Source: Amphiscolops sp. MND2022 (Eukaryota). Taken from it: a DNA stretch of 64,000 nucleotides. The translations under genes were made by a program, and so were the position numbers. The notes beneath the pieces were generated by a model. The model was not told where the DNA came from and made no database searches. It saw only the letters and a list, made by a program, of their open reading frames with translations. The stretch lies in the NCBI GenBank assembly GCA_964187785.1, contig OZ076417.1:43772001-43836000 (forward strand). Direction: 5' to 3'. Positions 1 through 64,000 of the stretch are shown piece after piece. Within the stretch, counting starts at the first letter, position 1. Every line of letters begins with the position of its first letter.

Positions 1-577
1 GTCCATAGAATACTGTGGATGGTTTGCAGCCTACAGTCTCGTGATACGTTGTATTGTAGTTCATGACTGCAATTTGGACGTATTTGTGTCACATTGAACG
101 TCTTTCTCCTGTCGATGTTTTAAGAGCTGTTTCAATTGAAGCAAGAGTTCGTTCTAGGATCCCAATTGTTTGCGCGTGTTTCGTAGAGGCATGGCTAATT
201 TGGGTATCCAGTATCTGCGTTATTTCTGCGACGACTTCTGATCTGAATTGTGAGCCTTCATCTGATAGGATTAGTGTTGGCAGACTTCCATGTCCTGTCA
301 TGACGTCGACAATGCATCGTCCAATTGTTTTTGCTGTGACATTCTGTGTTGGATATGCGAAAAGATAGCGCGAGAACACATCAATCATCGTTACGATATT
401 TCGATACCCTGCAGAATTTGGCAGATTCGATAATATGTCGATTTCTAGGATATCTTCCGGTCCCAAGATGTGTTCCGTGTTGTTGAACATTTTTGGTCTG
501 CATTGATTATTATTGATTCTTTTGTATTTGATGCAATCTTCGCATTGCAGTACCCATTGTTTGAATCTTTTGGCCAA
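1..577 (-). pseudogene. Gypsy integrase core remnant
   Basis: CEDC zinc half-site; DDE-like triad ILEIDIL / ILSDEGSQF / ILERT; VTMIDVFSRYLFAYP. After a TGA at 89-91 the frame continues HKYVQIAVMNYNTTYHETVGCKPSTVFYG to the window edge. Confidence 0.9.
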
Positions 578-1894
578 ACCCGGTTAGTAGTATTTGGATT
601 TGAATTCCTGAATCACTTTTGTGATTCTTGGGTGTTTTCCCATTTGACCGTGAATTGCCTTTAGGGGTTCCGTAATTAGGTGTTTGGGGAATAATATCTG
701 ATGATAACTCATTTGTCCACATTCCCCGTTTTATTTCCTCATCAGTGTGCCGTCCTTGACTATTAGTCTATTTCCTGGACTAGTAGGCGTTTTGCAATCG
801 GGTCTGTCTGTAAGAGGTGTTTGTCATATTCTTCACATATCAGTTTCCATTTGATTGCTTTGAAGACTATATCTGTGTCTTGTTCAAATCTGATACGTTC
901 GTCTTCTTCTATTGCCTCAAAGGTATATGATGCCTTGTTTGTTGGAATTGGGGTTGTATCTTCGATAGTCACTTTTATTTTTGTCGTGTCTTCGTCGCGC
1001 GCATTTTGTCTCGCTTGTTCCTTTTGTAACAGGATTTCTTCCTCGGTTTCGATAGTTTCTTCCGGAAGAAGGAAATGTTGCTCTTCGTCTGCGACGTCTG
1101 TTGATTGTTGATAGACTTGTATTGGCCGGATCTTGACTTGTATCTTGATGTCGTTACGATGTTTCAATACCCTGCAGAATTTGGCAGATCCGATAGTATG
1201 TCGGTTTCTAGGATATCTTCCGGTCCCAAGACATGTTCCGTGTTGTTGAACATTTTTGGTGTGCTTTGATTATTATTGATTCTTTTGTATTTGATGCAAT
1301 CTTCGCATTGCAGTACCCATTGTTTGAATCTTTTGGCCAAACCCGGTAAGTAGTATTTGGATTTGCATTCTTGAATCACTTTTGTGATTCTTGGGTGTTT
1401 TCCCATTTGACCGTGAATTGCCTTTAAGGGTTCCGTAATTAGGTGTTTGGGGAATAATATCTGATGATAACTCATTTGTCCACATTCCCCGTTTTATTTC
1501 CTCATCAGTGTGCCGTCCTTGACTATTAGTCTATTTCCTGGACTAGTAGGCGTTTTGCAATCGGGTCTGTCTGTAAGAGGTGTTTGTCATATTCTTCACA
1601 TATCAGTTTCCATTTGATTGCTTTGAAGACTATATCTGTGTCTTGTTCAAATCTGATACGTTCGTCTTCTTCTATTGCCTCAAAGGTATATGATGCCTTG
1701 TTTGTTGGAATTGGGGTTGTATCTTCGATAGTCACTTTTATTTTTGTCGTGTCTTCGTCGCGCGCATTTTGTCTCGCTTGTTCCTTTTGTAACAGGATTT
1801 CTTCCTCGGTTTCGATAGTTTCTTCCGGAAGAAGGAAATGTTGCTCTTCGTCTGCGACGTCTGTTGATTGACTTGTATTGGTCGGATCGTGATG
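388..1894. repeat. Tandem duplication inside pol (copies 388-1150 and 1151-1894)
   Basis: Near-identical blocks with a 763-bp offset (ccctgcagaatttggcaga at 407 and 1170). TCGTT is shared at all three junction points (388, 1151, 1895). Confidence 0.93.
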
Positions 1895-2472
1895 TCGTTT
1901 CTGATTTTTAGTTGAACTCTTTCCTTGGGGTTGAGATCGATCCTAGATAGGAAATCAGCCGCTGTATTTTGCGTTCCCGCTACGTGCATGATGTGGAAGT
2001 TGAATTGTAGTTTGTAATCGCAAGCATTGCATAGTGAGGGAGGAATCGCCTTTGTTTGGAAAAAGCGTGTTACCGATCTGTTGTCAGTCATTACCAGTGT
2101 AGGTAGAGTTGTTTCCCACAGTGAATAGCTGTAGTCTAGGAATGCGTGGTATATTGCCAAGAAGACTTTGCAGTAAATTGACATTTTCAGTTGGGCTGGG
2201 GAAAACACTTTTGATCCAAATGCTACAAGAGTGAAAGTTTTCTGTTTGGCATTGAGTTTTTTATCGTTGTCTTCTTCGATCATTAGCGCAAATCCTGAGT
2301 CGCGGAAGCTGACAACTGTCATTAGGACGTATTGGCGTCCTGTGATTGGTTGTTTGAGAGCCAATCTGCATGCTTCCGCTAGTGCTGCGTTGATTGTTTG
2401 GTAGTTGTCTAGTACTTCTTCTGTTACCTTGATTTGTTTGTCTGCTTTCAGGAGTTCGTAAAAATCGAGCAA
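1738..2472 (-). pseudogene. Gypsy RT-connection / RNase H remnant
   Basis: LVAFGSKVFSPAQLKMSIYCKVFLAI, LVMTDNRSVTRFF and HVAGTQNTAADFLSR motifs. Confidence 0.88.
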
Positions 2473-2640
2473 TCTTTCTCACAGCCGCGGGATGTAGTTG
2501 CGGTAATAGTTGACAAACCTATATATCTTTGTACTTGCTTCTTCAATTTTGGGAATCTTACGTTTGCTAAGAATTTTTGAATTTTGTGGTCCTGGGGGGC
2601 AATTCGTTATGGGGTAATAGTTCTTTCGAGGAATTCAACT

Positions 2641-3404
2641 TCAGTCACTCCGAAATGGCATGCAATTTTCAATTATTGGTTTAAGTCCTGCTTGTCTGAT
2701 GCATTCAAAGACTGCGCGTATGTTGCGCATCAATTGCGCGACTGAGTTGACGGCTATTCCAATATTATTCACATTTTGCGCACATTGGTCAGTTTCAATC
2801 ACTTTGTCTAAATACTCCCTCATAAAACTTGAGAATGCGGATAGTGCTCGGCTCAATCCTTGTGCTAGTCTTTTGTAGGCGAACGTCCTGCTTGCGAAGT
2901 TGAAAGCTAGCATTTCGATTGATCTTTGGTCTGCCATTTGTAAGCAGTGATATGCCTGTGAGCAATCTAGTTTGCAAAACAGTTTCTTCCAGCTAGGTGT
3001 TGAGCTGCTTCTGACAGCGTGCTAACTGGATGACTGTTGTTGATGTAGTCGTCCGAGATTAGCGCGTTGATTTTTCGCAAGTCGACAAGTAGTCGCAATT
3101 TTCCATTCGGTTTGCGTTGTGCAAAAATCGGACTTGCATACTTTGAGGTTGGTAGGGTTGTTATGATTCCATAGCTGTGCATTAGCGCTAATGCGACTGT
3201 TAGGTTTTCTTTCAAGTTGTATGGTACTGGCAGGCTTTGCATGTAGAGTTTACGCTCGTCCTTCGGCGCCAGTTTCACTTTGAAGCTGTTATTTTTACTA
3301 TTGTCGAGTCGGTGACGCGCGAAGATGTCATTGTATTGGACTATGGTTTGTTCAAGCTGTTTTCTGTCATCGCCTTCAATCTGGAATCCTTTCCAGTGGA
3401 ACAT
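2641..3404 (-). pseudogene. Gypsy reverse transcriptase remnant (frameshifted)
   Basis: YASPIFAQRKPNGKLRLLVDLRKIN and FAYKRLAQGLSRALSAFSSFM. The YxDD position reads NVNN, so the enzyme is catalytically dead. Confidence 0.9.
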
Positions 3405-3546
3405 ATTTAGGAATTCTTTTCGTAATTCTTGTTCTTTTGTTGGGTGTAGTTCCTCTTTTTTGATGAGCTCGCGGATTTTTTTTAAATATCCGTCGTTGAA
3501 TTAGTGTGTGTTCTTCTTCTTTCCCTGGGTTTCCAGGTGTGGGGAA

Positions 3547-4683
3547 CTAGAGATTCTCGTCGTTTTGTTCGTTTTCTTTGGACTTCATGAGTTCATTCAC
3601 GTACATGTGTGTGTCATTGGGATCTTGCAACAGTTTTACTGGAGCAGCGTCGATGGGTCGCACTGATTTTGTATCCTCGGGTTTGAGAATTTGTAGTTCT
3701 ACCATTTTTGTGTGGTTTTTTATTGTGTGGGGGAAATCCGTCAGGTTGGATATTCTGATGTTTATTCTCTTGTTGTGAGCTGTTGCTAACGCTGGAGCGA
3801 CCATGATGATGTCTGTTTCGTCAAATTGTGGTAGTGGGTGTACCGCACCTGTGACGTCGTTTGCGTTGGTGGTGACTACTACTGCATTCACCGTTGTTAT
3901 TTGTTGGGGAAAGAGCGTTTGATTTCCATCTGCCATTATTTGGAGAGATTTAGGATTACAGTTCTCCATCTCATCCGTCATAGCCAATGTCATTTCGATT
4001 TGAGGAAAAATGATGCTTCCATTCGCTGTGTCAATCACTGCTTGGTGATTTCGCATGAAGTTCAGTCCTATTATGAGAAAAGATGTTTTCGATAGGATGA
4101 CGAATGTATCCGTGAATGTGTAGGTTCCAATGTTGAACTGTATATCGGCTGTGGCTATTGGTTGTTCTAGCTGAGCGTTGGCACGCTCAATTTTGAAGGG
4201 TGGTTGCGGATATTCATCGATGACACAGTTGTCACTGCTCATCTTCTTGATTAGATTGTAATCTGACCACGACATCGCGTTGATGAACTCTCCTGCGTCG
4301 ACAAGTCCGTCCATTGTTATTTCGCTGAACTCAAGTGGTAGGTGAAGTATCCGTCTTCGTTTTTTCAGTGGTATTGTTGAGTGTAACGGTATGTATAAGT
4401 CTCGGTCTTGTTCAGGGACATACACCTTCATATAGTTGAGTGAGGTGGGGAAATCTTGTGGGAAGATAGGATTCTTGTTGGAGCCGTTGGTATCTTCATT
4501 GGGTGGTTGTTCGTTGAGGGCATTGTCGGTTTCCTGTGTTGTGGTGGTGGTGAATTGGTGCCTAAAGGTGAGGGAGCACTGATCATATAGTTCTGGTTTG
4601 TCCCAGGGGTCGCATATGTAGTCTTTATCAAAGTCATAGATCCTGGGTTGGTTGGATTCGGGGAGTGGTCTCTTTGTGGTCAT
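3547..4683 (-). pseudogene. Gypsy aspartic protease plus protease-RT spacer
   Basis: LPLEFSEITMDGLVDAGEFINAMS (degenerate D-S/T-G) and IIGLNFMR (retropepsin IIG-x-D/N-F motif). Confidence 0.8.
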
Positions 4684-4882
4684 GTATTGGTCATCTGAGT
4701 CTTTGATCCACTCGGGATTTTGCTTCTGTTGTTCATGTTTCGCATTATGTCGTTTGATGGTGGCGATGGAATGTCGTCGTAGCCGGTCCTCAGTTGGAGT
4801 GCCACTGCAGTTCGTTGTGGAAGTGTTGGCAAATTCAATAGGGGGACCTTCTATGGAATACGCCTTCGCGTCTACTGTTTCC

Positions 4883-6064
4883 TCAAAGCGCAGGCGCAGC
4901 GTATCTAGTTTTTTTATTCTTCAGTTGTTTTGGTTGCCGTGGGTTGATCAGGGGGAACGATTTTACGTTCCTGTTGGTTGGGCCGTTTGGGTCGCGGATC
5001 GTTGGCAGAGTTGGCTCCATTCCAACAATACTTTCAGTTTTGTGCGGTTTGCTGCACGTGTCACATTTCATTGAGTTGCCTGCACTACAGATAGAGTGTC
5101 CGTTTTTTTCCGGCTTTGTTGCCATTTATTGCTCTTCATTTTTCGGCATTCTGCTTTGAAGAGGCCCAGTTTGCTATAGTAGAAGCAGTATAAGTTTTTG
5201 TTGTTCTGAACTCATTTTTCTACCGGTTTTGTTTCTATAAGGGATTGACTTGCCTCTATTTTGCTTAATGGGACTAACGTTACTTCATCGGGCGTTCCGA
5301 GGCCGTTGAGGCGCATGTCGATGTCTATGTACGGTTTGTTTTCGTGACACACCCCGTTGAGTATTTTCTTCACTTGATCGGGCATTTTGACGTATTTTGC
5401 CTTGTCTATGAACTGTTGGGTTTCGGAACCTAAGGTTTCTTTCGCTGTTTTTTTGTAATATGTCCAGGAATTCGTAGAGTTTCTGTGACCAGGGGTCAAA
5501 TTTGAGCGCGTCCCATTCGCACCGGGCTTTTGCCATTGACAGACAGTCTCTGGAACGGCGTTTGAAAATCGTCATTATCTCGTCTACCGGTTCCTTTTTG
5601 GAATCCTCGATGCTACAGAACGCTTGTAGGGCGTCTCCACGAAATAGGGAGTGAAATTATTTCATTTTTTGGATCTCAGTGAGATGCGGGTACGTTTTGA
5701 TATTGCGAAATAGTCTTCGAAGAGTTCGAATTTTTTGGACTTTCCGTCGAAAGTCGGCAGTGATGCCGTAAGAGCTTTCGGTATATGTAGCGTGGTGCCA
5801 TCGTTCTTCTCTGTTGCAAAGAGTGTTCTGGCTGCTTCCGGGCGTTCTCTTAGATTGGCTCTGGGATCTTATTTTTGCTTGATTGGTGGAGTCGTTTAAA
5901 ATTCCTGTCACTATGTTACGACTGGCGTACGAGTCGTTATTTTGCGTCGAATTTATCCTGACTGATTTATTAGGCGTATAGAAACTCCTTGTTTCGTTCT
6001 TGGGCTCATTTTCGGGTTCCTCTCTAGAATTCGCTTTTGCCCTGAATTTTGGCAGGCTTAACAT
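4883..6064 (-). pseudogene. Gypsy gag remnant (several frameshifted pieces)
   Basis: Pieces at 5657-6064, 5285-5575, 5212-5499 and 4883-5125, the last with a degenerate knuckle CDTCSKPH. Lies between the LTR and the protease. Confidence 0.7.
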
Positions 6065-7600
6065 TTCCTTTTGAGATTTGGCTAGTAGGGTTTTGATTTC
6101 CGATGTGATTTCGTCTTTCAGAGAAATCCTTAGGATCTCTATAATGCTATTTTCTATTCTAAGTTATTTTGGTTCTGAAGGACCTGCTATTTGGACGCCC
6201 TGGCTACATGGATATCGTTTTCGCTCAAAACTGGTGAAATTAAACCTTCACTTACGGTATTGGAGCTCTGCTGATCGTTCTTCCTTTTCTGGCTTCTGGT
6301 TGTAGACATTTTGAAAGATTTTGATTCAAGTTGAATTCAATGATGATTTCAAGTGGAAAATCTTTTTTTAACAATTAAACAAAACAGCTGATTTTTTAAA
6401 GGCAAAAGACTCAGTCCCTCAACCATCCAAGAGCATCATATATACCCTCCTAGCATCAATTGATCACGAGTAGATCCTTAATTTTCCTTGAACAACTATT
6501 CATTTCCTGTATATCCGATGAAAAAATCATTTAGATCTTAAATTTGCGTCGATTTTTCGTCAAAAAATGAGACACGACAATTTCAATCTAGTATTAGTCA
6601 TCAACCATAATCATATCATTTCATCCCAGCGTCCTTTTGTTTCCTCCCAAGCAGGAAATAGATATTACTTCAACCTGTCAAACCGGAAATGATTCCCTGT
6701 TTTACCGCGTTGGTCCGTAGGAAAATTGACGCGGAAATGACGCTGCGTGAACAACTAATACCTGATTTTGATTTTTTACTTGGACAAATGCAATGACTAA
6801 TTCCCAAGTTATGATTATTTGAACGATGCTAGGAAGATATTTTGAATAGACTGCAAGGATGGATATTGGATTAGGGACAAAATAACATTTACAAACATCA
6901 ACATATAAATCAATGCATTAGTAGTAGTTTTGGTATGTTGCGACAATTGCGACAAGCCTACAAACTAGGGAGCATCACATTCAATCAGCCGCATCTTTTG
7001 GTGATGATTTACAATAAGTTTACGAGTTAACTAACGACATGTTCGCGCAATTATAGCCAAAGTTAAAGATCTGAAGCATACATTTAAAGGATTGAGTATA
7101 AAAGTACAAGCTAATGAAAATATGTTTCCGGTATAAAATACATTTAGCTTGTTTCAACTTCAATAATAAATTGTGACTTTCACTTATATACTGCGGAGAT
7201 GTTCATTCAAATTGATTTCTTGAACGCTTTTAGATTAGTAACAACTTGTCTGACGGAAGGTTGACGCAATTTCCAAATTCCATCCCAGTTAGAATAAGGG
7301 TCACATTTTCACTTTACACATTTTCTTTGAACCAGATTCATCAGCAACGTATTCATTTTATGATTTTAGGTGGATTAGAACAGCTATTTTGATGGATTTG
7401 TGACGTAGTGTTGACAAGTTTTCCCTACTAATTTGGCAGATTTACTTAATTCATATAATTTCATAAACTTGTCAACGTCATGTTGACGAGTTTTCGTGGC
7501 AGAATTAAGATTTTGACTAGTTTGACGCAATGCTGACGTTAGTAGAATCAGTCACTTTCGAGAATATTGAAAAGAACCCATTTTTACACCTGTCGTGGCA
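5914..7600 (-). repeat. 5' LTR (~1.69 kb) of the Gypsy element
   Basis: Minus strand starts TGCCACGAC (7600) and ends GTCGTAACA (5914), imperfect inverted termini. It is followed by PBS-like TAGTGACAGG (likely decayed TGGTGAC). Homologous by eye along its length to 13535-15200. Confidence 0.7.
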
Positions 7601-9422
7601 GGTTCTGATTGCTAAATTACCGATATAAGAACCCTCAGGGCGAAAATTTATGTAACGATCTTGATCCTGATGTTTCTCTCTAAAAGTATTTCTTGTTGAG
7701 ATATTCTGTAACTATTTTTGCCACGTATTAACATAGAATGTAAATAAAAGTATTACTTCTGTTACCGGTCAACTCCTGCGAGCATTCCTTGTGACTTTAT
7801 ACAAATGTACAATGTAATGTTGAGTTTTTAAAAAAAATAGGGACATCAGCTTTCCCCACTTCTGCTGAATATACTATAATACTGTGGACAAACACCCACA
7901 CAAATGCGTTGAACGTCTCCAGTACTGCCAAAGCGGGGATAGGTTGGCTAGACATTTCAAAGCGACGTCAACTAGCCCGGACCAATAACTAATCATTTTG
8001 CAAACTCAAATTACCACTGTGCGAAAGAATCTTAGGTTCGTTAACTTATTCCATCAAAATAATCGCATAGAAAAAATAATTATATTTTCTCCTACATTGG
8101 TTATGAGAACAAAGCTTTTTTAGGCATTGCGTCACTGATTTGTTTTCAATTTTTATTGTAAGAAAAATTCTTCTATGCTTTGCATGGTTTATGGCTTAAC
8201 TCGAATGATTTTTACTGCTTCTAATAGTTTTTTAAAGAAAAAAACGTATGTTTTCTCTGTGCTTTGCTATGATTTTATGATTTTAGGATATAAAAATTAT
8301 GAGCAGAGCTTCGCTTGTTTTTTATTGTTTTTATTGCTCACTAGCCGTAGGGAGCTTAGTCAGAATCGGGAATTCGTATACTACTTTTGCTTAAAGTGCT
8401 ACACCGCAATTGGTTGAATGAGAAACAAACTGTCCCATTATGTTGAGTTTACTAAGCGATAATTGACTCAACTTAATAGAATAATAGAATTTAGAGTTCG
8501 GTTTGTGGTCGAAAAACAATAAACTTTTGCGTCAACACGTCATCCCTGTTTCAGAAGGCGCTTGCCAATCGCGGCTAGCAGAGAAAAGAAGTCGGATTGA
8601 TTTCAATCTTAGCATCAAGAAAATTTGCTTTAATCATAAGAGAAGCCACCAGAATACAGACAAAAGTGCTGAAAAGGTCAAAATTGATGTATGTATAAAT
8701 GCATATACCCTCTCAATTTTTACCCTTTACAAAATTTTCACTTTTCTCAGTACCGTCTAGTCACCTAGTACGATAACTTTCATCTTTTTCAACAGTTTTC
8801 ACGTTTTTCATTTCATTAGATACACTTTCTCAATTCTACTATCAGAAAAATTTATAGCAACTCTTCAAAAGATTTCCAGCCGCCAAAACGAAAAATCTGC
8901 AGAAAGCACTTACTTTTTACTGAGGTCGTTTCAACAATTTTGACGTGTATGTATGTATCACTATTTACTTGTATCTACTTTCGTTTAAAACTATACCTGC
9001 TGAATTGCTTTCCCAAAAAAGGTTGATGACGATTGCTTCAATTTCAGTTCCTGTACCTACTTTTCGTCACAATTTGCAAACTTATTCAGGAAGATTCATG
9101 CTAAAAAAATTCGTTGAATTTGATCAAGGAAAACACTTCCAAAGGGAAACACTAAAGTAGTTCAACAAACAAAGGTGACGACGGCTGAGAGTTTGATTTG
9201 CTTCCGAATGATGTGTACTTCTGCTGATAGAGACACGAAAAAGGTGAAAACCAAAAGTCCGGAGATAAAACGGACAATTAGGATGCTAGAACTGCCAGTG
9301 CAACACAATTGAAACTTCAGCTTAAATTCATGAGCAGGGAAGAGGCTTATGGTCATTCGTGCAAATGTTCAGGATTGAGATGACCTATTAGAAAAATTGC
9401 AACTGTTTTATCATTTGCACCA

Positions 9423-11531
9423 TCATAAATCAGAAAGAAAGATTTTAAGTGGCGGGAGGTGATACTTTGTTGAAAAGTCAAAGAAGCAGACAGTCACAGG
9501 CAGTTTCAATCTAGCGAGACAAGGAAAAACTTTGTAACGATAAGTCAAGCACACAGCGGAACTACTGAATGTTTCTCCATTTAGTAAACCTCCAATATAG
9601 GAATAGTCGTAACGGTACCAGACATAGTCGTAGTCGCCCTCATAGTCATAATAATCGTACTCATAGTTATAGTCGGTTACACTTCCATTTATAGTGCTGG
9701 AATTACCATCCACAGAGTTACTATTCCCAGAAACTAAATCACTTTCAACAACTAAATTACCATCAAAGGTAGTAAAAACAATCCCATCCTTATTTGGAAC
9801 TTTCTTGAACCCCAAACGAATGAACCATCGATTCATTCCAAAGCTAACATTTTTACGACAGTCGGATCCACAATCGAACAGATAAAAGCGAAACAGGAAA
9901 CCTGCTTCGTCAAAGTTTGTCGGATAGGCTAACGTTGCATTATGAGAGCGACAAACTTCTGCTTGTTCAGTTAGATTCAGTTCCTTTTCCGCACTATGTT
10001 TCAAGGAAAAATAGCAACGTTCGTTGTTCATGCCAAAAGAACCCCTTAGAGTTCCGCATTTGAGACGAGGATCTCGAAACTCGGTAGGAAACGCCTCTTT
10101 GAAAAACATAAACTTAAGCACTTGTTTTTCGTGGACATATCGTGTTTGGATTCTGCTGGCAAAACAATCGTCTTTCAATTGTGAGGAACTTGTGCTCACG
10201 TCAACACAAATTTTGGTGATAAAGACAATTGAGCTGGCTGCGAGAAGAAAAATTATTACACAAAAGGTCCAAAACTTTTTTTGGACAAACACTTTTTTGC
10301 TTTGTGAGAAATCTGGTTTCAATTTCGCATTTGACAAATGATTGCGTTGGGTTTCATTTGCTCCATTCTTGTTGCTACAAATTGCGTTTTTCAAGACGCA
10401 CAAGAACTTTTTTTGAAAAGGTTTCAAAATAACTAAGAAAAATACCGGATTCAATTGAGAATATAGAAGACAGAAGAGTTCTTTGCTGGAAGTTAATCGT
10501 TCTTCCACGACGTCAAGGTATGTCCGTTCGGAAATGGATTTCCTTGTGCTCTCATATCCCAATTTAACAGCCATGGTTGTGTAATAAATTGTCCAAGAGA
10601 TAACCCACAAAATCCAGTTCATCACGAATGCCAGAATCAAATTTCTGTTTCGATGCTGATTGCGTTCGCGTCTATGGAGGACTCTGAAAGTTCGTAAATT
10701 AAAAAATGCAGAAACGGAGGCAGGAACGCAGAAGAACAAAACAATATCGCGAGTTAGAATAGGTCTGTGAACATTGTTTCTGAAAATAAAGTATTGGCAA
10801 TTCCATATAAATCTATTCCCCTTTTTGAAAACATTTGTATTGAACATGGAATCAATTTGCCGTCCATTCACTGCCAAGTCCCAGACACTCAAAGTCATAA
10901 TTATTGCTATTGCTGGAAACAAAGCCATTGAAACCTTTCTCAAATTTTCCGCAGCTGCAATGCGTGCAGTAGGATGACATATTAGACAATATCTGAAAAA
11001 CGCTGATGTCAAAACGCAAACTCCAGTAGTGTACTCGTTCAGGATGGATCTGAAGAAAGTTAGAAAGCAGCCAAGGTTTCCGTCCACAAACGTGAGTACT
11101 TCGAAATCATCAGAACGGAAATATTCTACATTGTTTATCCCATCACGCAAATTACCGAAAGATATGACACTGTAAGCAATATTCGCAAAACCAGGTCCAG
11201 CGATATCAATGGCGGCTTGTACGCACACTGGAAAGAAAATCCAGTTTTGGAAGTCATCAGTTGTGAGAATACAGATTATTAGAAACGAATTCAAAACGAT
11301 GCATATGGCACTTCCCGATATGCTCATAATGGTTGTCCATAAGTAGAAAGAAAGCAACCCGTTGTCATAATATTTTGATTCAGTGTAGTCTACAGTTATT
11401 GTACTCAAGCCATTGAAATGACTGGCCAAATCTGGTACCAAACTGGAATTTCGAGTTTCTGAAACAGAAAAGTTCAAAATAGTTATGTCAATGACTTTTT
11501 TGTTTAGTCTTGTTTTCCAGTGAATGGCCAC
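9423..11531 (-). CDS. Rhodopsin-like (class A) 7TM receptor with an additional TM8 and a C-terminal C-type lectin-like domain; true start uncertain
   Basis: 702 uninterrupted codons. Seven hydrophobic helices with FRYCLICHP (DRY-region-like) and NPVFF (NPxxY-like). Extra hydrophobic segment FWTFCVIIFLLAASSIVFI (aa 420-438). Then C492..RCYFSL..QAEVCRSHNATLAYP..WFIRLG..CLTY..C..C, a CTLD-like cysteine pattern. The track start is GTG, with no in-frame ATG before aa 69. Confidence 0.85.
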   Translation of the reverse strand: MAIHWKTRLNKKVIDITILNFSVSETRNSSLVPDLASHFNGLSTITVDYTESKYYDNGLLSFYLWTTIMSISGSAICIVLNSFLIICILTTDDFQNWIFFPVCVQAAIDIAGPGFANIAYSVISFGNLRDGINNVEYFRSDDFEVLTFVDGNLGCFLTFFRSILNEYTTGVCVLTSAFFRYCLICHPTARIAAAENLRKVSMALFPAIAIIMTLSVWDLAVNGRQIDSMFNTNVFKKGNRFIWNCQYFIFRNNVHRPILTRDIVLFFCVPASVSAFFNLRTFRVLHRRERNQHRNRNLILAFVMNWILWVISWTIYYTTMAVKLGYESTRKSISERTYLDVVEERLTSSKELFCLLYSQLNPVFFLVILKPFQKKFLCVLKNAICSNKNGANETQRNHLSNAKLKPDFSQSKKVFVQKKFWTFCVIIFLLAASSIVFITKICVDVSTSSSQLKDDCFASRIQTRYVHEKQVLKFMFFKEAFPTEFRDPRLKCGTLRGSFGMNNERCYFSLKHSAEKELNLTEQAEVCRSHNATLAYPTNFDEAGFLFRFYLFDCGSDCRKNVSFGMNRWFIRLGFKKVPNKDGIVFTTFDGNLVVESDLVSGNSNSVDGNSSTINGSVTDYNYEYDYYDYEGDYDYVWYRYDYSYIGGLLNGETFSSSAVCLTYRYKVFPCLARLKLPVTVCFFDFSTKYHLPPLKIFLSDL

Positions 11532-13534
11532 TGGTAAATCATTTTCAAGGGAAATTTCATAAAGCGATTTTAGTTGTGAAATAGTGCCTCAAGCATAAGG
11601 GAAACGAGAATTTTTCACATTTTAGGAAACTACTGAATATTAGAAGCAGTATACTCGCGGAAGCACCAAGTTTTTACACTGAAATAAAAAACCTACTATT
11701 TCCAACTATCCATCGATATTAAGGACTAGACATTTTGAGTTTGATTGTCCTCACGGAACGTCTTGAAACTTCCAAAAAACATAAAGTCTATATTTAAATG
11801 AGTTTCATCTGCATTTAGTTTGGCAGCGTGTTTTTTTTCGCAGCGAGGACAAGGGAGTGTACCCTAGTCCAGATTCCTTGAACTTTTTACATGCTGCATG
11901 GAAATATGCAGGCTAATTTTTTAAAAAACATGGAAAATTCCGGGACCATGCATGGAAACATTTTGTAGGATTTCAATGCAGTCTCCACTATTTGACTTAA
12001 AACTGAAAACATTTCCACTTCTTCACCGCAGCGATACCTTTGTTTTCACACGTAAGTTTCTCAAGTAAGTACCTTATGTAATCACCGTTTTTCAAAAAGC
12101 ACGCTGAATATGACGCTACTTTGAAACTTATAGTGTGACTGAAGGTTATTTGCAATAAAATTGCGGTAAAACTGACGAAGTTCTCAGCTGCTTACAAAAT
12201 AGAACGGTGTCTTAGTGAAACCTGCAAAACTTTGCGGCGCCGAAATGCCGCTAAATTTAGGATGCATCTTATAGGCAGCTTGATAAAATTTAATCAAATC
12301 AGTGAAGTTTTAATGCAAAGACGTTTCTCAGAGAATTTTATAAAATGACGGAAAATTAGCTTGGTAACCTAGAAAAACATGTGAAAAGATTCAGCAGTTA
12401 AATCCAGGGTAATGAAGTTGGTTTCTTCAAGAATGCTTAACGTGGAGTTTAAATTGGTAAGATATCAGTGTTGTGGTCTTGCGGAAGGCTGTGGAGGGTA
12501 CAAGAAGTACCAATTCTGTGATTAAATATCAAAAAGCGGTCTCTCTTTTGGGAGAAATGTTGCAAGTGATGTTTCACCAGATCAAGTATTTCTGTTACAA
12601 AGCGATCGTTAGGGCATGTGAAGGAAATCATGCGAATATTCGTCTGAATAATCTGGTATACAAAATTACCTCAGGTGAGGTTTTTAGGAATGCGTTTCGA
12701 ATTAAAATATCTGGTCAGGAGTAGATTGAATGGTAAGGGGCGTATTGGGTTTAACGGAGCAGTGTGTTGAAGTGGAGCATTTCGTATTTCATTAGCGATA
12801 GTAGTTGAAGGATTATATTTATACTGTTATCTAAGTTTGTATGTACAGAAATTTGAGAAAATGGAATATGAAATATAATTAGGAATGTACGCAAGAGACA
12901 AAATTCGTGACTTCATCTGGTATATTCGAAGGAAAAAAGAAATCGTCACTCATAACGAGACATTTTTGACGAACAATATTTGAGCGATTTGAATTTTTGT
13001 AGGGATTTATTGTAATACAATGTTTGACAAGGTCATGAATACGTATTGAACCGACAGTTGCGTTGTCATCAATGGTGGAGGGTAATGGAAGGCTGAAATT
13101 TGAAAATTTTGGTTTTTTTTTAAAAAAAAAGTTTTGAAGACATTTTTCTTCAAGAACGAGCGTGCATGTTTGGTGGTGTTATTCACGAAAGGAAAGTTTT
13201 TAGGTCGTTGAGGTTGGTATAAGGAGTTTATTTGGGTATCAGTGGTATCATTAGAAATGTCGGTTGTAGAAAGTCTAGTACATTGCGTTAGAGTTGGTTG
13301 TGTCGAGTTTAAGATTGTGGGAGGAGTGATTTCTATTATATTTGATTGTATAGAGTTGGCAGACGAAAGGCAATATAATAAAAAGTTACTTCTCAAAACT
13401 TGAAGATAACATTTTTCCTTTGAATTTTGCCTATATTTCAAGATAATTTGAGTTGTTGAGTTATTTCAAGTTGAGTTGTTTGAAGCAAGAAGTTGATAGA
13501 GTTGAATGCACGGAAGAACAGCAGAGAGAACATT

Positions 13535-15203
13535 TGTTACGACTACTACACATGTCGTTGTTTTGGGTAGAATTAATCCTAACTGATTTTGTAGGAGTGT
13601 AGAAGCTCCTCGTTTCATTCTCTGCTTCCTCCTCAGTGTTCTCTCTTACGTTTTCCCTTGTTTCATGTTTTAGAAGCTTTAACATCTCCTTCTGGGACTC
13701 TACAAGGAGATTCTTGATTTCAGAAGTGATATCTTTTTTCAAAGAAGCTCTTAAACTTTCCAAGAAACTACCTTCAATCCTGGGGATTTCGGTTTAGACG
13801 GTCCCACTACGCCTACGTCTTTGTCTAAAGGACAAGAATTTTCCACTACAACTGGTGAAACAAAATCTTCACTTACACTTTCATTAGCCTCTTCCTAGTT
13901 GTTCCTTCTCTTTTGGCTCCTTGTAGTCGACATTTTGATGAAGAAAGATTTGGTCCAGATGAATTTAATATATCTTTTAGAGATTTTTCAACAAAGTTGA
14001 GGTGAGACAAACAAGTTAAAGAGCAACTAGTTTCTGCAATTAGAAAAGACTGAGTCCCTTAATCATCAGAATGCATCGTATTTATACCCTCCTAGCATCA
14101 TTTGATCAGGACTATATTCCTAATTTCCTTCGAACAATTAGTCATTTCCTGTTTTTTCGGTGAAAAAATCATTATGATCCCAAATTTGCGTCGACATTTC
14201 GTCAAATTTTAAGGCACGGCAATCTTAATCTGGTAATAGTCATCAACCATGATCATATCATTTCATTCCGGCGTCCTTTTGTTTCCTCCCAAGAGGGAAG
14301 TAGATATTACTTCAGTCTGTCAAACCGGAAATTATTCCCTGTTTTACTGCTTTGGTTCGCGGGAAATTGACGCTAAGATGACGCTGGCGTGACCAACTAA
14401 TACCTGATTTTGAAATTCAACTTGAGAAAATATGACTAAATGTCGTGAATTTGGCAATTTGGTGATGTTAAGAGAGTAAAAGGGTCAAGTTTTCGTTAAG
14501 TGTTCTCAATTAAAATGATTAGTTCACCTTAATAATATTGCATCCAAGTTGGCACAATTATGACTTGACGCATTAAAAGCGTCGAATTATAATAACTTCA
14601 ACAGCAACATTAAACTGTAACAGTAATATTAAGCAATAATACACTTGATTAGAGTCTCAAATATGTAGTCAGAACAACACCAATTAAAGTCGTATCAAAA
14701 CGACACAAGCGCAGCACTTCAAAATATGGTTCTTTTTCCAAAATATTAAAGCATTGAACTTCTTTGGGACGTCAAGACGACGTTTGTATGTATGAAATAG
14801 CGCCAGGAGTTTACATTGAGTATTACAAAACACACAATTGTGAGGTGTTCTTTAGGATAAACTGTGACTTCTATCTCAAATGATGTGGAAAAGTTTCATT
14901 CCAAGTAAGTCTTAGTAATAATATCTAAGTTAGAGATTTATTTGACGACAGTTGGACGTTATTTTAAATGTTTTTCTTCCTATCCTATTCTGGTTGAACG
15001 AGGACTGATCGACTCTTCCGTTCCTAAATCATTAGATCACCGATTATTTCATTATTCTAGTTGGACTAAAACGGTTATTACGGTGGATTTTTGACGCAGT
15101 GTTGACGAAGATTCAGACTGAAAGCTAGTTAGCTGACGTAGGCTTGACGCATCGTTGACCAGTATTTGGAATAAAATTCTGACTAGTTACCAGCATCGTG
15201 ACG
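13535..15203 (-). mobile_element. Solo LTR related to the 5914-7600 LTR (right boundary approximate)
   Basis: Ends GTCGTAACA at 13535 with no PBS after it. Shares ETRSFYTP(T/N)KSVRINSTQNND coding remnant, ataccctcctagcatca, ctaatacctgattttga, ataaa(c/t)tgtgactt and the TGACG cluster with LTR 1. No TSD found. Confidence 0.75.
14045..14086 (-). promoter_or_regulatory. Candidate LTR TATA box and initiator
   Basis: TATAAATA at 14086-14079 and TCAGTC about 30 nt downstream on the minus strand. The equivalent TATATA is at ~6439-6444 in LTR 1. Confidence 0.4.
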
Positions 15204-18200
15204 TCACAATGGCGGAAAATTGGAATGTTTTCTAATAAGGCAATTAATGTAGGCAGATATTCGGAACGAGGCAGTGACGTCAATTGGTATACCTTCAAAA
15301 CTTGTCTGCGTCTTACTGACGACAAATATACATGTTTCCTTATTTCTACCGCTGTCTTGTTTATTTATCGCAGTTTTGCCGTCCTAAAATCACACTAACT
15401 ACTGTTCAAAGTGTAATTAAGCTGCCTTTCTTGGAAACGGCTTAATTTTCTCGGCGTGCCATCTCAATGTATTTTGTATTTTAGATCTGATTGATATTCT
15501 TTTTGGAGATGAATTTGGATATGTTTTCATTTAGATTAGCTTAAGATCTTTATTTTAGGACATGTTTTAATTTAGTTTTCAGATGGCAAATGTTTCTATT
15601 TTGGCGTGACTAAAACGTCTTACCGGAAATGCGTGTATATCATTTTAGTTCATTTGTTCTCTTTTTCCATTTTGGCTGGAAACTTGCGTAAAGTAGACGA
15701 ATGTTTTGCATTTTCAGTTTATTTTAAGTTAGTTTTAAGTTTACCAGTTAAAATAGGACTTTGGAAATCTCAGATTACCTCCGTGTCCCCTTCCGATTCT
15801 CAGTCGTCGACAACCACATGCAAGACCGGGAGTGGGCTGTCACAACATTTACAACATTTGTGGTCGAAATGACAGAAAAAATTGTTTTGGGAGGGCTCTC
15901 AGGAGATTGGCTAAGAATGGAATTAACAGTGTTTAGTGGGAAGTCAATAGGATTAATTTGTGGTGCCAAGTTTGTTCAAAGGAAGTAGAGACGTCGTTAC
16001 TGTCATGACAAAAAGGGGTTTCAATATTAGAGTATTGTTTCAAAACGGATTGGGTTTTTTAAAGGAGGGCCCATGAAAATTAAGGCCTATAAAATCGCAA
16101 AAAGAAAAAAAGTGATTTTATTAGGCGTGAGTTAGTTTTGAGTTGTGTCATCGTCTAACACGTCTAGGAGTGAGAGGTCAAAGAAAGATGCTGAGGACTT
16201 TTATCTTCATTAGGAGTTGGTGTTATTGAAAGGTTATCTTTCCATTCCATGTTTGTTGTTGGTTCCAGTAATTTTGATGTTAGTGTAATGGGGGTTATTT
16301 TAATAGCTTGGAATGCGTGTGGTTTATTATGGTCATCATCGGAATCTGAGCCAATGATGTTTACCATTGTTTGAATACTTGTCCGAATGCAGAGAAGAAG
16401 GATCTTTGTTTTTTAGGAATGCTTTATGCAGTGAGTGATTTGTAGATACTAAGGAGTGCTTTGAGAAGTATTTGAATGAAGAGCGCAGTATTTGAATGAT
16501 CCGTGACAAATCGGAAAATATTTCTTTCTGCACATAAAGCAGTTGAAAGAAAAATTTTCCTTTTCATTTTTAACATAGTTTTCCCGGATCTTTTCAGTTT
16601 TGAGCGAAATCGCCTCTAGATGTTGAAACACTCTTCGTGTCCGTTTTCCGACATTTAATTTTTGTTTTTCCCCATTTTTAACAACACGACAAACTTCACT
16701 TCCGACTCCAGTATGGTGAATGAAACTTTGGCTCCCTTGTTTCCCCACACCACAGTGAAAATTTTTGAAACAAATGTTTGAAATACTTCTGAATGAGCCT
16801 CATTAAATGTGAATTTTTAGGCAGCGCTTTTTGAAGAAACGACCCGATTATAGCACTGGTTTTTTAAGACTGGCGAGCTGACAGATTTTATATGTTTCTA
16901 TATGTTCTTACTTATTAACTTGTAACTTCTACAGCCACTGGGCACAGAAGTTGGATCGGATTTTTTGTGGTCTCAGAATCAAAAGGACGTGAGTTCGGGT
17001 CTCACACTCAACCAAAAGATTTTATGCTTGCAAAAGTAAAGCGAAGACCAAAGGGTCCCATCTTTGGGTTGTTTTCGGCACTATGCGACTTTTTTCTGAA
17101 ATTTAATTCGGAAGTCAACCCTTTTTATTTTTAGCAGAAACAAATTGTGATGCGAGCAAAGAGAGCCTCCTCAAGTTTTTGGCAGTGTGCGACTTATCAA
17201 ACCCATTTTTTTGAAAAATGGTCTTTTTCTTGACATTTTTGGATTTTTAAAGTTTTCTGTCAAGAAAAAACGTTTCTCAAATCCTAAAGGTGCCATCTTT
17301 GAATATTTGGCCCTGCGAGACTGAGTTTTCGCAAAACTTCTGGAAAAGACCAACGGTTTTTTCGGCACCGTGCGACGTATTCAAAAATATTTTTCCGGTC
17401 AAAGTGTACCTACGCTTACACTTTGTGAAAAAAATTGGTTCATCTTGCGAACTTGAAGGGTCTCCTTTGGCGTTTTTCGCAATTATGAGATGTTTTCCGG
17501 ACAGAAAACACTTTCGACACTTTTTAAAGGCGTTTTTGATGTTTCGAGCTAGGGTAGAAGCGTTTTGCGAGTCTTATGCGTATCCTTCCTGGAATATTTT
17601 TGTGCGGTAAATTTGATAAACATTTTTGCAATACTGTCCCTCTGCATACTTAAAAGACTTTGTTTTTTAAACTTGAGCGTTGCGCCAGTTAGGACGTTCC
17701 CGGCTTGTTTCCATAACAAGAGTTTAACTTCTATTGAGATAGTTTTTAGTGTGAGATTATTTTTCAAACATTTAAACTGATATTGAAGTTTTTGACCTTG
17801 TGACTCGTTCTCATTATTGACTTGCTAAAACGAGTTTTGGAACGAGCAAACGATATCCCAGCTGATACCAATTCTTTTTCCTTAGCTTACCCTTTCTTCT
17901 TGAAATTTCACCTCACAAGGCTTGTTTTTGGTATTTTAAAGCGCATTTAGTATAGTTGTCAGTTTTGCCACTAGAATCTCTTCTCACTTCATTCACAAAC
18001 AGTTTATAAATCAATTATATCAGTTTAAATATCCATGATTCGGGCAAAAATGGAGAGATGGTGTAACTTGACGAAGTTGAGAATCACACATCAAAGAACT
18101 ATAAAAACTACTAGGAATCTAAGAACCAGAAAGACAGTGTAAATGTCTTGTGGTTCTTTGAAAACTTTCTTGAAAGTTCTAAAGCAATCTGAGCAACCAA

Positions 18201-19533
18201 CCTTCCGTATCCATTAGCAAAATAACTGCGGTACTGCAGTTTGATTCCAATTTGCCCTGACAAAATTAGAGCAATTCAGGTTGAGAAAAATCAGTACAAT
18301 AGGAAGCCACGAGAAGTGAAACTCAAGCAATGGTGAACACTTCTACAATCGCAGTCTAATGATTTCGGAGTTACAAACCCACAAAACTGGTGCAATTTGC
18401 AATGCTTGTTGATCAAGTTAAAAGCGTTGTCAATTGACGTCAGTTTGTTGGAATAGCTGAGATGAAAAGCAACGAATTTTAGAAAAAACAGTCAATCGAT
18501 GGTACGAGATTAAAAACTTGAGCAATGATTGAAAATACATCTAACATAAAAAAATTGATATTGAAGTTTGGAACCTCAAGACTTGCGGAAACTTAGAATT
18601 GTTAATGAAGCTAAAATTTTGCATTTTGCAAGCTAAAATTAATGTAATTTTGTCAAGCAAGATGAATAGAAAACAACAGTAAGAAATAAAAAAAACAGTA
18701 AACAACATCGAATGTATATCCGTCAATCACTAAAACTAGAGAAAAATACCATCAATGGTGAAAGTTACTTCAAATGTAGATTGTTTAAAAAAAACAAAAC
18801 TTAAAAACTTGCTGCAATTTCCACTGCACCTTGATCAAGCTAAACGCGTCAAAGTTTGATGTCAACATATCATGAAATAGAAAAACAACAGAAGGAAATA
18901 TTTGAAAAAGACAAGCTATAAATAAACTCCGAACAAAGTTTAAAATTACTCCAAAGAACGATTGTTGTTGTTGAAAATTGCAACTCAGAAAATTTGCAGA
19001 AACTTGCAACGCTAACAACTCTTCTTTCTGTTTTTGGGGGCGTATACCCTAGAGCTGTAAAGCTCCTTTCTGCGTCCCGGTCAGATATGTGTCCTCATAT
19101 GAATAAATATAAATTTGTTTTGTGTTTTAGTTCATACTATAATATTCATCTGACCAAGTCAATTCAAATATTCAATTCAAACGCATGGTTATCAAAATTA
19201 CACCGCCGCAGTTGAAGTTGGCTTCCGTATAGCGGTATTCCACTCATAAAAAAAGCAAAGAAAAATCAGTCAAACAAGAAGCCACGAAAATTTCACAGAA
19301 GTCAAACAAAACTTTGTCTAGAAGAGCACAGAAGACACTTCAAAGACTACCTCTTTGTGATTGGGTTCCGACGACAAGCTAGAGGATTAATGACCCTGTT
19401 TTCCCAACAATTGAACAAAAAATTGACTGCTAGAGACTTTAGGCTCATGATTTTTTTAGTAAAATATCCTGCAAAACTCTCGATTTAATTACAATATCAA
19501 TAGTTTATTAAGTAGTTTCTGAAAACAAAAGCC

Positions 19534-22345
19534 GCATGTGCGGTAAAGGAGTCGGATTAGGTCTTTTTCCTTCTGATTCGCTCGAATCCCATTCATGCCA
19601 TTTGGATGAAATTGCACATATTAGGCCCTTATATGGCGTAGAAAGACTCCAGTTATTTCAAAACGTACTGCTTGAGAAAATTGAAAAGTCTAAAACTGGC
19701 CATTTTTTGGTCATTTTTGGACTAACTTTGGCTTTGTTTCTCAGATCCCACCCATACAATTTTGATGCCTGGCACATATAGAACTCTAATATGGCGTAGA
19801 ATAACTGAGGAAAATTTCGTTCGAATCGTAAGAACAGTTTGAGAAAATCGAAAGAACAATGGTTTTTCGGTCATTTCTGGGTTAATTTTGGAAATGTTTC
19901 TCACATAACAGTCATACTATTTTGATGCCATTGTGCACGCAGCAGCTCCTTTGGGTGTGAAATGACTGCAAAACTTATGGAAATCATATGAAGTTTTTGA
20001 AAAATTTTCATTGAAAGGTCTTGAATCCAAACTTCTCATATATTTCAATGAAAATGAATCTTAGACATCATTACAGAAGAAGAATTGCTTTCGAACTTGA
20101 AAATCCAGAACATAGAAAAAAATGTTGGAGAGATTACCGTTTCAATTAACACTGATCTGATGGTCATTTTATTAATATTAGGTCAATGAACAACTGATTT
20201 TTATCCACACTGCCTTTTAAATAGAATATATTGTTTAATATCTATATTTAAAGGGAATTCAGTGTTTTTTTAGGTCGGGAGAAAAACCAGAGCAGCATAT
20301 GCGGTAGTAAAGGAGTCGCTTAGGTTTTTTTCCTTCTGACTCGCTCGAATCCTAGTCATACGAATTTATTGAAATTGCACACATAGGACCATATTAAGGT
20401 GTAGAATGACTATGAATGAATTTTGTTCGAATCGTATGGAAAGTTTTTAACAAAATCGAAAAAAGTCAAAAAATGAATATTTTGGGCCATTTTTGGGTTA
20501 TCTTTGGCTGTTTCTCACATCCCAACCATATGATTTTGATACCATTGCACATATAGGACTCTAATATGGTGTAGAATAACTAGAAAATTTCGTTCGAATC
20601 GTATGGACAGTTTTTGAGAAAATGGGAAAAGTCCAAAAATGGTTTAATTTGGCTATATTTCTCACATCCCAGTCATACGATTTTGATGCCTTTGCGCACG
20701 CAGGGGCCCCTTTGGGTGTAGAATGACTGCAAAACTTATGGAAATCATATGAAGTTTTTGAAAAATTTTCATTGAAAGGTCTTGAATCCAAACTTCTCAT
20801 ATATTTCAATGAAAATGAATCTTAGACATCATTACAGAAGAAGAATTGCTTTCGAACTTGAAAATCCAGAACATAGAAAAAAATGTTGGAGAGATTACCG
20901 TTTCAATTAACACTGATCTAATGGTCATTTTATTAATATTAGGTCAATGAATAACTGATTTTTATCCACACTGCCTTTTAAACAGAATATATTGCTTAAT
21001 ATCTATATTTAAAGGGAATTCAGTGTTTTTTTAGGTCGGGAGAAAAACCAGAGCAGCATATGCGGTAGTAAAGGAGTCGCTTCGGTTTTTTTCCTTCTGA
21101 CTCGCTCGAATCCTAGTCATACGAATTTATTGAAATTGCACACATAGGACCATATTAAGGTGTAGAATGACTGTATGAATAAATTTTGTTCGAATCGTAT
21201 AGAAAGTTTTTAACAAAATCGAAAAAAGTCAAAAAATGAATATTTTGGGACATTTTTGGGTTATCTTTGGCTGTTTCTCACATCCCAACCATATGATTTT
21301 GATACCATTGCACATATAGGACTCTAATATGGCGTAGAATAACTGTAGAAAATTTCGTTCGAATCGTATGAACAGTTTGAGAAAACCGAAAAAACAATGG
21401 TTTTTCGGTCATTTCTGGGTTAATTTTGGAAATGTTTCTCACATAACAGTCATACTATTTTGATGCCATTGTGCACGCAGCAGCTCCTTTGGGTGTGAAA
21501 TGACTGCAAAACTTATGGAAATCATATGAAGTTTTTGAAAAATTTTCATTGAAAGGTCTTGAATCCAAACTTCTCATATATTTCAATGAAAATGAATCTT
21601 AGACATCATTACAGAAGAAGAATTGCTTTCGAACTTGAAAATCCAGAACATAGAAAAAAATGTTGGAGAGATTACCGTTTCAATTAACACTGATCTAATG
21701 GTCATTTTATTAATATTAGGTCAATGAATAACTGATTTTTATCCACACTGCCTTTTAAATAGAATATATTGTTTAATATCTATATTTAAAGGGAATTCAG
21801 TGTTTTTTTAGGTCGGGAGAAAAACCAGAGCAGCATATGCGGTAGTAAAGGAGTCGCTTATGTTTTTTTCCTTCTGACTCGCTCGAATCCTAGTCATACG
21901 AATTTATTGAAATTGCACACATAGGACCATATTAAGGTGTAGAATGACTGTATGAATGAATTTTGTTCGAATCGTATAGAAAGTTTTTAACAAAATCGAA
22001 AAAAGTCAAAAAATGAATATTTTGGGCCATTTTTGGGTTATCTTTGGCTGTTTCTCACATCCCAACCATATGATTTTGATACCATTGCACATATAGGACT
22101 CTAATATGGTGTAGAATAACTGTAGAAAATTTCGTTCGAATCGTATGGACAGTTTTTGAGAAAATGGGAAAAGTGCAAAAATGGTTTAATTTGGCTATAT
22201 TTCTCACATCCCAGTCATACGATTTTGATGCCTTTGCGCACGCAGGGGCCCCTTTGGGTGTAGAATGACCGTGCAAAATTTCATTAGAACCGGATGGACA
22301 GTTTTTGAAAAATTTGAAGTTTTCATTGAAAGGTCGGGAGAAAAA
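19534..22345. repeat. Tandem array of ~760-780-bp units (~3.7 copies), each built from ~150-bp subrepeats plus a ~258-bp block
   Basis: Anchor gcat(a/g)tgcggt..aaaggagtcg at 19534, 20295, 21056 and 21833. Subrepeat attgcacatatagga..gtagaataac..ttcgttcgaatcgta recurs about three times per unit. Confidence 0.92.
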
Positions 22346-22899
22346 AACCGACACGATTGCATAAGTAGTCGAAATTTTTTTCCGACTCCTAAAAACGTCA
22401 CGATTGCATATGTAGTCGAAAATTTTTCCGGCTCCTAAAAGCAGTTTCAATTTCAAAGGGGAATTGCAATGAGAGAAATTGAAAATCTTGATTCAGCCTG
22501 AATATCAAAGTTTTCCACCTGATTTTCACTCGAAGGAAACGCCGAGAGAAAAACGGAAGGAGACATTTTCCGCTACTTTCTATGTTTTAAAAAGTATAAA
22601 AGTCGTCGTAGAGTTCTGAACTAGAAACAAGAATCTGAATATATGTGAACAACTCCAGTTAGAAGACATCGTGCAATTTTGTATTTCAGCGGGAGATAAT
22701 CAAGAACTTCTGATGTTTACATATGAATCTTGTCTCTACCAACTTCTATGAGAAGAAACGATTGAAACTATTAACTCTTCGTGTCACTCAGCCTCAAAAG
22801 TCAAGAGGCAAAATGCGGCCGTAATCAATCAACTTCAACTAAGATTGCTGTCAATATTGACGAGAAGTCACTGGCCATAAACAGACAGTGAAAAGCGAA

Positions 22900-24750
22900 T
22901 GATGGCAATAGAAGTCAAGCAGAAGGACAATTTTTTTCCAGTGAACCCCAACGCCACGCAGTCAGAACTCAACTGTCACAGAGGAGAAGCGAGTAAAAAA
23001 CTGAAACTCAGACACAAACTTTCTCTTGGCACATTTGCAAAAGTTCTTGCTGCTTTTCCAAAGCTGAGTAGGGTTAAGTTTGAAGTTGAGCGAAAGTACA
23101 CATGGATATAATAACTTTTATACAAATTTCCTGGAAAACTCTTGAGAACAGTTCAGAAAAATAAATTCAATTGAGCTCGACGAAAAAATCTGAACTGTTA
23201 ACTTTTGTGACATACAAGGATTTACCATTCGTGTTTCGGTTACTACGCACTGCTTAGCGAGCAAGGAATTAGAAAATTCTGAACTTGGTTAATGTTGCGA
23301 AGTCATTTTGGAGAAGCGTATTCGTTAGTCTTTTGGAGAACAATTATTTTTGCGATCCAAAGAAACGTCATTATATGTAAAACAATTTGATATCACAAGG
23401 TCAAGATTCACGAAGCTTCAACAATTTGAGTGTCTTTTGACATTTTTGACGACACGGAAAAACATTGTCGTACCAGAATGTACAGCCAAGTTAAAAACGT
23501 TGTTTCCAGAAAACTACTTAGAACATTTTGCTGAACAATTTGAAGCCCGGCTCCTTTTATTGAAGTTAAAGACAGCACTTCTTGATAGAATCCACCTGAT
23601 GACACAACTGAGAAATTTGCTGGTGAGAACCCAAAATGAGAGAAAAGGTCGCGAAGGTTGAAGTAAACCCGTGAAATGTCTAGATTCAAAATCGTTTGGA
23701 TTGTAATGTTCAGTTAAAACAAAGGAACCTAACGGTACTGAAACATCAAATTTTTGCCATGTTGTTTTCAAAGGCCTTGAATGTCCCCGTATCCATGAAC
23801 TTTCGAATGAACTCACAGCTTTCGAGAGAACTGACAAAAAAGCATGTGAGACTTTTTGATGAGAACAGAACTTCGAATTATTGTAACAGATGTTGGAAAA
23901 ACCGTTAGCGTTGAGAAATGCTATACTACGCAACTTTAAAAAGTTCGCCGAAACATTTTGCGAAAGTTGTAAAGGTTTTCGAAGCTTCACACGATGCTGA
24001 AACTTTAGCAGATCTGAAAAGAGCTGTTTTGAATTTAACAGTGACAAATACCGAGGTATCAATGACCAAGCTAGGATTCCACTTAAGAACTGAAATGTTT
24101 CAAGTGCGGTGAAATTGGCCACAGACAGTGAATGCAGAACACAAAGTTCGACTGTGAAAACTAGAAGTATATGTGGACAAAGAACGAAGCCACCCGGTAG
24201 ATAAATTGAAGGTACAAGGAGCATCTTGTCTTGCGATTTCGACTCGCCGGAGTCCCAGAAAAATGAAACACTCGCACATCATAGCGTTTATGTCGATAAA
24301 GAATTACAGAAAAGCATCGACGACGATTTTTCTACACTAATGTGGCACAGTACATTGACAGCGAAATACGAATCTTTACAGAAAAATGAAGTGTATAGTA
24401 AACCGATAAATACAGGTAAAAGGAAATTTGCACTTGCGAGGATCAGTGAAGATGAAACTATCAAGCACAAAGCAAGATACATAGCCAGATGATTCAAACT
24501 ATAGCGAGGTGTTGACTATGATCAAGCATATATTCTGACTGCAAAAATTGTAACAGGTGGATCTTTAATCAGTTCAGCCGTTGAAAAAGACAATTGAAAG
24601 TTAGACGAAAGCGCAGACAAAGAGAAACATAGGCGCGACAGCGCTTGGATTCGAGCAGAAACGTTCAATGGTGTGAAGAAGCTACGATATGTGCATATTG
24701 CAGGAGCCACAGCCATTCGAACTTATATGTTCTTAGATCAGGAAGTTTTG
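22900..24750 (+). mobile_element. Highly degenerate Ty1/copia retrotransposon remnant (boundaries approximate)
   Basis: RT-like YESLQKNEVY..EDETIKHKARYIAR..RGVDYDQAY (24360-24530) resembles the copia RYKARLVARG..GVDYxETF motif. Weaker integrase-like NGTE (~23730) and IYHSCFGY (WHxRLGH-like, ~23220) occur upstream, in copia order. Confidence 0.55.
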
Positions 24751-26344
24751 ATGAAAAAACCGAAAATATAAATGAAACACGAAGGCGTCATACTTCATGA
24801 GCTACAAAAGGGAAGACATTGACATTCTTCCAACCCTTTTTCGCCCCCAAAAAAAAACAATTAAAACTCATTTTGACGTCATTTTTAGGCTAAAAGGTAG
24901 CCTAGAAATTCTTCGAACAAATTGCGAAGCCATGTCTCTGTATTCGATTTCAGTTCTAAAATATATGAGATGAAAAATGAGAATCGCGTTCTTCAAATAT
25001 GAGAGATCAAATATGAGACAAAAAGTGCCTCTTGCTTGAAAAAAAAAGCATCATCTTACAAAAAATGAATCAATTTTTTGATTCTGAAGCATCATGTCAT
25101 GTTGAAGTATCCGTCACTAACCACTTCAGTAGTAGGGTGATCGGGAGAGCTCTAGTCATCTGGTCCGCTCAAAGGAAACTACATTTCAGAACATTCGATG
25201 TATTTCAACACGAAAGGAATTTTGAAATGAACTATCTCAGAAATCGTCGAAATGTGGCAATTTGTTTTTTTTCGATCGAGTATTCCTCAAAAACTTGACC
25301 TGATCGAAACAATCTGAATATAGGTACCTATATTAGAGCCGTTAGAGCTGAAGGATTGTGAAACGAACCGCAGATAAATCACGAGCTATTTCTGCAGTAG
25401 TTTCAGCCAAAATTATTCGTAAAAGCAAAATTGAGCAAAAATGCACCCCTTGTATGCATATGTATTCATAAATGCTTTCGATCAAACTTTTTCAAAACTG
25501 ATACTGTTACTTTCGATTTTAAAAAATTCTCGACAATAAAATCAAATCATTTCAATCAATCTGAAGTTTCTGAGCTTTTGATTGAGACCAACGACGAAAA
25601 AAATATTGAAAAATTACAGAGAAATACATTTCGTGAAACTAACAAAAGGTATTCTACAAGCTTTTTCTTCAATTTACACGCTGAGAAATTCGAAAAATGT
25701 AGGAAAATTAAGCGAGATATGATGTTCTCTTAAATTAATCTACATATCAAAAGCTTTCGATTAAACTCTGCTAGAAAGGAAATGAGTGGAACTAAATTTC
25801 GAGAAAAACAAGTTTCAAAATCTTCAGTGACATTTTGTGTTACTTCCAATCAAGTATTTGTGAAATCAAACAAAATTTCAAAAATCGCTCCCAACTTGAA
25901 TCAATCTAGAGGTTATCTTTCGACTGGGACTGTTGACGAAGACCTTGGGAGGAAAAATTGAAAAAAGACTGGATTTCCAGCCAGAGAGTTTTCAAAGAAA
26001 TCAGGGAAAACAATTTTCTAACAGAAGTAAATTTCCGGCATTTTGTTGCCAAACTCAAAAAAGACGATATTCTAGATTCTTTCGGAAAAAAGTTTGTCGT
26101 AAAATGTCAAAAAATCTGGAAAATTCGATCTTCCGAAAAAAAAGTTGCACAATGCAAAAAACCTAGGGGGCGCTTTTGAAATCAAAGAACAGTTCGAAAA
26201 TTCGCCCGCATCGATTACGTTACTTTTTATAGGTTATGTTTGAATTATTCACGTTATTCCAAAAGTATTCACTTCATATCGGATATATTTCACGTTATTT
26301 CTGTTGATACTTTTGCTTTGAAATCTAGAAAAAAAATCAGGTTC

Positions 26345-26405
26345 AAAACAGGATTTGAACACCCAACCTGAGGCCTGGCAGACATTGCAGTTAGCACACT
26401 GAAGT
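26345..26405 (-). mobile_element. Possible decayed tRNA-derived SINE head
   Basis: B-box-like GTTCAAATCC on the minus strand; A-box poor. Confidence 0.25.
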
Positions 26406-26739
26406 GAAGTACCAAATATTTCCAGTCCTTTTTGCCTCAGTACTTATAAAATTTTATAACTATCTTAGTTCGTGTGGGTCTTGAAAAATCACAGCTGTAC
26501 CTTCTTACAGGAAGCGTCAGAAAATATTTCCACCACAGATTAATGTATTCTAAAATTCTACAATTGTAGATCCAGGCGTTGCGCTTTTCGGCCGATACCT
26601 GTGACTATAATATACAACCATAATCCTCGGAGTAATCAAAAACATTGAAAAATTTTCAATATTTAAGTACTAAAAGTACTAATTTCCATCCAAGCGCATA
26701 ATTGTGATCAAACCAAATATATGTACAACTAAAATTATA

Positions 26740-27861
26740 TCATCGAGCGGTGAAATTTTTGATGTTAGGGTGAAGTTCAATGTTCAACATGTGTTTTATG
26801 GACCTTGTGACATTTTCAACTTTGGGGAGTGACAGTTGCTCCAAGTTGGCAGCATAGGGCATGGGCACGTCGGCTTGGGTGACTCTCATTGGAGGGGCAT
26901 CCAGATAATCGAAGGCATCTGATTCTACAATTCTGGCAACAATTTCGGATCCAACTCCACTTTGCGGCCATCCGGCCTCGACTGTGAGTAGATGGTTAGT
27001 CTTTTTAACTGAGTTCGCCACTGTTTCCATGTCAAGAGGTCGAATTGTTCTCAGGTTTATGACCTCGGCGTCGACTCCGTACTGCTCCTTGAGTTCCTGG
27101 GCTGCGTCCAAACATATAGCCACTTGTTTTGAGAACGATACAATTGTTACGTCACTGCCTTCTTTCTCGACGTGCGCTTTTCCTATTGGCAGAACAAAGT
27201 TTTCATCTAATGCTTCGTCTGACAATTCACAAGGGTTACCGTAAGCTAATTCGTTTTCAAGAAACACGACCGGGTCGTTATCTCGAACTGCAGCTTTGAA
27301 AAGACCCCTGTAGTCCTCGCCGGAATACGGAGAAATCACTTTCAAACCCGGGTTGTGTCCGTACCATGCTGCGAAACAGATGCTATGCTGTGCTGCAACG
27401 CCAGCCGCCGGGCCATTCGGACCTCGAAAGACGATGGGACAAGTGACGTCACCAGCTGACATGTAATGACTCTTGGCAGCAGAATTCAACACCTGGTCAA
27501 TGGCCTGCATTGCGAAATTGAAGGTCATGAACTCACAAATCGGTCGCAACCCAGCGAAGGCAGCGCCCACAGCAATTCCAGCGAAACCCATTTCTGTGAT
27601 AGGCGTATCGATGACTCGTTTGTCGCCCCATTTTTTGTAGAGGTTTTTTGTTACTTTGTAGGCTCCATCGTATTGAGCTACTTCTTCGCCCAAAATAAAA
27701 ACGTTGTCGTTCAATCGAATTTCATCATCTATGGCGCTGTTCAGTGCATCTCTGATAGTCATTTGAGTAGCTGATCGGAATGCTAGCTTCTGGGCTGATT
27801 TGAGAGACTGCATGCACTTCCTCAGGCCATTAGAGCCGGCAAATCGGTTCAAACTATTCAT
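26740..27861 (-). CDS. PDHB: Pyruvate dehydrogenase E1 beta subunit, mitochondrial (intronless, 373 aa)
   Basis: Basic N-terminal presequence, then [107 protein letters not shown]. Confidence 0.98.
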
Positions 27862-28002
27862 TCTAGGAACTGAAGAAAACCAAAGCTATAACTATCATCG
27901 TAACTGTGTCTACACAATGACTATACTTGGACACCTTGCTGTACTCAGTTTGTGCTCGAAAAACCACTTCAGATACGTTTTGCCAAAAAAGGACATCAAA
28001 TG

Positions 28003-28138
28003 TTTCAGAAACAAAACTTTCTAAAAACACAAGAAGAAAAATAAGATGAAATAATTTGAATTTTCATAATCAAAAGTTTCAGAAACAAAACTTTCTAAAA
28101 ACACAAGAAAAAAGATGAAAATATTTGAATTTTTATAT
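28003..28138. repeat. Imperfect direct repeat (period 74) between the MRPS9 stop and the PDHB start
   Basis: tttcagaaacaaaactttctaaaaacacaagaa at 28003 and 28077; strongly U-rich on the transcribed (minus) strand. Confidence 0.85.
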
Positions 28139-28491
28139 CATCGTTTTCGGAATCGTTTCTTCTTTCGAGCACCATGTTGAGCAATCTTGTGTCTTTCCCT
28201 TCTACGCGGATCATGAGTCAACAGTCCAGAGAGACGCAGCTTCTCAACCAGATCAGCAGACAAAAACGGCTCCATCGCTCTGGACAAAGCCAGTCTCAGT
28301 GAATTCGATTGACCACTTCGACCGCCACCTTGGCAAGTAGCTTTTATATGGAACTTTCCGTACATTTTTGTTACAGCCAACGGGAACAAAACTTGCTCGC
28401 GATCTTGCAGCAAGTCAAAGTGCTCATACAGAGAAAGGCCATTGACGAAAACAGTTGGGACTTCACCGTCTTTGCAGGGTCGCAATTCCAC
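28138..28491 (-). CDS. MRPS9: Mitochondrial ribosomal protein S9 (uS9m), coding exon 3 (last)
   Basis: S9 domain: QDREQVLFP, GGGRSGQSNSLRLAL, GLLTHDPRRRERHK..GARKK. Acceptor TTGCCTAG|GTG at 28492/28491 (phase 0); TGA at 28140-28138. Confidence 0.95.
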   Translation of the reverse strand: MELRPCKDGEVPTVFVNGLSLYEHFDLLQDREQVLFPLAVTKMYGKFHIKATCQGGGRSGQSNSLRLALSRAMEPFLSADLVEKLRLSGLLTHDPRRRERHKIAQHGARKKKRFRKR

Positions 28492-29033
28492 CTAGGCAAT
28501 GAACAGTTTTACGGAAATATGGCAACATGAAACAATGTATTAGATTACGTCACTAGTTGTAATAAGGTCAGGTTTGGCTAATTATAATCGGTTTCATTAA
28601 AATTATCGAAAATAAGCACTGACCCGAATGTGTTATTTGATATACGAACTTCCGATTTTCGTTTCGAGCACTTGAAAATCTAAATGCATGCTAATTAATT
28701 TAGGCTTGGTTCATTCGAAGACTATAAACCACACGCATAGAAACTGAATTGAATGTTCTTTAAACATTTTAATCGGATAGAAATGATTTGATTAAAACAT
28801 GATATGTCAATACAATTAACAGCAGATCCTGAATATCGTATGATCTTTTCCTTAATTTAGTTTTTCTATCATGTTGCTAAATCAGGGACCATAACTATAA
28901 GCCAGCAGAAAAGGAACATTATTGAAGCTAAGGCCTGCAAACGATTAGGTTGAGACCCACTGCACCGTTAGTAGTAGGGGAGCATATGCTTCGAGTTTTC
29001 ACACTAGTCGGGCCCTAAATAACTATTTTAGGA

Positions 29034-29095
29034 GGTGGCGGGAGCGAACCTCCGATCACCTTATCACTGCACCATGGAGAGCTGACTGCATCGAA
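29034..29095 (-). mobile_element. Possible decayed tRNA-derived SINE head
   Basis: Minus strand TGGTGCAGTG (A-box-like) and GGTTCGCTCCCG (B-box-like), spaced too closely for a tRNA. Confidence 0.3.
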
Positions 29096-32000
29096 ATTCA
29101 AGTTTAATTTCATACACAGTATGTTCATTATGGTTTCAAACGATCTTTTTCAAAGCTTTTAAACTTTTTAATGTCAGTCAATGGTCTTGAAAATACTCCT
29201 CAACGTTCTTGGTTTTCGCAAGTAGCCATGATCCCAGTGATGCGGGTTCATGTCGGACCGTCATTTTTTGCGACCATGATTACTCACTACGTATTTAAGC
29301 TGAAGACAATTTATTCACAACTCAGTTATTTTCTTATCAATGTATTTTTTTGTATGGATTGAATAAAGTCTATTGATTACTCATGTCTTTCTTGAAGTCG
29401 ATTGTTTGTGCTTTTTTGTTTTCAATGAACTAAATATCAGAAGTGATCTTCTCTTTTCGAAAGACTCCAAACAGCACAATAGCGAGCCTTTCCTGTTTTC
29501 ATTTCATGTGACTTTAGTGCCACTGTTCTGTTTTGTCATCACTTCCTTCAGAATGTTTTCCGGTTTATTGCTCATGTTCTCTATAATTTTGCTGTATATG
29601 CTGAAGGTTTTTCCTAGCGAATGGTTTCTTTCCACGATAGCTGACTGGTTAGTTCCAGGGGTGCCTAAAAATTAATTGCCATTTCCATTAATGGCCATTT
29701 TTCCCTTCGATTAATGGATTGCAGGCATTTACAAAAAAGGAAAATGGAGGGAAGAGTATGCCAGTAATTGCATTATTGGTACTTTCTGTGTCGAATTATT
29801 TACGAACAGATTTATTGTGCAAATATGCAGACTACTTGTGCTGTACATGTAATGTAACACGCCGAGCGTTGAATTTGAATATTGATCAGCCAATCAGAGA
29901 AAAGCTGGCTTCCGCTTTACTTATCGCCCATGTATTAGTTTATATACACACCTCAAACACTATTAGTTGTTATTCTTTTACTGCAGTGTTTCAATTGAAT
30001 CTGCCAAGGCTGACATGACACCAAAAGCCGTTAGTCTTCTTTATTTCCCACAAGTTGTCGGTGAACAAGATCTCTGGCGGTGCATATTCAACAGGACACT
30101 TGTTCAGAAAGCCAGCGAGGTATATTCAAATTTATTCAATAAACATTAAATTAGACCACCCTAGCTTTTCTAATGAAAAAGATTTATCACAGCCTTGTAT
30201 TATTAGTTCAAAAAAAGCAAAACAGCCTTTTTATGGTTGAAGTGGGTGTGCTTAGGAATTCATTCAGTGTCATACGAAAATGCCATCGGTAAAATTCAAA
30301 ACGGCGGAGAGCACACTTACGAAGTCTGAGTGCGAATTTGTGGAAATGCTCAAGAATTATAATGTTCAAGTTACTACGATAGACGACTTTCCAGAACAAG
30401 GTGATTTGGCTACTAACCTATCGAAACGCAGGAGAAGGAATCAAAGAGTCGGTTAAATCGGCGTATCAGACGTTAGACTTCCTGCTCAGCTACATTCACT
30501 TACTCTGATTTACGCCACAAATTGCTCCCATTAATCTAGAAATGCAACTTTTTTGAAAGCCAATGAAGCATTCTGGAACGAAGAAGTTACGAAGGCGCTG
30601 AACGAAAGTTGATGCAAAAACAAAAACTTCAATTTTTAATGTATGTTATACATTAGTATAATTTAGTTTTCGGAGGCCCCCTTACTCAATTTTCAACCTA
30701 GCCTTACGAAACTTCCCCCAAGTCCATAGTACCATACATAAGGTTTGGGATTTCTTTTTTATTCTCAGCCGTTTCTAAGCTAAATTAGATTTAATTTTCT
30801 AAAATACTTTGTCCATTTCGTTTCTGTATCGAATAATTCGAATAATAGTCACGTAATTGTTTCTGGAAGATTGTGATAATCTATATTGTTTGTTTTGGTG
30901 GTTTAGCTAGGCCATAGGTAATTATGAACACTCAGCTCCGCCGCATTAATTTCTAGGGCGGGAATTATGAAACCAGAGACCAGCTTCGATTGTTACTGCA
31001 GGGAGTGAAAGTGTCATTGCGTCTCATTAGCTCGGTCAAAGTTTCCATTCGAATCACATATCATGATAGCAACAAACGACGTTTCGAAGAAGCCAAAGGA
31101 TTCATCAAGTGTTTCCACCACGAGGACGCTGCTCAGTTTCTGCATACACTTCAACTACATCAACTGTTTAAGGTGGAAACTTCATTCTTTCCAGCTGATT
31201 TCGTCACTGTGCGAGCGAGAACTTTTCATCCTCGGTATGTATCATCCGTCAGAAAAGAACAAGCGGCCAATAATCTTTGTCTCTGATAAAGGACTGTAAG
31301 AGTAATGTTTCCCACATCTTCCCATTTGAATGAAACATTATTTTGAAGCGGAGCTTTAAAACAAGGAATGTGCATTGAACGTACTTAATTCGCGCAAAGG
31401 ATTAGAACAATTAGAAATTTGTGGCGGTCATTACGTTTGACTGCGACAACCACGTTAAAGTTCTTTCAGTTCCCCTAGAAGATCAAGGAGCTGTGGCGGA
31501 AAACGGTGGTTGTAATCAGTGTCGACAATTCGACCATTCGTGAGACTTTGATTGCCCAGCAGAGCTCACTCAACGGAAAATCATGAGTGTATTATTCCTG
31601 ATAACTGGAGAGGGAGTAAACGACTGACTATGTCACCACACTTTCAATGAGGTGTGAACTTCTTCATCTTAAACGTTTACAATATAATTTTTCTGTTCCA
31701 GGCGCAGACAACCTTCTCGATTAACTATTTTTCTTCCGAAGACGCCAACACCTTGAGTTGGTCTCAATTGCTAAGTGAAAATGCCACCGGCAGCTATTCC
31801 AGCAATTGAAGAGCTAGCTTTGTCCATGGTTTCCAGTTGCGCCAGGGTTTAGTTGCTTTCCAAAGTGCTTCATTGTATGCCCAAAGAAAGTTACAATAAC
31901 ACCTACGTGGAAAATGAAGTGAAGCTTTTTAAAATTCCCTTTCTCGCGGCAAGGATGTTGTTGCGGAGGGGCTGAAATGTCACATGTGTTCTTAAAAAAC

Positions 32001-35000
32001 ATAAAGCCCTGCCATTTTATATAAAGTATATGACTGTGTATAAAGTTTTTGTTCCATTTGCTGTTTACTATGGGGTAATTGGAAATGGAGAGAGACTTGT
32101 TCCCTTCATTTCGAAATGTTTTGTTGCTACTGAAAGACTGACGCTGTCATCGGCACCTATTATCGGGAAATCTTTCATTTCCCCAACCCTTTCTCAGGGC
32201 AAGGATGTGTTGTTGCGGAGGAGCTGAAATGTCATATGTGTTCTTACCCTGCAGTGAAAGAACATGTCATGCCAAATTCAGCTTCATTCATTGTTTGCTT
32301 TGACCAAAACAAATAACATTTCGCTCGTCACCAAACTGATGAGTGCTAAGTACCTCAACAAATATGCAGCTAGCAAGTACAAACACAGTCAAGCAACTGT
32401 CAAGTGAGGTTCTTCCACTGACAACTATCTAGCCAAAACTAATAACAGAACATAAAATCATCGTGTTAGATCACTCAATGACTTGAATGACAAGAAACGT
32501 CCACCATTCTCAGGTATCCAAGGTGTGAATATTGCACAAACAGAGTTTTTGCGGTGGTCATTACGTTTGCCAGCGACAACCACGTTAAAAGTTCTTTCAG
32601 TTCCCCTAGAAATTCGAGCTGTGGCGGAAAACGGTGGTTGTAATCAGTGTCAACAATTCGAGCATTCGTGAGACTTTGATTGCCTAGCAAAGCTCAGTCA
32701 ACGGAAAATCATGAGTGTATTATTGCTGATAATTTGAAGAAGCAGTAAACGACTGATTATGTCACCACACTTTCAATGAGGCCCCTGAACTTCTTCATCT
32801 TAAACGTTTACAAGATAATTTTCCTGTTCCAAGCGACTGCCACCTTCCCGATTAACTGTTTCTTCGGAAGACGCCAACGCCTTGAGTCGGTCTCAATTGC
32901 CAAGTGAAAATGCCACCAGCAACTATTCCACCAAATGAAGAGCTAGCTTTGTCCATAGATTCAAGTTGCGCCACGGTTCAATAGATTTCCAAAGTGCTTC
33001 ATTGTATGTCCAAAAAAGTTATGTCCCATTTCATATAAAGGAAAATATATGAAGGTGTAAAAAAAAGTTTGTTCCATTTGCTGTTTACTATGCGGGAATT
33101 CGAAACGGAGTTCGACTTGTTCTCGCATCCTTCATCTCGAGAATGTTTCGTTGCTGCTGAAAGACTGAAGTTGTCATCGGCAACTATTATCGGGAAATCT
33201 TTCAATTCCTGTACCTTTTCTGACGGCAACGATGTTGTTGCGGAGGAGCTGAAATGTCACATGTGTTCTTACCCTGCAGTGAAAGAACATGTCATGCTAA
33301 ATTCACCTTCATTGTTTGCTTCGACCGAAACAAATGATAACACTTTGCTCGTCACCAAACTCATGAGTGCCAAATACCTGAACAAATATGCTGCTGGCAA
33401 GAAGGAACACAGTCAAGTAACTATAAAGTGAGGTTCTTTCACGGACAACTATCTAGCCAAAACTAATAACAGAACATAAAATCATCGTGTTAGATCCCTC
33501 AATGACTTGAATGACAAGAAACGTCCACCATTCTCAGGTATCCAAGGTGTGAATATTGCACAAACTGAGTTTTTGTGGTGGTCATTACGTTTGCCTACGA
33601 CAACAACGTTCAAAATTTTTCAGTTCCACAAGAAGATCGAGGCGCTGTGGCGGAACAGGGTGGTTGTAATCAGTATCGACATTTTGAGCATTCGTGAGCC
33701 TTTATTGCCTAGCAGAGCTCACTCAACGGAAAATCATGAGTGTATTACTGCTGATAATTTGAAGAGGCAGTAAACGACTGATTATGTCACCACACTTTCA
33801 ATGAGGCCCCTAACTCCTTCATATTAAACGTTTACAATATAATTTTTCTGTTCCAAGCGAAGACAACCTTCTCGATTAACTGTTTCTTCCGAAGACGCCA
33901 ACACCTTGAGTTGGTTTCAATTGCTAAGTGAATATGCCACCAGCAGCTATTCCAGCAATTGAAGAGCTAGCTTTGTCCATGGTTTCCAGTTGCGCCAGGT
34001 TTAGTTGCTTTCCAAAGAGCTTCATTGTATGCACAAAGAAAGTTACAGTAAAACCTACGTGGAAAATGAAGTGAAGCTTTTTAAAATTCCCTTTCTCGCG
34101 GCAAGGATGTTCTTGCGGAGGAGCTGAAATGTCACATGTGTTCTTACCCTGCAGTGAACGAACATGTCATGCCAAATTCAGCTTTATTGTTTGCTTTGAT
34201 CAAAACAAATAACATTTCGCTCGTCACCAAACTCATGAGTGCTAAATACCTCAACAAATATGCAGCTGGCAAGAAGGAACACAGTCAAGTAACTATCAAG
34301 TGAGGTTCTTTCACTGACAACTATCGAGCCAAAACTAATGACAGAGGACAAAATAGTCGTGTTAGATCACTCACTCAAAGATTTGAATGACAACAAACGT
34401 CAATTCTCCGGTATCCAAGGTGTGAATACTGCACAAACTGAGTTTTTGTGGTGGTCATTACGTTTACCTGCGACAACCACGTTCAAAGTTCTTTCAGTTC
34501 CCCTAGAAAATCGAGGAGCTGTGGCGGAAAACGGTGGTTGTTATCAGTGTCGACAATGTGAGCATTCGTGAGACTTTGATTGCCTAGCAGAGCTCAGTCA
34601 ACGGAAAATCATGAGTGTATTATTGCTGATAACTGAAGAGGGAGTAAACGACTCCGAGCGACTGCCACCTTCCCGATTAACTATGTTTCTTCGGAAGACG
34701 CCAACACCTTGAGTTGGTCTCAATTGCCAAGTGAAAATGCCACCAGCAGCTATTCCAGCAAATGAAGAGCTAGCTTTGTCCATGGATTCCAGTTGCGCCA
34801 CGGTTCAATAGATTTCCAAAGTGCCTCATTGTATGTCCAAAGAAAGTTACAGCAACACCTACGTGGAAAATGAAGTGAAGCTTTTTAGAAGCCCTGTCAT
34901 TTTATATTAGGAAAGTTAATGACTGTGATTAAAGTTTTTGTACCATTTGCTGTTTACTATGGGATAATTGGAAATGGAGATAGACTTGTTCTCGCACCCT

Positions 35001-38000
35001 CCATTTCGAAAATGTTTTGTTGCTACTGAAAGACTGATGCTGTCATCGGCGCCTATTATCGGAAAATCTTTCATTTCCCCAACCCTTTCTCACGGCAAGG
35101 ATGTTGTTGCGGGGGAGCTGAAATGTCAAATGTGTTCTTACCCTGCAGTGAAAGAACATGTCATGCCCAATTCAGCTTCATTCATTGTTTGCTTTGACCA
35201 AAACAAATGATAACATTTCGCTCGTCACCAAACTGTTGAGTGCTAAGTACCTCAACAAATATGCAGCTAGCAAGTACAAACACAGTCAAGCAACTGTCAA
35301 GTGAGGTTCTTCCACTGACAACTATCTAGCCAAAACTAATAACAGAACATAAAATCATCGTGTTAGATCCCTCAATGACTTGAATGACAAGAAACGTCCA
35401 CCATTCTCAGGTATCCAAGGTGTGAATATTGCACAAACAGAGTTTTTTCGGTGGTCATTACGTTTGCCAGCGACAACCACGTTAAAAGTTCTTTCAGTTC
35501 CCCTAGAAATTCGAGCTGTGGCGGAAAACGGTGGTTGTTATTAGTGTCGACAATCTGAGCATTCGTGAGACTTTGATTGCCTAGCAGAGCTCAGTCAACG
35601 GAAAATCATGAGTGTATTATTGCTGATAATTTGAAGAAGCAGTAAACGACTGATTATGTCACCACACTTTCAATGAGGCCCCTGAACTTCTTCATCTTAA
35701 ACGTTTACAACAATTTTTCTGTTCCAGGCGAAGACAACCTTCTCGATTAACTATGTTTCTTCGGAAGACGCCAACACCTTGAGTTGGTCTCAATTGCTAA
35801 GTGAAAATGACACCAGCAGCTATTCCAGCAATTGAAGAGCTAGCTTTGTCCATGGTTTCCAGTTGCGCCAGGGTTAAGTTGCTTTCCGAAGTGCTTCATT
35901 GTATGCACAAAGGAAGTTACAGTAACACCTACGTGGAAAATGAAGTGAAGCTTTTCAAAAGCCCTGCCATTTTATATTAGGAAAGTTAATGACTGTGTTT
36001 AAAGTTTTTGTTCCATTTGCTGTTTACTATGGGGGAATTCGAAACGGAAATAGACTTGTTCTCGCATCCTTCATTTCGAGGATAATTTGTTGCTGCTGAA
36101 AGACTGATGCTGTCATCGGCACCTATTATCGGAAAATCTTTCATTTCCCCAACCCTTTCTCACGGCAAGGATGTTGTTGCGGGGGAGCTGAAATGTCAAA
36201 TGTGTTCTTACCCTGCAGTGAAAGAACATGTCATGCCCAATTCAGCTTCATTCATTGTTTGCTTTGACCAAAACAAATGATAACATTTCGCTCGTCACCA
36301 AACTGTTGAGTGCTAAGTACCTCAACAAATATGCAGCTAGCAAGTACAAACACAGTCAAGCAACTGTCAAGTGAGGTTCTTCCACTGACAACTATCTAGC
36401 CAAAACTAATAACAGAACATAAAATCATCGTGTTAGATCCCTCAATGACTTGAATGACAAGAAACGTCCACCATTCTCAGGTATCCAAGGTGTGAATATT
36501 GCACAAACAGAGTTTTTTCGGTGGTCATTACGTTTGCCAGCGACAACCACGTTAAAAGTTCTTTCAGTTCCCCTAGAAATTCGAGCTGTGGCGGAAAACG
36601 GTGGTTGTTATTAGTGTCGACAATCTGAGCATTCGTGAGACTTTGATTGCCTAGCAGAGCTCAGTCAACGGAAAATCATGAGTGTATTATTGCTGATAAT
36701 TTGAAGAAGCAGTAAACGACTGATTATGTCACCACACTTTCAATGAGGCCCCTGAACTTCTTCATCTTAAACGTTTACAACAATTTTTCTGTTCCAGGCG
36801 AAGACAACCTTCTCGATTAACTATGTTTCTTCGGAAGACGCCAACACCTTGAGTTGGTCTCAATTGCTAAGTGAAAATGACACCAGCAGCTATTCCAGCA
36901 ATTGAAGAGCTAGCTTTGTCCATGGTTTCCAGTTGCGCCAGGGTTAAGTTGCTTTCCGAAGTGCTTCATTGTATGCACAAAGGAAGTTACAGTAACACCT
37001 ACGTGGAAAATGAAGTGAAGCTTTTCAAAAGCCCTGCCATTTTATATTAGGAAAGTTAATGACTGTGTTTAAAGTTTTTGTTCCATTTGCTGTTTACTAT
37101 GGGGGAATTCGAAACGGAAATAGACTTGTTCTCGCATCCTTCATTTCGAGGATAATTTGTTGCTGCTGAAAGACTGATGCTGTCATCGGCACCTATTATC
37201 GGGAAATCTTTCATTTCCCCTACCCTTTCTCACGGCAAGGATGTTGTTGCGGAGGAGCTGAAATGTCACATGCGTTCTTACCCTGCAGTGAAAGGACATG
37301 TCATGCCAAATTCAGCTTCATTTCATTGTTTGCTTTGACCAAAACAAATGATAGCATTTTGCTCGTCACCAAACTGATGAGTGCTAAGTACCTCAACAAA
37401 TATGCAGCTAGCAAGAACAAACAGTCCAGCAACTGTCAAGTGAGGTTCTTCCACTGACAACTATCTAGACAAAACTAATAACAGAACATAAAATCATCGT
37501 GTTAGAGCCCTCAATGACTTGAATGACAAGAAACGTCCACCATTCTCAGGTATCCAAGGTGTGAATATTGCACAAACTGAGTTTTTGCGGTGGTCATTAC
37601 GTTTGCCAGCGACAACCACGTTAAAAGTTCTTTCAGTTCCCCTGGAAATTCGAGCTGTGGCGGAAAACGGTGGTTGTTTCAGTGTCGACAATTCGAGCAT
37701 TCGTGAGACTTTGATTGCCTAGCAGAGCTCAGTCAACGGAAAATCATGTGTATTATTGCTGATAATTTGAAGAAGCAGTAAACGACTGATTATGTCACCA
37801 CACTTTCAATGAGGCCCCTGAACTTCTCCATCTTAAACGTTTACAAGATAATTTTCCTGTTCCAAGCGACTGCCACCTTCCCGATTAACTGTTTCTTCGG
37901 AAGACGCCAACGCCTTGAGTCGGTCTCAATTGCCAAGTGAAAATGCCACCAGCAACTATTCCACCAAATAAAGAGCTAGCTTTGTCCATAGATTCAAGTT

Positions 38001-41000
38001 GCGCCACGGTTCAATAGATTTCCAAAGTGCTTCATTGTATGTCCAAAAAAGTTATGTCTCATTTCATATAAAGGAAAATTTATGGTGTAAAAAAAGTTTG
38101 TTCCATCTGCTGTTTACTATGCGGGAATTCGAAACGGAGTTTGACTTGTTCTCGCATCCTTCATCTCGAGAATGTTTTGTTGCTGCTGAAAGACTGAAGT
38201 TGTCATCGGCAACTATTATCGGGAAATATTTCATTTCCTGTACCTTTTCTGACGGCAACGATGTTGTTGCGGAGGAGCTGAAATGTCACATGTGTTCTTA
38301 ACCTGCAGTGAAAGAACATGTCATGCTAAATTCAGCTTCATTGTTTGCTTTGACAAAAACAAATGATAACACTTTGCTCGTCACCAAACTCGTGAGTGCC
38401 AAATACCTCAACAAATATCCTGCTGGCAAGAAGGAACACAGTCAAGTAACTATAAAGTGAGGTTCTTTCACGGACAACTATCGAGCCAAAACTAATGACA
38501 GAGGACAAAATCATCGTGTTAGATCACTCAAGGATTTGAATGACAAGAAACGTCCCTTCTCCGGTATCCAAGGTGTGAATATTGCACAAACTGAGTTTTT
38601 GTGGTGGTCATTACGTTTGCCTGCGATAACTACGTTAAAGTTCTTTCAGTTCCCCTAGTAATTCGAGGAGCTGTGGCGGAAAACGGTGGTTGTTATCAGT
38701 GTCGACAATGTGAGCATTCGTGAGACTTTGATTGCCTAGCAGAGCTCAGTCAACGGAAAATCATGAGTGTTATTGCTGATAATTTGGAGAAGCAGTAAAC
38801 GACTGATTATGTCACCACACTTTCAATGAGGCCCCTGAACTTCTTCATCTTAAACGTTTACACGATAATTTTCCTGTTCCAAGCGACTGCCACCTTCCCG
38901 ATTAACTGTTTCTTCGGAAGACGCCAACGCCTTGAGTCGGTCTCAATTGCCAAGTGAAAATGCCACCAGCAACTATTCCACCAAATGGAGAGCTAGCTTT
39001 GTCCATAGATTCAAGTTGCGCCACGGTTCAATAGATTTCCAAATTCCAAAGAGCTCCATTGTATGTCCAAAAAAGTTATATCTCATTTCATATAAAGGTA
39101 AATATATGAAGGTGTAAAAAAAGTTTGTTCCATCTGCTGTTTACTATGCGGGAATTCGAAACGGAGTTTGACTTGTTCTCGCATCCTTCATCTCGAGAAT
39201 GTTTCGTTGCTGCTGAAAGACTGAAGTTGTCATCGGCAACTATTATCGGGAAATATTTCATTTCCTGTACCTTTTCTGACGGCAACGATGTTGTTGCGGA
39301 GGAGCTGAAATATCACATGTGTTCTCAACCTGCAGTGAAAGAACATGTCATGCTAAATTCAGCTTCATTGTTTGCTTTGACCAAAACAAATGATAACACT
39401 TTGCTCGTCACCAAACTCGTGAGTGCCAAATACCTCAACAAATATGATGCTGGCAAGAAGGATCACAGTCAAGTAACTATAAAGTGAGGTTCTTCCACGG
39501 ACAACTATCGAGCCAAAAGTAATGACAGAGGGCAAAATCATCGTGTTAGATCACTCAAGGATTTGAATGACAAGAAACGTCCCTTCTCCGGTATCCAAGG
39601 TGTGAATATTGCACAAACTGAGTTTTTGTGGTGGTCATTACGTTTGCCTACGATAACTACGTTAAAGTTCTTTCAGTTCCCCTAGTAATTCGAGGAGCTG
39701 TGGCGGAAAACGGTGGTTGTTATCAGTGTCGACAATGTGAGCATTCGTGAGACTTTGATTGCCTAGCAGAGCTCAGTCAACGGAAAATCATGAGTGTATT
39801 ATTGCTGATAATTTGAAGAAGCAGTAAACGACTGATTATGTCACCACACTTTCAATGAGGCCCCTGAACTTCTTCATCTCAAACGTTTACAAGATAATTT
39901 TCCTGTTCCAAGCGACTGCCACCTTCCCGATTAACTGTTTCTTCGGAAGACGCCAACGCCTTGAGTCGGTCTCAATTGCCAAGTGAAAATGCCACCAGCA
40001 ACTATTCCACCAAATGAAGAGCTAGCTTTGTCCATAGATTCAAGTTGCGCCACGGTTCAATAGATTTCCAAAGTGCTTCATTGTATGTCCAAAAAAGTTA
40101 TGTCTCATTTCATATAAAGGAAAATTTATGGTGTAAAAAAAGTTTGTTCCATCTGCTGTTTACTATGCGGGAATTCGAAACGGAGTTTGACTTGTTCTCG
40201 CATCCTTCATTTCGAGAATGTTTTGTTGCTGCTGAAAGACTGAAGTTGTCATCGGCAACTATTATCGGGAAATATTTCATTTCCTGTACCTTTTCTGACG
40301 GCAACGATGTTGTTGCGGAGGAGCTGAAATGTCACATGTGTTCTTAACCTGCAGTGAAAGAACATGTCATGCTAAATTCAGCTTCATTGTTTGCTTTGAC
40401 AAAAACAAATGATAACACTTTGCTCGTCACCAAACTCGTGAGTGCCAAATACCTCAACAAATATCCTGCTGGCAAGAAGGAACACAGTCAAGTAACTATA
40501 AAGTGAGGTTCTTTCACGGACAACTATCGAGCCAAAACTAATGACAGAGGACAAAATCATCGTGTTAGATCACTCAAGGATTTGAATGACAAGAAACGTC
40601 CCTTCTCCGGTATCCAAGGTGTGAATATTGCACAAACTGAGTTTTTGTGGTGGTCATTACGTTTGCCTGCGATAACTACGTTAAAGTTCTTTCAGTTCCC
40701 CTAGTAATTCGAGGAGCTGTGGCGGAAAACGGTGGTTGTTATCAGTGTCGACAATGTGAGCATTCGTGAGACTTTGATTGCCTAGCAGAGCTCAGTCAAC
40801 GGAAAATCATGAGTGTATTATTGCTGATAATTTGGAGAAGCAGTAAACGACTGATTATGTCACCACACTTTCAATGAGGCCCCTGAACTTCTTCATCTTA
40901 AACGTTTACACGATAATTTTCCTGTTCCAAGCGACTGCCACCTTCCCGATTAACTGTTTCTTCGGAAGACGCCAACGCCTTGAGTCGGTCTCAATTGCCA

Positions 41001-44000
41001 AGTGAAAATGCCACCAGCAACTATTCCACCAAATGGAGAGCTAGCTTTGTCCATAGATTCAAGTTGCGCCACGGTTCAATAGATTTCCAAATTCCAAAGA
41101 GCTCCATTGTATGTCCAAAAAAGTTATATCTCATTTCATATAAAGGAAAATATATGAAGGTGTAAAAAAAGTTTGTTCCATCTGCTGTTTCTATGCGGGA
41201 ATTCGAAACGGAGTTTGACTTGTTCTCCCATCCTTCATCTCGAGAATGTTTCGTTGCTGCTGAAAGACTGAAGTTGTCATCGGCAACTATTATCGGAAAA
41301 TATTTCATTTCCTGTACCTTTTCTGACGGCAACGATGTTGTTGCGGAGGAGCTGAAATGTCACATGTGTTCTTAACCTGCAGTGAAAGAACATGTCATGC
41401 TAAATTCAGCTTCATTGTTTGCTTTGACCAAAACAAATGATAACACTTTGCTCGTCACCAAACTCGTGAGTGCCAAATACCTCAACAAATATGCTGCTGG
41501 CAAGAAGGATCACAGTCAAGTAACTATAAAGCGAGGTTCTTCCACGGACAACAATCGAGCCAAAAGTAATGACAGAGGACAAAATCATCGTGTTAGATCA
41601 CTCAAGGATTTGAATGACAAGAAACGTCCCTTCTCCGGTATCCAAGGTGTGAATATTGCACAAACTGAGTTTTTGTGGTGGTCATTACGTTTGCCTACGA
41701 TAACTACGTTAAAGTTCTTTCAGTTCCCCTAGTAATTCGAGGAGCTGTGGCGGAAAACGGTGGTTGTTATCAGTGTCGACAATGTGAGCATTCGTGAGAC
41801 TTTGATTGCCTAGCAGAGCTCAGTCAACGGAAAATCATGAGTGTATTATTGCTGATAATTTGGAGAAGCAGTAAACGACTGATTATGTCACCACACTTTC
41901 AATGAGGCCCCTGAACTTCTTCATCTTAAACGTTTACACGATAATTTTCCTGTTCCAAGCGACTGCCACCTTCCCGATTAACTGTTTCTTCGGAAGACGC
42001 CAACGCCTTGAGTCGGTCTCAATTGCCAAGTGAAAATGCCACCAGCAACTATTCCACCAAATGGAGAGCTAGCTTTGTCCATAGATTCAAGTTGCGCCAC
42101 GGTTCAATAGATTTCCAAATTCCAAAGAGCTCCATTGTATGTCCAAAAAAGTTATATCTCATTTCATATAAAGGAAAATATATGAAGGTGTAAAAAAAGT
42201 TTGTTCCATCTGCTGTTTCTATGCGGGAATTCGAAACGGAGTTTGACTTGTTCTCCCATCCTTCATCTCGAGAATGTTTCGTTGCTGCTGAAAGACTGAA
42301 GTTGTCATCGGCAACTATTATCGGAAAATATTTCATTTCCTGTACCTTTTCTGACGGCAACGATGTTGTTGCGGAGGAGCTGAAATGTCACATGTGTTCT
42401 TAACCTGCAGTGAAAGAACATGTCATGCTAAATTCAGCTTCATTGTTTGCTTTGACCAAAACAAATGATAACACTTTGCTCGTCACCAAACTCGTGAGTG
42501 CCAAATACCTCAACAAATATGCTGCTGGCAAGAAGGATCACAGTCAAGTAACTATAAAGCGAGGTTCTTCCACGGACAACAATCGAGCCAAAAGTAATGA
42601 CAGAGGACAAAATCATCGTGTTAGATCACTCAAGGATTTGAATGACAAGAAACGTCCCTTCTCCGGTATCCAAGGTGTGAATATTGCACAAACTGAGTTT
42701 TTGTGGTGGTCATTACGTTTGCCTACGATAACTACGTTAAAGTTCTTTCAGTTCCCCTAGTAATTCGAGGAGCTGTGGCGGAAAACGGTGGTTGTTATCA
42801 GTGTCGACAATGTGAGCATTCGTGAGACTTTGATTGCCTAGCAGAGCTCAGTCAACGGAAAATCATGAATGTATTATTGCTGATACTTTGGAGAAGCAGT
42901 AAACGACTGATTATGTCACCACACTTTCAATGAGGCCCCTGAACTTCTTCATCTTAAACGTTTACAAGATAATTTTCCTGTTCCAAGCGACTGCCACCTT
43001 CCCGATTAACTGTTTCTTCGGAAGACGCCAACGCCTTGAGTCGGTCTCAATTGCCAAGTGAAAATGCCACCAGCAACTATTCCACCAAATGGAGAGCTAG
43101 CTTTGTCCATAGATTCAAGTTGCGCCACGGTTCAATAGATTTCCAAAGTGCTTCATTGTATGTCCAAAAAAGTTATGTATCATTTCACATAAAGGAAAAT
43201 TTATGAAGGTGTAAAAAAAAGTTTGTTCCATCTGCTGTTTCTATGCGGGAATTCGAAACGGAGTTTGACTTGTTCTCGCATCCTTCATCTCGAGAATGTT
43301 TCGTTGCTGCTGAAAGACTGAAGTTGTCATCGGCAACTATTATCGGGAAATACTTCATTTCCTGTACCTTTTCTGACGGCAACGATGTTGTTGCTGAGGA
43401 GCTGAAATGTCACATGTGTTCTTAACCTGCAGTGAAAGAACATGTCATGCTAAATTCAGCATCATTGTTTGCTTTGACCAAAACAAATGATAACACTTTG
43501 CTCGTCACCAAACTCGTGAGTGCCAAATACCTCAACAAATACGCTGCTGGCAAGAAGGAACACAGTAAGTAACTATAAAGTGACGTTCTTCCACGGACAA
43601 CTATCGAGCCAAAACTAATGACAGAGGACAAAATCATCGTGTTAGATCACTCAAGGATTTGAATGACAAGAAACGTCCCTTCTCCGGTATCCAAGGTGTG
43701 AATATTGCACAAACTGAGTTTTTGTGGTGGTCATTACGTTTGCCTGCGATAACTACGTTAAAGTTCTTTCAGTTCCCCTAGTAATTCGAGGAGCTGTGGC
43801 GGAAAACGGTGGTTGTTATCAGTGTCGACAATGTGAGCATTCGTGAGACTTTGATTGCCTAGCAGAGCTCAGTCAACGGAAAATCATGAGTGTATTATTG
43901 CTGATAATTTGGAGAAGCAGTAAACGACTGATTATGTCACCACACTTTCAATGAGGCCCCTGAACTTCTTCATCTTAAACGTTTACACGATAATTTTCCT

Positions 44001-47000
44001 GTTCCAAGCGACTGCCACCTTCCCGATTAACTGTTTCTTCGGAAGACGCCAACGCCTTGAGTCGGTCTCAATTGCCAAGTGAAAATGCCACCAGCAACTA
44101 TTCCACCAAATGGAGAGCTAGCTTTGTCCATAGATTCAAGTTGCGCCACGGTTCAATAGATTTCCAAAGTGCTTCATTGTATGTCCAAAAAAGTTATGTA
44201 TCATTTCATATAAAGGAAAATTTATGAAGGTGTAAAAAAAGTTTGTTCCATCTGCTGTTTCTATGCGGGAATTCGAAACAGAGTTTGACTTGTTCTCGCA
44301 TCCTTCATCTCGAGAATGTTTCGTTGCTGCTGAAAGACTGAAGTTGTCATCGGCAACTATTATCGGGAAATACTTCATTTCCTGTACCTTTTCTGATGGC
44401 AACGATGTTGTTGCGGAGGAGCTGAAATGTCACATGTGTTCTTAACCTGCAGTGAAAGAACATGTCATGCTAAATTCAGCATCATTGTTTGCTTTGACCA
44501 AAACAAATGATAACACTTTGCTCGTCACCAAACTCGTGAGTGCCAAATACCTCAACAAATACGCTGCTGGCAAGAAGGAACACAGTCAAGTAACTATAAA
44601 GTGACGTTCTTCCACGGACAACTATCGAGCCAAAACTAATGACAGAGGACAAAATCATCGTGTTAGATCACTCAAGGATTTGAATGACAAGAAACGTCCC
44701 TTCTCCGGTATCCAAGGTGTGAATATTGCACAAACTGAGTTTTTGTGGTGGTTATTACGTTTGCCTGCGATAACTACGTTAAAGTTCTTTCAGTTCCCTA
44801 GTAATTCGAGGAGCTGTGGCGGAAAACGGTGGTTGTTATCAGTGTCGACAATGTGAGCATTCGTGAGACTTTGATTGCCTAGCAGAGCTCAGTCAACGGA
44901 AAATCATGAGTGTATTATTGCTGATAATTTGGAGAAGCAGTAAACGACTGATTATGTCACCACACTTTCAATGAGACCCCTGAACTTCTTCATCTTAAAC
45001 GTTTACACGATAATTTTCCTGTTCCAAGCGACTGCCACCTTCCCGATTAACTGTTTCTTCGGAAGACGCCAACGCCTTGAGTCGGTCTCAATTGCCAAGT
45101 GAAAATGCCACCAGCAACTATTCCACCAAATGGAGAGCTAGCTTTGTCCATAGATTCAAGTTGCGCCACGGTTCAATAGATTTCCAAAGTGCTTCATTGT
45201 ATGTCCAAAAAAGTTATGTATCATTTCATATAAAGGAAAATTTATGAAGGTGTAAAAAAAGTTTGTTCCATCTGCTGTTTCTATGCGGGAATTCGAAACG
45301 GAGTTTGACTTGTTCTCGCATCCTTCATCTCGAGAATGTTTCGTTGCTGCTGAAAGACTGAAGTTGTCATCGGCAACTATTATCGGGAAATACTTCATTT
45401 CCTGTACCTTTTCTGACGGCAACGATGTTGTTGCGGAGGAGCTGAAATGTCACATGTGTTCTTAACCTGCAGGGAAAGAACATGTCATGCTAAATTCAGC
45501 ATCATTGTTTGCTTTGACCAAAACAAATGATAACACTTTGCTCGTCACCAAACTCGTGAGTGCCAAATACCTCAACAAATACGCTGCTGGCAAGAAGGAA
45601 CACAGTCAAGTAACTATAAAGTGACGTTCTTCCACGGACAACTATCGAGCCAAAACTAATGACAGAGGACAAAATCATCGTGTTAGATCACTCAAGGATT
45701 TGAATGACAAGAAACGTCCCTTCTCCGGTATCCAAGGTGTGAATATTGCACAAACTGAGTTTTTGTGGTGGTCATTACGTTTGCCTGCGATAACTACGTT
45801 AAAGTTCTTTCAGTTCCCCTAGTAATTCGAGGAGCTGTGGCGGAAAACGGTGGTTGTTATCAGTGTCGACAATGTGAGCATTCGTGAGACTTTGATTGCC
45901 TAGCAGAGCTCAGTCAACGGAAAATCATGAGTGTATTATTGCTGATAATTTGGAGAAGCAGTAAACGACTGATTATGTCACCACACTTTCAATGAGGCCC
46001 CTGAACTTCTTCATCTTAAACGTTTACACGATAATTTTCCTGTTCCAAGCGACTGCCACCTTCCCGATTAACTGTTTCTTCGGTAGACGCCAACGCCTTG
46101 AGTCGGTCTCAATTGCCAAGTGAAAATGCCACCAGCAACTATTCCACCAAATGGAGAGCTAGCTTTGTCCATAGATTCAAGTTGCGCCACGGTTCAATAG
46201 ATTTCCAAATTCCAAAGAGCTCCATTGTATGTCCAAAAAAGTTATATCTCATTTCATATAAAGGAAAATATATGAAGGTGTAAAAAAAGTTTGTTCCATC
46301 TGCTGTTTCTATGCGGGAATTCGAAACGGAGTTTGACTTGTTCTCGCATCCTTCATCTCGAGAATGTTTCGTTGCTGCTGAAAGACTGAAGTTGTCATCG
46401 GCAACTATTATCCGGAAATATTTCATTTCCTGTGCCTTTTCTGACGGAAACGATGTTGTTGCGGAGGAGCTGAAATGTCACATGTGTTCTTAACCTGCAG
46501 TGAAAGAACATGTCATGCTAAATTCAGCTTCATTGTTTGCTTTGACCAAAACAAATAACACTTTGCTCGTCACCAAACTCGTGAGTGCCAAATACCTCAA
46601 CAAATATGCTGCTGGGAAGAAGGATCACAGTCAAGTAACTATAAAGTGAGGTTCTTCCACGGACAACTATCGAGCCAAAAGTAATGACAGAGGACAAAAT
46701 CATCGTGTTAGATCACTCAAGGATTTGAATGACAAGAAACGTCCCTTCTCCGGTATCCAAGGTGTGAATATTGCACAAACTGAGTTTTTGTGGTGGTCAT
46801 TACGTTTGCCTACGATAACTACGTTAAAGTTCTTTCAGTTCCCCTAGTAATTCGAGGAGCTGTGGCGGAAAACGGTGGTTGTTATCAGTGTCGACAATGT
46901 GAGCATTCGTGAGACTTTGATTGCCTAGCAGAGCTCAGTCAACGGAAAATCATGAATGTATTATTGCTGATAATTTGGAGAAGCAGTAAACGACTGATTA

Positions 47001-48666
47001 TGTCACCACACTTTCAATGAGGCCCCTGAACTTCTTCATCTTAAACGTTTACAAGATAATTTTCCTGTTCCAAGCGACTGCCACCTTCCCGATTAACTGT
47101 TTCTTCGGAAGACGCCAACGCCTTGAGTCGGTCTCAATTGCCAAGTGAAAATGCCACCAGCAACTATTCCACCAAATGGAGAGCTAGCTTTGTCCATAGA
47201 TTCAAGTTGCGCCACGGTTCAATAGATTTCCAAAGTGCTTCATTGTAAGTCCAAAAAAGTTATGTATCATTTCATATAAAGGAAAATTTATGAAGGTGTA
47301 AAAAAAGTTTGTTCCATCTGCTGTTTCTATGCGGGAATTCGAAACGGAGTTTGACTTGTTCTCGCATCCTTCATCTCGAGAATGTTTCGTTGCTGCTGAA
47401 AGACTGAAGTTGTCATCGGCAACTATTATCGGGAAATACTTCATTTCCTGTACCTTTTCTGACGGCAACGATGTTGTTGCGGAGGAGCTGAAATGTCACA
47501 TGTGTTCTTAACCTGCAGTGAAAGAACATGTCATGCTAAATTCAGCATCATTGTTTGCTTTGACCAAAACAAATGATAACACTTTGCTCGTCACCAAACT
47601 CGTGAGTGCCAAATACCTCAACAAATATGCTGCTGGCAAGAAGGAACACAGTCAAGTAACTATAAAGTGAGGTTCTTTCACGGACAACTATCGAGCCAAA
47701 ACTAATGACAGAGGACAAAATCATCGTGTTAGATCACTCAAGGATTTGAATGACAAGAAACGTCCCTTCTCCGGTATCCAAGGTGTGAATATTGCACAAA
47801 CTGAGTTTTTGTGGTGGTTATTACGTTTGCCTGCGACAACTAGTTAAAGTTCTTTCAGTTCCCCTAGTAATTCGAGGAGCTGTGGCGGAAAACGGTGGTT
47901 GTTATCAGTGTCGACAATGTGAGCATTCGTGAGACTTTGATTGCCTAGCAGAGCTCAGTCAACGGAAAATCATGAGTGTATTATTGCTGATAATTTGGAG
48001 AAGCAGTAAACGACTGATTATGTCACCACACTTTCAATGAGGCCCCTGAACTTCTTCATCTTAAACGTTTACAAGATAATTTTCCTGTTCCAAGCGACTG
48101 CCACCTTCCCGATTAACTATGTTTCTTCGGAAGACGCCAACACATACAGTTGGTCTCAATTGCCAAGTGAAAATGCCACCAGCAGCTATTCCAGCAAATG
48201 AAGAGCTAGCTTTGTCCATGGATTCCAGTTGCGCCAGGGTTCAGTTGCTTTCCAAATTGCTTCATTGTATGACCAAAGAAAGTTACAAAAACACCTAGGT
48301 GGAAAATGTAAAGTTTTCTAAAACCCCTGCCATTTTATATAACTGTACAATTGAAGGTGTAAAGTTTTTGCTCCATTTGCTGTTTACTATAGGGGAATTC
48401 GAAACGGAGTTAAAGTGGTTCTCGCATCCTTCATTTCGAGATGGTTTTGTTGCTGCTGAAAAACTGATGCTGTCATCAGCTAGTTTATCGGCACCTATTA
48501 TCGGGAAATCTTTCATTTTCATGTCGAGGACGATCTGGCAAATCATGAAAGGCCTACATTGGTCTCTTGGAACAACAGTTCATCATAAATAATAATAATT
48601 AAAAAATAATTTAAACACAGAGGCGAAGCGGTGCTTCGCAACACATGACGAAGACATCGATTATTT

Positions 48667-48752
48667 TAAAGATAGCTCTACGTTGTATATATATTAAAGA
48701 TAGCTCTACGTTGTATATATATTAAAGATAGCTCTACGTTGTATATTTATAA
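48667..48752. repeat. 28-bp minisatellite x3 (aaagatagctctacgttgtatatatatt); also present in the other two cassettes
   Basis: Read directly; recurs at ~52940-53025 and ~58228-58315. Confidence 0.9.
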
Positions 48753-48809
48753 ATCGTACATATTCAATCGCATGCGTATATATTCAACAGTTCAACTTTG
48801 TTCAATAAC

Positions 48810-48878
48810 GTCCCTATGGCACAGTGGTCAACGCTTATGCCGTGCAATCGGGAGGCTGCCGGTTCGAATCTCTGGGGT
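48810..48878 (+). mobile_element. tRNA-derived SINE head, copy 1
   Basis: A-box TGGCACAGTGG at 48817 and B-box GGTTCGAATC at 48861. Acceptor and anticodon stems do not pair properly. Confidence 0.6.
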
Positions 48879-49142
48879 TTTGGCTCTTTTCTAAAAGGCG
48901 GTCATTATCAAGTTGACTATTGTGGAAAAAAACTTCTTTAGCTGGACTGCAATGCACATTGACTTCGTCATGTGCAATAATAATTTGAATAAGTAAATTA
49001 CAATATTCGTCATTATTATCATTAATTTGAATTTTACACTGCCCTCGTATAGAAAAAATCTTTTGTATTTTATCATAATGCGAGGAAATTCAGTGTTTTT
49101 TTTTTCATTCGAAGAAACAACTTTTTTCTGTCAAATTGAATA

Positions 49143-49490
49143 GGCGTTGAATTGTAGAGCCATAGGAGTCGTCCGAGGACACCAAGGATTCTCAACATAT
49201 AACACCGGATGACCTATGTTGCCGTGGATATCTGGAAGCTTTTCCAACTAGAAAAAGTATTGTAAAGTGTTCTCCGCAAAAACATTGGCCTTTTTTCAAA
49301 ACTTTCAACTGAGGTAGGTGACCTTGTGCACATAAGTGATAATGCGCCACCGCTCCAGTGGACGCTCGATCGCGTTATATGTCTAAAGTGGAATAGACAA
49401 ACTCCCACGGATTGTGACATTGAAAACTGCGGCCGGCAATTTCAACAGGTCTGTCGCCAAACTGAGAAAGACATTCTTGAAGGATAGCCG
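49143..49490 (+). pseudogene. BEL/Pao integrase C-terminal (DUF5641-like) remnant, copy 1
   Basis: EVGDLVHISDNAPPLQWTLDRV, then frameshifted PRIVTLKTAAGNFNRSVAKL; matches the BEL VGDLV..PPxxWxLGRV..VRVVTVKT..RPVxKL pattern. Confidence 0.75.
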
Positions 49491-52400
49491 TTAGAATCAG
49501 TGTGAACGTTTCCGCGTCTCGTTTCCAAAGAGCTCCAATGTATGTCCAAAAAGTTATATCTCATTTCATATAAAGGAAAATAAATGAAGGTGTAAAAAAA
49601 GTTTGTTCCATCTGCTGTTTACTATGCGGAAATTCGAAACGGAGTTTGACTTGTTCTCGCATCCTTCATCTCGAGAGTGTTTCGTTGCTGCTGAAAGACT
49701 GAAGTTGTCATCGGCAACTATTCTCGGGAAATATTTCATTTCCTGTACCTTTTCTGACGGCAACGATGTTGTTGCGGAGGAGCTGAAATGTCACATGTGT
49801 TCTTAACCTGCAGTGAAAGAACATGTCATGCTAAATTCAGCTTCATTGTTTGCTTTGACCAAAACAAATGATAACACTTTGCTCGTCACCATACTCGTGA
49901 GTGCCAAATACCTCAACAAATATGCTGCTGGCAAGAAGGAACACAGTCAAGTAACTATAAAGTGACGTTCTTCCACGGACAACTATCGAGCCAAAACTAA
50001 TGACAGAGGACAAAATCATCGTGTTAGATCACTCAAGGATTTGAATGACAAGAAACGTCCCTTCTCCGGTATCCAAGGTGTGAATATTGCACAAACTGAG
50101 TTTTTGTGGTGGTTATTACGTTTGCCTGCGACAACTACGTTAAAGTTCTTTCAGTTCCCCTAGTAATTCGAGGAGCTGTGGCGGAAAACGGTGGTTGTTA
50201 TCAGTGTCGACAATGTGAGCATTCGTGAGACTTTGATTGCCTAGCAGAGCTCAGTCAACGGAAAATCATGAGTGTATTATTGCTGATAATTTGGAGAAGC
50301 AGTAAACGACTGATTATGTCACCACACTTTCAATGAGGCCCCTGAACTTCTTCATCTTAAACGTTTACAAGATAATTTTCCTGTTCCAAGCGACTGTCAC
50401 CTTCCCGATTAACTGTTTCCTCGGAAGACGCCAACGCCTTGAGTCGGTCTCAATTGCCAAGTGAAAATGCCACCAGCAACTATTCCACCAAATGGAGAGC
50501 TAGCTTTGTCCATAGATTCAAGTTGCGCCACGGTTCAATAGATTTCCAAATTCCAAAGAGCTCCATTGTATGTCCAAAAAAATATATCTCATTTCATATA
50601 AAGGAAAAAATATGAAGGTGTAAAAAAAGTTTGTTCCATCTGCTGTTGACTATGCGGAAATTCGAAACGGAGTTTGACTTGTTCTCGCATCCTTCATCTC
50701 GAGAATGTTTCGTTGCTGCTGAAAGACTGAAGTTGTCATCGGCAACTATTATCGGGAAATATTTCATTTCCTGTACCTTTTCTGACGGCAACGATGTTGT
50801 TGCGGAGGAGCTGAAATGTCACATGTGTTCTTAACCTGCAGTGAAAGAACATGTCATGCTAAATTCAGCTTCATTGTTTGCTTTGACCAAAACAAATGAT
50901 AACACTTTGCTCGTCACCATACTCGTGAGTGCCAAATACCTCAACAAATATGCTGCTGGCAAGAAGGAACACAGTCAAGTAACTATAAAGTGACGTTCTT
51001 CCACGGACAACTATCGAGCCAAAACTAATGACAGAGGACAAAATCATCGTGTTAGATCACTCAAGGATTTGAATGACAAGAAACGTCCCTTCTCCGGTAT
51101 CCAAGGTGTGAATATTGCACAAACTGAGTTTTTGTGGTGGTTATTACGTTTGCCTGCGACAACTACGTTAAAGTTCTTTCAGTTCCCCTAGTAATTCGAG
51201 GAGCTGTGGCGGAAAACGGTGGTTGTTATCAGTGTCGACAATGTGAGCATTCGTGAGACTTTGATTGCCTAGCAGAGCTCAGTCAACGGAAAATCATGAG
51301 TGTATTATTGCTGATAATTTGGAGAAGCAGTAAACGACTGATTATGTCACCACACTTTCAATGAGGCCCCTGAACTTCTTCATCTTAAACGTTTACAAGA
51401 TAATTTTCCTGTTCCAAGCGACTGCCACCTTCCCGATTAACTGTTTCCTCGGAAGACGCCAACGCCTTGAGTCGGTCTCAATTGCCAAGTGAAAATGCCA
51501 CCAGCAACTATTCCACCAAATGGAGAGCTAGCTTTGTCCATAGATTCAAGTTGCGCCACGGTTCAATAGATTTCCAAATTCCAAAGAGCTCCATTGTATG
51601 TCCAAAAAGTTATATCTCATTTCATATAAAGGAAAAAATATGAAGGTGTAAAAAAAGTTTGTTCCATCTGCTGTTGACTATGCGGAAATTCGAAACGGAG
51701 TTTGACTTGTTCTCGCATCCTTCATCTCGAGAATGTTTCGTTGCTGCTGAAAGACTGAAGTTGTCATCGGCAACTATTATCGGGAAATATTTCATTTCCT
51801 GTACCTTTTCTGACGGCAACGATGTTGTTGCGGAGGACCTGAAATGTCACATGTGTTCTTACCCTGCAGTGAAAGAACATGTCATGCTAAATTCAGCTTC
51901 ATTGTTTGCTTCGACCGAAACAAATAACACTTTGCTCGTCACCAAACTCATGAGTGCCAAATACCTGAACAAATATGCTGCTGGCAAGAAGGAACACAGT
52001 CAAGTAACTATAAAGTGACGTTCTTTCACGGACAACTATCGAGCCAAAACTAATGACAGAGGACAAAATCATCGTGTTAGATCACTCAAGGATTTGAATG
52101 ACAAGAAACGTCCCTTCTCCGGTATCCAAGGTGTGAATATTGCACAAACTGAGTTTTTGTGGTGGTCATTACGTTTGCCTGCGACAACCACGTTAAAGTT
52201 CTTTCAGTTCCCCTAGAAGATCAAGGAGCTGTGGCGGAAAACGGTGGTTGTAATCAGTGTCGACAATTCGAGCATTCGTGAGACTTTGATTGCCCAGCAG
52301 AGCTCACTCAACGGAAATCATGAATGTATTATTGCTTATAACTGAAGAGGGAGTAAACGACTCCGAGCGACTGCCACCTTCCCGATTAACTATGTTTCTT

Positions 52401-52791
52401 CGGAAGACGCCAACACCTTGAGTTGGTCTCAATTGCCAAGTGAAAATGCCACCAGCAGCTATTCCAGCAAATGAAGAGCTAGCTTTGTCCATGGATTCCA
52501 GTTGCGCCAGGGTTCAGTTGCTTTCCAAATTGCTTCATTGTATGACCAAAGAAAGTTACAAAAACACCTAGGTGGAAAATGTAAAGTTTTCTAAAACCCC
52601 TGCCATTTTATATAACTGTACAATTGAAGGTGTAAAGTTTTTGCTCCATTTGCTGTTTACTATAGGGGAATTCGAAACGGAGTTAAAGTGGTTCTCGCAT
52701 CCTTCATTTCGAGATGGTTTTGTTGCTGCTGAAAAACTGATGCTGTCATCAGCTAGTTTATCGGCACCTATTATCGGGAAATCTTTCATTT

Positions 52792-53791
52792 TCATGTCGA
52801 GGAAGATCTGGCAAATCATGAAAGGCCTACATTGGTCTCTTGGAACAACAGTTCATCATAAATAATAATAATTAAAAAATAATTTAAACACAGAGGCGAA
52901 GCGGTGCTTCGCAACACATGACGAAGACATCGATTATTTTAAAGATAGCTCTACGTTGTATATATATTAAAGATAGCTCTACGTTGTATATATATTAAAG
53001 ATAGCTCTACGTTGTATATTTATAAATCGTACATATTCAATCGCATGCGTATATATTCAACAGTTCAACTTTGTTCAATAACGTCCCTATGGCACAGTGG
53101 TCAACGCTTATGCCGTGCAATCGGGAGGCTGCCGGTTCGAATCTCTGGGGTTTTGGCTCTTTTCTAAAAGGCGGTCATTATCAAGTTGACTATTGTGGAA
53201 AAAAACTTCTTTAGCTGGACTGCAATGCACATTGACTTCGTCATGTGCAATAATAATTTGAATAAGTAAATTACAATATTCGTCATTATCATTAATTTGA
53301 ATTTTACACTGCCCTCGTATAGAAAAAATCTTTTGTATTTTATCATAATGCGAGGAAATTCAGTGTTTTTTTTTCATTCGAAGAAACAACTTTTTTCTGT
53401 CAAATTGAATAGGCGTTGAATTGTAGAGCCATAGGAGTCGTCCGAGGACACCAAGGATTCTCAACATATAACACCGGATGACCTATGTTGCCGTGGATAT
53501 CTGGAAGCTTTTCCAACTAGAAAAAGTATTGTAAAGTGTTCTCCGCAAAAACATTGGCCTTTTTTCAAAACTTTCAACTGAGGTAGGTGACCTTGTGCAC
53601 ATAAGTGATAATGCGCCACCGCTCCAGTGGACGCTCGATCGCGTTATATGTCTAAAGTGGAATAGACAAACTCCCACGGATTGTGACATTGAAAACTGCG
53701 GCCGGCAATTTCAACAGGTCTGTCGCCAAACTGAGAAAGACATCCTTGAAGGATAGCCGTTAGAATCAGTGTGAACGTTTCCGCGTCTCGT
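52792..53791. repeat. Non-monomer cassette, copy 2
   Basis: SINE B-box at 53134; BEL fragment at 53413-53757; same exit junction into a monomer as copy 1. Confidence 0.95.
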
Positions 53792-56700
53792 TTCCAAAGA
53801 GCTCCAATGTATGTCCAAAAAGTTATATCTCATTTCATATAAAGGAAAATAAATGAAGGTGTAAAAAAAAGTTTGTTCCATCTGCTGTTTACTATGCGGA
53901 AATTCGAAACGGAGTTTGACTTGTTCTCGCATCCTTCATCTCGAGAATGTTTCGTTGCTGCTGAAAGACTGAAGTTGTCATCGGCAACTATTCTCGGGAA
54001 ATATTTCATTTCCTGTACCTTTTCTGACGGCAACGATGTTGTTGCGGAGGAGCTGAAATGTCACATGTGTTCTTAACCTGCAGTGAAAGAACATGTCATG
54101 CTAAATTCAGCTTCATTGTTTGCTTTGACCAAAACAAATGATAACACTTTGCTCGTCACCATACTCGTGAGTGCCAAATACCTCAACAAATATGCTGCTG
54201 GCAAGAAGGAACACAGTCAAGTAACTATAAAGTGACGTTCTTCCACGGACAACTATCGAGCCAAAACTAATGACAGAGGACAAAATCATCGTGTTAGATC
54301 ACTCAAGGATTTGAATGACAAGAAAAGTCCCTTCTCCGGTATCCAAGGTGTGAATATTGCACAAACTGAGTTTTTGTGGTGGTTATTACGTTTGCCTGCG
54401 ACAACTACGTTAAAGTTCTTTCAGTTCCCCTAGTAATTCGAGGAGCTGTGGCGGAAAACGGTGGTTGTTATCAGTGTCGACAATGTGAGCATTCGTGAGA
54501 CTTTGATTGCCTAGCAGAGCTCAGTCAACGGAAAATCATGAGTGTATTATTGCTGATAATTTGGAGAAGCAGTAAACGACTGATTATGTCACCACACTTT
54601 CAATGAGGCCCCTGAACTTCTTCATCTTAAACGTTTACAAGATAATTTTCCTGTTCCAAGCGACTGCCACCTTCCCGATTAACTGTTTCCTCGGAAGACG
54701 CCCACGCCTTGAGTCGGTCTCAATTGCCAAGTGAAAATGCCACCAGCAACTATTCCACCAAATGGAGAGCTAGCTTTGTCCATAGATTCAAGTTGCGCCA
54801 CGGTTCAATAGATTTCCAAATTCCAAAGAGCTCCATTGTATGTCCAAAAAATATATCTCATTTCATATAAAGGAAAAAATATGAAGGTGTAAAAAAAGTT
54901 TGTTCCATCTGCTGTTGACTATGCGGAAATTCGAAACGGAGTTTGACTTGTTCTCGCATCCTTCATCTCGAGAATGTTTCGTTGCTGCTGAAAGACTGAA
55001 GTTGTCATCGGCAACTATTATCGGGAAATATTTCATTTCCTGTACCTTTTCTGACGGCAACGATGTTGTTGCGGAGGAGCTGAAATGTCACATGTGTTCT
55101 TAACCTGCAGTGAAAGAACATGTCATGCTAAATTCAGCTTCATTGTTTGCTTTGACCAAAACAAATGATAACACTTTGCTCGTCACCATACTCATGAGTG
55201 CCAAATACCTCAACAAATATGCTGCTGGCAAGAAGGAACACAGTCAAGTAACTATAAAGTGACGTTCTTCCACGGACAACTATCGAGCCAAAACTAATGA
55301 CAGAGGACAAAATCATCGTGTTAGATCACTCAAGGATTTGAATGACAAGAAACGTCCCTTCTCCGGTATCCAAGGTGTGAATATTGCACAAACTGAGTTT
55401 TTGTGGTGGTTATTACGTTTGCCTGCGACAACTACGTTAAAGTTCTTTCAGTTCCCCTAGTAATTCGAGGAGCTGTGGCGGAAAACGGTGGTTGTTATCA
55501 GTGTCGACAATGTGAGCATTCGTGAGACTTTGATTGCCTAGCAGAGCTCAGTCAACGGAAAATCATGAGTGTATTATTGCTGATAATTTGGAGAAGCAGT
55601 AAACGACTGATTATGTCACCACACTTTCAATGAGGCCCCTGAACTTCTTCATCTTAAACGTTTACAAGATAATTTTCCTGTTCCAAGCGACTGCCACCTT
55701 CCCGATTAACTGTTTCCTCGGAAGACGCCAACGCCTTGAGTCGGTCTCAATTGCCAAGTGAAAATGCCACCAGCAACTATTCCACCAAATGGAGAGCTAG
55801 CTTTGTCCATAGATTCAAGTTGCGCCACGGTTCAATAGATTTCCAAATTCCAAAGAGCTCCATTGTATGTCCAAAAAGTTATATCTCATTTCATATAAAG
55901 GAAAAAATATGAAGGTGTAAAAAAAGTTTGTTCCATCTGCTGTTGACTATGCGGAAATTCGAAACGGAGTTTGACTTGTTCTCGCATCCTTCATCTCGAG
56001 AATGTTCGTTGCTGCTGAAAGACTGAAGTTGTCATCGGCAACTATTATCGGGAAATATTTCATTTCCTGTACCTTTTCTGACGGCAACGATGTTGTTGCG
56101 GAGGACCTGAAATGTCACATGTGTTCTTACCCTGCAGTGAAAGAACATGTCATGCTAAATTCAGCTTCATTGTTTGCTTCGACCGAAACAAATAACACTT
56201 TGCTCGTCACCAAACTCATGAGTGCCAAATACCTGAACAAATATGCTGCTGGCAAGAAGGAACACAGTCAAGTAACTATAAAGTGACGTTCTTTCACGGA
56301 CAACTATCGAGCCAAAACTAATGACAGAGGACAAAATCATCGTGTTAGATCACTCAAGGATTTGAATGACAAGAAACGTCCCTTCTCCGGTATCCAAGGT
56401 GTGAATATTGCACAAACTGAGTTTTTGTGGTGGTTATTACGTTTGCCTGCGACAACTACGTTAAAGTTCTTTCAGTTCCCCTAGTAATTCGAGGAGCTGT
56501 GGCGGAAAACGGTGGTTGTTATCAGTGTCGACAATGTGAGCATTCGTGAGACTTTGATTGCCTAGCAGAGCTCAGTCAACGGAAAATCATGAGTGTATTA
56601 TTGCTGATAATTTGGAGAAGCAGTAAACGACTGATTATGTCACCACACTTTCAATGAGGCCCCTGAACTTCTTCATCTTAAACGTTTACAAGATAATTTT

Positions 56701-58081
56701 CCTGTTCCAAGCGACTGCCACCTTCCCGATTAACTGTTTCGTCGGAAGACGCCAACGCCTTGAGTCGGTCTCAATTGCCAAGTGAAAATGCCACCAGCAA
56801 CTATTCCACCAAATGGAGAGCTAGCTTTGTCCATAGATTCAAGTTGCGCCACGGTTCAATAGATTTCCAAAGTGCTTCATTGTATGTCCAAAAAAGTTAT
56901 GTCTCATTTCCTATAAAGGAAAATATATGAAGGTGTAAAAAAAGTTTGTTCCATCTGCTGTTTACTATGCGGGAATTCGAAACGGAGTTTGACTTGTTCT
57001 CGCATCCTTCATCTCGAGAATGTTTCGTTGCTGCTGAAAGACTGAAGTTGTCATCGGCAACTATTATCGGGAAATATTTCATTTCCTGTACCTTTTCTGA
57101 CGACAACGATGTTGTTGCGGAGGAGCTGAAATGTCACATGTGTTCTTAACCTGCAGTGAAAGAACATGTCATGCTAAATTCAGCTTCATTGTTTGCTTTG
57201 ACCAAAACAAATGATAACACTTTGCTCGCCACCAAACTCGTGAGTGCCAAATACCTCAACAAATATGCTGCTGGCAAGAAGGAACACAGTCAAGTAACTA
57301 TAAAGTGAGGTTCTTTCACGGACAACTATCGAGCCAAAACTAATGACAGAGGACAAAATCATCGTGTTAGATCACTCAAGGATTTGAATGACAAGAAACG
57401 TCCCTTCTCCGGTATCCAAGGTGTGAATATCGCACAAACTGAGTTTTTGTGGTGGTCATTACGTTTGCCTGCGACAACCACGTTAAAGTTCTTTCAGTTC
57501 CCCTAGAAGATCAAGGAGCTGTGGCGGAAAACGGTGGTTGTAATCAGTGTCGACAATTCGAGCATTCGTGAGACTTTGATTGCCCAGCAGAGCTCACTCA
57601 ACGGAAATCATGAATGTATTATTGCTGATAACTGAAGAGGGAGTAAACGACTCCGAGCGACTGCCACCTTCCCGATTAACTATGTTTCTTCGGAAGACGC
57701 CAACACCTTGAGTTGGTCTCAATTGCCAAGTGAAAATGCCACCAGCAGCTATTCCAGCAAATGAAGAGCTAGCTTTGTCCATGGATTCCAGTTGCGCCAG
57801 GGTTCAGTTGCTTTCCAAATTGCTTCATTGTATGACCAAAGAAAGTTACAAAAACACCTAGGTGGAAAATGTAAAGTTTTCTAAAACCCCTGCCATTTTA
57901 TATAACTGTACATTTGAAGGTGTAAAGTTTTTGCTCCATTTGCTGTTTACTATAGGGGAATTCGAAACGGAGTTAAAGTGGTTCTCGCATCCTTCATTTC
58001 GAGATGGTTTTGTTGCTGCTGAAAAACTGATGCTGTCATCAGCTAGTTTATCGGCACCTATTATCGGGAAATCTTTCATTT

Positions 58082-59086
58082 TCATGTCGAGGACGATCTG
58101 GCAAATCATGAAAGGCCTACATTGGTCTCTTGGAACAACAGTTCATCATAAATAATATTTAAAAAATAATTTAAACACAGAGGCGAAGCGGTGCTTCGCA
58201 ACACATGACGAAGACATCGATTATTTTAAAGATAGCTCTACGTTGTATATATATTAAAGTTAGCTCTACGTTGTATATATATATTAAAGATAGCTCTACG
58301 TTGTATATATATAAATCGTACATATTCAATCGCATGCGTATATATTCAACAGTTCAACTTTGTTCAATAACGTCCCTATGGCACAGTGGTCAACGCTTAT
58401 GCCGTGCAATCGGGAGGCTGCAGGTTCGAATCTCTCTGGGGTTTTGGCTCTTTTCTAAAAGGCGCTCATTATCAAGTTGACTATTGTGGAAAAAAACTTC
58501 TTTAGCTGGACTGCAATGCACATTGACTTCGTCATGTGCAATAATAATTTGAATAAGTAATTTACAATAATCGTCATTATTATCATTAATTTGAATTTTA
58601 CACTGCCCTCGTATATTAAAAATCTTTTGTATTTTATCATAATGCGAGGAAATTCAGTGTTTTTTCCATTCGAAGAAACAACTTTTTCTGTCAAATTGAA
58701 TAGGCGTTGAATTGTAGAGCCACAGGAGTCCTGTCCGAGGACACCAAGGATTCTCAACATATAACACCGGATGACCTATGTTGCCGTGGATATCTGGAAG
58801 CTTTTCCAACTAGAACAAGTATTGTAAAAAGTTCTCCGCAAAAACATTGGCCTTTTTTCAAAACTTTCAACTGAGGTAGGTGACCTTGTGCACATAAGTG
58901 ACAATGCGCCACCGCTCCAGTGGACGCTCGATCGCGTTATATGTCTAAAGTGGAATAGACAAACTCCCACGGATTGTGACATTGAAAACTGCGGCCGGCA
59001 ATTTCAACAGGTCTGTCGCCAAACTGAGAAAGACATCCTTGAAGGATAGCCGTTAGAATCAGTGTGAACGTTTCCGCGTCTCGTTT
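58082..59086. repeat. Non-monomer cassette, copy 3, the true right flank of the array
   Basis: SINE B-box at 58423. BEL fragment 58704-59050 reads ALNCRATGVLSEDTKDSQHITPDDL in frame. Continues into unique sequence rather than back into a monomer. Confidence 0.93.
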
Positions 59087-59147
59087 TATGTTCACACCAG
59101 TCAGATATTGTTTGGTGAGTCACTGCGCGAAATCAAGGCTGGCGGGA

Positions 59148-59389
59148 TGTTGGAATTGAACGAAAAGCATGTCTGGAAATGATTATTCAAACTAACGGAT
59201 ATTTTGGATAGATGTCAAGGAAAACGATAATCAACCATAAAACCGCTGAAAATCATCAACAATGTATTTCTTCTGTATTTCGATGAATAATTGAATGCTG
59301 TGTTACAATGTTCCATGAAATTATTAAATATTGTAAAATTTGATGATTAACCCGGGAAATTCTTGGTATGGGCGGGCTAAAATCCAACA
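59148..59389 (+). repeat. Candidate 3' LTR of the BEL/Pao remnant
   Basis: TGTTGGA at 59148 and TCCAACA ending at 59389 (7-bp inverted termini), preceded by purine-rich GGCGGGA, about 100 bp after the BEL pol stop. Confidence 0.45.
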
Positions 59390-60047
59390 ATATTGCATTA
59401 CGTTCACTATTAAGTACCTTCTTTTGACTTTTTAAAAACAGTATGATGGATCAATTTGGCATTTAAAACCTTCAATTCCCTTTTCAATTTCAAAGATTCA
59501 TTTTATAACGGATGATTTTTTACAAACTGTAGATCTTCAGCCAACGGGGAAGAAGAATCATGAGTAAAATTAGTCCCAAAAGTTGAATGTATTATACATC
59601 TTTTCGATAAATTACCGGCTTTGTAAAATCAGTAAGAAGAATATTCCTAGTTTGAGAGCCTGTTCAGACAAATCATTTCTTGAAGCCTTAATCTATCGGC
59701 GAGTATCCAACATCTACAACTTCCTCTACAGACGCAACATCCTCCAATGGGACACTGATATACAACGTACCTACAAGCAGTATTTGTAAATCTTTATCTC
59801 ATTGATATTTTTGTTGGCTTCTCTTCGTGGGGATCTGAACCGTTTTCCTCTTTCTCTCCTAAAAAGTCCTAACCATCATTATTTCCACTGTTGTCCAAGT
59901 CAATGACAGTCAAAGCACTGATTAAAAATGAATAATGAATGTCAGGTTTTTTTGAAGCGCGTTTTCAACAATGAATTAGAACCAAACACAAGCTGCGCCT
60001 TCTATCCGGTTACTCAAACTTACCATTTTAAACTCATTGGATTTGTA

Positions 60048-60222
60048 CAGTGGAATCCGCCTAATTCGTATCGCTAGGGACCGAATAAAACAGTACGAAT
60101 AGTGAGAAATACGAATTAACCGAATGATATTACTTTGGTCGTCGCGAAACGGGGGGTCTCAAATTCATACGAGTTAGACGAAGATCCGAATTATCCGGAT
60201 ACGAATTAACCGGAGTTGACTG
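60048..60222. mobile_element. Tc1/mariner-type MITE (175 bp)
   Basis: TA|CAGTGGAATCCGCCTAATTCGTATC ... GATACGAATTAACCGGAGTTGACTG|TA: imperfect 25-bp TIRs with TA on both sides. Confidence 0.75.
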
Positions 60223-60303
60223 TATTAGGAACCAGGTTTCCGTTAGAACAGATACAGTTAGCTACACTTCGCTTGCCTGAACAGAATCAAAAGCAATACT
60301 AAC

Positions 60304-60472
60304 TGTAGAGGTAGCTTCATTTCTGTAAGCAGAACCAACGCTGACAGTGTCGAACGGATCTTGCGTGAGGAAACCCCTCATGGTATCTTCCTTCTCTTTG
60401 ATTGAAGACGTTTCAGGTTTCCTTCTGAACTTCTCCATAAAACTTTCGAAATTTGCAGCCAGAGGATGCATA
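60304..60472 (-). CDS. MRPS9: MRPS9 coding exon 2 (169 bp)
   Basis: Acceptor GCTTTCAG|T at 60473/60472 completes the split codon GC|T. Encodes MHPLAANFESFMEKFRRK..SAYRNEATST. Donor GTTAGT. Confidence 0.9.
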
Positions 60473-60612
60473 CTGAAAGCAAACCAATCTACTTCAATTA
60501 CTTTTGCACTTGCAAGTATTATTGAACTACAATGAAATTGTCGAAATACTTGATGCACTTCACTTTTCACAAAATTCGGCAAAAATACAAAACATTAGCG
60601 GCGAAAACTAAC

Positions 60613-61244
60613 GCAAGGCGCCTAATTAGCAAGTTGAAATGCTGCATGTCTTCATCTTTGAGTTCGTTTCCTAATAATGCTTCTAGTGCCGTCTTGTCTA
60701 TCCATTGTTGATCTTGGGGATTAAATGACAATTGCTTTGTTGATCTCTCTCCAGAACTCAAGGCTGCATCTGATTGGTGGATGGCATGGGAAATGGAGAA
60801 ACAAACGGTGGCAAATTGCTTACGAGAAGTGTAGAAAAAAGGGTTTCTAGGACGACCTTTTGGATCAACATCCAAATTTTGAACAGGAGGGAACAATTCC
60901 TCCGGGTGTTTCATGATCGGTTTTGCATCTTTACCAAACAAAGCAGTCGGGAACAAGTATTGGATACATTTGTCGATATCGTTTTGTGTCATTAAATTAA
61001 CATCTAAACCCATCATATTGGCCAAATGTCTTTTACCGATCTGAAACTTTTCAATTTGATGGGCCATGAATTCGGAATCTGCTGAGGTTTTATTGGGAGG
61101 TGGTCTTGGGTAGAAACGGTGAGGTGGTTGAGGATCTTGCCGATAAGGATCCTTCGGTTCAGAGAAACGGGGCGGAAACAACATGACTCTATCGCCAGGG
61201 CCACCTTTGAATCGCCTCCAAATGAGAGTCAATTTTCGGTTCAT
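60613..61244 (-). CDS. MRPS9: MRPS9 coding exon 1 (632 bp)
   Basis: EFMAHQIEKFQIGKRHLANMMG..IQYLFPTALF..AKPIMKHPEELFP..GRP..FFYT is the uS9m N-terminal signature. Donor GC|GTTAGT at 60613/60612; intron 1 is 140 bp. Exon total 632+169+354 = 1155 nt = 384 aa + stop. Confidence 0.95.
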
Positions 61245-61439
61245 GATGGTCCCATCTGAAAACGATCAACAATCACAAGTATCCACTAGAAAATGAACCA
61301 TCTTAGTGTGACATCGACATGAAGGTGACTATTCATACAGCGGAATTTGCAAATTAGGTCTCAAATAGCAGAATTTAAATTACTAGTTACAGCCAATATG
61401 TATGGAACTTGATTTATTAGCAATTTGTTGTACGGGGTA

Positions 61440-62318
61440 CAGGGGTCCGCAATTATTAATTGCAATTAAATTGGCATTTAAAATTTTAAAAACCAATTAA
61501 TTGAAAATTGGACACTTCATGAAACAATTATTGCAATAATTGGCAAATCAAAACAACAGTTGTCAATGCATAAATTCAGACAAAATTGATGAAAATTTGC
61601 CCAAAAATAATGAACTCAAAGAGTCATTCAGTAGCGTTGACGACTTCGTTGATGAGACTCAGGTCCCACAGTCTCTTGTTCGACATCAGAAACAGCTGCT
61701 GCTCCAGATAAATAGGTTGTATCTTCCGTCGCAAGTCATCATAAGCATATCCAGCCCGGCTGAAAAGTCTCTTCATCTCTTTCTCAACCCGATCAGAAAC
61801 AAGGTGCATGTACTTCTCAAGGGTGTGAACAGAGATTTTATCCAACGACGAATATTTGCGTGTTAGGCTACTCTCCACAAATGAAAATGGCTTTAGTTCC
61901 ATACACACCCATTCCAACCATCCGTATACAGTTTCACTCTTTCGACAATGCATAAATCGAAGCGTCTGCTGATCCGAAATAGATGTATTGTCGTTTCCAT
62001 GTTGAGAACGGATATGTTGCATTAGGTTAGACCAGCCTGTACCATCTTTCCTTTTTAGAAGTTTTCCACAGTGGCACTTGTAAACATCATTCTCTAGTTT
62101 AGTGAAATACTTCTTCGTTAAAGCCTTGTAGTCTTTTGGCGCTTCAACTTTAGATGTCATTTCAAACCTGAAAAAGATAATGCATTGCGCTCAATCAATT
62201 ATTGCAATAATTGGCTTGTTAATTTCCAATAATTGAAAAATGCAAGATGAGAAAATCAATTAATTGATCAATTATAATTGCAATTATTGCTTCATCAATT
62301 TTTAATTGCGGACCCCTG
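61440..62318 (-). mobile_element. hAT-superfamily DNA transposon, internally deleted (879 bp)
   Basis: 16-bp perfect TIR CAGGGGTCCGCAATTA; perfect 8-bp TSD ACGGGGTA (61432-61439 and 62319-62326); subterminal CAATT/AATTG motif clusters. Confidence 0.95.
61624..62160 (-). pseudogene. Truncated transposase N-terminus with BED-type zinc finger
   Basis: KKYF..YKCHCGK..GWSNLMQHIRSQH, then WLEWVCMELKPFSFVES..TRKY..ISVHTL. No DDE core remains. Confidence 0.82.
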
Positions 62319-62699
62319 ACGGGGTATGTGAACATAGCTGACTGCGTTATAATAATTTTGACAATCTGACACGCGTTGTCAGCTTAGTGAATTCAATTCG
62401 ATTTCAAACTTCAGCCAATCGGATTGCAGCATAATCGATCAATCTGCTGTTTAGTCAATCAGAATTGGATCGTCGTCATCAATCAGCGTTTTTTTAAAAA
62501 AAAACGCTTCTGTATTCATCATGTGCCCCCAGCCCGGGCGGCAGACAAAAAAATCCAACCAACAAAAAAAGGAAACAAAAAAATAAGGAAAGGATCATGC
62601 AACCAGAGAGTTCAAAGGACCCAGGAGGAATCTCAAAGAGGCATGTGAACTGGTAACGATTACGAAGCAAAGAAGACATATATTTCTTAATGAAACAAA

Positions 62700-64000
62700 A
62701 CGACATTAAAACGCGGATTTACAAGTAGTAAAGTTCGCTTAAGTGGTCTTCGTCCCGAACCGTTCCAACTACGGATTCAAAAAGACCCAGGCCCCTGCTT
62801 GTACGTTTTACCTCTGAATGGGATGCTCGCAAAAGTTTATCGAAAGCTTACAAACTGAAATCATACCCTGTGCAACTCTACTTTTCTAAATCGCTAAATA
62901 AGGAAGACCAAGCAACGAGACGTAAACTGTTAGAAAAAAATATCAAATGATTAACAATGAAAACGTCCCCAAAGAAGAATTGCGAATCAAAGGTCTAAAA
63001 CTTATGAGAAATGGTGTTGAGGTCAACTTGCAAAATTGACTGCAAATCAAATCTTGCCTTATCAATGTCCAAAGCCTTATCGATGTTTCGCAACGCCTCA
63101 AACTTCTGAATTATCTCAGTCTTCATTCCCCAGATATCATCTTTCTAACTGAAACTTGGCTCTATCCATCTATCAACGATTCTGAAACTTTTCCACTAAA
63201 AAGCAATTATACAACAATCTCCAGACAAGATCGATTAACTGGGGAACATGGTGGGGTTTTGATAGCTACCAAAAAAGGATTTCAATTCAATCATTCAGAA
63301 GTTTCAAAGCTAAACGACTACTCAACTGCCATCTACTTATTTGACGAATACAGCTCTCACATGTTTCTACTGATTTATAACCTGCCCACAAATTCTCCAT
63401 ACCGTATTCAAGCAGATTCACTAATAGACTGCATTTCCTCATACTTCAACGACGATCTTGTATCTTCGAATTCTTTCACAATCCTTGGTGACATTAACTT
63501 GGTGGACGTCTGTTGGGCAACAATCACAGCACACTCTGATTACTCTAAAGCAATATTGGAAAAAGTCGAAAGTTTAAATCTCCTGCCACTTGTTTTCGAA
63601 CCAACTTACAAGTCCGGAAGCATACTCGATATCATATTGACTTCAACTCCAGAACTTTTTACGGTTTGTGTGGATGAAAGTCTGTACTCGGATCACTTTG
63701 CTGTTATAGCATGGTTTTCCTTACCTAAGCCCTTGTCCAACCAAAGTTCTCAAACAACATCAAAGTATTCAGCTTCTTCCTTCTCCGCTCACTGCTTCAA
63801 TCAAAATCTTTCTTCTCACTACTATGATCTTCTGAGCTTCCCTAACTCCAGTTTTCTTCAATTCTCTTTTGACGATTATGTTGCCTTCTGGTATCAAGTG
63901 CTTATGAATGCTATCAATGCATCCTGTCATCGCAAAACTAACAGGAGACTTGAGTTTCCATATTTCTATTCCTCTCACTCTATACATATGATTAATAAGC
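62700..64000 (+). mobile_element. Non-LTR retrotransposon (CR1/L2-like LINE), ORF1 C-terminal remnant plus ORF2 start; runs off the window
   Basis: ORF1-like RPRPLLVRF..YFSKSLNKEDQ..RRKLL (frameshifted near 62940), ending TGA at 63037-63039. Left boundary approximate. Confidence 0.88.
63040..64000 (+). CDS. LINE ORF2, APE-type endonuclease domain (partial, open to the window edge; absent from the ORF track)
   Basis: My translation gives 320 stop-free codons: CLINVQS, DIIFLTETWL, DR..GGVLI, ILGDIN, PT..GSILDIIL, SDH, which are the APE endonuclease motifs. Confidence 0.92.
   Translation, partial: MQIKSCLINVQSLIDVSQRLKLLNYLSLHSPDIIFLTETWLYPSINDSETFPLKSNYTTISRQDRLTGEHGGVLIATKKGFQFNHSEVSKLNDYSTAIYLFDEYSSHMFLLIYNLPTNSPYRIQADSLIDCISSYFNDDLVSSNSFTILGDINLVDVCWATITAHSDYSKAILEKVESLNLLPLVFEPTYKSGSILDIILTSTPELFTVCVDESLYSDHFAVIAWFSLPKPLSNQSSQTTSKYSASSFSAHCFNQNLSSHYYDLLSFPNSSFLQFSFDDYVAFWYQVLMNAINASCHRKTNRRLEFPYFYSSHSIHMINK

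Follow-up and report, generated by a model that had tools for sequence, protein, structure and literature searches.

Does the locus at positions 9423-11531 on the reverse strand of the window (the whole 64,000-nucleotide stretch of the Amphiscolops genome that was analysed) encode a G-protein-coupled receptor (GPCR) whose chain crosses the membrane an eighth time to carry a lectin-like domain at its C-terminus? By definition, a GPCR has seven helices, with its N-terminus outside the cell and its C-terminal tail in the cytosol, and, to our knowledge, the accessory ectodomains of known members are N-terminal. A first-pass annotation of the sequence had proposed just such an eight-helix (8-TM) layout, namely a class A seven-transmembrane (7TM) core, an extra helix (TM8) and a C-terminal C-type-lectin-like domain (CTLD); it had quoted the motifs NPVFF, KPFQKKF and KKVFVQKK, all of which are present in the open reading frame, and had suggested profile searches with Pfam 7tm_1 and Lectin_C, structure prediction and a hunt for paralogues with the same fusion as checks. 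The open frame, the class A fold, the placement of the strongest hydropathy peak at TM8 and the CTLD fold, considered in turn below, all bear the proposal out.

The segment forms one open frame of 702 codons on the (-) strand; given the base composition of the window, so many stop-free codons would arise by chance with a probability of ~5e-21, and an identical 702-aa ORF (P0001) is found in an independent ENA assembly. The frame opens with a GTG right after a stop, and its first in-frame ATG comes no earlier than aa 68, within TM1. At window 11470-11459 lies an acceptor, TTTTTG(C/T)TTCAG (polypyrimidine followed by TTCAG), which is invariant in 10 paralogues; conservation among these paralogues begins exactly at this acceptor and collapses upstream of it. 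Hence, codons 1-24 are intronic and the coding sequence needs an upstream exon: the initial description of one uninterrupted ORF holds for aa 25-702 and fails for the coding sequence as a whole, whose 5' exon is missing from it. The main coding exon (aa 25-702 in ORF numbering; 9426..11458, -), delimited by the ORF and the conserved acceptor, ends at the stop codon at 9423-9425 (-). A hypothetical 5' coding exon can be read from the sequence at 11755..11782 (-): an ATG, 9 codons and 1 base, then a GTGAGG donor at 11754-11749, with phase 1 fitting the acceptor and a split codon that would be C+AA, i.e., Gln. The putative intron of ~296 nt (11459..11754, -) would thus have a firm 3' end, set by the conserved acceptor, and a hypothetical 5' end. 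The donor GTGAGGACAA is common to the window gene and its two closest paralogues, in which the ATG upstream of it is out of frame or leads to a stop; in BLAST comparisons of the 10 kb upstream with the upstream regions of 8 paralogues, which returned mostly dispersed repeats, this donor was the only proximal element in common (with the two closest paralogues). The receptor gene is flanked by retroelements.

The 7TM-TM8-CTLD architecture is not singular: it is shared by a family that has over 100 matches in the genome. The C-terminal module has at least 131 matching places in the 1.07-Gb assembly, mostly open frames of 560-720 aa, and every sampled copy presents the same fusion in one or two exons; the suggested hunt for paralogues was thus amply rewarded. 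Where paralogues have introns, these fall within the 7TM region or the DY-rich loop discussed below. A second ENA assembly has members ~35% identical to the best copy of the Amphiscolops genome. None of the true relatives, all of them ENA proteins, carries an annotation; word-based searches, whether run with the full-length protein or its 7TM part alone, returned no named relatives, only unnamed ENA proteins. The full model, searched against AlphaFold DB clusters, retrieved class A GPCRs of the ordinary kind along with a few gene-model fusions; no match spans the CTLD, the longest alignments stopping at query residues 581-596. No annotated protein with the 7TM-TM8-CTLD layout was found in the databases searched; nor did full-text literature searches, which covered a minority of the subscription journals, turn up a class A GPCR described as having an eighth helix or a CTLD at its C-terminus. 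The mitochondrial genome, a 14.7-kb contig in which TGA is read as Trp, with ~22 small tRNAs and genes on both strands, indicates a bilaterian invertebrate and speaks against a cnidarian host. A symbiont-sensing role, floated in the first-pass annotation, found no support. At the sequence level, purifying selection acts on close paralogues (dN/dS ~0.3), with values of 0.30 for the 7TM part, 0.51 for linker, TM8 and neck, and 0.26-0.35 for the CTLD.

A family of functional receptors might nonetheless include silent members, and the window copy could be a young pseudogene that has lost its start codon or 5' exon. The lack of an in-frame ATG ahead of TM1 would fit this, as would the hypothetical status of the candidate exon 1, which is non-coding in the closest paralogues, and the flanking retroelements; copies are also being lost nearby, as indicated by the TAA stop that interrupts a neighbouring copy ~17 kb away and by stops in ~10% of the genomic matches. 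Further, a search of sequencing runs for the window sequence matched only DNA-type runs, four in number and all belonging to one study, and not a single RNA run. Against this, 678 intact codons follow the conserved acceptor, and pairwise dN/dS against 6 intact paralogues is ~0.22-0.41, values that are averaged over both lineages. Five other intact paralogues likewise have main exons with no ATG before TM1, which is what a start codon encoded in a 5' exon would predict, and a phase-compatible ATG exon with its GTGAGG donor stands 296 nt upstream in the window gene itself. Taken together, we consider it unlikely that the window copy is a dead member, and read it as an intact gene of the 8-TM family.

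The N-terminal part of this gene product has the make-up of a class A receptor. A short extracellular N-terminus (aa 25-56; 11364..11458, -), delineated by alignment and charge statistics, bears a conserved NSS sequon, and family-wide this segment has a net charge of -2.7 and 0.9 sequons per sequence. The 7TM bundle (aa 57-368; 10428..11363, -) is defined by AlphaFold2 (AF2) modelling, Foldseek matches, invariant columns and 7tm_1 matches of paralogues; the AF2 helices cover residues 57-90, 97-132, 151-185, 194-221, 258-287, 292-326 and 338-368, followed by helix 8 (aa 370-385; 10377..10424, -), with pLDDT of 75-90 throughout TM1-7 and helix 8. In Foldseek searches of the PDB, the 7TM part matched the orexin, mu-opioid, muscarinic and neuromedin U receptors with probability 1.00 and TM-scores by target of 0.6-0.76. 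The window protein displays N1.50, D109 (2.50), the C155-C245 pair, P270 (5.50), W313 (6.48) and NPVFF; R180, P187 and P270 are invariant in a 30-sequence alignment, in which C155, Y181, C245, W306/W309/W313 and P371 are nearly so, and D109, N361 and P362 are conserved in a 10-sequence alignment. Its deviations from the class A signatures are FRY (F-R180-Y181) for DRY, NPVFF for NPxxY and SWTI for CWxP. The profile searches proposed at the outset gave a split result: neither 7tm_1, which has no match in the window protein even at E = 10, nor Lectin_C detects the window copy, whereas 7tm_1 matches 9 of 10 close relatives (best E = 3.7e-10) and scores 32.8-45.6 bits in distant members (cut-off 30.5). 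An adhesion (class B2) GPCR was considered and rejected, as Pfam 7tm_2 and GPS gave no signal in the window protein or its relatives (10 members) and the fold matches are class A receptors. Modelling and fold matches thus show aa 57-385 to be a class A GPCR bundle, the structure prediction that had been called for agreeing with the proposal both here and in the CTLD. Cys378 and Cys385 of helix 8 are possible palmitoylation sites. Since D3.49 is Phe and NPxxY is NPxxF, coupling to G proteins is an assumption.

At the other end of the chain, the CTLD (aa 486-690; 9462..10076, -) was recognized by alignment, AF2 and fold and profile searches. Six cysteines (C492, C506, C527, C661, C671 and C682) are invariant in 22 sequences and conform to the long-form CTLD pattern, occupying the places of the conserved pairs C1-C4 and C2-C3 and of the additional N-terminal pair; a sequon, N519-L-T, is near-invariant in the same alignment. 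The five C-terminal sequons counted earlier are all in place between residues 519 and 615 (519 NLT, 531 NAT, 561 NVS, 610 NSS and 615 NGS, the last of GS-type), and CTLD sequons average 2.5 per sequence family-wide. AF2 models the CTLD core with pLDDT of 87-95 as beta-beta-alpha1-alpha2, three strands, a loop and three strands. Foldseek matches in the PDB include CD23, tetranectin, SP-D, mannose receptor CTLD4 and PLA2R CTLD7 (probability 1.00, E ~2e-5, TM by target 0.6-0.7), and those among Swiss-Prot models include type II receptors with necks, namely CLEC4G, CLEC12B, LOX-1 and langerin. In an ESM Atlas shape search all matches listed are Lectin_C, 9 of 10 with an rmsd of 3.1-4.2 A over 130-143 residues, and in the feature search Lectin_C clusters make up 92/100 among the matches listed (score 0.93). 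At the level of sequence the link is fainter: a family HMM searched against a library of 1.84 billion proteins has bona fide Lectin_C proteins as its weakest significant matches (E = 3e-4 and 9e-4), hhalign connects the family to CTLDs with E = 9.7e-5 and a probability of 58%, CTLDs head the list of a PDB sequence search at sub-threshold values (E ~0.2), and Pfam Lectin_C (PF00059) detects 0/10 members at E <= 1, the window protein included. As modelled, aa 486-690 is a true C-type-lectin-like fold.

The window protein has no EPN/QPD or WND motif of Ca2+ site 2, nor do the corresponding positions of the 22-member alignment show one: QPD, WND and WIGL occur in 0/22 aligned sequences and EPN in 1/22, a different paralogue, with FIRLGF occupying the place of WIGL. 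Hence, the domain is lectin-like rather than a lectin, in keeping with the doubt expressed earlier about Ca-dependent sugar binding. The long-loop region instead harbors a disordered acidic insertion rich in Tyr and Asp (aa 599-653; 9573..9737, -; AF2 pLDDT <50). In the subfamily of the window gene this loop has 68-100 aa, of which 34-56% are D+E+Y, as against 19-57 aa in distant paralogues; aa 617-645 form a Tyr-dominated extracellular stretch flanked by Asp/Glu. This acidic stretch is probably tyrosine-sulphated.

The two folded parts are joined by a basic cytosolic loop running from helix 8 to TM8 (aa 386-419; 10275..10376, -), located by AF2 and charge, which is in effect a fourth intracellular loop. 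It is disordered in AF2, and helix 8 and linker together have a mean net charge of +5.9 family-wide. One may ask whether the ORF in fact yields two products, a type II lectin-like protein alongside a 7TM GPCR of the conventional kind. They might arise from a promoter or start inside the ORF, from alternative polyadenylation, or from proteolysis within this basic linker. The TM8-neck-CTLD module does resemble a self-sufficient type II receptor, and the linker is basic, disordered and the least constrained part of the protein (dN/dS 0.51); yet a single unbroken frame links both parts in paralogues as distant as 18-30% identity and in the second organism, and the junction has neither a stop nor an intron in any sampled copy. 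Moreover, there is no Met between aa 320 and aa 479 in the window copy, and the module is therefore devoid of an internal start before TM8. We hold two separate products to be quite improbable and favor the single 8-TM chain.

The eighth helix of that chain (aa 420-443; 10203..10274, -), identified by hydropathy, alignment and models, extends the hydrophobic segment first placed at aa 420-441 by two residues (nt 10274-10203). It is the top Kyte-Doolittle peak of the whole protein (2.54 over 19 aa), and all 30 aligned members have an apolar stretch of 19-27 residues here, with a mean K+R of 4.3 in the 15 residues before it versus 1.8 after it. TM8 is helical in both AF2 models, with moderate confidence in the full-length one, and is followed by an extracellular helical neck or stalk (aa 444-485; 10077..10202, -), a low-confidence AF2 prediction in which neck and TM8 form a single continuous helix (pLDDT 33-65); this stalk is similar to the necks seen in the type II CTLD receptors that Foldseek matched. 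The full-length model has a pTM of 0.50, the neck and the inter-domain arrangement being of low confidence; a complex prediction of aa 25-410 against aa 480-702, meant to dock the CTLD on the 7TM part, had a score of 0.00 and a partner pLDDT <50, values that weigh neither for nor against contact. A disulphide-dependent CTLD fold and N-glycosylation sequons are traits of luminal or extracellular domains. The charge bias, sequons and cysteines, all of them family-wide, thus support the predicted placement of the C-terminal domain outside the cell, upholding what had been argued from the positive-inside rule. It is highly improbable that this segment fails to cross the membrane and leaves an ordinary 7TM receptor whose long tail is cytosolic, a reading that the moderate AF2 confidence for this helix in the full-length model might suggest. 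Against it stand the segment itself, the most hydrophobic of the protein and conserved with its positive-inside bias in 30/30 members, and a disulphide-dependent fold whose six cysteines are invariant and whose N-glycosylation sequon is conserved.

How does the predicted 8-TM receptor compare with known systems? It shares with class A peptide and amine GPCRs (Pfam 7tm_1) the seven helices plus helix 8, the glycosylated extracellular N-terminus and the signature of N1.50, D2.50, the TM3-ECL2 cysteine pair, R3.50-Y, P5.50, W6.48 and NPxx(F). It differs from them in being very divergent (7tm_1 below detection, FRY for DRY) and in having a C-terminus that passes back through the membrane to end in a folded ectodomain; consequently, the usual free GRK/arrestin tail becomes a closed loop. 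The best fold matches of the C-terminal module, and also its best (though sub-threshold) sequence matches in the PDB, are the type II CTLD receptors (CD23/FCER2, CLEC4G, CLEC12B, LOX-1/OLR1, langerin, CD69 and CD94), with which it has in common a cytosolic basic segment, one N-in/C-out TM, a helical neck and a C-terminal CTLD. In those receptors, however, the N-terminus is free, whereas here it is the in-frame continuation of GPCR helix 8 in every sampled copy; further, the window CTLD has no EPN/QPD or WND, a degenerate WIGL and the long acidic Tyr/Asp-rich insertion.

Latrophilin-type adhesion GPCRs with Gal_Lectin and polycystin-1 with a CTLD have a lectin-type ectodomain at the N-terminus. 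Like the window protein, they combine a carbohydrate-recognition-type fold in cis with a multi-pass signalling protein; they differ in having class B2 (7tm_2, GAIN/GPS) or 11-TM cores and an N-terminal domain, while the window protein has a class A core, a C-terminal domain and an extra helix needed for its placement outside. Sulphated acidic tyrosine clusters occur in chemokine receptor N-termini and in the Y-D/E-Y hinge motif of glycoprotein hormone receptors. The Tyr stretch flanked by Asp/Glu at aa 617-645 is comparable, but this cluster, whose sulphation is putative, lies in the long loop of a CTLD and is far longer and repeat-like.

In conclusion, we judge with good confidence that the locus belongs to a large family of 8-TM receptors, restricted to its lineage, that combine a class A GPCR, TM8 and an outside CTLD. 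Briefly, we advance the following model. The chain would begin with a divergent class A GPCR with its N-terminus outside and its helix 8, and proceed through the basic loop, TM8 and the neck to the C-terminal CTLD. TM8, neck and CTLD look like a complete type II C-type-lectin receptor, the cytosolic N-terminus of which would have been welded to the cytosolic tail of a GPCR, a topologically compatible fusion. As the CTLD is devoid of Ca2+/sugar-binding residues, it might serve, tethered in cis, to recognize a protein or some other non-canonical ligand; in the window subfamily, the acidic Tyr/Asp-rich stretch, probably tyrosine-sulphated, would replace the ligand-binding loop. Ligand engagement might then be passed to the 7TM bundle to elicit G-protein signalling, which is suggested by the retention of R3.50, P5.50, W6.48, NPxxF and helix 8. 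With its large size, tandem arrays and mixture of intact and broken copies, the family would fit a chemosensory or non-self-recognition repertoire.

The broader proposition is one on which we are evenly divided: that these proteins constitute an undescribed receptor class, in which a complete type II CTLD module follows a class A GPCR in cis, the 8-TM topology is obligate and the N- and C-termini are both extracellular. The class would have expanded to at least 131 loci here, with members in at least one other organism, and would couple lectin-fold recognition directly to G-protein signalling, in one subfamily via a probably sulphated hyper-acidic tyrosine loop. Pfam-based surveys would have missed such a class because neither domain passes the standard profiles.

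If true, this would have implications at several levels: (i) the class A scaffold would tolerate a closed loop where the free GRK/arrestin tail normally is; (ii) there would be a second way to attach a ligand-binding ectodomain; (iii) two major recognition systems, the lectin-fold receptors and the GPCRs, would be joined in one polypeptide. Protein engineers wishing to place extracellular modules at the C-terminus of GPCRs would also find a natural template in the 8-TM layout. For the organism itself, a family this large suggests that the lineage possesses a major repertoire of sensory or immune receptors, one that is invisible to current annotation.

The open frame on the minus strand at window positions 9423-11531 runs for 702 codons, a stop-free stretch whose chance probability is ~5e-21 at the base composition of the window, and an independent ENA assembly carries an identical ORF (P0001). 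The motifs quoted in the first-pass annotation, NPVFF, KPFQKKF and a basic stretch ending in KKVFVQKK, are all found in it in that order. Pfam returns no domain match for the protein itself; among ten close relatives it detects 7tm_1 in nine (best E = 3.7e-10), and several distant members exceed the curated cut-off. Further, class A landmarks are kept in a 30-sequence alignment: the TM3-ECL2 cysteine pair (C155 and C245); D109 at TM2 position 2.50; F-R180-Y181 instead of DRY, then P187; P270 at TM5 position 5.50; the TM6 tryptophans; and N361-P362-x-x-F in TM7, then the helix-8 motif KPF. The AF2 model from this alignment shows seven helices plus helix 8 (pLDDT 75-90), and Foldseek against the PDB matches it to class A receptors only (probability 1.00, TM by target 0.6-0.76), including orexin-1/2, mu and delta opioid, M2-M5 muscarinic and NMU2 receptors.

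The receptor core is followed by the eighth hydrophobic segment (aa 420-443), the top hydropathy peak of the protein at 2.54 over 19 residues. Across the family, lysine plus arginine average 4.3 in the 15 residues before TM8 as against 1.8 in the 15 after it, helix 8 and the linker have a net charge of +5.9, and sequons per sequence number 0.9 in the receptor N-terminus, which is acidic, and 2.5 in the C-type-lectin-like domain (CTLD), which also has about 7 cysteines. A CTLD that depends on disulphides and keeps a conserved glycosylation site should be luminal or extracellular, and such a location requires that TM8 span the membrane. The family-wide charge bias, sequons and cysteines thus agree in pointing to a C-terminal domain outside the cell, as first suggested; the parts, their order and their conservation are established, and this sidedness is likely. 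The cytosolic tail would thus form a closed loop some 35-50 residues long.

The cysteine-rich character of the C-terminal region and its five sequons (NLT519, NAT531, NVS561, NSS610 and NGS615) stand as first described. In an alignment of 22 tail sequences with identities as low as 20%, C492, R505, C506, F508, Q523, C527, G574, D590, C661, C671 and C682 are invariant, and N519 of the NLT sequon nearly so. The cysteines are spaced as in long-form CTLDs, with a pair at the N-terminal end, C1 in helix alpha1, C2 and C3 on either side of the last loop and C4 in the last strand; FIRLGF occupies the WIGL position and F-T-x-F-D-G the WxDG position. AF2 on the tail alignment yields the CTLD order of secondary structures (core pLDDT 87-95), and the best 50 of 94 Foldseek matches in the PDB (E <= 0.001) are all CTLDs (TM by target 0.6-0.7), including CD23, tetranectin, SP-D, SP-A, mannose-receptor CTLD4, PLA2R CTLD7, langerin and CD69. 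Swiss-Prot models matched are tetranectin and the type II receptors CLEC12B, CLEC4G, CD23, CLEC1B, LOX-1 and langerin, many of these alignments also covering the neck helix. In the ESM Atlas, every row of the shape search is a Lectin_C family, and by language-model features Lectin_C clusters make up 92 of 100 matches (score 0.93). At the sequence level, a family HMM matched 122 proteins among 1.84 billion representatives; its two weakest significant matches, a Branchiostoma asialoglycoprotein-receptor-like protein and a Spodoptera mannose receptor, are scored by Pfam as Lectin_C (1e-47 and 1e-85, respectively). With hhalign the alpha1-beta-alpha2 region aligns at E = 9.7e-5, and the four best hits of a PDB sequence search, all sub-threshold (E ~0.2), are CD94, CD69 and CLEC2D. 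The sequence-level link of the tail to CTLDs is weak but real. EPN, QPD and WND are all absent from the protein, as had been noticed, and because this Ca2+/sugar site is absent the domain is best termed lectin-like rather than a demonstrated lectin.

In canonical lectins the long-loop region is the Ca2+- and sugar-binding site. In the window protein's subfamily it is enlarged, comprising 68-100 residues, 34-56% of them Asp, Glu or Tyr; in distant paralogues it has 19-57 residues. This acidic loop is disordered in both AF2 models, differs in length among copies, and in some holds an intron or break. In secreted domains, tyrosines with acidic neighbours are classic targets of sulphation, and those of the loop are putative targets of this kind. 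In several cluster paralogues the final ~70 CTLD residues (C2-C4) are encoded in a frame of their own, 1-2.6 kb downstream of the main ORF (on the window's chromosome, G000:C9:43562739-43562942, 43286106-43286321, 43339977-43340189 and 43725455-43725682), implying a probable intron or insertion within the Asp/Tyr-rich loop of those copies.

The description of the gene as one uninterrupted ORF holds for aa 25-702, including the junction between receptor and lectin-like domain; codons 1-24 appear to be intronic. The frame opens with a GTG directly after a stop, and the earliest ATG in frame is at codon 68, within TM1. In the aligned 5' regions of ten paralogues TTTTTG(C/T)TTCAG is invariant, with nucleotide and protein conservation starting right after it and vanishing upstream; it is predicted to be a conserved 3' splice site, which would place the start of the main exon at 11458, with a split codon that would need one base from an upstream exon. 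The main exon of five other intact paralogues likewise has no ATG before TM1. A candidate 5' exon on the minus strand, 296 nt upstream and phase-compatible, has an ATG at 11782, nine codons and then C|GTGAGG at 11754; the two closest paralogues share the GTGAGG donor, their versions being out of frame or stop-creating. Just upstream of this putative exon is a dispersed repeat (11861-12409), which shares 79-82% identity with copies that lie upstream of two paralogues, with both orientations occurring. About 4.7 kb downstream of the gene, at 89-4683 (minus strand), lies a degraded Ty3/gypsy-like retroelement with integrase-like, RNase H/RT-like and protease/gag-like ORFs and an RT_RNaseH match on the corresponding ENA contig.

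In the 1.07-Gb assembly 131 places match the 293-residue tail, the majority of them within open frames of 560-720 aa, including a tandem cluster at 43.28-43.78 Mb of the window's own chromosome. The 7TM, TM8 and CTLD are encoded at all 32 sampled paralogous loci, the exceptions being two truncated copies (L002 and L012) and some two-exon copies with their halves in neighbouring frames. The nearest paralogue, L002 (G000:C9:43764412-43765308), lies about 17 kb away at the cluster edge and shares 69% identity in the tail; truncated and broken by a TAA, it is probably a pseudogene. True family members checked are all unnamed ENA proteins, none of them present in NCBI or UniRef. P0010 and P0104 belong to another ENA assembly, and since the identity of P0010 to the best copy here is only 35%, the family exists in at least one further organism.

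A minority of copies contain stops, which would fit birth-and-death turnover, and dN/dS among seven close paralogues is 0.30 for the 7TM, 0.51 for the linker, TM8 and neck, and 0.26-0.35 for the CTLD; that the window copy is silent is unlikely. Introns, where the sampled paralogues have any, interrupt the 7TM or the acidic loop and in no case the fusion junction, and the notion that the ORF gives two products is more improbable still. That TM8 does not insert in the membrane scarcely deserves credence, and the conservation data favour none of these three alternatives.

Elsewhere in the window, a tandem array at 32300-57500 comprises at least 22 copies of a unit of about 1,022-1,028 bp, most 95-100% identical, with older copies (61-75% identity) at the 32.3-37.4 kb end; it accounts for the flat GC and skew profile of that half and is missed by TRF because of the 500-bp period limit. 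A complete intronless ORF at 26740-27861 (minus strand) encodes a 373-aa pyruvate dehydrogenase E1-beta that has a presequence of mitochondrial type and scores 0.97 against PDHB clusters in the Atlas; for an animal genome, an intronless PDHB suggests a retrogene or the functional single-exon copy. Two ORFs at 60567-62160 (minus strand), 225 and 178 aa long, both begin with ATG, and the latter has, as judged by eye, a BED-zinc-finger/hAT-transposase-like N-terminus. The mitochondrial genome contig (G000:C1929, loci L048 and L049; 14,704 bp, GC 34%) reads TGA as Trp (11 in cox1), has genes on both strands in the order cox1 ... nad5 ... cob-nad1, and contains about 22 reduced tRNAs. The symbiont-sensing role once entertained for the receptor is without basis here, since the mitochondrial features indicate a bilaterian invertebrate, not a cnidarian.

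We propose that a type II CTLD receptor became attached, through its cytosolic N-terminus, to the cytosolic tail of a GPCR. The CTLD might then act as a recognition element, or a regulatory lid, for a 7TM bundle that may still signal via G proteins, given that the core activation residues are kept. The necks of CD23 and langerin drive oligomerisation, and by analogy the neck here may do likewise. In full-text literature, the coverage of which is incomplete, we came across no class A GPCR that bears a CTLD at its C-terminus or has an eighth helix, and the AlphaFold DB clusters gave no match spanning both domains. Both building blocks are known families; it is their topology that is unusual, and standard Pfam surveys would miss such receptors because Lectin_C never fires on the tail.
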